From Mantamonas sphyraenae STR306 (Eukaryota > Protista > CRuMs), in assembly GCA_026936335.1 (NCBI GenBank), contig JAPMXV010000069.1:62001-126000 (forward strand): DNA of 64,000 nt, in the 5' to 3' direction. Below are positions 1 through 64,000 of the stretch, one piece after another. The notes under the pieces are model-generated. The model was not told the origin of the DNA. It did no database searches and saw nothing but the letters and a program-made list of their open reading frames with translations. The position numbers and the translations under genes were made by a program. Each line of letters starts with the position of its first letter. Position 1 is the stretch's first letter.

Positions 1-829
1 ATTGGAAGAAACATCAAAAATGGAAAGGGACGGATGATGGGACATGGGAAAATGGATGGAGAAGGTTCGTGGCATGAGGGGAAGGAGAACGCAAGGGCAA
101 TGGGGGGGGGGAAACGTGTGGGAAGGGAAGGGAACCATCACTGGACGGGGGATGGATGGGTGACATGCCCAACGCGGCGAGCACCTAAGGCAGGATATGT
201 TTGCTGACACGGATGGAGGATAGAGCGATGGGGACGGGAGGGGAGGAAAACGTAGACGGGGGGTGGCATTGGGGGAAATGGACTTTTTGGGGTGCCGTCC
301 ATCGGAACGGGGCTGTTGGGACGGCAAATCCATGCGGGAAGGGCGGGTCCGGTGAACAGCGGATGCTGAAACGCATGATGCACAGGTGCAACCAATTGAA
401 GTGAGGTGTAGGGGAGAGAAAAGTATGGACAACGGAAGGGAAGGCAATCTGGTGTGGACAAGCCTACTGGACGACGGGAATGGGATCGATGGCCAAGGAT
501 TGAACGACATGGACAATGGGGGTAAGTGGAAACCAAGTGGGAAGGGCAAAGGAGGAGGGAGAGGGAGTTGTATGGACTGGTGGGCTGGGACGAGAGCCAG
601 TGGAAGAGTGGGCAGTGACGGGTGGAGGTAATCATCGGCAAGGGGGAAATGGGTGCAGAGCGGGAAAATTGCGGCAATTTGCCACCGATTTCGAGCATTG
701 GGCAAGAATTGAGCGGAGATGGAAGGGGATTGACGCAAATTGAGATTGTGGAGCTAATGGGCGAGTGGGTGAGACAGGAGGGAACAGGAGCGAGGCAGTG
801 GCAGGTGGGGCAGTTGTGCCCGGGGAGAA

Positions 830-2656
830 TTGGAGCCCGGACGGATGGTGGATGAGTGCTGCGGATGCAAGGAATGGGGGATGGAAGGATTGTTTTGGAA
901 GGGGACAAATTCACTGACATGGAGTGGGCGCGACGCAGACGAGAGGTGGGACACGGAGGAGGTGGTGGAAAGGGAGGAAAGGAGCCCAGGCAGAGGAGGA
1001 GTGTTGTACGGCGTGCAATCGATCGATGCGTTGGGTACATCGGGCTCCATGCCGGATTGGGCACGGGAATTGGATGAGGAAATGGGGGGGGGACAGCAGG
1101 TGAGCGAAGGGCAACTGGATGGGATGGTGGGTGGAACGAACCATGGAATTGGGTTGTTGGGAGAAGGTGAGGAGGGGCAAATTGAGGAAAGGTTGGCGCG
1201 TGAGTTTGGCAATGTGGAATGGGAGGGCAATGGGACAGGAGAAAGACTGGGCAGCTACGGACACACACATGGACGCAAGAGAAAAATGGAGGAGGAAAAA
1301 GACGGGTGGAACGAAGAGTCAAAGTGGGAAGAGGGGCAAGGGATGGGAGACACAGAAAGGGCGGGCAATATTATGGACGCAGGGCTGGATGGAAGATGGA
1401 AACGGCGACGGCATGGGGGTCAGGAAACGCAGGATGGATCAGCGGCACACCGGGAGAGGAGAAAGGGCAAGGGAAGGAAAGGACGAGGGAAGAAAAGGCG
1501 GGAGGAGGAGGCACAAAGCAGCGGGACGCCACTTTCTGGGATGATGCTTCCGCAGAGCGTGGTGCAGATTAATGCGGTGTGCTGGAACCTGTTGAAGGAG
1601 TTGAAAATGGCAATGGAATCGCGGCCTGCGGGATCAAACGCGGAGGTGGACGAGATGGCGCAGGAGGACAATGAGGAGGCGGAAGAGGACGGAGAAACGG
1701 GGCAGGAAACGGAGGAGGCCGAGGATGAGCGAAAAAAGAGTGAATCGGGGGAGATGGAAGGAAGGATCAACGCACCTGAGTGGGCACGTGAACAGTGGGC
1801 ACAACGACTGGTTGAGCAGGATGTGGCAAGCATGATGTTTGAAGAGGCGTCTCTGGTTTCGACGTACGGGACAACGGACAGTGGGCGGGGAGGGAGGCTG
1901 GATGTGATCAATGGGGAAGTGCGCCCATTCACAGAACTGCTTTTGGCGAGCGAGACGCCGACAGAGGAAGCAACGGCGCTGGCATCGATGTTTGCGGATG
2001 TGCGTGTGCTGGGCAAGGTGGTGGAAGACGGGTTGGCACAGGTGAGTGGAGCGTTGCAGTGTGCATTTTGCGAGAATGATGCATGACATCGGCCCATCGG
2101 CAAATTGGATTTTGGGCATTTTTGTTTGAACGCAAACAGAGAGCTGTGTGGGGTTGGACAGAACACTGACGCGGAACGGGGAGGAAACGCAAACGCGTGG
2201 GGCGTGATTGGGTTGCATGCACTCGGGCGATATGTGTGTGCTGCATGCATGGGCGATGTATGGACGGCTGTGGGATCCGGGCATGTGGGCATTCTCGATC
2301 ATCGGATTCATGCGTCCCAACAAAACCCACTGCGGCGTGTGTGCGTGTGCTTTCGCTTTACAAAAAACCGCACACACCCCTCACAGGCGTCGGAACTGCG
2401 TCAGCTGCTCACCCATATGTGTCACATGGCCAGCGTGGAGCTGGAGATGGCAAAACGGCAGGCTGGAATGAGAAATGGGAAGCACGAAATGGAGGAGCCA
2501 AGGGGCAGGAGGAGGGAGAGGAAGAGTGGCCGCGGACACACACAGGCAACGCGGAGGACCTCAGCATCGACAAGCTCGTCGTCTTTGTCCATGTCAACCG
2601 TATCGTCGTCGTCAACGATGAGGACACGGCGGTATGCGGAGGAGGAGGAGGATTGA
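830..2656 (+). CDS. 3' part of an unknown acidic/Gly-rich protein (5' part upstream looks degraded or frameshifted); intron 2042-2386
   Basis: Open frame 830-2041 ends CAG|gtgagt. Acceptor tcacag|GCG at 2386 continues in frame (DGLAQ/ASELRQLL...) to TGA at 2656. No family recognised. Confidence 0.5.
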
Positions 2657-2791
2657 GGCACAGACGGATGGGTGGAAAGTGTACACTATATACAGTGTGC
2701 CCGTGTTAAATGGGGTCAAATGAAGTTGTGGGGATGGAAGGGTTGGAACATCACACGTCGATGATGCCAGTTCGCCAGCGCAGCCAGAGGC

Positions 2792-3716
2792 ATGGCGGAT
2801 CGGCAGAAGCGTACAGGGACGCTGGGGGCATTCCAGTCGAGGACAGCATCGAATGCAGACGTGGCAGGAGCACACACGATGGTTCCATCGTCACGACACA
2901 TCCAAACCATTCAGGCAAAGCCAGGGTTTGGCAGTAGCACATACCGGCGGCGTGGCAATCGAGTCGGGGACAAACTCAGCGCACGCCAGCTTCACCTGCA
3001 GAAGCAGGAGGCCATGTACAAGTCCCCACGACTGAAGAACGAGATTACAGAACAGTCGACGTGGCTGAACAAGTTGCTTCGCTCTTGGGACAAGGTGGGT
3101 TGTTCGGCGTGCGCTTTGTGGAGGGGGCGAAAGCACAGGTTTCCGTTGCAGATGGTAATCCTCCTGCCGCCTTTGCCACACCTGCCGGCTGACATCCAGG
3201 CATGGGTATGTGTGTGTACACCTGGGTGGGATGCATCACAGGGCAACAACAAGCAACGAGATGGCATCTTGAGGTCGTTTGTGGCACAAAACCAGCACAA
3301 AACGGGCCCGCGGCTGGAGGACGAGTTTGGGTACGGCGCGTCGTTGTTCCTGACGCGTCTAACCACCCATCTACGGCTGACGTATCTGTTGGGCACCAAT
3401 GTGTCGCTTCAGCTGCAGGCCATCTCCATCTTTGTGACGTCGGCCAGTGGGTCGCGCTTTTTGAGCGAGTTTCTCGAGGTGGGCGGCGTGCACACGGTTT
3501 TGGACGTGTTGCAGATGAACGACAGCCGTCTGAACGAAGACGACAAGCAGGAGGCATTGAAACTATTGTTGGCTGTGTGTCAGTGTGGTCGCAAGTACAA
3601 GGAGTTTCTGTGTGAGCATGATGGTGAGTGAAGAGAGTGGTGTGCGTTCCACGCATCACACACACCCAGAGCTTCAGGGTGTTGCTGACACACCGGTGTT
3701 GACATTGGATGGTGAT

Positions 3717-3747
<31 letters not shown>

Positions 3748-6067
3748 AATAGGTGTCGCTGTGGTGTGTGCTTGCCTGGAAAACAGCTACGACGAGTTGA
3801 CGCAGGAGTATACAAGGAACCTGCTGCATGCACTGGGCACAGGCAACCCAGAGTATGTACAGAGTGTGCAGTTGGCCTTGTTGGCATTGCTGCCAAGCAA
3901 GAACATGGGCACCCAGAGGATGGCTGCTCAGTGTATGCGTCTGCTCATGCCCATGGTGGTGCCTGAGCGCAGGTACATCCGTCCCACACTCTCCATGTTC
4001 AAGAGCATCGATGTCCAGGTGCAATACGAGGCATTGGAACTCGTCAAGATGCTTGTGATTTACGACCACATGACAGATGCGGTGTTGCAGGACGTGGTCG
4101 ATCTACTCTCCCCGAGCAACGCCTTTCTGGAAACGGAAGAGTTGGGTCTGGATGGCATCTTCACCTCGGTGGACAATTCGCAGGCGATGGCCGACTTGCA
4201 GCAGGAGATGGACAAGGAGGCGGAGGAGGCAGCGTTGCAAGCGCTGGCACAAGCAAACGCGGCAGGCTCGTCCATGAAGTACCAACGACACGTGGTACCC
4301 GGTGCATTCCTGCAGCAGGCGTGTGCCGCGCGGCTGGTGGGTGTGCTTGCCTCGTTGTCGCTGCACCTTGCGGACAAGCTGGTGGAAATCAACGCGGTGG
4401 GCGCCCTCATGGGTGCCATGGCCAATGTCAACTATGTGGAGAGCCAACGCAAGGCCGGAGAGTCGCTCAAGGTGCTCATGAAGATCTTTCAGGACGTCCA
4501 CGAGGACGTGGGCGAGCTCATGGGGCGTGATTTCCTGGCCGACTTTCTCGAGGAGCCCAAAAACTTTTACCAGGACCACATCACGTCGGAACGACTGCGA
4601 CTGCTGCGTGAGGCGGAACGGGTGCTTATGGAGGAGTACAAAGAGGACATGCGGCTGAGGGAGGAGGAGGAGGCGGCAGACGCGGCAGAGTGGGCATCGC
4701 AGGCATCGGACGACAGCTACGAGGCTGCCATGCTGGCACAGGACGAGGAGGACGAGGAGGAGGAAGACGGCCAGGGTGTGGATGCGGCCTATGATGCAGA
4801 GGGCGAAGGCGATGGCAATGACAAGCGAACAGTGTCACGTGGCAGCAGCTCACGACGCAGTGCACGGTCGCGATCAAGGTCGCGTTCGCGTTCTCGTTCG
4901 CGTGCAGCCAAGCGCAAAGCCGAAGTGGAGGTGGAAGTGGAGGTGGTGGGTGTGGATGAGGAGGAGGACGAGGAGAACGAGGATGGGCATGTGCATGGGA
5001 ACGGGAATGGTGAGGCACAGAGGCAACGGAAGCGAGACAAGGTGCATCTGAGTGCAGCTGTGTTGGAGGAGAGGCATGGCAAGGGAAGGAGAGGAGGAGG
5101 TGGTGGTGGTGGAAGGAGGCGAAAGCAGGGAGAGGGGCAGACGGGGGAGAACGGGGAGGATGGGGAGGAGGAGGAGGAGGAGGAGGATGACGCCGATTCA
5201 TACTATTCGGAGTATGAAGAGACGGAGAGGCGACTGGAACACAAGCGACATGTGTTGCAGATGGGCATGTCGACCAACGAGGGCAATCTCCCGGATGCGA
5301 TGCATTCGTTGGACCACGAGTTGGACGACCTGGAGGACTCGGAGTCGGAGACAGAGGGAGAGGGTGGCACGTCGTCGTCGTCGTCCCTGTCGTCTGAGGG
5401 CCTGCGTGACGACTCGACAGGCCGGCGACGCAACAAGGGCATGCACGAAAGCAAACGGGCGATTCGCAAGTATCGATCGCGAAGCAGGCAGTTTGAGCGT
5501 GCAGGACAGTATGCCGAGGTGAATCCGGAGCGGATTGCCAAGTTTGATGCCAAGGCTCACACGAAGCGTGTGACGCAGGTGTTGCATCCGGAAGGGATCT
5601 CGGAAGACGAGTCGACTGAGGACGACAGCGATGCACCGTCGATCTACACTCCGTTTGCACTGCGCAACGATGAGATGGCAGCAGACATGGACGAGGCTGG
5701 GATGCTGGGTGGGCGTATGGGAAGCAGCAGCAGCCACGTGCACGAGTTTCACTCGCCGTTTCGTCAGCGCACGGCCAAGGTGGAGTCGTCCACACATGCA
5801 GACGAAGGGGTGCGCACGTTGTTGCGACGTACAGGGAAGACGCCTGTGGCCATGCCCCATGTGGAGGAGGTGGAACCCACGGTGAAGCTTGTGCGCGAGT
5901 CGGTGGAGTCGGCCAACACCAATCTCACCACAGAAGCATCGTCCGACGTAGCATCGGACAGCAGTGCCAGCGAGTCGGATGGGGGTGTGGGTGGAGGCAA
6001 GCGACGACGTGGTGGCAAACCGGGCCAGCTGCTCAACTCGTTGAGCACAGTGGCAGAGGAGAAGTGA
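2792..6067 (+). CDS. ARMH1: Armadillo-like helical domain protein 1 (C1orf228 family) with long acidic/RS C-terminal tail; introns 3095-3241, 3624-3752
   Basis: Motifs WDKGN..R..IL..F...N..KTGP.LE.EF..GASLFL.RLTT.LRLTY and FL.EFLEVGGV.T.L..L match ARMH1. Both GT-AG introns restore the frame. Confidence 0.85.
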
Positions 6068-6126
6068 GATTGTTGAGATTGAACAGACACATACAATACA
6101 TTATAAACACAACTCTCTAAGGTGCA

Positions 6127-6804
6127 TCACGGCGCACGGTCAAATGGGGCGGTGTCATTGTAGCACTTGTCCCAGACCTTTTCCACGGCGGCAATGGCTT
6201 CCTCCTTGGAGGGCTTGCTGTGGCCACCCAGGACAGAGAGGACGGCACGACGCTTGACACACTCTTGTTGTTGGCCCAAAAAGTTGCTAAACAGGTTGCC
6301 ACGGAAGAACTCACGCCAGGCGGAGCAGTCGCCGCTGAGGTTGGATGCGCGGATCTCGGCGCAGGCATGCTGCTCCAGATTGGACCAGTCGACGTGTGCG
6401 CGACAGTGGTCGTACGCATGGATGAGTTCGTGTGTGATGGCCTCGTTCATCACCGACTGTGTGTTGAGGTGGTTCTGGCACAGCACGACACCTCGTCGCG
6501 GCACAAAGCCAGCCACAAAGGTCATGTTGCATCGCTGGCACACAAAGTCGTCCGGCTCCATTTCACACCCGACATCCTTGAGTCCCTGCAGCATAAACTT
6601 GACAAACGGGGCTGTGGGAACGGGCGCGGGGGCAAGGTGAGCGATGAGGGCAAAGGTCGGTGCAATTTCGAGCAAAAGCACACACACACACACACACACA
6701 CGCAGTAGCGTACAATGGTTCAACGCCTGTGCTTTCATCTTTTCACACGCCTGGTACTCCTCCTCCTCCTTCTGGGCCTGTGCGTCACTGTCACGCGTGG
6801 ACAT
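6127..6804 (-). CDS. ATP23: Mitochondrial inner membrane protease ATP23 (peptidase M76); intron 6612-6713
   Basis: HELIHAYDHCRAHVDWSNLEQHACAEIRASNLSGDC and C-terminal CYNDTAPFD are M76 hallmarks. Confidence 0.95.
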   Translation of the reverse strand: MSTRDSDAQAQKEEEEYQACEKMKAQALNHCTLLRVCVCVCVLLLEIAPTFALIAHLAPAPVPTAPFVKFMLQGLKDVGCEMEPDDFVCQRCNMTFVAGFVPRRGVVLCQNHLNTQSVMNEAITHELIHAYDHCRAHVDWSNLEQHACAEIRASNLSGDCSAWREFFRGNLFSNFLGQQQECVKRRAVLSVLGGHSKPSKEEAIAAVEKVWDKCYNDTAPFDRAP

Positions 6805-6854
6805 GGGATGGGTCTGCCGTTGCTGCGCAGGCGCAGGCAGAGCGAACTGCCAGA

Positions 6855-7241
6855 ATGAGTGGGTATGGAGGCGGTGGCGGAAGGCGGCACTATGGACGCG
6901 GACGAGGACGAGGGAGGGGAGGGTGCTCTGGAAGGCCACGCAGTGGACGAGGACGCGTGGGAGGGGGAGGAGGAGGAAGACGAGGACCACCACAGGGAAA
7001 GAAGAGGAGAGGCGAAGGGGGCGGTGGATTTCGTGGTCCCACACAGGCCCAGTGGAAGCAGCAACCGTTCCTCGAGTCGTTTGTAGAGGATCCATGGGCA
7101 GTGTTGGAGGGTAGGGTCCAGGCTGTGTCCTCATCCTCATCGTCCTCGTCGTCGGCGGGGCAACAACAACACCAGCAACGAGGCACACGCGCACCCGTGT
7201 TTCGTCCGTCCTTTTTGGAGGACCCATGGGCAGGACTGTAG
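6855..7241 (+). CDS. MPLKIP: MPLKIP/TTDN1-like protein (RGG-rich N-terminus, two FxxSFxEDPW motifs)
   Basis: C-terminal FRPSFLEDPWAGL resembles the conserved TTDN1 end (FKPSMLEDPWAGL). Gly/Arg-rich disordered N-terminus. Confidence 0.7.
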   Translation: MSGYGGGGGRRHYGRGRGRGRGGCSGRPRSGRGRVGGGGGGRRGPPQGKKRRGEGGGGFRGPTQAQWKQQPFLESFVEDPWAVLEGRVQAVSSSSSSSSSAGQQQHQQRGTRAPVFRPSFLEDPWAGL

Positions 7242-7339
7242 AACAAGATACAGAAAGAGAGAGGGAGAGGGTGTGGATGGGTGTGGCAATGGACCCATTG
7301 CAATGGAAGGCAGCCACGCGCTGTGTGTTTGTGTTCATT

Positions 7340-8423
7340 TCAGCACAGGTGCACCCCATCGCCCTGGGCACGTGCCAGCAGGAGGGAGGAGAGGAAGGAG
7401 GCGTAGGTGGCATTGCCTGTGACTGCGCCCTTCTTTGCCGGGTTGTGTCGCACCGTATCGACCTGGAAGCCGTCGGGGCCCTGAACTGAGATCTCAATGT
7501 CGTGGGACTCCAGTGAGGCGTCTGCGACCAGCTTGGCCTGGACGTTGTCGAATCCCAGGTTGTGTGCGGCAATGGCAGCACAGGCCATGGTGTTGACATT
7601 GTTGGGAGCAATGGGACACAGTTCACGCACGCTTCCTTCATACACCACATGTTCCCCATCGTTGTTTGCCTCACACTCGTCCAACACCGTCTGGTAGGCC
7701 TCTCCCACCACTTTGATGCTTCCAGGGTGCTTCTTCATGCAAATGCTCAGCCCTGTCAACGTGCCCCGGTTGGCCATCTTTTGGATGTCCTGCGCTCCCC
7801 ACAGGGCTCCCGACGGCACGTACAGTCCGTATCCGTTTTCACTGCCACCGCGTGCACATTGGAAACGTGTGAGTGGTGGGCAGGTGCGTGGGTCAGGGTG
7901 GAGCGAGCGGTCGCTGGCTGGGTGGCACCAGGCACATACACGGCAGCGGCTTTGCGAAGCAGATCTTCCGTGTCTTGATCTGCAAACGCAGTGGGAGAGC
8001 CACAGAAGTAGTCGGCATGCTCGAGAAAGAGGGCGCCGTAGTCTTTGCTGATCGAAGGGTGGGCGACTTCCACGACTATGTCTGCGTTGCTGTGTGACGG
8101 GGAAGGGGGAAGGACACAGGTGAGCGGAGGGTTTCGAGCAAAGCATGACATGGTAACACCCAAGGTGTTGACGGTGCGTGCACATGGACACACACACACA
8201 CACACACACACACGTACTATTGAGCAAAGTCGGAGAGATCAGAGAGGACGAGTGCATCGTCGATGGTGTCGTCATCTTGGACGGCGGCAAGAGTGCGATT
8301 CCAGACAAAGGCAAGCTCGAGGCCAGGGTGTTTGGCAACAGCCGCAGCGAGGTACTTGCCCAGACTGCCGTAGCCAACAATGCCCACTCTGCGCGGATTT
8401 GTGGAGGGGGATGACGAAGACAT
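7340..8423 (-). CDS. ASPDH: Aspartate dehydrogenase domain-containing protein; introns 8090-8217, 7842-7939
   Basis: Rossmann RVGIVGYGSLG, plus VVEVAHP, LYVPSGALWGAQDI, APNNVNTMACAA and GAVTGNATY. Canonical introns join the three frames. Confidence 0.9.
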
Positions 8424-8619
8424 GGTGTTGTTGTGGTGGAGTTCGTGCGATCGGATGGGCAAAAGAATTGTCTCGCAGCACATATGTGAGTTGGGATTGT
8501 GTGGGGGGGAGGGGGGTTGGGAGGTGGGGACATGTGGTTGCTGACACCTGCCTGTCTGGTGGTGTGGGGAGGACAGGAGTGGCACAGGGACGACGACGGA
8601 TGGTGAACCACCAAAGGGA

Positions 8620-9489
8620 ATGGACCCTGTGCTTTTCTATGGAGGCACGTTCTTCCTGTCTGTGGTGGGGCTGATCATTGTGTGCTGTGCAGGGGCCAAG
8701 GCTCGCAATTGGTACCAGACACGGAGGTACCGACGGCTGCAGGCACAGGCGGCAGCCGGTGAGTTGAATTCGCTGGCCACCTCCATTGGGGACAAAGGTG
8801 ATGCCACACGTGTGGGTCGCATGGAAGAAGGGGCTGCTGGCGAGGGCCAGTCGCGAGGCGAGCGCATGAAGAAGAAACTCAAGTCCACACTCAAGTTGCA
8901 GCCGGCGGAAACGGGTTCCGGGGCGGGTGGCAGCGGCGGTGGGAGAAAGAAGCGTGCAGGCGAGCGCAAGTCGCTTCTGAAGGCTGGAGACGACGGGAGT
9001 AGGGGTAGGGAGGATGGAGATGAGGAAGAGGAAGAGGAGGACGGTCGCATGGGCATGGCAGGTGGCAAGGAGGTGGCAGCGGTGCAGTTGCAACTGGACG
9101 GGGGAAGCGGGTTTGGCTTCCAAGTGCCAGACAGCACCTTTACGTTTACGTCGGCCACATACGAAACACAGTGGAATGAGCTGGCCACCATTGCTGAACA
9201 AACAGTGGCTGTGGATGAAACTGGCGATCATGTGATGCTGGGGTCGGTGGAGGCAGTGGAGACGGCCTGCGAGCGACGCAACCTCTTCTGCATTGCCTCG
9301 GGTGACACACAGACCCAACGACGTTGGTTTATGTATGGACTGGAACGACGCACAGGTCTCTTGCTTCTCACAGAGTTGACCCTGGACAAGCAGGCCCACC
9401 AGCTCAAGGTGGTCGTCAAAGGCAGTGCTCCCACCATGGCCGACCCGTTTCTCGATATGTTGTTTGGGTTGATGGCTGTTTCGCGGTGA
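8620..9489 (+). CDS. Single-pass membrane protein with C-terminal beta-adaptin appendage platform-like domain
   Basis: N-terminal hydrophobic segment followed by basic residues. C-terminus YETQWNEL...RNLFCIASG...WFMYG...LLLTELTL...LKVVVK resembles the beta-adaptin ear platform (AP-4 beta type). Confidence 0.65.
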   Translation: MDPVLFYGGTFFLSVVGLIIVCCAGAKARNWYQTRRYRRLQAQAAAGELNSLATSIGDKGDATRVGRMEEGAAGEGQSRGERMKKKLKSTLKLQPAETGSGAGGSGGGRKKRAGERKSLLKAGDDGSRGREDGDEEEEEEDGRMGMAGGKEVAAVQLQLDGGSGFGFQVPDSTFTFTSATYETQWNELATIAEQTVAVDETGDHVMLGSVEAVETACERRNLFCIASGDTQTQRRWFMYGLERRTGLLLLTELTLDKQAHQLKVVVKGSAPTMADPFLDMLFGLMAVSR

Positions 9490-9598
9490 GGATGTGCAAG
9501 TGGGTGCCGCGGCGAGTGGGGTGAATTTGGGGGGGTGGGGTGGAGGAAGAATGAATCCAGTGTGACCCCTGCTCTGCATTTCTCAGCCCCTGGCAGAC

Positions 9599-10681
9599 TC
9601 ATCCGTAGAGAGAGTCGTAGTCAATAACAGTGCGTGGCTGTCCATTCTCGTCGTGTGTGCTTGAACTGTTGTTGGAGTTGGATTCCGAGGCCTGTGCGTC
9701 GCCTTGGTGGTTGTCGTTGTCGTTGCTTGTCTCCTGCACAGGGAGTTCGTAGCGACACAGGGGACAGGTGTTGTTCTTTTCCAACCACGCATCCACACAC
9801 TCTGGATGGTAGTTGTGTTTGCAGGGCAGTGTCTTTTGCTGGTCGCCCTCACGGAAGGGATCTTTGCACACGCAACACTCTTCGTTCTTGCTGGCCAGCT
9901 CCTTGTCCACCTGCACCACAGGCAATGCCTCCACAGCCTCTTTGGATGCCCCCTTGCTCTTTGCATTGGCCTGCGCCTGTTCAAACAGCTGTGCCATTTG
10001 TGCTTCGGCATCGCCTGCCTGGCCGTCGCCCGCGAGCAGGCCTCCGCCAGCAAGCAACTGCTGCAGCTGTGCCAGCAGCCCCACCTGCTGATCATGTGAG
10101 ATGTTTGTGCCTTGAAGGCCCTGTGACATGCTGTTGGGTGTGAGGTGAGGTGAGCGATCCCTGTCGTTGTGTTTTCGAGCAAACTCTCCCACGGGGAACA
10201 CTCACAGCTGTGCAATGGGTTGCTCGTGCGCTTGGATGTTCATCATGAGCGTGCTCATGGCCTGTGCCATGCCCTCCATGTTCCACGGGTTGTCGTCATC
10301 ATTGTGGCCGCCTGTGCTCGTGCTACTTGTCGTGCTGTTGTTGCTGGATTCCGCTTCCGGCTGCGACTGCGTTGTCGTCGTCGCAGAGTTGGCCTTGTCA
10401 TCGTCTGCTTCCTCCTCGTCACCTCCCGTTTGGCCCTTGCGCAACCTGCGCGCTTTGTTTTTGCGCATGCGCCTGCGTCGCTCCAGAGGGGACACCTCGG
10501 AGACGACGACTTCCTCCACCATTCGGCTGCTACACTTGGCACAGCTGTACTGGTCGTTGCCCAGTTCCCTGGCAATCGTCTGGCTTCCACAGTCATGGCA
10601 CATGAAGCGACGTCCCTGTGTGCCAGCCCCACTGCCCGCCGGTGTCTGTGAAACACCATGGTCTTGCCAGTACGACGCCAT
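9599..10681 (-). CDS. RNF126/RNF115-like RING-H2 E3 ubiquitin ligase; intron 10131-10205
   Basis: N-terminal zinc ribbon FMCHDC...CAKCSSRMVEE. ASKEAVEALP precedes RING-H2 CCVC...LPCKHNYHPECVDAWLEKNNTCPLCR. Confidence 0.9.
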
Positions 10682-10757
10682 GTCGTACAGGGTACTTTGA
10701 ATTGGGTCGATCTTAGCGTACTGCAACTTCATTCCTCAGCTTGACACCCTCATGAAC

Positions 10758-12567
10758 TCAATAGTTGCCTCTCAGACGCACCATGGCATTGTTGTACGCC
10801 TGGATGTCGCCTTGGGTGAGTTGGTCGCGCGACCAATTGCCCGACGAGCCACGGCGGTAGAATCGCTTCTTCTTCTTGGTGAAGATCTCGTCCAGGTTGC
10901 ATGTGGTGGCCGTGCTGTGGAAGATGCTGTCTGCGTCCATCGTCTGCGAACGCAACGCCTCCATCACATTGGCCGAGCGTGCCCACTGCGGCACCAGCTC
11001 GTCATCCTCGCTCTCTGAATCCGACGACGATTCGTACTCGCTCTCGTCGTCTCCCTCCGACTCGTACTCGCCAAACGGATCGTCTTCCTGCTGCTGTTGC
11101 TGCGATCCTTCCACCCCGTTGTTTGCCGCTGCTGCGCCAGAGGCTGAAGGGGACGACGACGACGAAACCTCCCTGCCTGCGGGCCCTTCGTCCACATCCA
11201 TCGCATCTTCCGAGGCACTGTGATGGCTGCTGGTAGGGCCGTTTGTGGGCTGGGTATGCACCCTGCTGTTGCTGGAGGAGGTTGTGGTGGTGGCCGACGT
11301 CGGCGGCCGATGCAACACCGAACGCGTGCTGCCAGACATGGATGCCGACGCAGGCGTGCCTGCTGCGGCGGCGGATGTGGACGATGCCGATGCCGCCGCC
11401 GTTCCCGCACGCTGATACTGCTCCTCCAGGTGTTTGTACATGCGCAGCTTCTCCTCGTACTCCTTGCGCTTCTGCTCCAGTGCCAGGCGGCGAGCACGCT
11501 CCTGGTCCTCTGCCGCCGTGCTCTCCTGCTGTGTGGGCGGCGTGGCCGCCGACGACGCCGACGACGAAAACGAGGACTGTGCCGTCCCGGTGGGCGGCGT
11601 GGCACCGGTACTGCCACTGCTGCTGCCACTTGTGGGTGTGCTCTTGGGGAAGGCGGGCGCCTTGCCTACGCCTGCGGATTGTTGTGACTGCTGCTGCGGC
11701 TGCTGCTGTGTGTCACTGCCCACACTGGGTCGAGAGGGAAGACTGGTGGGCACCGCCGTGTGGGCGGCTGCCTGCTGCTGGGCAGCCTGTGCTGCCAGGG
11801 CCTGCGCCTGAGCCTTTCGCCTCTCCATCTCTTGATTCATCTGTGCCAGGCGTGCACGTTTGTCCGCCTTTTCCCTGAGCTTGCGCTCCTCCTCCTGGAT
11901 GGCCGCCATGCGCTCTGCATGCCGCCTGCGCTTCTCCTCGTTGCGCTTGCGAATCTCCTCCTCCCGTGCTTTGCGCTCCGCCGCAATCCGTGCCGCACGC
12001 TCCTCCTCCTTGACGCGCATCTCCTCCATCTTCTTGCGCAACGTCTCCTCCTTGCGACGCTGCAACTCGGCTCGCTTGTCCTCGCGCATCTTGTCCACGC
12101 GGTCCTTCAGCGACGCACCGGACACGTCACCCAACCCCATCGACACCGATCCCGCACGCACGCTGCTGCTGCTCGACACACGAGACGCAGACGCAGATGC
12201 ACCCGCGGCCACAGATGATGCAGTAGCCGTGGAGGTGGCTCCACCGCCAGCAGCTCCTCCTGCGCTGCTGTTGCTGCTCGCCATTGCGTTGGCGGCTGCG
12301 GTTGCATTCGACGGAGGCAATGCGTGCCCAGAGGGCGTCGATGTGCCCGTGCTGCCCGACAGTGCCAACTGCAAGCGACGCTGCTGCTCCATGCGCTGGC
12401 GACGCTTGGCTGCCTCTGCAAGCTGCTTCTCACGCGTTTGTTTGGCAATTTCCAGCGCCATCACCTTGGGTGCTCCCTTGCGCGACGCGCTGCCCTGTTG
12501 CTGTTTGGCTGTTGCTGCCTCTTTGGCTGCTTTGGCCTCTGCTGTTTCCTGTGCCTGTTCCTTCTGA

Positions 12568-12599
<32 letters not shown>

Positions 12600-15500
12600 T
12601 TGTGCAAGCAGAGTAGGCGAGTCTGGTGGAGTCACAAACGCCTCATCCTCCTCCTCATCCTCATCCTCCTCATCCTCTTGTTCTGCGTCTTTGTCCTCCT
12701 CTTCCTCTTCCTCTTCCTCTTTGCTCGGCTGCGTCTGCTCGTCCACCTCGATGGCATCCGTGGCCTCTTCCGTGTGCATGGTGGCGCCTGAAGTGGAAAA
12801 CCATGGTTGCACCTTGCCCGATGCGTTGGATGCATCGTGCTGCATGCGGCTCTGCAGAGGTGCAGCAGCAGTGGCATCAGCGACTCCAGTGGACGACGAC
12901 GAGGACGTCGATTCGCTCGATACGCGCATGCGCTTGGGCGACGGAACGTCTGCCTGTTCAGCCTCGTCGTGTTGCTCTTCGCTTGCCTCCTCTTGCATCT
13001 CTTCCAACGATCGCTTGGGCGACACACGCTGCGGTGTCGACGCAGCCTTTGGCGGCGAAAAGGTAAAGGACAGCGGCGACATGGCAGCCATGGATGCCTG
13101 GGCTTCCTGTGCATGTGCCACAGGCGACAGGGTGCTGGCTGCCTGCTTCTTCGGCTCCTGCTCCTCCTGCTGCTCTTGCTCGTCTGCGATCGGTTCCTCT
13201 TCTTGCACCGGGGCATCATCCACCTCAATGCGTGTCTCCTCCTCCTCCTCCTGTGCAATTGCCATCGACGCACGTGTGCGACGTCGTGACCCCTTGGTGG
13301 CCTTTGTTGCCTTGGTGGCCTTTGTTGCCTTGTGGTGTGGCTCTGCATCAGCTGGTGTGACTTCCTCCTGCACTTGCCCCTGTTCCTCCTCTTGCTCTTC
13401 CTCCTCCTGCTGTGCGACAGCCATCGAAGCTCGCGTGCGACGACGCGACGACGACGACGATGACGACGACGATGACGATGCCTTCTTCGGTGCTCTCTTC
13501 TTGCTTGCTTCGGGCTTGGCTTCAGCCGCCGACCTGACCTCTTCTTTCACCATCTCCTGTGCCTTTTCCACCTCTTGCTCCTGGGCCACAGCCATGGAGG
13601 CACGCGTGCGACGACGAGATGACGACGTCGTGCTCGATGACGTTTTCGACGACGCCTTCTTCGTCTTCTTCTTCATCTTCATGTCCTTCTCGTGCTCTGT
13701 TTCCTCAGCTTCATCAGTCTCGGACTCTTCCTGCTGGGCAATGGCCATGGATGCACGCGTGCGACGGCGTGTCGCAGTCGACGATGCCTTCTTCTTCTTC
13801 TTGGTTGCCTTTGTCTTTGGTGCGGTTTCGGATTCGATCTCGCTGGCTGCAGACTCGTCCCCTGCTCCATCCTCTGCCTCGGACTCTTCCTGCTGGGCAA
13901 TGGCCATGGATGCACGCGTGCGACGGCGTGTCGCAGTCGACGATGCCTTCTTCTTCTTCTTCTTGGTTGCCTTTGTCTTTGGTGCGGTTTCGGATTCGAT
14001 CTCGCTGGCTGCAGACTCGTCCCCTGCTCCATCCTCCGCCTCGGACTCTTCCTGCTGGGCGATGGCCATGGATGCACGCGTGCGACGGCGTGTGGTGCGT
14101 TCGCTCGATGCCTTTGTGCCACGCTTGCCAGTTGACCTGCTCTTGCTCTTGCTCTTGCTGGCAGCAGCCTTCTCCTCGGCTTCAGCGTCAAAGACGCCCG
14201 TGGTGACGACCTCGTCGGTGTCCATCACGTCGCTCGCCTTTGCAGTCTCCCCCACCTGCTCCTCCTGCTCCTCCTGTTGTTGCACAATGGCCATCGAGGC
14301 ACGTGTGCGACGACGAGAGGTGGACGCCGTCGATGAAGTCGACGCCTTCTTCACCTTCTTTGTCTTCCTCACCTTTTGCGGCTCCGACTTCTGCTGCTGC
14401 TGCTGCTGCTCTTCTTCACCTTTAGCCTGTGTGGGCTCCACATCCACCTCGCTGGCAGACTCGTCTTCCACCATGGCCTCCTCCTGCTCCTCCTGCTGTG
14501 CAATTGCCATCGAAGCACGCGTGCGACGTCGTGTGCTGGTTGTGCTCGATTTCTTGCCTGCCTTCTTGCTTGCCTTCTTGCTTGTCTTCCTCTCCGGCTC
14601 CGCTTCGCTCTCGCTGGCCGATTCCTCTTCCTGTTGGGCAATCGCCATGGAGGCACGCGTGCGACGGCGGTACGACGTTGACTTCTGTGCTGCCTTCACC
14701 TCTGGTTGAGCCTCCTCAACCTCGGTGGCGCTCTCATCATCTTCGGTTTGCTGCTCTTGTTGCTCCCCTTGCTGATCCTGCTCCTCCTGCTGGATAATGG
14801 CCATAGATGCACGCGTGCGACGGCGTGTGGTGCGTCCATTGCTGCTGCTCTTCGACGACCTCGTCGCTTTGCTCTTGCTCTTGCTCTTGCTTGCCTTCTT
14901 CTCCTCCGCCGGGGCTTCAGCTTCACGCTCAGTCTCGGTTTCAGTCTCGGTTTCGGGCTCGCTGGCAGATTGCTCCTCCTCTTGCTGTGCCATTGCCATC
15001 GAGGCACGCGTCCTGCGACGTGTGGCTGGCTTCTTCACAACCTCGGCCTCCACTTCGCTGGACGACTCCACATCAGTCTCCTTCGTTTCCTCGTCTGCTT
15101 CCTGTGCAACGGCCATGGAAGCACGCGTACGACGGCGTGAGGAAGTTTCCTTCTTCTTCTTCTTCGCTGCCTTTGTCTTGGTCGTTGGCTCCAACTTGGC
15201 CTCCTCGGCCTCGGTGGCACATTCATCATCAGTTTGCTCCTCCTCCTGCTGAACAATGGCCATGGATGCACGTGTGCGACGGCGTGTCGTGCGCGCCACT
15301 GCTGCTGCTCTTCGACGACCTCGTTGCTTTGCCCTTGCTCTTGCTCGTGCGCGTTCTCGTTCCTTCATCCTCCACCTGCGCTTCAGCTTCACGCTCAGCC
15401 TCGGTTTCGGTCTCCGGTTCGGTTTCTTGCGCAGACACATTCTCCTTCTCCTCCTCCTCCTCCTCCTCTTGCTCCTCCTGCTGGACAATGGCCATGGATG

Positions 15501-17285
15501 CACGTGTGCGACGGCGTGTTGTTCTGGCTGCCTTCTTCATGGGCTCCACCTTGGTCTCCTCGGCCTCGTTGACCTCCTCGGTTTCGCTTGCAGACTCGTC
15601 AACTTGCTCCTGCTGGGCAATTGCCATCGACGCACGTGTGCGACGACGCGTCGTCCGGCCACCACTGCTCAGCGTCGTTTCGCTCTTGGTGCCTTTACCC
15701 TTGCTCTTGCTCGTTCTCGTGCGCGTGGTGGTGCTCTGTTCTTGCGTGGATTGCGCCTCCTCCTCCACCTCGACTGCAGCTTCACGCTCAGCCTCGGTGT
15801 CAGCCTCCTCCTCGTCTGCAGAGTCCTCCTCCTTCGCTTCCTCCTGCACAATAGCCATTGAGGCGCGCGTGCGACGGCGTGTGGAGCTCCTGCCACCTTT
15901 CTTGCTGGCTTCCTCCACCTCCATCGCCGCGACTTTGTCCTCGCTCGCGCTGGCGCTCGCATTTTCCTGTGCCTCAGCCACCGACGAACGTGTGCGCCGC
16001 TTTGATCCCTTTGCATGCGTCGTCGTCGTGCTGTCCTCCTGCTCTTCCTCCCCCTTCTGCTCCACCGCCATCGAGGCTCGCGTGCGGCGACGTGTCCTCT
16101 TGGTTGCTTTCTTGCTTGTCATCACCTCGGCCTCCTCGGTCTCGGCCTCTTCACCACTGTCCTCTCCCTTCTCTTCTTCATCTTCTTCCTCTTCCTCGTC
16201 CTCCTCCTTCTGCTCCACCGCCATCGAGGCTCGCGTGCGGCGACGTGTTGCACGTCCACTTGACGACGACGTGCTCCTGCCCCTGCCACCATTCTTCTTT
16301 GCCTTTGTCTTGGTTGCCTTGCGCACAGTGCTGCTTGTCTCTTCCTCTGCCTCCTCTTCCTCCTCTTCCTCCTCTTCCTTCTGCTCCACCGCCATGGATG
16401 CTCGCGTGCGGCGACGCGTTCCCCCGGCCTTGTTTGCCTTTCCACGTGCCTTGGGTGCCACCACCACTGACATGTCGTCCGCGCTCGAATCGCTCTCTTC
16501 TTCGTCCTCCTTCTCGCTATCGAGTGCAACGTCCACGTCTGCAATGTCCGCGGCCTCCACCTCCTGATCCGCCTGCTCGCTCTCTGCCTTTTGACTCTGT
16601 CCACACGCGCACCATCCCCGTGTCAGTCTCTCTCTACACCGTGTACGCATCCCAAGTGTACATGTGCACATGTTGCTCTGTGTTTTTGCTTCCCCACATG
16701 CCATCTCCTCTCGCACGTGCCCTTGTTCAACTGACCGTTGGTTTTCGCGCCAACATGGTGCCCGTCTGCTTCTTGTCCGCCTCCTCCTTCTCCAACTCCA
16801 TCAGCAGATTCTTGCTGGGCATCTCATTCCCTTGCGTCTGTTTCGTCTTGCCCTGTGCGTTCTCTGCCATGTTTTCCGCCTGCTCCGTGCATCCCCGTCG
16901 TCCGTGTCAGGATTCAAAATCACCGATCACCGCGCCTTTCAAAATCCGTCTCCCGCGAAACTCACGTTGTCTCCGCCTGTGGGCCGGTCGTACATGCCCT
17001 TCAATGTGTTCATACCCACCCTAGATTTGGTGGCTCGCTTCTTGCGAGTTGACGGCGTCTGTGGCAAGCCCATTTTGCTGTTCCGGCGCCCATGTGTCAG
17101 CTGATCGCACGCGCCAAAACACCCTTCTCGCTTGTCTTCGCTCACCTTCCGGCCTGCAGCACAACACGCGTCTCGTGCACCAGCTCGTTCAGCCATTCCT
17201 GGTTCTGTTCGTGCTGTGCGTCGCATTCCTTGATCTTGGCGTCCCTCAACGACCGGAGGTTACCCAGGATGGAGTTCAACGACAT
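10758..17285 (-). CDS. INCENP: Inner centromere protein INCENP (~2,060 aa); introns 17078-17145, 16880-17019, 16597-16735; apparent 1-nt frameshift near 15295
   Basis: N-terminal EWLNELVHE...LPQTPS (INCENP_N-like), central single alpha-helix (E/R/K-rich), C-terminal IN-box VPQWA...DADSIF...CNLDEIF...RRGSSGNW. Confidence 0.85.
13255..16420 (-). repeat. About 20 dispersed copies of the coding motif RRRTRASMA(I/V/M)xQ, each followed by an acidic spacer
   Basis: 19 perfect RRRTRASMA plus one variant (KRRTRSSVA) counted in the translation. Includes a near-exact ~156-159-nt duplication at ~13730-14090. Confidence 0.95.
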
Positions 17286-17464
17286 CGCTGCTGCTTTTTC
17301 TGTTCGCCTTGGTCACATTTGCGCACATCCTCCTCACCTCCGCCTTCGCCCCATGTGTTTCCTGTTCCCTACGTGCACACACACACCCAAGTGACATTGC
17401 TGTATTGCACTGCAGAAGCAGAGAATGCGCTGGCGGAACCAAGTCAGGATTTTCTTTCTGCGCC

Positions 17465-19472
17465 ATGCTGCGTGGCTACTCGCGCTGGAGTCGCCTCATA
17501 GTCGTCTCCCTTGGTGGTCTTGCTCTCGAATTAGCTTGTAAGTGATCTACAATGGTCTCCGTGGGTGTTGGTGGTGTGTGTGTTTGTGTGTGTATGTGTG
17601 ATCTGTCAAACTATGCTGTGAGAGCGCGTGTAGCTCACAATTCTTTCCACCGCCGCCGCCCTGCAGACGCCGTCGAGGCTTCTTACACCACACCTCTCTT
17701 TCTCGAATATGGCATGCCTCTGGAGTGGTCCTCCATGGTGTGGGTCATGTCTCCGCTGGTGGGATTCTTCCTGCAGCCCGTCCTGGGCCACTACAGCGAC
17801 GCTTGCCGCAGCAAGCTCGGACGCAGACGGCCCTTCATCATCCCTTTCGTCCTCTGCTCCACCATCGGCCTTTCACTTTTCACATTCTGGTGCGTTTCCA
17901 GCCCCTTCCTTGCCCCCACCACCATCCATCGCCCTGCATCCCGTCCCCTTTTCCCGTTTGCCCCGTCGTGCCCGGGCTCCCAGCGCGTGCGCAGCCGCCG
18001 CATGCCGCCTGTGCGTCCGCGCGTCGTCGGCCCTTTCCCCGCGGGGCATTTTCCCTGCGTGTTGCGCGACACGCGCGAGCGCACCGTGAAACAGACCTTG
18101 GTGCAACTGACACATGTGTGTGGTGTGGTGTGGGGGTGGGTATACGTGATGCAGCCGTGAGCTTGCAGGCCAACATGCTCTCGTGTTGGCAGCGATCTCG
18201 TTCATGATGATCGATCTGGGACTGGACACGCTCATGGGCCCTTCGCGCACAATTGTCTCGGACATGGTTGCACACACGCAGCAGGACCGGGCCATGTCCA
18301 TTTACACGGTGATTTCCGCCCTTGGGGGCATTGCTGGCTTTGTTGTGGGTTCCATCAAGTTGCTGGACCTGCTTCCGGGACTCGGCGTGCTGGGCGACAA
18401 CGAACAGGTCCTCTACCTCCTCACCGCCGCCCTTCTTGTGTTCTTCTACACCATTTCACTGTCCGCCGCCGATGACAAGCCTCTGGACAGGTTAGAAATC
18501 GAGTGGGCCATGGAGAACGGCTATGTGGACGAACCGGTGCCCATCACCGCCGCCGCCGCAGGTGCCGTCGCCTCCCAGGGCGAAAAGACGCCCCTCATCA
18601 AACGACCCAAAGGATCCATCAACGGTGGCGAAATGAAGATGACTGCTGCCACGGACAGCAGCAACCATCTGGACGGTGATGGGGGCCGCCACGGGGACGG
18701 ACGCCGTTCTGCAAGCGAGGACGACGGCGACGACAACCGCGCCGCCATTGTGCAGGTGTTGGATCTCATGATGCACATGCCACCCACTCTCAAGCGCATC
18801 TATGTGATGACCCTGTTTTCCTGGATCGGCGTGCTGATCTTCATCTTCTTCAACTCCCATTGGGCCGGCGAGGCTCTCTTTGGCGGCGACCCCTACGCAC
18901 CCGCCGGTTCGACCAAACGCATGCTGTACCAAGAAGGCGTGCGACTGGCCAGTCTGGGCATGGGATTGTCTGCCTTTGTCACCTTTTTCTCGGGCCTGGT
19001 GTTGAACCGCGTGCTGCGTCTCTTTCGCGTCAGCACCGTGTATGCCTTTACCATGCTGTTCTTCCTGGCCACCACTGTGTTGTTACATCTCATTCGCCAC
19101 CCTGTGGCCCTCCTCGTCTGTTTCTCCCTCTTTGGCGTCCCATACGCCTCCATCCTCGTCGTCCCGTACGCCGTCGCCGCAAACGTCGCCGCAGACGACG
19201 AGGTGGCCACCTACATCAACGTCCTCAACACAACCATGGCCGCAGCCCAGCTCCTGGTCAGCTTTGTGTCCGGTGTCATCATCCAAACCTTTGGCGTGCA
19301 AACACTCATCGTCGGCGGCGGCGTCCTTTCCGCCCTCGGTGGTCTTGCCAGCCTCTCCCTGCGCGTGAATCCCTCCGGTCGCAAGATTGTGTTTGCCCCC
19401 GCCGGTGAGAGCATCGATGATGCCGCTGCGTTGGACCCCGAGGCTCCTATGTACGGCACCGCAGAAGCTTGA
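17465..19472 (+). CDS. SLC45/SUC-type MFS sugar:H+ symporter; introns 17538-17666, 17890-18154
   Basis: YAVEASYTTP, LQPVLGHYSDACRSKLGRRRPFI, WAGEALFGGDP, YQEGVRLASLGM. Confidence 0.9.
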
Positions 19473-19557
19473 GCAACAGAGTGCGCCCGCGCCAATACAA
19501 CAATTCTGTCAACACATGCAAACGTGCAGGAGGGATAGTGCGTGGGTGGTTGTGTCG

Positions 19558-20136
19558 ATGACGTTGTCGTTGCTTTTCCTGCTCCTACCGTTGGCAGTTT
19601 CGGTGGCTGCAGATGCCCACTGCCAAGGTGGCGAATCCCCAGACGGGTGCTGTGCCACCTGTGCCCCAGGATGGATGGGCAACTGCACATGCTCCATCTC
19701 CCAAGAATGTGGCAACCCCAACGGCACCACATGCGACTGGTATGACGTGTGCCTCGCTGCACACACGCCGGACTGCAGCGACGTGACCAAAATCATGCAG
19801 GACAAATGCGTACAATACCAGCAGCTCGAACCTCGCCTCTCCCCCATTGGCCAACAGTGGTCCAAGTATGTGCGACCCTGTCTCATGCGTACCCTGGCCA
19901 CAGAAGCCCTGCTTCCGGCTGCCAACGGTGTGGTCTCCTGCAAGACTGCCGACGACGTGTTTTTCAAGCACCACCTCCCCTGCTACCTCGACGGACCCGT
20001 GTCCTTTTGTCAAATCTCCAACGATGACAAGTTTCGTGTCATTCTGGCTGCCGAGAACATCCTCTGGACGCGTCACTTTTGGGAAGTCACCGAATCGGGC
20101 CTGGAACTGTTCAAAGCGTGTGAAGAGCGCGAGTAA
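19558..20136 (+). CDS. Secreted cysteine-rich protein
   Basis: Signal peptide MTLSLLFLLLPLAVSVAA. Cys pattern CDWY..CL...C...KC..Y...LS..GQQW...VR.CL...C....F..H.PCY....FC. Confidence 0.75.
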   Translation: MTLSLLFLLLPLAVSVAADAHCQGGESPDGCCATCAPGWMGNCTCSISQECGNPNGTTCDWYDVCLAAHTPDCSDVTKIMQDKCVQYQQLEPRLSPIGQQWSKYVRPCLMRTLATEALLPAANGVVSCKTADDVFFKHHLPCYLDGPVSFCQISNDDKFRVILAAENILWTRHFWEVTESGLELFKACEERE

Positions 20137-20286
20137 AGTGGGTGCACGTGTTGCCATGTGCTATTTGCTTGTGGGTGTGTGTGTTGTGCTGTGTTCCCAA
20201 ACGGTGTAGTGCGCGTGGTGCGCACGTGCTTGCATTCCGGTGAATTGCGAACACCCCCAACAACCATGGTCGTCTACAACTTTTGT

Positions 20287-21193
20287 TCATTGGTTGGCAT
20301 CGATGGCCGCTTGGATGCGCTTGAGATCCTGGAGCATGCTTGTGACGTCGATGGCGTCCATCTCAAAGCGCAAGACGGTGTCCTGTGCCTGCAGGGTATT
20401 GCTATCTTGTGTGTTGTTGTTGTTGTTGCTGTTGTTGTTGTTGTTGTTGCCCCCTTGAGTGTTGTCGTCGTCGTTGTCGCCTGTGTCCCCGTCCTCTCCT
20501 CCTTCCCTTTCCTTGCTGTCGTCGCCGGCCACCTCGCTGGCGTGGTTGGGACGTTTGGCCAGAAACATCTCCACAATGGCACACGCCTTGTTCATGTCCT
20601 CCAGGTGGTTGCTTCGACTCTGAACATCCACACGCCATGACATCTGCTGCAGGTGGTTGTTGAACGTGCTCGCGTCACGCACCGCCGCGTGAATCTTGCT
20701 GCTCTCGTTTCGCCACACCTGACAAAGAAAACCCACCGTGTCAGCACCGCACCACGCCTCGTATCCGCACCACACCACCCCAACGGCATGCACACGGGAC
20801 ATATGCTCCGTGTCGCACACATGTGTGTGTTCACAACGCATTGCCAAAGGCACAGGGGCGCATGAAAAAGGCGCGTGGGGGAAACCAACTCACGCGCAGG
20901 AAGCCCTCTGTTTGCTCTTCGTCCAGGCCGCTCTGACCCAACTGCGTTTCCACATCCGCTTGCTGGGCATCCTGCGAGGCCAATTGACGCAGGAAGGCCA
21001 CAAGGGTGCTGATGAGTGCATCTGCCTGCGAGGCCTCCATACCCGAGTCCACAAACAACTCCAGGGGATCGTCGTCCTTCTTGCCGTAGAAGGAGGAGCC
21101 CACAAGCACCTTGACCAGGTGCGTGAAGGCGTGTGCTCCCAATGGATTGCTCAGGTCCGGTGGCGTGTTGGCACTGGCGCTGGAACTGGACAT
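20287..21193 (-). CDS. COMMD1: COMM domain protein, COMMD1-like; intron 20719-20893
   Basis: SWRVDVQSRSNH...AIVEM...LRFEMD...MLQDLKRIQAAI COMM domain, with an Asn-rich low-complexity insertion. Confidence 0.75.
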
Positions 21194-21267
21194 GAGGACG
21201 AGGTGTTGTGTGGCTTGCGGTGGCTGCTGCGGCGCAACCACCCGAAATCGAAACGCACACACCCCGT

Positions 21268-22649
21268 ATGAGCTCCACCACCAACGAAAAGAGTGTCCAC
21301 ACGCCCCTCAAGGGTCCGTACACCATGACACGATACATTCTGGACTCGCAGCGCAAGCAGAGCAACGCTAGCGGCGAGTACACCGTGTTGCTGCAGGGCA
21401 TCCAGGTGAGCGATGTTTCCTCCCCGACGCAGCCTTTTAGCCGGCCGTTTTGCACGGTACACAGGCGCTGTGTGACATGCGGAGGCTGCAAGTGTGTCGG
21501 GGGAGGCCGTGACGGGCTGTGTAAAGGTTGCTGACACACGTGGAGGGCTTGAAACGGTGTGTAGACGGCGTGCAAGGTGATCAGCGACGCCGTGCGTTGT
21601 GCAGGCATGACCAACATGTTTGGTGAGATCGACGGCGAGGAGGTCAACGCCACGGGCGACCACCAGAAGAAGCTGGACGTGTATTCCAACGACGTCATGA
21701 TCAGTGCCTTGCGGTATGTGGGCCCAAACGTCGGAGGGGAAAATTCCTTCCACGGCGGCGACGGCGGCAACACACAACTGACACGGACCGGGGGGGTTCC
21801 AACCATGCCACACACCATGGTGATTGTGGTGGTGGTGTGATGCGGTTGGCATGTGCACACACACACACACACACACATCACATCACACACAACAGAGACA
21901 CTGGGTCGTGCTGCATGATTGTGAGCGAGGAGAACGAAGAACCGGTGGTGATGCCCGAGGAGTACCGTGGCAACTACGTGGTTGTGACAGACCCGCTGGA
22001 CGGAAGCAGCAACATCGACTGCAACGTGAGTGTGGGCACCATCTTTGGCATCTACCACCGCAAGAGCAGCAGCGAGGAAGAGCCGACGGTGGACGATGCA
22101 CTGCAGCCGGCAAAGAACCTGGTTGGGGCCGGGTACTGCATGTACGGCTCATCCACCCTGCTTGTGTTTAGCAACGGCAACAACGAGGTGATGGGCTTCA
22201 CGCTGGACAACAGCGTGGGCGAGTTTGTGCTCACGCATCGCAACCTGACCATCCCCTCCGGCGGCGAGATCTACAGCTGCAACGAGGGCAACTTTGCAAA
22301 GTGGAGCTCGGGTATCCAGGGCTTCATCAACGAGGTCAAGGAGTCTGGTTGGAAGGCTCGCTATGTGGGCTCCATGATTGCGGATGTGAACCGCACCTAC
22401 ATCAAAGGAGGCATGTTTATGTACCCGGCCGACAAGAAGAACAAGCGTGGCAAGCTGCGTCTTGTGTACGAGGTGGGGCCTTTGGGATGGCTCACCGTGC
22501 AGGCTGGTGGTGCTGCCAGCGATGGCAGCCAGTGTGTCACGGGTCTGGTCCCATCGGGCCCCCACGAGCGCGTGCCCGTCATCCTCGGCGACGCAGAGTA
22601 TGTTGCCATGGTGGAGAAGCACCTTGCCAACGAGGACAAGGAGGAATGA
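21268..22649 (+). CDS. FBP1: Fructose-1,6-bisphosphatase class 1; introns 21406-21564, 21714-21895
   Basis: VNATGDHQKKLDV, VSEEN, DPLDGSSNIDCNVSVGTIFGIY, RYVGSMIAD, GKLRLVYE. Confidence 0.97.
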
Positions 22650-22677
22650 ACGCACGAATGACATGAACCGTTTGTTT

Positions 22678-23455
22678 TCAATCGGAATCGGAATCTTCGG
22701 CGCCGGGGAACTTGAACGACGACACTCCCAGGTTGATGGCACCCTGCGAGCGGTAGGAACGCTTGCGCTTGTTCTTTGTGGCCTGGAAGTTCTTGCCACG
22801 CACTTTGATGAGCTCATTATGTGCCTTGCGTCCATACTCGTCCATCTTGGTGTGGAACGAGTTGTCCCGCAGCTGCTCGTACACATCCCCAATGTCCTCT
22901 GCCTTGATGCGCTGGAACCGCTCTCCAGGCTGCTTCCTCTTGCCTGCAGGCGCCGTGTGTGGCCTCTGCGGCTGGCTCGGTTCCGGTGTGCTTGCTTCCT
23001 CCTTCTTCGTCTTGTTCTTCTTTGAGCTCTTGGGCTCCTCCTCCTCGGAGTCAGAGTCCGCCTCAGAGTCGGAGTCGGAATCGGAAGAGTCCGAAGAGTC
23101 AGAGTCAGAGTCGGAAGAATCAGAAGAATCAGAGTCAGAGTCGGAAGAATCAGAAGAATCAGAGTCAGAGTCGGAATCGGAAGAGTCAGAAGAGTCAGAA
23201 GAGTCAGAAGAGGCAGAATCAGAATCAGAAGAGTCATCCTCATCTTCGTCATCCTCATCCTCGTCATCCTCGTCATCCTCATCCTCATCATCCTCATCAT
23301 CTTCGTCATCGTCATCATCATCATCCTCATCCTCGTCATCCTCGTCATCGTCATCCTCGTCATCCTCATCCTCGTCATCCTCATCCTCGTCATCCTCATC
23401 ATCATCCTCATCATCATCCTCGGCATCATCCTCGTCATCATCATCCTCGTCATCC

Positions 23456-23488
<33 letters not shown>

Positions 23489-24048
23489 CCATCCTCGTCC
23501 TCCTCGCTGCTGCTGCTCTCTTCCTCCTCCACTCGTTGCCTCTTCCTGGGCTGCTCCTCCTCCTCCTCCTCACTGCTGCTGCTGTCCTCCTCATCCTCAT
23601 CCTCATCCTCATCCGACGACGAATCCTCCCGCTTCCTCTTCATGCTCCCACTGAAACCCAGCCCCTCCTCAGTGTCAGTTGCCCTCCTTGCCTCTCATTG
23701 CCTTCCAGACCAAAAATCCGTTTCGCATGCGTCACCCCCGCGTCCCCTCAACCTCCCACCCACTCACCTGCCCTTGGATGTTTTCTGTGCCTCTGCCCGC
23801 ACTGCCTCATGCGAAGCAATGATCTCCTGCAATGACACGCTGGCCTTGCTCAGCTGTGACGGAAAACACGGCATGCCAACCCGGCGTCAGCTCAGCATCT
23901 CACTCTCCCTCACCCACCCACTCTCTCACTTTCTCCCACTCACCTTGCCACTGTACTCGCTGTCCAGCTTGCGCACCGTCTTGTGCAGACCCTGTTCCTC
24001 CAGGTATGCCCGCACGACGGCCAGCGTCTCCTCCGTGTTCAAGCTCAT
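22678..24048 (-). CDS. NOLC1: SRP40/Nopp140-like nucleolar protein; introns 23854-23943, 23651-23767
   Basis: N-terminal LisH-like (LAVVRAYLEEQGLHKTV), D/E/S tract, SRP40_C FQRI...LRDNSF...YGRKAHNELIKVRGKNF..KNKRKRSYR.G.I....SFKF. Confidence 0.9.
23045..23495 (-). repeat. Coding low-complexity tract: poly(D/E) then (SD)n/SSD repeats
   Basis: On the + strand, TCA/TCC/TCG triplet runs and GAGTCA/GAATCA hexamer repeats. Confidence 0.95.
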
Positions 24049-24126
24049 TTCCTTTCCGTGGGGTTCCGACTTTCTGTGTTGCCGCGTGCGCCTGGCATGC
24101 CACCACAAACACATCACACAGCGCCC

Positions 24127-25760
24127 ATGACCTCCACAGCCCTCCTTCAGTCTATTTGGCATCCTGATGAGCTCGTTGCTCTGGTGCAGGTACGTCCCCT
24201 GCCTGTGCCCACACATCCCCCATCCCCATCACACCTCACTCACACACACACTTTCTTTCCTCACACACTCACACACACGCTTACACTCACTCACACAACA
24301 CAGGCAAAGCTGTACTACAAGGTGCCCGAACTGACCCACCCCAACGAGAACTGGGAGTTCTGCTACGAGAAGCTCAACCAGGTGTGTTGGCCCTCCTCGC
24401 TCGCCGCCCACCGCCCGCGTGAATGTTCCCTTGGCACTTACACCCTCGCAGGTCAGCCGTAGCTTTGCCCCCGTGATCCAGGAACTTGACGATGAGCTGC
24501 GTGACCCCGTACGTGCACCCATGCAGCGTGTTTGCCTGGCCCTTCCCGCCTACCAAGCTGACCCCACCCGAAAATGCTTTCCATCTTTGGCTCTTTTTCG
24601 GCCCCACCAGATGTGCATCTTTTACCTCGTGCTGCGCGGCCTGGACACTGTCGGTGAGTGAACACAATGGGTGGGACATGTGCGCAGATGGATGCCACAC
24701 GCGTGGGGTATACCACAATCACATGGCATTGGCTTGGGCTTGGCTGCTGACACAAAACGTGGGGTGGTGGGGCAGAGGACGACATGGAGTACGAGGATGT
24801 GCCCCAGAAGCTTGAGTGGCTGCGCAACTTCCACCAGTTCCTTTACCAGCCCGACTGGACGCTGGACAAGATGGGATACGAACATGAGAAGGAACTGCTG
24901 ATCCACTTTGACAAGGTGACCCAATGCTTCCGTGAACTGAAGGCGGAGTACCGCGACGTGATTGAAGACATCACCAAGCGCATGGGTGCGGGCATGGCTG
25001 AATTCCAGGAACGGGACGTGGTCACCAAGCAAGACTACGACCTGTACTGTCACTACGTGGCCGGTCTCGTGGGCATCGGTTGCTCCAAGCTCTTCTACTG
25101 CTCGGGACTCGAGGGCGAGTTCTACGCCGACGCCGACGACATCAGCAACGGCATGGGACTGTTCCTCCAAAAGACCAACATCATCCGTGACTACCTGGAG
25201 GATCTGAACGACAAGCGCACCTTCTGGCCTCAGGAGGTGTGGTCCATCTACGCCGAGGATCTTGCCGACCTGGCACAACCCAAACACTCCCAGGCTGCGC
25301 TGGACACGCTGAACCACCTCATCACAGACGCCCTCCAGCACATCCCCGACTGTATCGAGTACCTTTCCCACCTCACCAACCAGCAGGTGTTCAACTTTTG
25401 CGCCATCCCCCAGGTCATGGCCATTGCCACCCTTGCCACCTGCTACAACAACCACGGCGTCTTTACCGGCGTCGTCAAGATCCGCAAGGGCGAGGCCTGC
25501 AAGATGATCATGGGAGTGCGTGACATCTACGATGTGTGCGCGGTGTTTGCCCAGTACGGTGCCGTTCTCCAGGCAAAGATCCCTGCCAAGGACCCCAACG
25601 CCACTGTGGCCCAGAAGCGCATGAAGGAAGCCATGGAGCTCATCGAACCCATCATGGCCCAGAATCCAAAGGCAGGCGGTCTCGATTGGACCGATTGGGT
25701 GGCTGCAACCACGCTCCTTGCATCCGGGGGCTATCTCGTTTCCAAGCACCTTGCCAAGGT

Positions 25761-25764
<4 letters not shown>
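24127..25764 (+). CDS. FDFT1: Squalene synthase; introns 24190-24303, 24382-24451, 24509-24610, 24654-24775
   Basis: VSRSFAPVI, FYLVLRGLDTVEDDM, YCHYVAGLVGIG, MGLFLQKTNIIRDYLED, FCAIPQVMAIATL, C-terminal TM anchor. Confidence 0.97.
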
Positions 25765-25800
<36 letters not shown>

Positions 25801-25838
25801 CACCATACCACAAACACACACACACACACACACACACA
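25765..25838. repeat. (CA)n microsatellite pair in the FDFT1-TatD spacer
   Basis: Two CA runs directly after the TAA stop. Similar (CA/TG)n runs occur in many introns (e.g. 6679-6701, 8188-8213, 21855-21877, 30003-30024, 42640-42675, 63219-63243). Confidence 0.95.
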
Positions 25839-25928
25839 ACATGCTGGATGTGGGTGTGCGAGTTTTGTCATCGCCATCCTCCACTGGACCAGCGCAAAAG
25901 GAAAAACAAAAGACAATTCCCCCCACAC

Positions 25929-26939
25929 ATGAGTTCCAGCTCTAGATTACGTCTCATTGACATCGGGGCCAACCTGACAGACCCCAAGTTTGCAGGGGTG
26001 TACAACGGGAGCAGCAAACATCCTGCCGACTTGCAACACGTGCTGGCAAGGGCATGGGAGGTGGGTATGGAACGCATCATGGTCACGTCGGGCTGCATTG
26101 GTGACGTGTACGACGCATTGGACATTGTCAAGGAGGACAGCAGGCTGGTGACCACAGTGGGTGTCCATCCAACACGGGCAGGCGAGTTTGAGTTTGGCAC
26201 GCAGCTGGAGGGCAAAGGCGAACAGGACGCAGACACGGCTGCGCAATGGCAACGTTACGTGGACTTGGGACTGGATGGACAGCCAGACACGTACCTGGCA
26301 CATCTGCAGAAGCTGGTGGAGGACAACCGGGAGCAGGTGGTGGCTGTGGGCGAATGTGGCCTGGACTACGACCGCCTGCACTTCTGCGACAAGGACACAC
26401 AGCAAAAGTACTTTGAATTGCAATTCGACCTGGCAGAAAACACCCAATTGCCCATGTTTCTGCACATGCGAGCTGCCTGCGACGACTTTCTGACGATCCT
26501 CAACCGCAATCGCCACCGCTTCACGGGCGGCGTGGTGCACAGCTTTGACGGCAGCCTCAGCGAGGCCAACGCCCTGTTGGATGCATTCGACGCCGACCAA
26601 CTGTACATTGGACTCAACGGCTGCTCCCTGCGCACGCAGGAGTCCCTCGACGTCGTTGCCAAGCTGCCTCTCGAGCGACTGATGATTGAGACCGATGCGC
26701 CATGGTGTGGAATCAAGAACACGCATCCGTCCAAGGCCCACGTGACCACCGAGTTTCCCACCGTCAACAAGGAAAAGAAGTGGAAGGAGGACCACTGTGT
26801 CAAGAACCGCAGCGAACCCTGCCACATTGTCCAGGTACTTGAGGTTGTTGCTGCCCTCAAGGACATGGATGTGGCCGAGGTTGCAGACACTCTATTTGAC
26901 AACACCCAACGCCTGTTCTTCCCATCGTCATCCCAGTGA
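25929..26939 (+). CDS. TATDN1: TatD family DNase
   Basis: IDIGANLTD, TVGVHPTR, VGECGLDYDRLHFC, LPMFLHMR, GVVHSFDG, LMIETDAPWC. Confidence 0.96.
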   Translation: MSSSSRLRLIDIGANLTDPKFAGVYNGSSKHPADLQHVLARAWEVGMERIMVTSGCIGDVYDALDIVKEDSRLVTTVGVHPTRAGEFEFGTQLEGKGEQDADTAAQWQRYVDLGLDGQPDTYLAHLQKLVEDNREQVVAVGECGLDYDRLHFCDKDTQQKYFELQFDLAENTQLPMFLHMRAACDDFLTILNRNRHRFTGGVVHSFDGSLSEANALLDAFDADQLYIGLNGCSLRTQESLDVVAKLPLERLMIETDAPWCGIKNTHPSKAHVTTEFPTVNKEKKWKEDHCVKNRSEPCHIVQVLEVVAALKDMDVAEVADTLFDNTQRLFFPSSSQ

Positions 26940-26973
26940 ACAAAGCATGGCAGCACGACTCAAGAAAAGTTGT

Positions 26974-29387
26974 TCATTCATTTGCTTCCTCGCGTCGCTT
27001 CTGCGCAGCCACGCGTGCCTTGCTGTTGTGCACGTGCATCTTCTTCTTGTTGAGCTTGCGGCGGTCGAACTTGGTCATTGCGTGCTTGTCGATGTCATCG
27101 CGTTTGATGGGCTTCTTGGCAATCCGTTTGCGCACGTCCTTCCTGCCCTTCTTCAGCGTCAGCATGTAATCGGGCACCTCGCTGCCGCTGTTCTTGAGCA
27201 CATTGGCCACCGAGCGCAGCATGTGTTTATCATCCTCCGTCCACAGCGTGTACGCGTACCCCTTGCGTCCCCCACGGCCTGTGCGTCCCACACGATGGAT
27301 GTACGACACTGTGGTCTGCGGAAAGTCATAGTTGATGACACACCCCACGCCCTTAAAGTCGATACCGCGTGCCATGAGATCTGTGGCAATCAAAACCCAG
27401 ATTTTGCCTTCGCGAAACTTGTCCACCACATTCTTCCTCTCTGCCGCGCTCCTGTCCGCGTGGATCACGTCCACGTTCACGCCGTCGTAGATCAACTCGC
27501 GGAACAGCGCACGTGCACGCTCCTTGCTCTGTACAAACACAAGCACGGGCGGCTTGAGCCCCTTGTGCAGCAACTGCCGCATGGCAAGCAGTTTCCCGTC
27601 CTCACGACCCACAAAGATCAGCTCCTGGTGGATGTCACTTGTGGCGGCGTTCTTCATGCCCACTGTCACTGCCACCGGATCGTCCAGCACAGACCGTGCC
27701 AACTCTTCGATCCCCTGCATCATGGTTGCGCTGAACATGCTCTTGCGCAGCTTCGGGTTGCTGCACGCCGCAAACACAGGGTCGATCTGAACACCGTGTG
27801 TGTGGATGTGTGGATGTCAACCCATTGGATGTCAGTGGACACACCCCACACCCAGACAAACTCAAAGCACAATACAACACGGCTTCCTTTCCATGCAGAC
27901 AGACTCAGTTGTGCGCTTGTCTGAGACGCTATAAACAAGGGTATCGGCATCTGATTATTCTAAGACGAACGAGACTGTTATCCTTTCCTCATCGTCTGTC
28001 TGCATGGCTGTTGCACCGGCAAGAGATGCCTCTTCTCTTCTCCCTCTCTCTGTGCTCCAACACACTTACCTGTTCCAGGAAGCCCAGCTCAAACAGCTTG
28101 TCTGCCTCGTCCAGCACAAGGTGAGTGACGGTGCTGAGATCCACGGTGCGCTCCTCCACGAGCTTCATGAGCCGCATGGGGGTGCACACAAGGATGTCGT
28201 ACCTGTGCACCGCCTTTTCATCCTGCATCTGCTGTCCCGTCTTCTTGGTCAACACAGCCACCTTGAAAGGCTTGCCCTTGGCCAGTCGCTTCACCTCTCT
28301 GTGAATCTGGTTGGCCAGTTCCTTGGTCGGCGCCACAATCACCGCGCGAATCCCGGCCTTGGTGCTCGGTGCCTTCAGCGCCATCAGCAGTGGCAACACA
28401 AACGCAACTGTCTTGCCCGAGCCTGTGGGTGCACACCCAAGCACCTCCCTCCCTTCCATCATCAGAGGCACCACCTGCATCTGGATAGGCGTCGGCGCGC
28501 TGTATCCAGCGGCAAGCAGATTCCGTCCCAGGTACGCACGCATGTTGTACCGCTCTGACAGCTCCTCAAACGTACGCACAGGCTCTGGCACGTCGCCCCC
28601 CTCCACCTTGATCCGTTTGGCGTTCATCAGTGTGCGCACCTCCGTCTCATGTCTCGCCTCGTTCGCCTCGTCGTCCTCGGAAGCATCGTCGTCCGCAGAT
28701 CCTGATGTGTCGTCGTCGCTCGATCCGTCGTCCTCCTCCTCCTCGCTGCTGTCTCCGTCCTCCTCCTCCTCCTCCTCCTCCACATCCTTGCCTCGGCGTC
28801 CTTTGGCCTTCTTCCCGGACTTTTTAGCCCGCCCTGTGCCAAACACGCTGTCTGCGTCCAAATCTGTGCAGGCGTGCATGTGAGTCTCAGCCACCTCACT
28901 CACCTCACCCCACCCCACACTTACAATGATCATTCTCCTCCTGTGCGTCGCTGTCTGCACCCTCCTCCTCCTCCTCTCTTGCCTTTCTGCCCTTTTTGGT
29001 CTTGTTGCCCTTGCCCTTCTTCTTGGCGCCGCTGCTGCTGGATGAGGCTCTTGCACGCTTGGCCGCCTCCAGCTCCTGCTCTTGCTCCTCCTCCTCGGCC
29101 TCTTCGGCCTCCATTCGCTTTCGCTTTCGCTTGGCTCGCTCCTCCTTGCGTGCCTGCTTGCTCTTGGGCGTGCGTGCATGGGACCCCTTGTCCGCTGCCT
29201 GCTTGCGGGCCTCCTTCAGCGTGGCAAAAAAGTCCGCCGACCCAGGCAGGCCTTGGCCCTTGCGTTTGCTTCGGATGGTCTCCTCCACACTTTTGCCCTC
29301 TTCAAACAGGGCCATTTCCTGTGCATGTTTCCTCCGATTGAACGAAACCCCGGCCCGCAGCCGTTCAAACGCATCCCCCGTGTCCAT
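26974..29387 (-). CDS. DDX52: DEAD-box RNA helicase DDX52/ROK1; introns 28864-28924, 27787-28069
   Basis: PTPIQMQ, APTGSGKT, DEADKLFE, MFSAT, PPVLVFVQSKERA, WVLIATDLMARGIDFKGV, YIHRVGRTGR. Confidence 0.95.
27900..27998 (-). ncRNA. Intronic box C/D snoRNA, probable double guide for 18S rRNA
   Basis: Perfect 14-bp inverted repeat (27891-27904/27994-28007) flanks a C-like box ATGAGGA (27992-27986) and D box CTGA (27908-27905). Internal GTCTCGTTCGT is complementary to conserved 18S ACGAACGAGAC. Confidence 0.8.
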
Positions 29388-29644
29388 TTCGCTGCCTCGC
29401 CGTGCGGAGGAATCAACGACCCAGCAATGTAGGGAGGGGGGAAGGGGAAGGGGAGAGAGAGAGACGGAGAGAAGGAGAGGGAAGGACGTTGCATGTTGTT
29501 GCTTCCCCATCGTTCCATCTGTTCCCCCCCCCGAATGCCACCAACGGAAGCTGAACTGCACCTGACCAACCCCCACCCCCCCCCTCTCCACGTCCGTCCC
29601 GAGCGTCGAGAGACTGCGGAACATCAACGAGCACCACCTTCACC

Positions 29645-32018
29645 ATGTCGCTGTCCTACTCCATGGTCAAGGACCGCAGCGATGGGGCGTGTGCACACAT
29701 CTTTTCGCACTCGCAACTTGACTTTGGGTACAAGGAGGAAGTGCCCACGTTCTTTGTGGTCGTGGGTGCCACACCCCTCCTCTTCCTCGTCCTCTTGCTG
29801 GTCAAGCTGTACAAAACGTTCAACGAAGCCCTCCAGGGCAATCTGGATCACAAGAAGCTCCTGCTGCCCATCTTTTTCAAGTTCATCCAATACGTCACCT
29901 TTCTCTACGCCACCGTCTACCTCGTCACCATCCTCGTTTCCTCTGCTGCCGTCTGGCCGCAGGCAATTGCCGAGTTTTTCATGGTTCGTTGCTGCTCCTT
30001 TTGTGTGTGTGTGTGTGTGTGTGTGCCTCCCTGAGCCGTCTTCCTTAGGCGCCATTCTCCTTCCCCTCTTCACCATCCCTAGCTCACAGTCGCCCCCCTT
30101 GGTTCCTCCTTGTGTCCACATCCTCTTTCTGCCCCGGTGGCTCGTCACTTTTGGCACACCCCACACACCAACACTCACAGACGCAAGCCACTCTGCTTGT
30201 GCCCATGTTTATCCTGCACAACTCGCTGGCGATGCGCGCTCGAATCCGTTCCACTGTCCTTTCCGTCATTGTCAGCGCGGTAATCAGCACGGTACACGTA
30301 AGTGGAGGCGTGGCCCTTGTGGCGAATGGTTCCTCCCGTCCGTCTGCGTTCCCACACAGCCGTGTCTTTGCATGTGTGTGTGTGTGTGTGTGCTGACACT
30401 GGTGTGTTTCTTGGCTGGGCCGCAGCTCATCATCCACCTGCAGCTGGAAGAACAGCAGCTGTACTGGGTCATTGGATCAGCAGTGCAATGTTTCTTCTTT
30501 GCAGCGATTCTGGTGGCATCGCAGGTAGATGTGTGCCGTTCGAGGTTGCAGGTGCGTGTGTCGCTGGTGGTGTACGCGTGGTTGATGTTCCTGGTGAACC
30601 TGATGCGAGCCACCAACTTCCTGCTGATCTACGTGCACGCGTACGACACGGCGCTGTGCACCATGGCCTGCTTCTTTGTGCTCAACTACACCTTTTACGT
30701 GCCCGTGCTCTACTACACCCTGGTGCAGGAAAGCAAACACTGGCGCTCCATGGGCTGGACCAACGAGGACGAACACGGCATGAACACGCCCCTGGTGGAC
30801 GCCTTTGACAACCAGGGCGACCAATGGTCCATTGCCATGGACGACATCATGCTCTCCCTCAACCCGGATCGCGACAAGATCGGGTCCGGTGGGTTTGGCG
30901 AGGTGTTTCGTGCCCGGTGGAAAGGTGTCACCGTGGCGGTGAAGAAGAGCTTTGTGCAGCCTCACATGCAGACCCAACTCATGGAGGAGTTTGAGGTGGA
31001 GACAGAGTTGATGAAACGTCTGCGTCATCCCAACATTGTGGCGTGCTTTGGCGCGTGTATGCAAGCGCCGCATTTGCTCCTTGTGATGGAGTACATGGAA
31101 CGTGGCTCGCTGTTTGACGTGCTTCACAACAGCAACGTGGACCTGGACCCTGCGTTGAAGTTGCGCATGGCCACCGACGTCGCCAGGGGCATGTTTTACC
31201 TGCACACACACGAGCCACCCATCATCCACCGCGATCTCAAGTCGCCCAACCTGCTCGTCGACACAAACTTCAATGTCAAGGTGGGCGACTTTGGCATGGC
31301 CAAGATGTTCAGCAACACCGACGCCATGACCATGACGTACTGTGGCACCCCTGCCTGGACTGCTCCAGAAGCACACCGAGACGCACATTTTACCGTCAAA
31401 GCGGACGTGTACAGCTTTGGCATCACGCTTTGGGAGCTCCTCATGCGCAAGGTGCCCTTTGAAAACATGCCGGCCAACACAATCATCATCAAGGTCGCCA
31501 ATGGAGGCGCCCGCCCTCCGCTCCCAGCCTGGGTACACCCCAAGTTGCGCTCCCTCATCGAGGACTGCTGGCACGAGGAGCACAAACGCAGACCTTCCTT
31601 TCACGACATCCTCAACTTTCTCGAGAGCGAACAGACGGCACGCGACAACATCTTTGCCCCGGTGGCAGAGTCGTCGTCGTCGTCGTCATCCTCCGTGGGC
31701 AAAGGCACAGGCGCGGGCGCAAGCGCGGGTACAGGCTCACTTGCGTCTGTGCGGGGTAACAACGAACAGCAGCGTGGAATGGGAGGCGAGTCAAAGAGGT
31801 ATGGCAAGAAAACAGCCAAGGGGGTGGACAAGTCGATGACCCAATCGCTGCTCTACACTTCATTTGCAGACGAGGAGGACGAAGAGAATCCATTTGCCAG
31901 GGATGCCAGCCTGCCCAGTTCCAGGCGCAAGAGCTCGGTGGTGGTGGATCTGGCTGACGACAGCGATGAAGAGGACGGGAGCGGCGAGAACGACCCTTTC
32001 TCCTTTACAGACAAGTGA
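29645..32018 (+). CDS. Multi-pass (7TM-like) receptor fused to a tyrosine kinase-like (TKL) kinase; introns 29984-30180, 30298-30425; true start uncertain
   Basis: About 7 hydrophobic segments ending YVPVLYYTL..ES..W, then IGSGGFGEV, VAVK, IIHRDLKSPNLL, DFG, GTPAWTAPE. Confidence 0.85.
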
Positions 32019-32076
32019 ATGAGTGATTGTGAATGCGCACGACAGTAAAACTTGTCCAACTGTTCCATTGTCGTTG

Positions 32077-33324
32077 TCATAGCGGGCTCATGTCGTCCTG
32101 AGGCACAAAGAGCTCGGGAGGGATGTTGGCGAGCACCCGCCAATCCGCTGGCAGGCTGTACACGGCGTCTGTGAGGCCACACCAAAACTGGTGAGCATTG
32201 GCACGTGAGGAGCCGAGGTCGTAGGGGCTGTTGTCGAGGACATGGCGAGCAAAGGGCAGTTTGTAGCCACGCATGGATTCGTAGGTGGTTTGGTTGCGCA
32301 GCAGAAAGGTGATGTGCATGCGCAGCAATAAATAGACAAAGTAGGCGGCAGGAATGGCCAGGAAGAGTACAGTGAGGCTGGCAAACACATAGGCGTATGT
32401 GGCTTCGGTGAGGTAGGCAAAACCCACAATGCTCTGCATCGTCGCGTACAATGTGGTGGCAAACTCAAAGACAAGGTAGAGCACAAAGAGAGGGTGGTTG
32501 CGTTGACCCACGCAGTTGACAGCCCATGCGCAGTGCTGCATGTCCAGCAAGGCAGAGTGTGTGAGTGTGAGCCTGAGTGCAACGACCAACAAACGTCTGG
32601 AAACGGCAACAACGAAGCACCCACACAAGCACGACACACATCATACATACGTGGTCAAAGCGCCGCACGCAACGGTTGCACGTGTGGCAGTGTTTGGTGC
32701 GCAGCAGTTTCATATGGCTGCAATACTGGCAAACGCCGGCGAGTTGGATGCGTTTTGGATCGAGCACCAGGTCAGGAGTTGCAGAGCTGTGCAGGAGTGG
32801 ACCTTGCGCTGTGGATGGGAGCAGCAGCAGCGGGCGTGAGCCAAGGAAACCACATGCATGGATTCGTGTGTGAGTCCCACACAGCCACCAGCGCAGCAGC
32901 ACGCTCACTCACTTGTGTACCCGGGGTCACTCAAGGTCAAAGCAGTGTACAAGAGCATGGCAGTGCCCGCGACTGCCCACAGGGCAATTGTGGCACCCAA
33001 TGAATACTGTGCAGGCGCTGTGTGGCCGTGCAGATAGGCAAAGAAGGCCAAGGCGACGTGTGTGTGCGGGTGGATGTGCAGCAACAGCAAACAGGCCACA
33101 TGAGCACCCAGGACGCCACCACGCACAAACACAATCCACCACATTGTATACTCTGTCTTCCACTCGCCTCGTGGTGCAGGCGTGTTCCCACCCGGTGTCG
33201 TCTGCCCCGGCGTAGCAGCCGTTGCGCCAACGGTGCTGCCACCCGGTGCCACACTGTTCATTTTCCCCTTGCGTTTCAACATGAACGACGGCATCCCGCC
33301 ACCCAGGAACGCTTCTTCGTCCAT
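32077..33324 (-). CDS. DHHC palmitoyl acyltransferase; introns 32809-32912, 32536-32650
   Basis: DPG motif, RTKHCHTCNRCVRRFDH/HCAWAVNCVGQRNH across the splice junction, NQTTYE motif, four TMs. Confidence 0.93.
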
Positions 33325-33424
33325 CCTGTGTGAGTCGTCGTTGCGCACGTGGATGCACGAGCACGCAGGGGAAGTGTGTTTTTGCCTTGGCCGTGCGGCC
33401 GCGCGCCAAATCCAATCTCGAGAC

Positions 33425-36400
33425 ATGGTATGATGCACCACCACCGACACGATGGTCGACCACAACCGCGCCGTTGTTCCCCGTCACACACGCCATGCAA
33501 GCTTCCATCCGTGCCTGCACCGTCCCCAAAAGGATTCCTGACACGGGCCCAACTTCGCTCACCCCCGCACTCGCCTCCTACCCACACCAACCTGACACTG
33601 GACCGCACCACACGTCACAGTTTGCGTCTCCGTTTGCGCTGGAGGACAGGCAGCGGCGGAAACGTGCGCAGCGTCGCAAGGAGGAGGCACAGAAGCGGAA
33701 GCAGAAATCGTACCGGAAGGAGGTGGCAGAGAAGGAACAGCAGGAGTACGAGGCGCGGATGAAGCTGCGGGACAAGGGATTGTCACAAGAGGAGGTGGAG
33801 AAGGAGACGGCACGCATTGAAAGGGAACGGAGTGCAGATGGGGAGTTGCTAGAGGGCCGCAGGTGGTATGTGGCAAAGAAGCCGTTGTCGCCTGGCTCGA
33901 ATCCGTTCAAGAAGAAGTACGAGCAGGTGTCGTCGAGCGGCTACGGTTACCAGGCGGGCACACCAGTGCGCAAGAGTGCGCTCAAGGGAGGCAGTGGCAA
34001 CGGCAGGCCTGTGCAGCAACGCATCAGTGTCAACCACAAGGTGCAGTTTTCGCCAGGCACGCGCGGCTCACCATCGCTCAACCGCTCCGCACGCGACGAC
34101 TCGCTCCTCCTCAGCGACACCTCTTTCTTTTCCGACGTGAGCACACCCTCTCCCAACAACCGCAATGCCCAAAGCCAGGCGTCGGGAAGCAGTAGCAGCA
34201 GCAGCAGCAGCAGCGCCAGGAAAACCAGCGGCAACAGCAACACAGAGGAGGGAAGTGAAGAGTCTGGACGGGCTCTGGCCAAGAAACTAGGCAGTGCTGC
34301 GGCACGGTTAAAGAGTTCCGACATGGGATCGAACAATCTGTTCTGGCTGAACGACGCAGCGGGCAATCGCGGCTCGCGAGGGAACCAGATGTCCGAACAC
34401 GAGAGCGCGCGGATGTCATCGCGCGAGAAACTGAAGCAGCAGAGCAAGGGTGCCAAGAGGTTACTGGTGAGCGGACCACGTTCGAGTCACAAACGCGATT
34501 TGATGCGAGCAGAGGAGGCGGTGGAACAATTTCGCGCCAGTGGCAGCGACAAGTTGGAGGTCAGCTTTGAGATGGTGGAACTGGATGAGACACTGAGCAA
34601 ACTCATCGATGCACGCGACTGGGGCACCATGGTGGTGGTCTTTCAGCAGAACAGCAACGGTGCAAGCTTTGAGTACTTTGAACGCGGCCAAACAGAACTC
34701 AACTACCTGGAGGCACCACAGTACGCACGCACCGTGATGTTCGAGTCCAGCCCGCAACATCAACTGCTCAAGTTCACTGTGTTTATGGCGGCGTCGGAGC
34801 AGAACTTCCTGGACCAAGACATGACGTTGGTGGGCGACGCACGCACGACGGTGGACGAGATGATGGAGCACGGCATGGAGCGTGTGGAGTTGCCTCTGAT
34901 CGGCGAGAACCAAAAGCAAATCGGAGTGTTGGGTGTGACGCCGTGTATGGCGCCGTCTGTGATGCACTACCAATTCCGCGCCCTCAACGTGCCTCTGCGT
35001 GTGGCCTACCAGGCGGGAGAGGCATACTACGAGCTGCCGGACATCTACTTGACGGTGGGACGGTTTGAGGAGGAACTGTTCCACGGCAAGCTCAAAGGCA
35101 AGACCGACGAGCATCGCACGCTGCTCAAGACATCGCAGGCATTCAGGGCTGTGTACGAAACACGCGTGGATCACAACTCGACCAATCCGATTTGGGAGTC
35201 CATCTTTGTGTCGCTGCAACGTCTGTGCGAAAAGGATTGGGAGAGGCTGCTGCTGTTCCAGCTGATGGACAACAATACGCGCGAGCCGATGGGTGCGTTC
35301 ATCACGTGTGCTCGAGACATAGTGCAGGGCCACTCGTTTCCCGTGCAGAACATCCTGACGGGCGAGCCCATTGAAGGGGAGAAAGGGCCGTGTACGGTGA
35401 ATGTGATTGTGTCGAGCAAGATCCGCCTCAAGGCAGAGGACCACTCCACGCTGTTTCCGGGTCACGGGTGGCTGGCACACGTGTACGAACATCTGCAGGG
35501 CGACGACGAGGATCAGATGGTGGAGGACTTGCGCACGGTGACGCACCACTGTGCGGAAAACGACACCACGCGCGAGGCAGCACGACACTACGACGTCATT
35601 CCGGGAGTGTTTGGGGCGTTGACAAGCAACCGCAGCACACGTGTACAGACAGAGGCGGCGCGGTGTTTGAAGAACCTAGCGTGCAACGAGCAAGTGAGGG
35701 AAGATCTGCGACGGTTTTCGGGGATGCCATCGTTGCTATCGATGCTGTCGCCGCTGGTGACGGACAGTGCCACGCAGACTCAGGTGTTGGAGGCCATCAG
35801 CAACTTTGTGTACCGGAATCCGCGCAACCGGACGTCTGTGCGGGAGCTGGGGGGCCTGCCGAGTGTGCTTGCGCTGTGCATCTCGCGCAACGAGGAGCTG
35901 AGTGCAGCGGCGCTGAAGCTGCTGGCCGGGCTCACGTTTCGCAACTGGAAGAACAGTTTGGAGTTGGGCACAACGTTGGACTGTGTGCCCAGCATTGTGG
36001 AACTGCTGGACTCGGAGGATGACACAGTGGCAGGCAACGCGGCGTGGGCCCTGGCAAACATGGTGTACGACAACAACCACAATACGGACAAGGTGGTGAA
36101 CCACGCGGGAGTGGCGCGGTTGTGTCAGCTGTTGGACAGGGACAACGCACGCACGGTGGAGCTCGCCTGCTACGCGTTGGGCCAGATGGCAGGCAATGCC
36201 GAGGCCAAAGATGATGTCTGCTACGCAAAGGGAATCACACGCCTCATGAAGCTGGTGGAAACCAAGCAAGAGTGGCCCGAGGTGCAGTTGAGCGCTCTGG
36301 TTGCGGTCAAGAATCTGATCAACCGGCACTTTGAGAACAAGAACCAGCTTGTGTTTCGCACCCCGGGCGCGCTCAGCCTGCTTGTGGGACTCCTCGACGT

Positions 36401-36662
36401 GGTGCACATCAAGCAAGCCAACGAAGCTCGCCTTGTGCTTCGTTCCGTGGTTGTGGACGAGCGCAATCTGCACAAACTCCAACGCGAATGCGGCGAAGAC
36501 GTTCTGTCCAAGCTGGTCATCGAAGCCGAAGAGGAGCAAAAGGTGGCTATGGCCTCCTCAGCATCCATGAGCGGTGGTGCTGGTGGTACAACAGGACACG
36601 ACGATGACGATGACGATGATGATGATGATGGGGATGGGGATGGGGATGGAGGGGATGAGTGA
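33425..36662 (+). CDS. Protein with two copine-type C2 domains and C-terminal armadillo repeats; first coding exon is ATG only (intron 33428-33620)
   Basis: ATG|gtatga...cctgacac...cacag|TTT. Copine-like C2A/C2B (YETRV..NSTNPIWESIFVSLQRLC..DWER.L.FQLMD). ARM repeats (AARCLKNLA, AAWALANM, ACYALGQMA). Confidence 0.75.
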
Positions 36663-36768
36663 AAAAGGCCAAGTTCATTCGTCTCCGCAGATTTCCTCTG
36701 ACGGTTCGAACGAGAGCGTCGTTGTCTGTGGTGTGTGGTGTGGTGTGTGTGTGTGTGTGTGCCTGTTC

Positions 36769-37992
36769 TCAGGCCACAACCTCGAAATTCTTGGTAGAAT
36801 CGGCCTCGGCAAGGACGGCGAGGAGCTTGCGGACGGAATCGGCCTCGTTGGAGTCGTCGCCGTACTTGTCGACAATGTTCTCCAACTCCTCCTTGAGAAA
36901 GAGGCGTTCGTCACGGAGGGCATTCTGCAGACGTTCGTGCTGTGTGGGTGTGCGTCTCTGGTAGGGCAGCATGGCAAGTTTCTGTTGCGGGCTCTCCTGC
37001 TCCAGCAGACTCTGGGGACTGGATTGGGAGACGTCGAGCACAATGGTGATGTGTTCGCTTAGGGAGTACTCACTCCAGCCACGGCTGCCTTCGAGTTGCA
37101 CAATGTCGTCCATGGGGTCGCTGTCGCCCTGTTCGGCCGCGGCCTCCTCGTCCGTGGTGGAGGGCGGCTGCAGCTCGCGCGGACATGCTTCACGCGGGAT
37201 GAACAGAGCCATCTGGGCCCTGTCTCTGCTGGCGGACACATTAAACTTTTTACACACCGCCTTCTGTACAGCGGCCACCGAATCTTCCGTCTTGACGGAG
37301 ATCAGCTTCATGGCCATTTCTCGCGGGTACAGGAATTTGTACTGCGTCGTGGGCTGCTTGGAAAACAGCTTGCTCACTGTCGACGAACGCGACCGACGCG
37401 TAGGCGTGCCTTCGTCACCGCTGCCCACCCTGTGTGTCATCCATGCCCCATGAGTGTCAGTGTGTGCCAAGGAAGGGGCCCCTTTTTTAACCAAAGGGGG
37501 GGGGGGCTGGGGCCAAAGGTGGTCGTTGCTGGCAAAAGCCCTCTGGCAAGCGACGGCTGTACAGGCCCATGGTGCCATGCTTACGTACCCGCTGTCGCTG
37601 GCATGGCGCTGAAAGATGCTTCCTGTGCGTCCTCGCGAACGTCGTTTGGTCTGTTGTTGCTCGTCGTCGCTGGGGCTGGAGCCGTCGTCTGTCGACGAGC
37701 CTCCGCCGATGACGCCGCCGTCGGCCCTGGTGGAGTCGCTGGTGGTACGCGACAGTTTGGACTTGAGGAAGCCACTCATGCGCTTGCGTGCACTGCTCTC
37801 GCTATTGCTACGCGACGCATTCAGGGATCCCTCGGAGCTGTTGGAGCGCAGGCCACCCGGTGCTTCGTCGTCGCTGCGTCCTCCGCTGCTTGCCGGCGAC
37901 ACGCTCCCATCACGCTCCTCCTCGCCCCTCCGCGACTTTTTCAGCTTCCCACGCAATTCGGCCGACTTGGACACGCGCAAAAGGCCAGACAT
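36769..37992 (-). CDS. Unknown protein with Ser/Arg-rich N-terminus and probable ubiquitin-like (beta-grasp) domain; intron 37430-37588
   Basis: Spliced ORF. YKFLYP...KLISVKTEDSVAAVQKAVCKKF...MALFIP...LEGSR.WSEYSL pattern resembles Ubl/FERM-F0 folds. Confidence 0.6.
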   Translation of the reverse strand: MSGLLRVSKSAELRGKLKKSRRGEEERDGSVSPASSGGRSDDEAPGGLRSNSSEGSLNASRSNSESSARKRMSGFLKSKLSRTTSDSTRADGGVIGGGSSTDDGSSPSDDEQQQTKRRSRGRTGSIFQRHASDSGYVSMAPWACTAVACQRAFASNDHLWPQPPPPLVKKGAPSLAHTDTHGAWMTHRVGSGDEGTPTRRSRSSTVSKLFSKQPTTQYKFLYPREMAMKLISVKTEDSVAAVQKAVCKKFNVSASRDRAQMALFIPREACPRELQPPSTTDEEAAAEQGDSDPMDDIVQLEGSRGWSEYSLSEHITIVLDVSQSSPQSLLEQESPQQKLAMLPYQRRTPTQHERLQNALRDERLFLKEELENIVDKYGDDSNEADSVRKLLAVLAEADSTKNFEVVA

Positions 37993-38107
37993 TCCGTATG
38001 AGGTGAGACTGGCTTTGGTTGCAACTGTGCGTGTGTGCGCGTGGGGGGAAATGGGGGCCGCGGTTGACTTGCTTGCGCTGGCGTGCGGAACGAATACATA
38101 ATCCAAC

Positions 38108-39682
38108 ATGGAATCCACCGAGACTGCATTGAACGATCAACGCACGTCCAATGCACCTGCAAAGTCGCCTGTGACTACCACTGCTGCTGCTGTCGAGGAG
38201 AAACCAGGCCGCCCGAAGCCCTTTTTGGCTGAGTCGTCTTCGGATGTCGACGGCGACGACGCCACAGCAAGCATTGCCTCGTTTTTGGATGAACAACGCA
38301 CACCAGTGCTTTCGGCACCCTTTGCCATATTGAGCCTGTTGGTAATTCCTGCGGCTGTGGTGGCAGGTCTGTTGATGGTGCCTGTACGCGGACTCGGAGA
38401 CTTTTCCACTTCGAGCATTAACGGCGTCTCGGCGGCCATGTGGGGCTTTTTGGTGCACGGCGTCACCACAGGCGTGGCCAACGTGTCGATCCTACTGCTG
38501 GCCTCACTGTTTCTGGATCGCGTGTTTGCCGATGTGTCCTTGTTGGCAGCATGGATGGTGGGGGGCATGCTGGGCGTCGGTTTGCTCGATTCGCTTCTCT
38601 ACGACCTTCCGTTCTCCTGGATCTGGTGCGCCGTGGCCATCCTGGCTCTGCTGGCTGCCTTCATTTTGGTGGTGTTTGCCCAACGCCCGCGTCGTTACGG
38701 CCAGTCGCGCGTGGGCAGCGGGATCGAGGGCGGCGAGAGTCGCACGAACGAGGACGGGGTGAGCGATGAAGCCGGAATCCCGAGCTCGGCGTCATTGTCC
38801 TTTTGGTACCGCTATTTGGACATTTGGGAAACCGCAGGCACGGTGGCAGTGTTTGTGCTGTTGAATCTGCTGGGCTCTGCGGCTGTACACATGTACCCGC
38901 TGTCCACCGACGACCGGTTGGTTGTGGCTCTGCTGTGGGTGCCTGCGCTGTACATTCCCACACAAGCACTGACGGCAGTGTGTGGTCGCATCGACCGTGA
39001 GTACTTTGCTGGTGGTGATGATCGCAAGAGCACGGCCCTGCGTAGCTTTGCCACGTGGAGTGCCCGTCTGTTTCAGTGTGTGTTTGTGCACTCGCTGTTG
39101 CATCTGCTCGACGACGCCGCACGCATGGTGCTTCTCATTGTGGAACAGGCCCTGGTGTTGCTGTACTTTGTCGTGTGGATGGAGCTGTTTGCCCCACGCA
39201 GGCAGTTGCTGCGCAACTGTGCCTCCTCCTTGCCCTCCCTCCGTGTGTGGATCAACGACCTGTGGCCAGACGTGGAGCAACCTGAGTTCCGTGCCATGGG
39301 CGCACGCAATGCCTTTTGGCTGCTGATGGCCCAGCTGTACAGCGTCGGCGCCCTGTTGCTCCAATCCTACCTCCTGCGTCAGAGTGGTGCCAACGCATCG
39401 CTGTACGGCATTGGACGCATGAGCGAAACTGCGTACGCCCAATTGCAATCGTTCCTGCTGCTCCTGCTGGCCGTGCAGGCTGGCACTGCCCTGGTCCTGT
39501 GGCTATGGTTCCGCGTGCGCCACGGTGTCAACTATCTTGACCATGGCGCACGTGAACTGCGCAGCTGGCGTTGCTTCGCCTTGGCCCTGGCCATGGCCCT
39601 CATCATTTCCTCCTCCTCATGGTTTCCACAGCTGCAGCGCGGCAACGAGTTTGTGCGTTTTGCGGAGCAGATCTCCGCCTGA
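38108..39682 (+). CDS. Polytopic membrane protein of unknown function (about 10-12 TM)
   Basis: 524-aa uninterrupted ORF with many hydrophobic segments. No family recognised. Confidence 0.75.
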   Translation: MESTETALNDQRTSNAPAKSPVTTTAAAVEEKPGRPKPFLAESSSDVDGDDATASIASFLDEQRTPVLSAPFAILSLLVIPAAVVAGLLMVPVRGLGDFSTSSINGVSAAMWGFLVHGVTTGVANVSILLLASLFLDRVFADVSLLAAWMVGGMLGVGLLDSLLYDLPFSWIWCAVAILALLAAFILVVFAQRPRRYGQSRVGSGIEGGESRTNEDGVSDEAGIPSSASLSFWYRYLDIWETAGTVAVFVLLNLLGSAAVHMYPLSTDDRLVVALLWVPALYIPTQALTAVCGRIDREYFAGGDDRKSTALRSFATWSARLFQCVFVHSLLHLLDDAARMVLLIVEQALVLLYFVVWMELFAPRRQLLRNCASSLPSLRVWINDLWPDVEQPEFRAMGARNAFWLLMAQLYSVGALLLQSYLLRQSGANASLYGIGRMSETAYAQLQSFLLLLLAVQAGTALVLWLWFRVRHGVNYLDHGARELRSWRCFALALAMALIISSSSWFPQLQRGNEFVRFAEQISA

Positions 39683-40160
39683 CAGCTGTCCTGTCTGCTC
39701 CCCCCCTTCCTTCCCAACTGTATTTCTCAACGCACGCGCGCGCGGGGGGGGAGGGGGGAGAGGAGGGTTGGCGCCCTTCAATGACCATCATGTGTGGGTG
39801 TATGCGTGGTGGGTGAGTGCTTGCCTCGGTGGGTTTTCCGTTTGTCGTCGAGGCAAAGCACCAACGAAATGGACATCCTGTACCAACAGAGTTGCAGTCG
39901 TGTGTATGGCCGTGCCCGCTCGGCCAGTTTTCTGATCGATCAATGATGCCCTGCCAACTCAGTCGGTCTTCCAGACCGCCGCCAGCTGCCCAAACAGAAT
40001 CCTTGGAGCTCCCACACAAGAATCCACTTGTGTTCCACACAGCACTGCACAAAGGGGGGCCCACTGTGTAGGAAGAGAGAGCAGCAAAGTGGCACGGGGG
40101 GGCTTGCAGCAAACACACCGACAAGGTTGAAAAAAAAACCACATTGCGATTGAAAAGAGC

Positions 40161-41273
40161 ATGAGCAGCAACAACCGTCCGCAACGCAAGCGCAAAGCGG
40201 AGGAGGAGGACGATGACTCATGGGTGGACGATGCATCTGAGACGAGCGACCCACCGCGGTCGGCAACAAGCAGGGCACGTGAGGCGGATTGGTACGAGGC
40301 GGCCAAGGTGGCCATGGGGCAACCGCACAGCAAGCGCAAGCGCACGGAGCGGATTCGCTTTCCGCAACGCTTGTATGCGCTGCTGGAGAAGAATGAGGGC
40401 ATGGAGAGCAACGAACGATACATGGAATGGGCGGAGCCCGATGCCAACGGCGTTGTCAACTCGCTGGTCATCTACAACATGATGACTGTGAGCGACGAGC
40501 TGCAGATCAAGGTCGACACCCTGATGGGCGAGCTGCGTAAGCACGGCTTCAGCGTGGTGCGCAGCAACAAAGACGTGCGCAGCCACCGTGTCTCTCGCTT
40601 CCACCATCCACTCTTCATCCGTGGCAACCTCGACAGCGTGGCCATGGTGCTGCGCAAGCAGAAGCGCTCCAAAAGCGTGGGCAGCGCAGGAAGCGGCGGC
40701 GGCGGAGCGCAAGTGGGCACCCCAAACTCCGTCGACAGCGATGGAAGCTCAAGCGGCGTACGTGCCTCCAGCAACCACCATAGCACCAATGGCAGCAACA
40801 ACAACTACAGCATGAACACATCGTCGTCGTCGTCGTCGTCGTCATCCGGCAGCAGTGGAGGAGGCGGAGGAGGAGGCGGAGAGGAGCGACGGCCTCGGAC
40901 AGTGCGTTTCCCTCACAAACTGGTGGCATTGCTGGACATGAACATGGAAACACCGTGGGAGCAACGGTTCATGGAATGGGGCTCACCCAACGAGCAGGGG
41001 ATCACCAACACGTTTGTGGTGTACGACTTTGCCACGGTGTGCGATCACCTGCGCATCAAGGTGGACACTCTCATGGGCGAACTGCGCAAACACGGCTTCA
41101 CCACAACCGTCAGCACCCTCAAGTCACCCAAGGCCTTCCGTTTCCAGGCCTTCATCCATCCCGACTTTGTACGCGAGGACCTGTCCCGTCTGCGCCTGGT
41201 GGTGCGCAAGAAAAAGAAGAAGCGAGGCGGTGCAACGAACAACAACCACAACAACAACAGCAACGCCACCACC

Positions 41274-41305
<32 letters not shown>

Positions 41306-42368
41306 CTCGCACCCATCCTCATCCTCATCTTCTTCGTCGTCGTCCGGTTCATCGAACGCACGTCACATGTCGTCGTCGTCGTCGACCACAAGCAGCCACG
41401 GCACAAGCGAAGAAAGCGGAACGCCGGTCAGCGCAGAGTTCGACTCGGAACCATGGACAGGACCCACGGCCACCATGACGGCCACCCCATTGACACCGGG
41501 TCTGTTGGTGTCTGGGCTTGCCAGGAGTGGCGAGGCGAAAACGCTGGGGGGCGGTGCCGGAGGGGCATCGACCAGCATCCTCATGCCCATCGACTTTTCC
41601 AACATGCCACTCGATGTACGCAAGAAGCTGCTGTATGGCCTCTTCCAGGGCATGGACAACAACGCACGCCATGACATCATGCACACCCTGCACCAAATGC
41701 ACGCCACTGGCGCTGAGGAGGAGGAGGAGGAGGAGGAGGAGGAGGAGGTGAACGACAAGAGCACGGGCAACCACCGCAACAACCACGCCTCAGGCGGTGG
41801 AAACGACGCCATGGACAGCGAATCCGCAGGCAATCATCACCACGGTGGTGGTGGTGGTGGTGGCGGAGGTGGGGCAGGGTCGGGCGACGAGGGGGGACAC
41901 CACCACCACAACAAGAACGGCAGGCGAGAATCGTCGTCCTTTATGGGCCTGGGGATGGGGTTGGGCATGGGGATGGGAATGGCCATGGACAACCATGACA
42001 TGGTGATGCCCGTGATGCCTGTGTTGCCGTTTGCCACGCACCCTGCGTTGGCTCAGGCGGCAGCGTTGTTTCCCTGGCAAGATCCGTTTGAGATGCACAA
42101 GATGGACGACGGCTTTGGCGACGCCACCGAACGTGGCTCCTTTGCAAGCAGCAGCAGCAGCACAGAGTACAGCCCGTCGCCCACCAACACAACCATGCAC
42201 GCGGTGCCTCGTCTCCATTCGGTCCACTACGACCTGGAAGAGGTCATGGAGCAGGCTGAAAACGTTGCCCAGCGAGAGCGTCGACAGAGCAACTCACTGG
42301 CACACGAAGACTCCATCAGCTACGATGGTGGCTGGCAGGGCATGCTGGCAAGCTCCAGCACGCCGTAA
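40161..42368 (+). CDS. Transcription factor with two divergent HSF-type DNA-binding domains
   Basis: Two copies of FP.KL..LL...MEW......N.(L/F)V(I/V)Y......L.IKVDTLMGELRKHGF......F.HP.F.R......V.RK, followed by low-complexity tracts. Confidence 0.8.
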
Positions 42369-42406
42369 AATCCTTTTTCTTTCTTTGAAAACAGAACAGA
42401 ACATCA

Positions 42407-43632
<1,226 letters not shown>

Positions 43633-43806
43633 GCGGCGTCCTCCGGTTGGCTTTGAATTCGCTGGCCCCGAGTTCGCCAAAGGAATTTTCTGGCCTTCGC
43701 CCCCCACCCCCCAGCCCCGCACACACCGACGCCCGTCGTTTTGTGTTGCACATTGTCCGTGTGAACAAGAAAACGAAGCGTACCAATGTCCACACGAGCC
43801 AACGGC

Positions 43807-46800
43807 ATGGAGCGGAAGGCTCGACTGAAGGAGCAGATTCCCCAGCAGCACAAGACACGCTACAACCACGCACCCACAGGCCTGGGCACGTCCCCGTCCC
43901 GCCGGGCATCCACAAAGAAAGGCGACGGCGTGTCCACGGGGTATCAGGGCATGTCGTTTGCGCGTGCATCCACAGGCAGGTCGCCTGAACGCACACGGCA
44001 GGGCAACGACACCTTGCATGTCACTCACGAGGGCATTGAGCAGAGCCTGGGCACGTCCAAGTCCTCACCACACCGGATTGCGTCGCTGCACCAGGCCAAG
44101 AAAAAGATCACGTTGTCAGGAACCGACCAGGCGGCGTCCAATTCGAGCAAAAGCCACGTAACGGCACACGCTCACCTTAGCGTCGCCTCGCGCCGCAGCT
44201 CTGCGCCCACCACACGCATCCAACGGGCAGTGAGTGAAGACGAAAGCGAACTCAACACGCTCGTGGCACGCATCAATCCAAACTCCAAGCTGCTGCCCAT
44301 TTCCAGCCCGCGACGCGGATCGCTCGCTCACAAAGGCAAAGCCAAGCCCAAAGACGTGTCACCGCAACAGCGGCTGCCGCCCTCCATCGTGCCCAAAGAC
44401 CAGTACATTGTGGAAACGTCACCCATGCCCCCCAAGGAGGTGGAACGCTACACCACAGAGTATCGCGAGGACGACGAACTGTGGCACACCACCATCTTCC
44501 CTGCACAGAAGCCCACCGACCGACGGGACGTTCAGATCCTTTCCGACTGGCTGAACCAGCAACTGGACGAGTTGGCGTCATCCAAGCAAAAGGGCCAGGC
44601 GTACATGCACGAGGCGCAGCAGCTGTACAGCATTGCCTTTCAGGAGATCATGCGCCAGGTGCACGCACACTGCGCAGAGCGCGGCGAGCTGCTGGCGCTC
44701 ATTTGGCAGAAGAACATGGAAGTGTTCAAGCGCTTTGTGTCGCTGGTGATCCAGGAGCGAGAAGAGGTCAAGGCGCAGATTGAGGAGGACAGCGAACGGG
44801 AGCACCGGCTCAAGCGCAAGAAGCTGATTCGCATCATGAAACATGTGGAGGGCGAGGTGAGCATGGAAAAGATGAACATGGCGGCACAGATGGAAGGGGT
44901 GCAGAATGAGTTGCAGGAGCACAAGGAGCGCATTGCGGAGCTGGAACGCACCAACGCACACATCAAGTCCCTGAACGAACGCCTGGAAGACTCCATTCAC
45001 AACGAACGCATGCAACACAAAACTGCCCAGGAGCGCATGCGCAAAAGCAAGAAGCAACGCGACAAGGAGATGGCCTTGTTGCGGCATCAGCTGGAAACCC
45101 AGATGCTCAAGTTGCAACGGGTGCGTCAGCAGATGGCCAAGTATCGCAGCATAGCCAAGCAACTGACAGGCAGCCTGGATTTGGAAAAGGATGGCGTTGT
45201 GCTGAGTCAGCTGGCAGGGCTGACCAGCGAGCCCAGTGTGCTTAGCACAGCAGGGTCGTACGACGACACCGAGTTGGATGCGCAACTGCAACGTGTGCAT
45301 GCTCACGCGCTGTTGCAACAGGAGCAGGAACAGCAGCAGCAACAGATGATGCAACAGGGAAGTGTCATCCAGGCAGGTGACTTTGTACTGGTCCGGGACG
45401 ATGACGAGGACGACGAGGCCGAGGCCCGGCGAGCGCGTGTGAATTGTTGGAGCTCGGACGACTCGGACGACGAGGTGCGCTTGCTGGACGGCGACCGTGG
45501 CCATCAAGACGAGGTGTGGACCACGGACGACGAGTACAACAGCATGGAGGACAGCAGCGACGACGAGTGGGAGCAAGATGAGGACGGCCAATGGTTGCGC
45601 AGACCGAGCGCAATGACGGTGCAGACCTCGGACGTTGCCGCTGGTGACGATGACGCAGGTGAGAGCGAAGGAAGAGAGCAACAGGGAGAAAACGACGAGG
45701 ATGAGGAGGAAGAGAAGGCGGAGGGCGACGGCAATGAGCAAGGCCTCGCAGGGGAGTCCCCGTCCACTGGCACTCGCACGATGAAGGCATCATCCAGCCA
45801 GCGACGACGACAAGCACAGAAGGATGATGGAAACAATGAGGACGAGGATGTGTCCCACCAACAGACGGTGCTTGCCCAGATCCACGAGCTGTTGCAGGAG
45901 TTGCCGTCGCGCGTGAGCGACGAGGTGGAGATCTTCCGCAAGGCACTGGTGAGCACGGTGTTGGAAACCCAAGTGTACGCGCCCAAGGCAGAACGCATGG
46001 AAAAGGTGTTGGAAGTGCTCGAGGCACGCAAGGCGACCAAGGAGGCCGAGGAACGGGACCGCAGACGTGCGGAACGCAGACGCAATCGACGCAACTCGGT
46101 GCGCTACGCAAGCACCCAATCGCAGGCCGCACTGCCATCCACGCTGTCTACACTCAGCAGCACAGGCAGCGTCAGCAGTGGCACCTCGCCTCCTCGCACT
46201 CGTCGCCTGTCTGTGGCATCGTCCACGGGCAGCAGCGCCGTATTTGCCACGGTGCCGGAAGAGCAACAGCAGCAGCCTCGAGAGGATGGCCAAGGAGCCA
46301 TGTCAAGCACAGGCACAGGCACAGGCGAGGAGGAGGACGACGATGAGGTCAAGGCGCTGTTCAGCAATGATTACACGCCGATTGCGTACCATGCACATAC
46401 GAAACGGCTGTTTAGCTACCGCGATCTGGTGGACATGGTGGACGCAGGCGTGCAAACGGAGGTGTTGTTTGTGAAGGAGGCCAACAAGACGCTGGGCGTG
46501 GCGCCGCGGGTGTTGGGTTCGAGCACATTTTACCAAAAGTACTTTCCACACTCTGCAGACGCGCAAGAGGCCATCAAGGAGCAATGGGGCGAGTTTTTGC
46601 AGGATCACAAACCCAAGACCACAGACAACCAGAGCAAACGCAAGGGCAAACGCAAGGACAAGCGCTTGGCAAACGCGGAAGAGCATCATCAGAACAGGTC
46701 GTCGTCAGACAGTCTGGCAGGAAGAGGCGCGGGAGGAGGCCACCGTGGACACAGACGACTGCGAAAACGCAACTTGCACCTGCCATTCAAGCTGCGCAAG

Positions 46801-47943
46801 CTGCTCACAACGGTGCGCACGGACAAGACGGGCAACGTGGACGGCAAGGTCAAGCCGCAGAAGCGTGTGGCTCGTCTTGTGCAGACCCTGTTTGCGGAGA
46901 AGCACGCGCAGGACGAGATCAACGATCGCGAACACATCCATCGCAGTGCCCTGTTTGTGTTCACTCACGACCATTTGACACAACGGTACGGCCTCCGGCG
47001 CCTTGCCGAACGCCATCTCGTCGACCTGCTCATCTCGGTGCTGTACTACAAGGATCGCGACGCCGCCATTCGCATGTTTGGTCGCTTTGTGTTTTATCCC
47101 GACGAGTACGATTTGGCCTGCCTCAACTTTTATCTCAGCGCAATGGCGTACACAAAGTCGCTGCTGGGCTTGAGCATGTCCGATGTGGACGACCACGGCG
47201 GCCCCATCATGATCACTGTGCCCATGGGGCTCGAGGTGCTCAGCCACACGATGCCGTTCCTCATGCAGGATGAACCCAAGGTCGTGCAGGCGTTCACCTC
47301 CACGCTTCAGAACCTGGTCGACTTTGAAGAGGCTCGTCTGTACGCAGATGACCTGTACGAGGCATTGGTGGAGCTGTGGCGATCGTTGCGCACAGAGGAC
47401 ACACACCTGATCCAGGCGCTGTTTGATGCATGCGACCGCGACTTGGACGATCTCTTGGACCTGGCAGACTTTCAGCTGTTGTGCTCGCAGGCCAGCGAGC
47501 TGCGCGACAAGGAAGTCATTGCAGAGTACACACACATTACAGGCACGGATCACCTGCACGTCAAGGTGTCGTTTGAGCAGTTTGTGGGTGCCTCGGCCAT
47601 CGACGTGTTTATGTTCAAGCCCTTCCCAGAGTCCCTCAGCAACTACACGGACCAGCAGCTGGCTCGGCTGCTGCACACCTCATGGGAAGACTCCACCTTC
47701 AAGATGAACGGGGTCATGCAAAACATGCTTGCCGAGCTGCCGCACGAAGACTACCAGATCCTGCTGGAGCGTCGCGAAAAGGTAAAACACATGATGGAGG
47801 GCGAATCTGTGTCTGCCATGTGGTACTCATTTCGTCTGTTTATGGCCGATTTGGGCAACCGCCTCATGAGCGTGTACAAGCTCAATTCGCTCAACGCAGC
47901 CTTTCAGGGCAACGGTCTGCACGAGCTCGGCCGCCTGTGTTGA
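43807..47943 (+). CDS. Axonemal dynein light chain domain protein (AXDND1-like) with coiled coil and C-terminal EF-hand
   Basis: IFP..KPTDRRDVQIL..WL...L and YSIAFQEIMRQV..HCAERGELL match Ax_dynein_light. EF-hand DRDLDDLLDLADF. Confidence 0.75.
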   Translation: MERKARLKEQIPQQHKTRYNHAPTGLGTSPSRRASTKKGDGVSTGYQGMSFARASTGRSPERTRQGNDTLHVTHEGIEQSLGTSKSSPHRIASLHQAKKKITLSGTDQAASNSSKSHVTAHAHLSVASRRSSAPTTRIQRAVSEDESELNTLVARINPNSKLLPISSPRRGSLAHKGKAKPKDVSPQQRLPPSIVPKDQYIVETSPMPPKEVERYTTEYREDDELWHTTIFPAQKPTDRRDVQILSDWLNQQLDELASSKQKGQAYMHEAQQLYSIAFQEIMRQVHAHCAERGELLALIWQKNMEVFKRFVSLVIQEREEVKAQIEEDSEREHRLKRKKLIRIMKHVEGEVSMEKMNMAAQMEGVQNELQEHKERIAELERTNAHIKSLNERLEDSIHNERMQHKTAQERMRKSKKQRDKEMALLRHQLETQMLKLQRVRQQMAKYRSIAKQLTGSLDLEKDGVVLSQLAGLTSEPSVLSTAGSYDDTELDAQLQRVHAHALLQQEQEQQQQQMMQQGSVIQAGDFVLVRDDDEDDEAEARRARVNCWSSDDSDDEVRLLDGDRGHQDEVWTTDDEYNSMEDSSDDEWEQDEDGQWLRRPSAMTVQTSDVAAGDDDAGESEGREQQGENDEDEEEEKAEGDGNEQGLAGESPSTGTRTMKASSSQRRRQAQKDDGNNEDEDVSHQQTVLAQIHELLQELPSRVSDEVEIFRKALVSTVLETQVYAPKAERMEKVLEVLEARKATKEAEERDRRRAERRRNRRNSVRYASTQSQAALPSTLSTLSSTGSVSSGTSPPRTRRLSVASSTGSSAVFATVPEEQQQQPREDGQGAMSSTGTGTGEEEDDDEVKALFSNDYTPIAYHAHTKRLFSYRDLVDMVDAGVQTEVLFVKEANKTLGVAPRVLGSSTFYQKYFPHSADAQEAIKEQWGEFLQDHKPKTTDNQSKRKGKRKDKRLANAEEHHQNRSSSDSLAGRGAGGGHRGHRRLRKRNLHLPFKLRKLLTTVRTDKTGNVDGKVKPQKRVARLVQTLFAEKHAQDEINDREHIHRSALFVFTHDHLTQRYGLRRLAERHLVDLLISVLYYKDRDAAIRMFGRFVFYPDEYDLACLNFYLSAMAYTKSLLGLSMSDVDDHGGPIMITVPMGLEVLSHTMPFLMQDEPKVVQAFTSTLQNLVDFEEARLYADDLYEALVELWRSLRTEDTHLIQALFDACDRDLDDLLDLADFQLLCSQASELRDKEVIAEYTHITGTDHLHVKVSFEQFVGASAIDVFMFKPFPESLSNYTDQQLARLLHTSWEDSTFKMNGVMQNMLAELPHEDYQILLERREKVKHMMEGESVSAMWYSFRLFMADLGNRLMSVYKLNSLNAAFQGNGLHELGRLC

Positions 47944-47945
47944 GC

Positions 47946-49880
47946 TCACTTGACGCGGATCTGACGCAGCATGATGTAGGAAATGAAACGGAAGAACAGC
48001 ACATTGGCTGCCAGAATGAGAAAGTTGGTGGGCAGATCTGTGCGAATGCCGTCGACAATGCGGTTCAGCACCTTTTCGCCCGCCTCGAAGCAGTTGATGT
48101 CATTGGAGACCAACACTTGCTTGATGCTGGGCGAGAGGTTGGACAGAGGCAAGGCAATGGCCGTCTGGTTGACTGCAAACGGGACGTTGATGATGGACAG
48201 CGGAAAGTCCAGGTTGGTTTCGCAGGGAATGTTGCGACCGACAAACTGCGTCAAAGAAATGCTCTCGTACGCGTACTTGAAGTAGTTGCTCCAATACACC
48301 CACACAAACCACACAGGGGTGTTTTCCAGAGACAGGAAGTACCCATTGAACTGCATGAGGAGCGTGAGAAAGATGGTCAACACCACATTGGCTGCCTCCA
48401 TGGATGACACCGTGGCGGCACAGGCAATGGCCACACCCGCACTGGCTTCCATTGTCAACCAGATGGCCAGGATGAACACCACCAAGGCGTAGGCGTCGTC
48501 CTTGTACCCGATCATGTAGTAGCAAATGATACTGTACACCGTCGCATACAGCAGGTTGTACGGTATCTGCACAGTGAGCATGGCTGACACAAAGGGACCG
48601 ACTGTGTAGGCACCTGCAGCACGCTCGCGGATGAACACGGCGCGGAGAGCGGGAAACACAGTGATGGCGGCAAACGCAGGCACAAACGAGGCGTTGAGGA
48701 TGATGAAGAAGAAGGAGGAGGTGACGTCGCGCGCACTCTTGGTGGTCAACGACAATTGCCAGTAGCAGAGGCCAGTAATGACGGCGAGGACAACGTTGGC
48801 ACCGATGGCAGACTGGAAATTGAGTGGATCACGCCAGTTGTCGGTGAAGAAGCGCCAGAGGAGCGCACGGTACTGAACCCAGTACGAAGCCGGTTCGGTG
48901 TCCTGCTTGAGATCTTCGATGCTGCCCTTGGGTTGTTGTTCCAAGAGAGATGTGAGTTCTGCGGTGGCCTGTGCGCAGGTGTCACTGCGTTGGTAGGCCT
49001 GCTCCACCTCGTGCACACGGCCTCCCTTGATGACATCCAACATGTGGTCAGCCGGGTTGACAAAGCGACGGATGGCAAAGCCAGCGCCAGTGAATATGGG
49101 AAGGGCGTCTGCTGCGGGGCCAAAATATACTTGGCGACCCTTGTGGAGGAGGAGGAGACGGTCAAATTGTTCAAAGATGGAATGGCGGGGTTGGTGGATG
49201 GTGCACACGGCTGTGGTGTTGCCACGTCGTACAATGGCACTGAGGGTGCTCATGACACTGAGGGCAATGTTCGAGTCCAACCCGGACGTGGGTTCGTCCA
49301 GAAACACCAGCTTGGGTTCGCTGATGAGTTCCGAGCCAATGGTCACACGTCGCTTCTCTCCCCCACTGATGCCTCGTGTGCGTGCGTCGCCCACCCTTGA
49401 TTCGGCCACCTTTTCCATGCCCAACACCTCCAACAGCTCCTGCACACGTGACTTGCGCTGCTTCTCGTCCATCCCCGGCGGCAAGCGCAGCCTTGCATTG
49501 AACTCAAACGTCTCACGCACACTCTGCGAGCCCAGAAGCGCGTCTGTCTGCTTCACGTAGCTTGCCACGTCGCGCATCTCCTCGATGGGAACCGCGTGGC
49601 CGTCCACGCGCACCTCACCGCTCACCTGGCCCTTGTCGAAGCGACCCGAGAGGATGTTGAGGAGGGACGTCTTTCCCGCACCCGATGGACCCATGATGGC
49701 CAGCACCTCGCCCGGACGAGCGAACGCGGACACGTTGTCCAGCACCAACTTGTCCACGGGCGGAATCGGACCAAAGCCCATGGCCTGTCGCACCTTGTCC
49801 GCTCCTTTTAGTTGTTCAATCGCCTCGTCGTTGCTCACAGGCACCGTGAAGGACACGTCGCGGAACGCAAGTGTGGACAT
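47946..49880 (-). CDS. ABCG (White-family) half-transporter 1
   Basis: GPSGAGKT, ISGGEKRR, FLDEPTSGLD, CTIHQP, NPADHMLD, C-terminal TMD with FIRE...GAY. Confidence 0.96.
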   Translation of the reverse strand: MSTLAFRDVSFTVPVSNDEAIEQLKGADKVRQAMGFGPIPPVDKLVLDNVSAFARPGEVLAIMGPSGAGKTSLLNILSGRFDKGQVSGEVRVDGHAVPIEEMRDVASYVKQTDALLGSQSVRETFEFNARLRLPPGMDEKQRKSRVQELLEVLGMEKVAESRVGDARTRGISGGEKRRVTIGSELISEPKLVFLDEPTSGLDSNIALSVMSTLSAIVRRGNTTAVCTIHQPRHSIFEQFDRLLLLHKGRQVYFGPAADALPIFTGAGFAIRRFVNPADHMLDVIKGGRVHEVEQAYQRSDTCAQATAELTSLLEQQPKGSIEDLKQDTEPASYWVQYRALLWRFFTDNWRDPLNFQSAIGANVVLAVITGLCYWQLSLTTKSARDVTSSFFFIILNASFVPAFAAITVFPALRAVFIRERAAGAYTVGPFVSAMLTVQIPYNLLYATVYSIICYYMIGYKDDAYALVVFILAIWLTMEASAGVAIACAATVSSMEAANVVLTIFLTLLMQFNGYFLSLENTPVWFVWVYWSNYFKYAYESISLTQFVGRNIPCETNLDFPLSIINVPFAVNQTAIALPLSNLSPSIKQVLVSNDINCFEAGEKVLNRIVDGIRTDLPTNFLILAANVLFFRFISYIMLRQIRVK

Positions 49881-49958
49881 GTGTTGATGCAGGGCGAAAA
49901 AAAGATTGGGATGGTCCGGGCTGAGACGCGGTGGGAACCACAAGAGAACCCAAAAGAA

Positions 49959-52460
49959 ATGCTCCGCAACGACGAGGAGAACGAATATACGTCTTCAGAC
50001 GCGGGCGAAGAGGAAGAAATGGACGAAGCGGAGACTGTGGGAGTGCCTGCGGAGGACGAGTACACGTCGTCCGACGACGAGGCGGAGGAAGAAAAGGAGG
50101 GGGAAGCGGCCACGTGGACGACGAGCCCGAACAACACCCGCAGTGTGGTGGTGAAGAGCCCTTCCATGCCGTCTTCACGACGCGTGGTGCCCATTTCCAG
50201 CCATATGGAAAGCTATGCCGTGTCATCATCCTCTGCGGATGGCAAGGACATGGAGCGTGAAGAAGCAAGCCTGGCAAAGGCAGACACAAGCCAGGCTTCC
50301 TTCCTGGCCGACCTGCCGCCTCCGGAAACGCTGGCCATGTCGTGTCAGCAACTCACGCACACAGTGAAACTCAAGACACCGTTCTGGAAGAAGAAGAGAG
50401 GCAGACAGTCGTCGAATGATGCGGCGGCGACAACCAAGCGCATCCTGGGGCCTGTGGACGTGTTTCTGCCGCCGGGCAAACTGACGGCCATCATGGGTGC
50501 GTCGGGAGCCGGAAAAACCACGCTTCTGGACGCGTTGACCAACCGATACTCGGAGGGCACGTCGGAAGGGACGGTGCTTGTGGGTGGTCGTCCACGACGC
50601 TCGTGGAAACTCAAGCAGCAGCTTGCGTTTGTCAAGCAGGAGGACTTGTTCATCCCGTCGCAGACGGTGTTTGAAGCCCTGTGGACGCACGCTCGTCTGC
50701 GGCTGCCCAACGACCTGAGCGACGCCAGACGCCTGGAAATCGTACGGGGCGTACTCAAGGTGTTGGATCTCACCGATGCCATGGACACCATGGTGGGCGA
50801 CGAATTCGTCAAGGGGATCTCCGGTGGCGAACTGAAACGACTGGCGATTGCGGCGGAATTGCTGACCAATTTCAGTATTTGTGCACTGGACGAACCCACC
50901 ACCGGGTTGGATGCATCCACGGCGTTGAGTGTGATGGAGGCCATGTTGAGTCTGGCACGTACGGGACGCACGCTGGTGTGCACCATTCACCAGCCTCGCC
51001 TGGAGGTGTTCCAACTCATCGACCATCTGGTGCTCCTCTCACGTGGACGTGTGGTCTACCAGGGCCCAGCCATGGACGCCGTCGCCTACTTTGCCAATCT
51101 GGGTCTGGAATGCCCTCCCACAGAAAACCCTGCTGATTTCCTCCTCGACATCCTCAGCGAGGGTGCAGGCCAGTTGCAGCTCGGCGACCTCAAGCCACAT
51201 GTGCGCATGAGCCAGGAAAAGGACACGGAAGCTGCTCACAACGACGACGACGACAACGGCCACGATGCCATCGATGCCCTGATCGACAACTACCAGCGCA
51301 GCAGCCAGCGTGCAAAGGTGCTGGCGGATATCGAGGCCGACGCACGTAGCCACGGTGGCGGTGACGACAACGATGAGGATGATGGTGAGGTCAACGCTCA
51401 CGAGCAAGAGGAGAGTGGGGCCAATGACAGCAGCACCACGGGGCAACGGGTGCGTCATTGGCTCGGATGGGGACGACACAAGGCACCCTGGTGGGTGCAA
51501 TTTTGGGTGCTCCTCAAACGCGAGTGGCGCAACACATATCGAAACCCGCTCATTCTGGCATCGCTGACGTTTGAGTACCTGTTTTTTGGTCTGTTTGTGG
51601 GTTTCTCGTACTACCAGCTCAACCTGTCGCCTGCAGGCGTGCAAGACCGCATTGCAGTCGTGTTTTGGGTCCTCATGACGGCCATCTTTGTGCCCACCTT
51701 TGCTGTGGTGGTGTATTTCCCCAAAACACGGGCGGTGTTCAATCGCGAGTACGCCTCCGGCATGTACTCCTCCTCTGCGTTCTACCTGGCCGCCACTGTG
51801 GCAACCATTCCGTCTCAACTGGTGCTCATGTTGGTCTTTTGCGGCGTGGTGTACTTGACGGTGGGCCTGCGCGAAGGCGTGGCTACCTTTTTCGAGTTTT
51901 ACGGCCTGGGTGTCATCTCGGCCGAAATGAGCTTTGCTCTGGGACTCACAGTCAGTGCGGCTGCACCCACATTTGAATCGGGCAACGTGTGGGCCACCGT
52001 CGTCACCTTTGTGTTTCTCCTCACCGCAGGCTTTTTCGTTTCGTACGACTCGCTGCCCGACTTTCTCAAGTGGATCACCGTGATCAATCCGTACAAGTAC
52101 ATGTACGACGCGTACATGACGAACCAATTTGGCGGTGTGGCGTTCACGGGCAAGGCGTTCGATCCTGTGGTTGTCAAGTGCAACGTGACGCAGGCGATTG
52201 CCAACGTGGCCGTCAACGTGACCGCAACCTCGGTTGTCGACGGATCCACATTTGTCACACAGACCACCCTGGGCGACATTGTGCCCAGCATGACCTGCAT
52301 TGACAACGTGTTCTTCAGCAACGGCACACAGCTGCTCAAAGAATTCGACTTGGACTCCTTCTCCGTCGCCGAAAACGTCGCCTGGCTGACCATTGTCATC
52401 GGCATTGTGCGCATCGTCGGCTACCTCATTGTGCGCTACGTCAAGATTGGCAAGAGCTGA
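49959..52460 (+). CDS. ABCG (White-family) half-transporter 2
   Basis: GASGAGKT, ISGGELKR, LDEPTTGLD, CTIHQP, ENPADFLLD, C-terminal TMD with FNREYASGMY. Confidence 0.96.
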   Translation: MLRNDEENEYTSSDAGEEEEMDEAETVGVPAEDEYTSSDDEAEEEKEGEAATWTTSPNNTRSVVVKSPSMPSSRRVVPISSHMESYAVSSSSADGKDMEREEASLAKADTSQASFLADLPPPETLAMSCQQLTHTVKLKTPFWKKKRGRQSSNDAAATTKRILGPVDVFLPPGKLTAIMGASGAGKTTLLDALTNRYSEGTSEGTVLVGGRPRRSWKLKQQLAFVKQEDLFIPSQTVFEALWTHARLRLPNDLSDARRLEIVRGVLKVLDLTDAMDTMVGDEFVKGISGGELKRLAIAAELLTNFSICALDEPTTGLDASTALSVMEAMLSLARTGRTLVCTIHQPRLEVFQLIDHLVLLSRGRVVYQGPAMDAVAYFANLGLECPPTENPADFLLDILSEGAGQLQLGDLKPHVRMSQEKDTEAAHNDDDDNGHDAIDALIDNYQRSSQRAKVLADIEADARSHGGGDDNDEDDGEVNAHEQEESGANDSSTTGQRVRHWLGWGRHKAPWWVQFWVLLKREWRNTYRNPLILASLTFEYLFFGLFVGFSYYQLNLSPAGVQDRIAVVFWVLMTAIFVPTFAVVVYFPKTRAVFNREYASGMYSSSAFYLAATVATIPSQLVLMLVFCGVVYLTVGLREGVATFFEFYGLGVISAEMSFALGLTVSAAAPTFESGNVWATVVTFVFLLTAGFFVSYDSLPDFLKWITVINPYKYMYDAYMTNQFGGVAFTGKAFDPVVVKCNVTQAIANVAVNVTATSVVDGSTFVTQTTLGDIVPSMTCIDNVFFSNGTQLLKEFDLDSFSVAENVAWLTIVIGIVRIVGYLIVRYVKIGKS

Positions 52461-52573
52461 CGTGCGTGCGAGACCTGTCGAGAGCAATTGAATCGTTTGT
52501 TTCACCTCTGCCGTCAAACGTTGCGTCTCGGTTCGCTCCTCTCCTCCACATTCCCGCGTTGTGTGATGTCCAC

Positions 52574-55500
52574 TCACTTCTTGAGCTTCTTGCCCGTCTG
52601 CGAGTACTTGTGGCCGTACTTGTTGTACTGGGCCTTGAGCGAAGCCTGGTAGGCGGCGCTCTTGCGGACCTGCGCAAAAATCTTGCGTGCGTACGCCTTG
52701 GAGTCGAGTGCCTCCTTGTACAGGGCGCGGCCCTTGGCGACGTTGGTCAGCTTGTACTTCTTGCACGCAGCCAGCGTCTTGTTGGCCTCGCGGTCGAGCT
52801 TGACGGCGTCGGCGTGCAGCTTCTTGAGCCGCTGGATCTCCTCCGACTTGCCGTTCATGGCCCTCTTGACCTCGCCCACGGCGTTGCGCTCGTCGGTGGT
52901 CATGTATGCCTTGAGTTGCGAGACACCCACGGGCTTCTTGTCCATCTTCTTCTCCTCCGCCGCGTCGGCCGGGGCGTGGATGTGACCGACGGCCTTGGCC
53001 TGGCGAGCGATCTCCTCGGCCTTCTCCTGGGCAATCTGCGCCAGAGACTTCTTCTTGGGCGCAGGCGCAGGCTTCTTGGCCTTGGTCTTGCGGGCCACAA
53101 TCACCTTGGCCACCTTGCGCAACACCTTGCGCACAATCTTGCGGGGGTGCGGCACAAACTTGCGTGCCTTCTTGACAAACTTGGTCAGGCGCTTGCGCAC
53201 AGAGCGCACGACGCGACGCACACGCACACGACGCACAGTGCGCACGACGCGACGCACACGCACGCGACGCACAGTGCGCACGACACGGCGCACACGCACG
53301 CGACGCACAGTGCGCACGGCACGGCGCACCGTGCGGCGCACAGCACGCGTGATGCGACGGAACGCACGGCGGCCCCACATGTCGCGGACCTCCGGGTCGT
53401 TCTCCATGTCGCTCAGGCTGACGTTGACATCCTCGTCGTCGTCGTCCTCGTCGGCGTCGGCGTCCTCCTGCTCGGGCATGGCCGAGGTGGCTGCAAAGTC
53501 GCTGTCCTCCTCTTCCTCGTCGACCTCGGACTCGTCGCCCTCGGAGTAGTCTGTGCTCTCGTCGTCGCTGTCGTCCTCGTCGTCCGAGTCGACCTCAAAC
53601 ATGGCGTCGTAGTCCACCTGCGGCTGGTTCATCAGCTCCTGCTCCGCCTTTTGCAGCGCAGGCAGCGTCAAATCATCCTCGGGGACAAGCTCAGGGTGCA
53701 GCTGCTCCATGGGCGGGATCATGTCCGTGACAAACTCGTCGTACAGGCGAGCCTGCAGGTCGGCGTCGATTTCCTCGTCGCTGTCGTCATCCTGGACCAC
53801 GTTCTCCTGCTCCTGCTGCTGCTTCTGCTGCTGCTGAGCATCGGCCTCGGCATCCTCGTCCTCGATGCGCTTGGCGGCCACCGTGGCAGCAAAGCCGTAC
53901 GGGCGCTTGGCGCAGCCGCAACGGCCGCAGCCGCCACAGCCGCAGCGGCCGTGCATGGTCGACGCAGGCTGCGTGCCTGCAAACACAGGTGCCTTGTACG
54001 GCGCCTTGGCAGACGTGCTCGGGAACATGGGCTGCTTGTACACAGGCACGCGCGTGACCGTGTGGTGCTGCGACACAGGCTTGCTCAGGAAAGGCTTCCA
54101 AGCAGAAGTGGCCGTGGCGTACGCGCCCGTGGCCGTGTACTTGGAGCCCTTCTTGGAGCCGTCGTTGTTGGTGGCCGGGTGCACCGAAGGCGCAGCCGCC
54201 TTGGACGCCTGCAGCTTGGCCAGCTCGGCCAGAGCGCTGGCCACCACCTGGCGCACGTTGCTCTTGGCAGCCTTGCCCTTTTGGGCCAGCGAGGCAAACG
54301 AGGCGCCCAGCTTGCCCAGCTGCGCCTTGGCCTTGCTCTTGAGCGCGTCCAGCTCGGCAGCCAGCTTGTTCTTCAGCAGCGACTTGAGCTGGCTCTTGGA
54401 CAGCTTGCTCAGCTTGGCCTTGGCCTCGCCCAGGTACTTCTTGGCCATGGCCTTGAGCTGGCTCAGCTTCAGGCCCTTGAGTTTCTTCGACAGCAGCGAC
54501 TTGATGCTGCCCAGAGACAGGTTCTTCAGGTCCTTCAGCTGCGGCACCAGCTTGCTCAGCTCCTTCTTGGCCAGCTTGGCCAGGTTCAGCTTCTTGAGCT
54601 TGCCCAGCTCTGCGCCAAGCTTGCTCTTGAGCAGCTTCTTGAGCTCGCCCTTGGACAGCTTGTTCAGCTGCGCCTTGGCCTTGCCCAGGTACTTCTGAGC
54701 CATGGCCTTGAGGCCGTCCTTGTTCAGGCCCTTGAGCTTCTTCGACAGCAGCGCCTTGATCTTGCCGCCAGACAGCTTCTCCAGGTTCTTGAACTCGGGC
54801 GCCAGCTTGGTCAGCTTGTCCTTGGCAATCTTCATCAGGTTGCCCTTGTTGAGCTTGGCCAGCTCCGGACCCAGCTTCTCCTTCAGCAGCTTCTTGAGCT
54901 CACCCTTGGACAGCTTGGACAGCTTGGCCTTGGCCTCGCCCAGGTACTTCTCGGCCATGGCCTTGAGACCCTCCTTGTTCAGGCCCTTGAGCTTGTTCTG
55001 CAGAAACTCCTTGACGTTGCCGTTGGCAAGCGCCTCAAACTCGGGTCCCAGCTTGCCCAGGTGCTTCTCGGCCAGCTTCTTGATCTGATCCTTGGCCATC
55101 TTCTTGAGCTGATCCTTGCCGAACTTGACGGCCTTATCCTTGGCCAGCAGGGCCCAGTCCTTGGGCGCGCTGGGCAGGATGGGCTCCGCCGCAGCCTTGG
55201 CCGCCTCGGCGTCACATCCGGCCTTGACGCAGCCGTCCGCAATCTTGAACGATTTGTCAAACAGGCGCTTGTTCCAGCTGGCAAAGGTCTTGCCCATGAG
55301 GCCGAAGCGCACGCCCAGGTTGCCGCGCACGCCAAAGCGCAGCTGCCAGTAGCTCTTGAAGTACGGCTCCTGCGTCGAGGTCATGGCCGACTCCTTCTCC
55401 GAATCGGCGTCCTCCTGCTCGTCGTCCGACGACGAGTCGTCGCTCAGCGTGCCTGCAAAGTCCTGGACGTCTTCCAGGTTCTCTGCGTTCTCAATGTCCT

Positions 55501-58325
55501 CGGCGCTGGCCAGGATGGCGCGCGTCGACAGCTGTGCCAGCTTGGCGTCCGAAAAGGCGTCGGTCTCGTCGTCGGACGAGTCGCTGCCCTGCAGGTTGCC
55601 GTACGTGCCGCACTGTGCCTTGCCGTTGCCCAGGAACTGCAGGGCAATGTACGGCTCGATGGAAAAGGTGGGACCCGCCGAGTCGTACAGCAGAAAAGCG
55701 ATCTGCGGGCGCATAAACACCTCAAAGTCGAGGTTGGTGCAGGACGAGATGCGGGGCTTGAGGATCTTCTTCTTCCAGTAGGGCTTCCACACGGGGCGGA
55801 ACTTGCCCTTGTACTCGAGACCGACCTCGAGACCAGCCTTGAGCTCGATGCCTGTGCGCACGACGAGGGCGGACACAACCTTGAGGTCGTAGCCTGCAAA
55901 CAGCTCGAGGCGGCAGGTGATGATGACGGGCACGGGGCCAATCATAAACTTCCACGTCTTCATGATGGTGGACGCGAGCTTCTTGAGGTGCGACTTCATA
56001 AACTGGCCCTTGAGCTTGCCGAGCACATCGATGACAAATTCCATGTGGCCGCCAACCTTGGCGTTGAGGTACTTGAGCTTGAAGTGCTCAATCTTGCCGT
56101 TGAAGATAAACTCGTGGCGCAGGGAGAACTTGCCGCGCTTGAGGACAACCTCGACGCTGGCGGCGCGTGTTCCTGTCCTTCTTGGAGTAGAAGGTCTTGC
56201 GCATGAGCGTCTTGTTCTGGATGTCCTTGCCGGCGTAGTAGAAGCGCTTGCTCTTGTCCCAGATGAAGGTGCCCATGAGCAGGTTGATGAGGGTCTTGAC
56301 GGTGTCGACCATCTTCTTGACAAAGGTGCGCACGACCTTAAAGGCGACCTTGGAGAACTTCTTGAGCACCTTGGCAAAGGCCTTGAAGCCCTTGGCAAGC
56401 TTCTTCATGGCCTTGCCGATCTTCTTGGCGATGTCCTTGAAACGCGTAAAGATCTTGGCCACCCAGACGGCCTTGGAGGCGAAGCGGGCGACGGCCTTGG
56501 CGACCTTCTTGATGCCGCGCCAGGCCTTCTTGCCGACCTTCTTGATGGTGCGGCCGACACGTCGGGCGACGCGACGCACACCACGCCTGAAACGACGCCA
56601 ACCGCGGCTGAAGGAGCGACGGCGCCAGAAATCCATATCCTGGACCTGGCCGAGGTCGTCGACCTCGTCGTCCTCGTCGTTGTCGTCGTTCATGCGCGAG
56701 TAGACGCGGTTCATCTCGTCGCTAAACTCGTCGGGGTTCTCCACGCTGTAGCGCACCATGTCGTCCATGTTGTCGCGCACGGTGTCGCGCATCTCGTTCA
56801 TGGACTTTTCAATGACGCCGCGCTTGAACTTGAACCACAGCTCGTGCATCTTGTTGGAGGCCTCGAGGTTGGGGCCTACAAAGCGGCTGGAGCTCTTGTC
56901 AACCATGTCCTGGACGCGGTCAAAGGCAGCGTTGACGGCCATGTTGTGGCGGATCTGGGCCTCGGTGATGGTCAGCTCCTTGTGGCGCTGGATGAGGGCC
57001 TCGCGTGCGTCCGAAGGCACTTCGAGATCCTCGACCTCGCCCGTGTCCTCGTCGCGAATGTGGGTAGGCGGGCCGCGGTAGGTGCTTTCCCACTCGGCGT
57101 GCTTGACGGCGTCGAGCATACCGATGCGCTTGGTCTGGAAGGTGGCTTCCTCTTGGGCAAGATCCCACTCGGGGTCGGTGAGGACCTTGTAGAGACCGGA
57201 GTTGAGGGCAAACATGTGGCCCTTGCGGATGTTGTAGTTCACCATAAACTCCTTGGAAGCCATAAAGACACCCATGTCGATCTTGCGGATGCCGTGTGCG
57301 TTGAGGGCAAGGGTGGGCAGCTCCGATGCGTCGTCGACGTCCTCCTCATCCGAGTCGGGAGTGAAGGCGGCGCGGTGCTGCTCCTCGAGGTGAGTGCGCT
57401 CAGCAAACGAGCGCTGCAGCATGGAGATGGGGTCGTTCTCGTCCAGGAGGTTGGTGGGTTCCTTGTGCACCTTGACGTGGTGGTAGTGTTCCTCGGCCAC
57501 CTTGACAAAGTCTGGGTGGACCTCCACGTCACCAATGATCTTGGTGTCCACAGAAGCCTCCTCCTGAATCTCGGGCAGGACGGACGAATCCCAGTCGCCC
57601 AGGGCTTCGATTTCCTCGTCGGTGACCTGAGGAGGGAGGACGGGGTACGAGTGTGTACGGGACGGAGCAGGCGGTCAGGCGTGCACGTGAGGCGAGTGCG
57701 TGTGGGGTAAAGCGAGGGTGAGCGTCGGAGGATGGAACGGCGGGATGCGCAAACGAAAAAAAGCGCAGGGCCGAAAAGAAAACGTACGCCCTGAGCGGGA
57801 ATCACATCGAGGTCATCGAGAACATTGCTGTCCTCAACGGAATCGCTAGCGTGGGTCTCGGCAGGGGCTGCTGCTTCCGCAACATCCGCGCTGTGAAGGG
57901 GAAAACGGGCACGAAAGCGGGCAAATTGGGTGCGCGCCTTGGGTGAGCTTTTTTTCCACGAGAGGGTTTTCGCGCAGCGGGTTTGACCGGCGCTGGACGG
58001 TCAAGGAGATATGGGAGGCGGACGAGACAAGGTGGACTGGACGTGGGGAACACATGCATAGGTGATGGCGAGCAGATGGAGCGAGAAAGGGGTGTGGATG
58101 ACGCGTAGGCGGGCGGCCAAGGAGAGGCGATGCGCGTTTGGCGATGGGCGACGATGGCGACGAAGCGGAAACACGCGCCGGACGCGTAGTGAGAGGCAAA
58201 TGCGAGTGGCGAGAGGGTGCAAAGGGAAGAGACTGGACGGACACAGTGTGCGATACTTACCTGCTGTCCACTGCGGCGGTGAAAGCGACCGTCATCAGCA
58301 GGATGAGAATCAAGGCGGCTTTCAT
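52574..58325 (-). CDS. Large secreted precursor with alternating acidic and highly cationic amphipathic segments; introns 57891-58260, 57627-57787; apparent 1-nt frameshift near 56165
   Basis: Signal peptide MKAALILILLMTVAFTAA. Canonical introns give a continuous frame. Very strong C/G-ending codon bias on both sides of the frameshift. Confidence 0.8.
53200..53320 (-). repeat. Three tandem 36-nt repeats encoding RRVRVRRVVRTV
   Basis: Seen directly in the DNA and in the translation. Confidence 0.9.
54330..54995 (-). repeat. About 2.6 tandem 255-nt (85-aa) Lys/Leu-rich coding repeats
   Basis: ttcaggcccttgag recurs at ~54468, 54723 and 54978 (255-nt period). KLKGL..LKAMA.KYLG.AKA.L.KLSK..LK.LLK.KL repeats. 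Confidence 0.9.
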
Positions 58326-58656
58326 GCTGTCCGTTTTGTCTGCGAGGGGAAGAAACAGGCGCAGAACAGAGTCAGCGGCGGGTGGTAGGGAGACACAAGA
58401 CGGACCAGCCATAGGTGCATGTGTCAAGCGAGGTAAGGGCTGGTGGGATGGTGTGAGATGGATGCACGGGGTCACGCACTGTGGTGTTTTTTGGTTGGCG
58501 AGTGTGGGGAAGAGGTGTGTGCGGGGAAAGGATTCAAGGATTCGGCACCGGATGGACAGGGGAGGGCGAGCGATGGACCAACAGACGGAGCGGAGATGCA
58601 TGGGAATGAAGGGATGTGGGAAGGATTGAGGACGCGCATGTTGAACCAACAAGGAA

Positions 58657-61240
58657 ATGAGGCAACGTGGACGCGGCGCAGTGGCAACGAGGGCCGCTGT
58701 GATGACGGTGATGCTTGTGCTGGCATGGATGGGCGAGGGTGGGTTTGGGCATTCGAACCACGGGAGCACAGGGACAGGCAAAGAGTTGCAGGACTTGTTC
58801 TTTGCACCAGGCAGCCACGAGCGGGTGGTGCTGCCGCTGCGCATCAACGTCCTCCTGCTGGGATTCCAGCGGGACGGAGGGCACGGCTTTGACCTGTCTG
58901 CGTCTGAGTTTAAAGAATCATTGACGGAGAGTCTGTCTGCGCACGTGCCGGCGTCGTGGGAGTCGGAAAGGGCCCTGAACGTGGAGTACTTCCCCCAGTA
59001 CGAAGTCATGCACCTGCCGTCTGCCCACCTGGCGCGTCTGGAACAGTCGATTGCAACGAATTTGCACTACGAGGGCACACACGTGTCTGCGGTACGTTGT
59101 GTGTGATGAGTTGCCATGTGCACAACACAGCGACGGAAGGGTGGGAAGGGGGGGGGGGAGCACGAACGCGTCCCCGGAAGCGGTGGCGAGGTGACGTCAG
59201 CAGGCACTGACACAGACACACAAACACACGGACATGTGGTGACACACGGACAGACGGGCACCAAGGAGCGCAATGACCCCGTGGCTACGTTTTCGGTGGA
59301 CGGCAAGAAGCTGGAGGTGGAGGTGGAGTCACTGCTGGCACAGGTGCAGGGAGGGTCTGCAAGCGGCAGCAACGGGGCCGGCAGCAGCAACAGCGGCGAG
59401 GCGAGTGCGTCATACAACGTGGTGATCATCAACCCGGACAAAAAGCAGATTCTGACGAAGCTGCAGTATGTGAAGAGTGAGGCGGCGGCGGCAAACCTGC
59501 AGCGGATTGTGGGCAAGGCGAGCTCGGAAAAGACAAAGGCAAAGGACGAGGAGGACATGTTTGTGTACCGGTACCACTACGGAGCGAGCGGAGAGGCACA
59601 GATGTTTGTGGGTCGTTCGCGCATGGTATTGCTGGACCTGACGGCCGGTCCCTGCCAGTATGGCGGGAGCGAGGTGGGCGAAGGAACGGTGAGCGAACTG
59701 TCGCTTCCGCGTCTGCACAGCATCCACGCGTCGCACGACGGCCACGAGCGGGAGGAGGATGCACAAGAGGATATGGCTGCGATGGTGAGTGCCAAGCTGG
59801 TGGCACAGGTGGTGCACATGGTGCAATTTCTGTTTGCACCGGATGTGCGGTTTGATCGGATGCAGTACACGGAAAAGGTGCTTGTGCCCATCATTGTGTT
59901 TCGCAACCACAGGCTATTCAACCCATTCCGTGCGGACGAACACACCATGCCCTTTCACATCGACCTGGACATGATCCAGCAGCATCTGAACCGCATGGCA
60001 CTGCCCAAACAAAAGGTACAACTGGTGACGGGCATCCACGCGCTGCACGAACACGAACACATTGCATTTGCAGTCTCCAAGGCCAAGCGCAGCTCCACAG
60101 GCCACGAAATGGGCCCTGAGGGCAGGTACCGCGTGGTGACACGTCGCTTTGTGGACCAGGACGTGCTTGCCCACGAGCTGCACGACGCCGCAGACATGCT
60201 CACCAGTGGTCTGATCGGCTCGCGTGTGGGCGACGACACACAACAGGTCGCCCAGCCGGCGGTGGTGGGCGGTGTGTCGCAGGAGGAATCGGGATCGGGA
60301 GCGCGGGTGCGAGTGCGGGGGCGAGTGGTGCGGGCATGGGAGCGGCCAGCGACGCACAGGGGCGTGTGCCGCTGACTCGCATCTTGCCCGTGTATGTGAT
60401 GTCGCTGGTGGGGTCGCAGGACGACGACCTGATGATGAAGGACCACCAGCAGGAACATGCGACGGCGCAGTTTGTGACGGTGCTCCAAACAAACGGGAGC
60501 TCGCAGAGGCTGCCATTCTTTACTGAGAAGCGACAGGTGACGCGGGATCCGCGCAATGTGAACCAAGCGATTGTGGCAGGCATTGCCAAGGCATTGGGTG
60601 GTATGGTGCCGCCGACGGCGCGGTATTCGACCATCCACAAGCGGATGGTGGTGGATTACAGTCTCGGGGTGGGAGCACACCCGTTTGGACCGTTTAGCAA
60701 CGAGACGCACGTGTCGCAAATCATGTTGGACAACGCACTGCGCAACAGCATTGTGTCGCGCATCAACGCGGCGTTTGTGCGTGTCCAGGCTGCGCTGGAG
60801 CATGTGGAGGCGTTTGTGGACGACTTTGTGCGCAACCCGTTTGGCGAGAGCATCGGACACAAGGAGAGCGAACAACACGTGGGTTCCTACCTGGAGCTGC
60901 TGTACCACCAGCCACGCACCCTGCGCTCGCCGCTGGGTCAACGCACGGTGGCTCGTCTCCACTCCGACCTGCTGGCCTTGGAAAAGAAATTCTTCCATGT
61001 GGCCGATGTCCTGTACGACTTTGAGCTGGAGGAGGCACTGGCCTACTCCAAGGGCTTTGACACGATGGCGCACACGTTTGCGGAGTATGTGGAGAGGGAA
61101 CTGGCCAACGTGCGGCTGGAACTGGAGTGTTGCAAGGTGGAGCACGTTCGTGTCAGCACGACAGCTGGTGGTGGGTCACCCTCATGTTGCTCGTCACTGT
61201 GTTTGGCGTGGTGGGTGTCGGCAGGATGTTGGTGAGGTGA
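58657..61240 (+). CDS. Conserved uncharacterised secreted/type I membrane protein (Arabidopsis AT4G16180-like); intron 59092-59253; apparent frameshifts near 60304 and 61155
   Basis: LRINVLLLGF..DGG..F, LDLTAGPC.YG..E.GEGTVSE.SLPRL, TRILPVYVMSL, G.HPFGPFSN, D..LRN.I.SR, LECC. C-terminal TM (SWWWVTLMLLVTVFGVVGV) lies in the shifted frame. Confidence 0.75.
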
Positions 61241-61303
61241 ATGAAGAGACGGCAATGGCGGCGCCAGCTGCACCAGCACCATCTGCGACAGCTGAGCTGA
61301 GCC

Positions 61304-62788
61304 ATGGCCACGAAACGGGAGTTGTCGACTGACGGGGGCGATGAAGGCGACGCGGGCATGGAGGAACAGGACCTGAAGCGAGCACGTGTGGAATCAAAGA
61401 CGGACGAAGCGGCGGTGGGGGAGGAGGAGGAGGAGGAGAGTGGGCCTGATCCGGTGTGGCAGCTGCAGAACTTGCACCTGAAGAAGATCATCAAGGAGAA
61501 CCACGGCCTGGCAATCCACGGAGGGGTAGCCAACCGCAAGAGTGCCACGGGTCGAAACGATAACCTTGTGGCGACGTTGTCGGAGGACCAGGTAAGGCCG
61601 GGGAAGAGCGGTGAAGATTTTGGTTTGGGGTTTTTGGCGGGAACCAGGAACCATGTTGGTTGGCGAAACACGCCCCCGAGACTGACACACGGGACGGGGG
61701 TTGGATTCGTGTGGGACACATTGGCAAAACCGTGCACAGGTAAACATCTACGACAACGAGCACTGCGGCGACCATCTGGATATCTTTCTGCACTTCCGGC
61801 AGAGCGAGGAACGGCTGGCGCAGGGGTGTCGGCTGACGGCGGCCGGGGCATGGTTGCCTGCAGAAGACGACTATGAGCAGCTGTTTGTGTTTGGGGACGT
61901 AGAGGGCAGGTTGTATGTGCTGTCCATTTCGTACGTGCGGGTGATCGCAGAGCTGAGCGGGCACGGAGGCGAGGCCGTGTTGGACATTGCCGCGTGTCAA
62001 CACACGCCCGGTTTGGTGGCTTCGGTGGGAGGCGACAACACAATGCGAGTGTGGCACGTGCCGTCCAACACACAGGTGGCTCTGTTGACGCTGGACAACA
62101 CGCCCGAGTGTGTTGTGTTTGACCCTGTGTTGCACGCATCTGGGTCAGCACCCAGGGAGGCGTCCTCATGCACGTGGACTACGCCGACGTGTGGCGTCTG
62201 TTCCAAGACAACGACCACACCCTGGACGAGCCAGTGGCTCTGGATGGAGGCAATTGCACAGGGGTTGCACACAGCCACGGCGAGGCGGTGATCGACCAGG
62301 TGCTGTTTGTACCGCAGGCGGCGGAGAAGGGCAAGGAGGAGGCCACAAGGGTGCTGACCAAAGACGTGCGTGGACAGATCCAAATGTGGCAAGTGGATGG
62401 TGGTGGCACGGGGAGCGGCAACGAGGAATCTGTGCTGTTTCAGGCTCGGGTGCCGGACGCGTGCCGCACCAAGATGGATGTGAGCAGCAACGGTCGCTTC
62501 CTGGCGGTGGGCAACGCAACGGGTGCTGTGCTACTCTACGATCTGCATACGCCCCTGCGTCGCAGCAACGGCGGGACGGGGCGGGTGAAGAATGTGCCTG
62601 CGTTGACGTCGCTGACGCACCGGCGAGCGAGCAAAAACAGCGTCAGTTGGGTGCAGTTTGGTAGCAACGACACACAAATCCTGCAGGGGACACAGGAGAC
62701 GGTGTTGCTTCGGTTTGACTTTGTGCATCCGAAGCATTTTGTCGTGGAAGACGACGATGACGACGATGAGGAGGAGGAAGGGGAGTGA
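61304..62788 (+). CDS. WD40-repeat protein (EED/LRWD1-like); intron 61592-61739; apparent frameshift near 62136
   Basis: IIKENHG..I, VATL..DQ/VNIYD, ELSGHG..VLD, LVASVGGDNTMRVW, GRFLAVGNATGAVLLYDL. Confidence 0.75.
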
Positions 62789-62839
62789 GGGAGCCGCCGC
62801 TCGATTGGATGCAAAACAAACCCACACAAACCAAACACA

Positions 62840-63718
62840 ATGTCGCAGAGCAAGAAAGCAATCATTTACGGTGGCAATGGCCAGCTGGGCAAGGCTGTTC
62901 TGAGCAAGTTCAAGACGGAGGGCTGGTTCACCATCGCGGTGGACCGTTCGGCAAACTCGGACGCCGACGTCAACGTGGAGGTCAGCGGCGGCTCGCTGAA
63001 GGAGGATGGCCCGTTGGTGACGGAGAAGCTGGTGGAGGTGGCCAACGAGAGTGATGCACGTGCGTGAACAACATCAAGCGAGAGGAGTGGGTGAGCCAAA
63101 AAGGATGATTCCGGCTGACACGGTTTTTCACATCATCATCCCCCGCGCACAAAACCCGCTGGACGAACGCACACACGTCAACGCACGCCGTGTGAATCCT
63201 GGACGGATTCATGGATGTACACACACACACACACACACACACATGCACACACACGCTCTCCCTCTCTGACAGTGATCTGCGTGGCTGGCGGCTGGCGCGG
63301 AGGCTCGATTGCCAACGACGACGTGTTTGAGAACACGCAGGTGCTGAGCAGCATGTGTCTGGACACGAGCTTCATTGCAGCACACGCAGCCAGCAAGGTG
63401 CTGAACAAGGACGGCATGCTTGTTCTGACAGGTGCAGGTGCAGCCATGGGGGAGACGTCGGGGATGGTGGGGTACGGCGCAGTCAAGGCGGCGGTGCACC
63501 ATCTCATTGCCGATCTGGCCGCAGACAAGGACAGCTTTGCCGAAGGCGTCGTTGTGGCTGGCATTGCCCCTGGCATTCTGGACACCAAAACAAACAGGGA
63601 GGGCATGCCGGACGCCGACTTTTCCACCTGGACGCCGCTGGAAACCGTGGCCGACCTGCTGTTCGACTGGTCCAGCGGCAACAACAGGCCCGAGAGCGGA
63701 TCCATCGTGGATGTGTAA
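62840..63718 (+). CDS. QDPR: Dihydropteridine reductase; intron 63060-63272
   Basis: IYGGNGQLG, CVAGGWRGG, LTGA, MVGYGAVKAAVH, ILDT..NR..MPDADFSTWTPLE. Confidence 0.95.
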
Positions 63719-63826
63719 GGATGGTGCACAGAGCGAGTGAGGTGAGAGAGGATTGAGAGAGAGAGAGGCAATGGAGCATGCGTTGCGCCTGTGGAGGCAG
63801 GCTTGGGATTGGAAAAGGAGGGGCAA

Positions 63827-64000
63827 ATGAGCACGGGTCGCGTGAAACATGGGTTTGGAGTGGATGGGTTGCGTTCGTTGGTGTTGCCTGTGCTGTCGGC
63901 TGGGCGCCAAAGCAGCGGGATTGTACATAGGTACCCGCGTGTGCTTGGCATGGATGTGGGGGATCGGCGTGTGGGGCTGGCCATGTCCGACCCCAGTGCC
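63827..64000 (+). CDS. YqgF/RuvX RNase H-like nuclease (5' part; runs off the window)
   Basis: Frame from ATG 63827 gives ...RVLGMDVGDRRVGLAMSDP, the YqgF N-terminal signature. Not in the ORF track because it is truncated. Confidence 0.8.
   Translation, partial: MSTGRVKHGFGVDGLRSLVLPVLSAGRQSSGIVHRYPRVLGMDVGDRRVGLAMSDPSA

Follow-up and report, generated by a model that had tools for sequence, protein, structure and literature searches.

The gene on the minus strand between positions 58325 and 52574 of the window (the whole stretch of 64,000 nucleotides analysed from Mantamonas sphyraenae STR306) is intact and encodes a secreted protein of ~1,739 aa, in which a two-part folded core related to bacterial lipoproteins is combined with acidic blocks and strongly cationic amphipathic helices. 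We propose, with a probability of about 50%, that the protein is latent when secreted, would be activated by cleavage, and would attack the membranes of ingested bacteria. The organism, a marine flagellate, is a voracious bacterivore (PMC10492846), which counts for a role in attacking prey.

The gene, all of whose features lie on the minus strand, consists of exon 1 with the start codon and signal peptide (58325-58261), intron 1 (58260-57891; GT..AG, 370 nt), exon 2 with a low-confidence acidic N-terminal stretch of 34 aa (57890-57788), intron 2 (57787-57627; GT..AG, 161 nt), and exon 3 (57626-52574). Short-read contigs of runs X1, X2, and X3, all of one study, were compared. The X3 contig joins the exon-1 letters to exon 2, and because intron 2 is skipped exactly and exon-1 letters are present beyond 57893, run X3 (labelled 'DNA?') behaves as RNA; the gene is thus transcribed and spliced. 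The apparent 1-nt frameshift at 56166-56167 is an assembly error, since the contigs of all three runs are one letter shorter and the collinear orthologue in M. plastica is in frame; a programmed frameshift or a pseudogene is likewise ruled out by the intact frame in reads and orthologue. The earlier note, which had spliced two introns and bridged the shift, was therefore correct in its gene model, and every protein segment that it listed was found in its place. It was also right that codon bias is the strongest in the window, as the effective codon numbers of the two exon-3 frames (32.9 and 34.0) are the minimum among the window's long frames. Secretion is supported by a 19-mer in exon 1, which is the hydrophobicity maximum of the protein (KD 2.26), and by an N-terminus resembling those of its relatives P0001, P0003, P0006, and P0009, evidence from sequence which indicates that the protein enters the secretory route.

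According to the earlier note, an acidic pro-segment of ~370 aa follows the signal peptide; instead, most of this region is a conserved, folded beta domain. This small N-terminal domain (57560-57030) is a homologue of the first domain of bacterial lipoproteins; its profile matches 131 rows of the hit set, and its pLDDT is about 90 in the orthologue, while Pfam and PDB gave no match. A likeness of this domain to baseplate J/gp6 (score 0.88, about 130 shared features) was a weak lead that profile searches did not support. The second domain (56276-55220) is a DUF7223-like sheet of long beta strands (up to 40-47 aa) with a polar face and a single, conserved hydrophobic face, which is predicted to curl into part of a barrel; no solved structural relative was found. 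With ~500 residues between them, the two domains make up a folded core in two parts that is shared, by sequence homology, with uncharacterised bacterial lipoproteins, and this core family has been expanded to 16 genes in Mantamonas.

The profile PF23865 (DUF7223) is matched by 11 of 99 aligned homologues (best E 3e-6); the window domain itself has no match at the Pfam cut-off of 27 bits, and P0004, its nearest bacterial homologue, reaches 23.9 bits, below the cut-off. A fungal DUF7223 cluster is among the neighbours in the structure atlas (TM 0.45-0.54); the match to a DUF7223 cluster has TM 0.53, and the feature score is 0.87. A transitive sequence link and the same predicted fold thus place the window domain in a DUF7223-like superfamily. 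The Mantamonas protein shares the long-strand beta domain with DUF7223 and with related domains of bacterial lipoproteins, which fall in atlas clusters together with DUF8402/DUF8403, but differs from these in an acidic and cationic insertion of ~280 aa that splits the core. A lipobox-like motif is present in 75 of 150 family hits, but the Mantamonas proteins have no lipid-anchor Cys. In the bacterial homologues, which resemble ordinary surface lipoproteins, the C-terminal domains are of adhesin type (VWA, PKD, RCC1). DUF7029 (PF22974), the usual partner of DUF7223, was in none of 100 N-domain rows among the families listed. The taxa of the homologues were taken from atlas clusters only, so that we propose no donor, and the family tree was built by FastTree. 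Our literature search on the DUF7223-related family found no paper and no described function for the family as a whole.

The Mantamonas-specific insertion starts with a two-helix segment (57005-56694), followed by acidic block 1, which ends in D-M-D (56693-56631), and module 1 (56630-56277), which consists of an FWRRR junction and a cationic amphipathic helix (118 aa, net +40). The combination of acidic block, D-x-D-F-W-R-R junction, and cationic amphipathic helix (~120 residues) that Mantamonas has inserted between the core halves is hereafter called the cassette. The helical hydrophobic moment of module 1 is strong (z = 8.4 versus shuffles), and the charge ahead of it is -52. An acidic block directly ahead of the first beta strand is absent in all 23 other Mantamonas copies checked, in most of which a cationic segment of 100-270 aa leads directly into the beta domain; module 1 therefore has no delimited end and, as its helix continues directly into the beta domain, it would be a tethered leader rather than a free peptide. 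An acidic loop is inserted in the beta domain (55588-55367), and the orthologue has an additional FWRR junction in this loop.

Behind the core, the Lys/Leu helical repeats (55162-54281; about three copies of an 85-aa unit, net +53) retain their composition, not their sequence, in the orthologue. They are followed by a Cys/Gly cluster (53944-53912), and the orthologue has a similar cluster at the same place. The AAKR motif (53878-53867), directly preceding acidic block 2 (53866-53378; 163 aa, net -63), was considered as a general processing site and rejected, being absent in the M. plastica orthologue. Module 2 (53377-53090) comprises a WGRR junction, an amphipathic start, 12-aa Arg/Val repeats, and a second amphipathic stretch, and the Arg/Val module of the orthologue is preceded by D-A-D-F-W-R-R. 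It is followed by a basic helical C-terminal domain of 158 aa (53050-52574), common only to the orthologue (P0001, E 5e-10) among the sequences compared. The proposed neutralisation of cationic by acidic blocks agrees with charges that roughly cancel (-52/+40 at module 1; -63/+70 for acidic block 2 and the C-terminal piece). The proposed amphipathic character holds for module 1 and for the start of module 2 (z = 4.6), whereas the Arg/Val repeat reaches only 1.1.

Both species retain the junction and charge pattern, as does the Mantamonas family in general; the acidic junction that the earlier note saw at both modules is conserved between species and is also reused in other genes. The same cassette is present in unrelated secreted proteins of Mantamonas. 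In a class-3 lipase of both species, it lies inside the catalytic domain, in the loop ahead of the catalytic Asp motif, a placement consistent with a tethered tag, and a second lipase (C32) carries it at the same profile position. A search with PF05826 found no phospholipase A2 with the cassette. Of three GH24 lysozymes, one (C35) has an in-frame FWG codon run 309 codons upstream, two ORFs (C57 and C5) have three cassette matches each, and nine further cassette ORFs were located in the genome; matches to loosely defined DNA patterns of WGRR and FWxRR occur near background level. The cassette was added in Mantamonas, since the junction is absent from all of the roughly 145 homologues outside Mantamonas, and a strongly basic stretch occurs in only two short ones. 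Its presence in lipases and other secreted proteins points to an undescribed prey-attacking toolkit.

In the proposed mechanism, each acidic block would bind and mask the cationic helix behind it in the ER/Golgi. At the site of action, probably the food vacuole or feeding surface, a protease may cut after the last Asp of D-x-D|F-W-R-R, or low pH may lift the mask; the unmasked helix, with the beta domain still attached, would then bind and disturb anionic bacterial envelopes, and would carry the hydrophobic sheet face to the membrane, leading to lipid extraction or an oligomeric pore. A second cut would free an Arg/Val-rich C-terminal piece of ~270 aa, which may act alone. The cassette would thus be a portable 'arming' tag, which Mantamonas may also have placed on lipases. 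The alternating Asp before the junction recalls the dipeptide-wise trimming of antimicrobial peptide precursors. Prepromelittin and the dermaseptin and magainin precursors share with this protein the order of signal peptide, acidic block, and aromatic-led cationic amphipathic helix; unlike in these, the Mantamonas helices are 100-270 aa long and tethered to folded domains, with cassettes within domains. No significant Pfam or NCBIfam match to described antimicrobial precursor families was obtained.

Polycationic tags enable lysozymes to cross the outer membrane, as in Artilysins (PMC4161244), and LBU2 peptides, which are helical and made of Arg and Val only, kill bacteria (PMC7357155). The Mantamonas cassette resembles Artilysins and LBU2/WLBU2 in its polycationic, amphipathic tag on an enzyme and its Arg/Val-rich helix; Artilysins and LBU2/WLBU2 are man-made, whereas this tag is natural and has a putative acidic-block mask. 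A more tentative and rather unlikely extension is that a genome-wide arming cassette, inserted into loops of unrelated secreted folds, makes natural Artilysin-like enzymes and, on the DUF7223-like sheet, a new pore-forming or lipid-extracting class. The known phagosomal effectors of protists, such as amoebapores/SAPLIPs, Dictyostelium bacteriolytic proteins, and PldX (PMC11542183, PMC7886984, PMC12242099), are alike in the proposed role of killing ingested bacteria; the Mantamonas protein, however, lacks the saposin Cys pattern, matches no Pfam family, and differs wholly in architecture.

The near-cancelling charge blocks, strong amphipathic moment, and one-faced hydrophobic sheet favour membrane attack, while the beta core, which matches no known toxin by sequence (Pfam, NCBIfam, PDB) or fold, speaks against it. 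Foldseek (PDB, viral) and VIA searches for a known toxin fold yielded only generic long-strand matches, and the best fold matches are small barrels (Z 9-10). The core has at least four very long antiparallel strands resembling the pore-state hairpins of MACPF/CDC, gasdermin, and other beta pore formers (Z 7-8.7), but with rmsd 6-13, Foldseek TM <0.2, and no MACPF signature or sequence match; neither a family profile, a signature motif, nor a shared core fold of MACPF/CDC, gasdermin, or aerolysin was found. If the protein were activated by the loss of an inhibitory piece, this would parallel these beta pore formers. TULIP/BPI and bridge-like lipid carriers were not among the fold matches listed, although a one-sided hydrophobic sheet is compatible with them. 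A possible likeness of the Cys-rich tail of L047 and P0009 to the small lobe of biomphalysin was not confirmed. Membrane attack is further opposed by the many dibasic sites in the modules (13 in module 1), which must escape cutting, by the plain surface-lipoprotein appearance of the bacterial homologues, and by the weakly charged leaders of several paralogues.

Large size (1,000-2,800 aa), long repeats, and a Cys/Gly cluster are more typical of structural proteins, which also counts against membrane attack. A different explanation is a self-assembling structural or adhesive polyampholyte, whose beta cores would stack (into fibres or a lattice), charge blocks condense, and Cys/Gly cluster cross-link to give a coat, an adhesive for gliding, or the shaft of an extrusome. 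Strong codon bias, the counterpart of the Cys/Gly cluster in the orthologue, and the adhesin-like domains of the bacterial homologues agree with it, as do the gliding of Mantamonas on surfaces and its lack of an ultrastructural description (PMC12133344). This explanation leaves the cassette inside lipases unexplained, and the helices are amphipathic, not just charged; we consider it unlikely. A single motif on unrelated secreted proteins could also be a tag by which they are sorted into a dense secretory granule or extrusome and condensed there, with nothing lytic. In animals, amphipathic helices serve as granule-sorting signals, and the one-sided hydrophobic sheet curling into part of a barrel would suit a core that binds lipid in a groove or serves as a scaffold for display; however, a helix of 120 aa with net +40 far exceeds sorting needs, and several cassettes occur per protein, so that we regard this as quite improbable.

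The model of the earlier note, a multi-payload, magainin-like precursor freeing lytic peptides from disposable spacers, seems about equally doubtful. Module 2 has its own preceding acidic block, the ORFs C57 and C5 carry multiple cassettes, and the helices could be trimmed at many dibasic sites, but a conserved core of ~500 residues is hardly a spacer, module 1 lacks a downstream boundary, and AAKR is unconserved. Neither module is a short mature peptide with both ends delimited, as module 1 runs into the beta domain and module 2 into the 158-aa helical tail. That note had named homology over the full length to a known structural or nucleic-acid-binding family as evidence against its model; none was found, because no function has been described for the core family.

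To our knowledge, prey killing by most bacterivorous flagellates is not understood, and the effectors described are mainly amoebal. In a CRuMs lineage, a portable, putatively self-masking cationic tag on lipases and on a beta-sheet family of 16 genes offers direct opportunities for testing, and possibly a first function for a bacterial and fungal domain that is widespread but uncharacterised. If the structural explanation is true, a group without ultrastructural data would gain its first candidate proteins of a coat, adhesive, or extrusome. If the more tentative extension to a genome-wide arming cassette is true, the DUF7223-like family would gain its first function, and a new system of prey killing would be known from a deep-branching eukaryote.

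The focal gene (window 52574-58325, minus strand) consists of three exons (58325-58261, 57890-57788, and 57626-52574) separated by two introns, both GT..AG, and its model gives a product of about 1,739 aa, which bears out the two introns and the ~1,740-aa product proposed in the earlier note. Third-position GC reveals a frame change near 56166, and contigs of three runs, all from a single sequencing study, have one letter fewer at 56166-56167; the 1-nt shift bridged in that note is thus present, but is an assembly error. Two of these runs are DNA-like, with flat depth and retained introns, and the best of them may itself be the source of the assembly. The third is RNA-like, skips intron 2 exactly and carries exon-1 letters beyond 57893, so the gene is transcribed and spliced; contig depth is no measure of expression. 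Codon bias in the window is indeed strongest in the gene's two long frames, as previously claimed. Searches took the exons and pieces of the gene model one at a time, with the two exon-3 pieces linked by X in scripts. Other single-base differences between assembly and short-read contigs were found at window 57242, 58327, 58352, 52927-52973, and 53585; the one at 57242 occurs in all three runs and is likely another assembly error, while the remainder may be alleles. An ABCG-type half transporter gene (window 49812-52460, plus strand) lies tail to tail with the focal gene, about 114 nt from its stop.

The closest proteins are from M. plastica, whose orthologue (P0001, 1,586 aa) is collinear with the focal protein, at 44% identity in the N-terminal piece and 41% in residues 1-525 of the second piece. 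Both begin with a secretory-type signal, followed by an acidic block, the FWRR junction, a helix, the beta domain, a Lys-rich helix, a Cys/Gly cluster, a second acidic block, an Arg/Val module, and a basic tail. Sixteen genes of M. sphyraenae, in frames of about 900-2,800 aa, contain 18 copies of the beta domain in total. In a FastTree analysis, the 24 Mantamonas copies cluster together to the exclusion of 143 other homologues (SH 99), and within this cluster the focal gene pairs with P0001, so the family expansion is older than the split of the two species. Near-identical pairs of family members on different contigs (L035 on C75 and L036 on C55; L037 on C49 and L038 on C47; L043 on C32 and L044 on C48) are recent duplicates or uncollapsed haplotypes. 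The whole core occurs twice in C75, C55, and the related protein P0002, and in the M. plastica paralogues P0006 and P0009 the beta domain contains a Lys-rich loop and the helical tail is long and rich in His and Arg.

Both species share the junction, acidic|D-x-D-F-W-(R/G)-R-R, which takes a looser form across paralogues and is absent from every non-Mantamonas homologue. A search with its strict DNA pattern gave five sites, and the reversed control gave none; each of the five is in frame with an acidic block upstream, and four are in genes without a beta-domain profile match. A junction profile added about nine ORFs at E below 0.002, all outside its training set. Module 1 of the focal protein has a net charge of +40 and a strong helical moment behind a region of -52, and the second acidic block (-63) precedes a piece of +70. 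In the 23 other Mantamonas copies, the first beta strand is never immediately preceded by an acidic block; most have a cationic stretch, 100-270 aa long, that continues into this strand. The cassette also occurs at L047:2759-4324 (plus strand, contig G000:C42), where a helical region and then a Cys-rich C-terminal domain come after it; this domain is also seen at the end of P0009 and had no relative in Pfam, PDB or the databases searched.

A complete scan of 1.84 billion representatives yielded 263 matches to the core, Mantamonas proteins first and then metagenomic proteins, half of which have a lipobox-like start and whose C-terminal domains vary (VWA, FGE-sulfatase, RCC1, PKD, DUF4215). According to the alignment, bacterial homologues join a small first domain to the long beta domain by a short linker, where Mantamonas carries about 280 inserted residues comprising two helices, the acidic block, the junction, and the cationic helix. 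The region formerly taken as an acidic pro-region does hold an acidic block, but is no mere pro-segment, as it contains the bacterial-type small first domain. In AlphaFold models, the small beta domain is predicted with confidence and the sheet is elongated, its longest strands reaching 40-47 residues. Across 99 homologues this sheet is hydrophobic on one side and polar on the other. DUF7223 is matched by 11 homologues, and atlas neighbours at TM about 0.5 include fungal DUF7223 and bacterial DUF8402/8403 clusters; the focal beta domain itself scores too low for any Pfam hit. Fold comparison singles out no solved structure: small barrels score best (Z 9-10), whereas pore-state MACPF, CDC, and gasdermin hairpins reach Z 7-8.7 with high rmsd. 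From its distribution, the core is likely of bacterial origin, but fungi also carry the fold.

The cassette is also carried by a class-3 lipase (L049:2999-4252, minus strand, contig G000:C57) conserved in M. plastica (P0162). In both species it follows the last core strand and comes just ahead of the catalytic-Asp motif, a position at which ordinary lipases have no insert. One Cys lies upstream of the insert and several downstream, so that disulfides might keep the lipase halves joined after a cut. In a second class-3 lipase (G000:C32:115594-116124), the cassette match falls at the same position of the profile. The nuclear genome further encodes three phage-type GH24 lysozymes (G000:C34:694121, C35:305804, and C73:99702), and 309 codons upstream of the one on C35 lies an FWG codon run in the same frame. 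In the literature searched, no description was found of a portable cassette inside folded domains, or of such a cassette being used on a DUF7223-like family that has expanded in a deep-branching protist.

Four readings, which are not fully exclusive, were considered: membrane attack, polymer, sorting tag, and free-peptide polyprotein. The main rival to membrane attack, a structural or adhesive polymer, draws on the size, the repeats, the Cys/Gly cluster, and the adhesin-like bacterial relatives, and is rather unlikely. That the cassette acts as a sorting tag is quite improbable, and a true polyprotein of free peptides is about equally improbable for the focal gene. Better candidates for the latter are ORFs that match the cassette one to three times and lack the beta domain (G000:C57:291500-307600, C5:309600-310200, C54:161800-163800, and C68:352515, the last a frame of 4,706 aa).

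Acidic masking as such is a well-known logic, with precedent in the acidic pro-pieces of melittin- and dermaseptin-type precursors. We give a probability of about 0.5 to the whole masked-helix mechanism directed at bacteria, each step of which has precedent. The acidic blocks would mask the helices during transit, and the helices would be unmasked by cleavage on the C-terminal side of the last Asp or by acid pH. Arg/Val helical peptides kill bacteria (PMC7357155), and polycationic tags enable lysozymes to cross the outer membrane (PMC4161244). Mantamonads, members of the CRuMs group, are small bacterivores that move by gliding and for which ultrastructural data are lacking (PMC12133344); term searches of the M. 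sphyraenae genome paper (PMC10492846) turned up no mention of secreted proteins, toxins or extrusome proteins. Under the masked-helix mechanism, the unmasked helix would target anionic bacterial surfaces and bring the attached domain along. In the focal protein that domain is the sheet, hydrophobic on one face, and it may bind lipid or form oligomers within the membrane.
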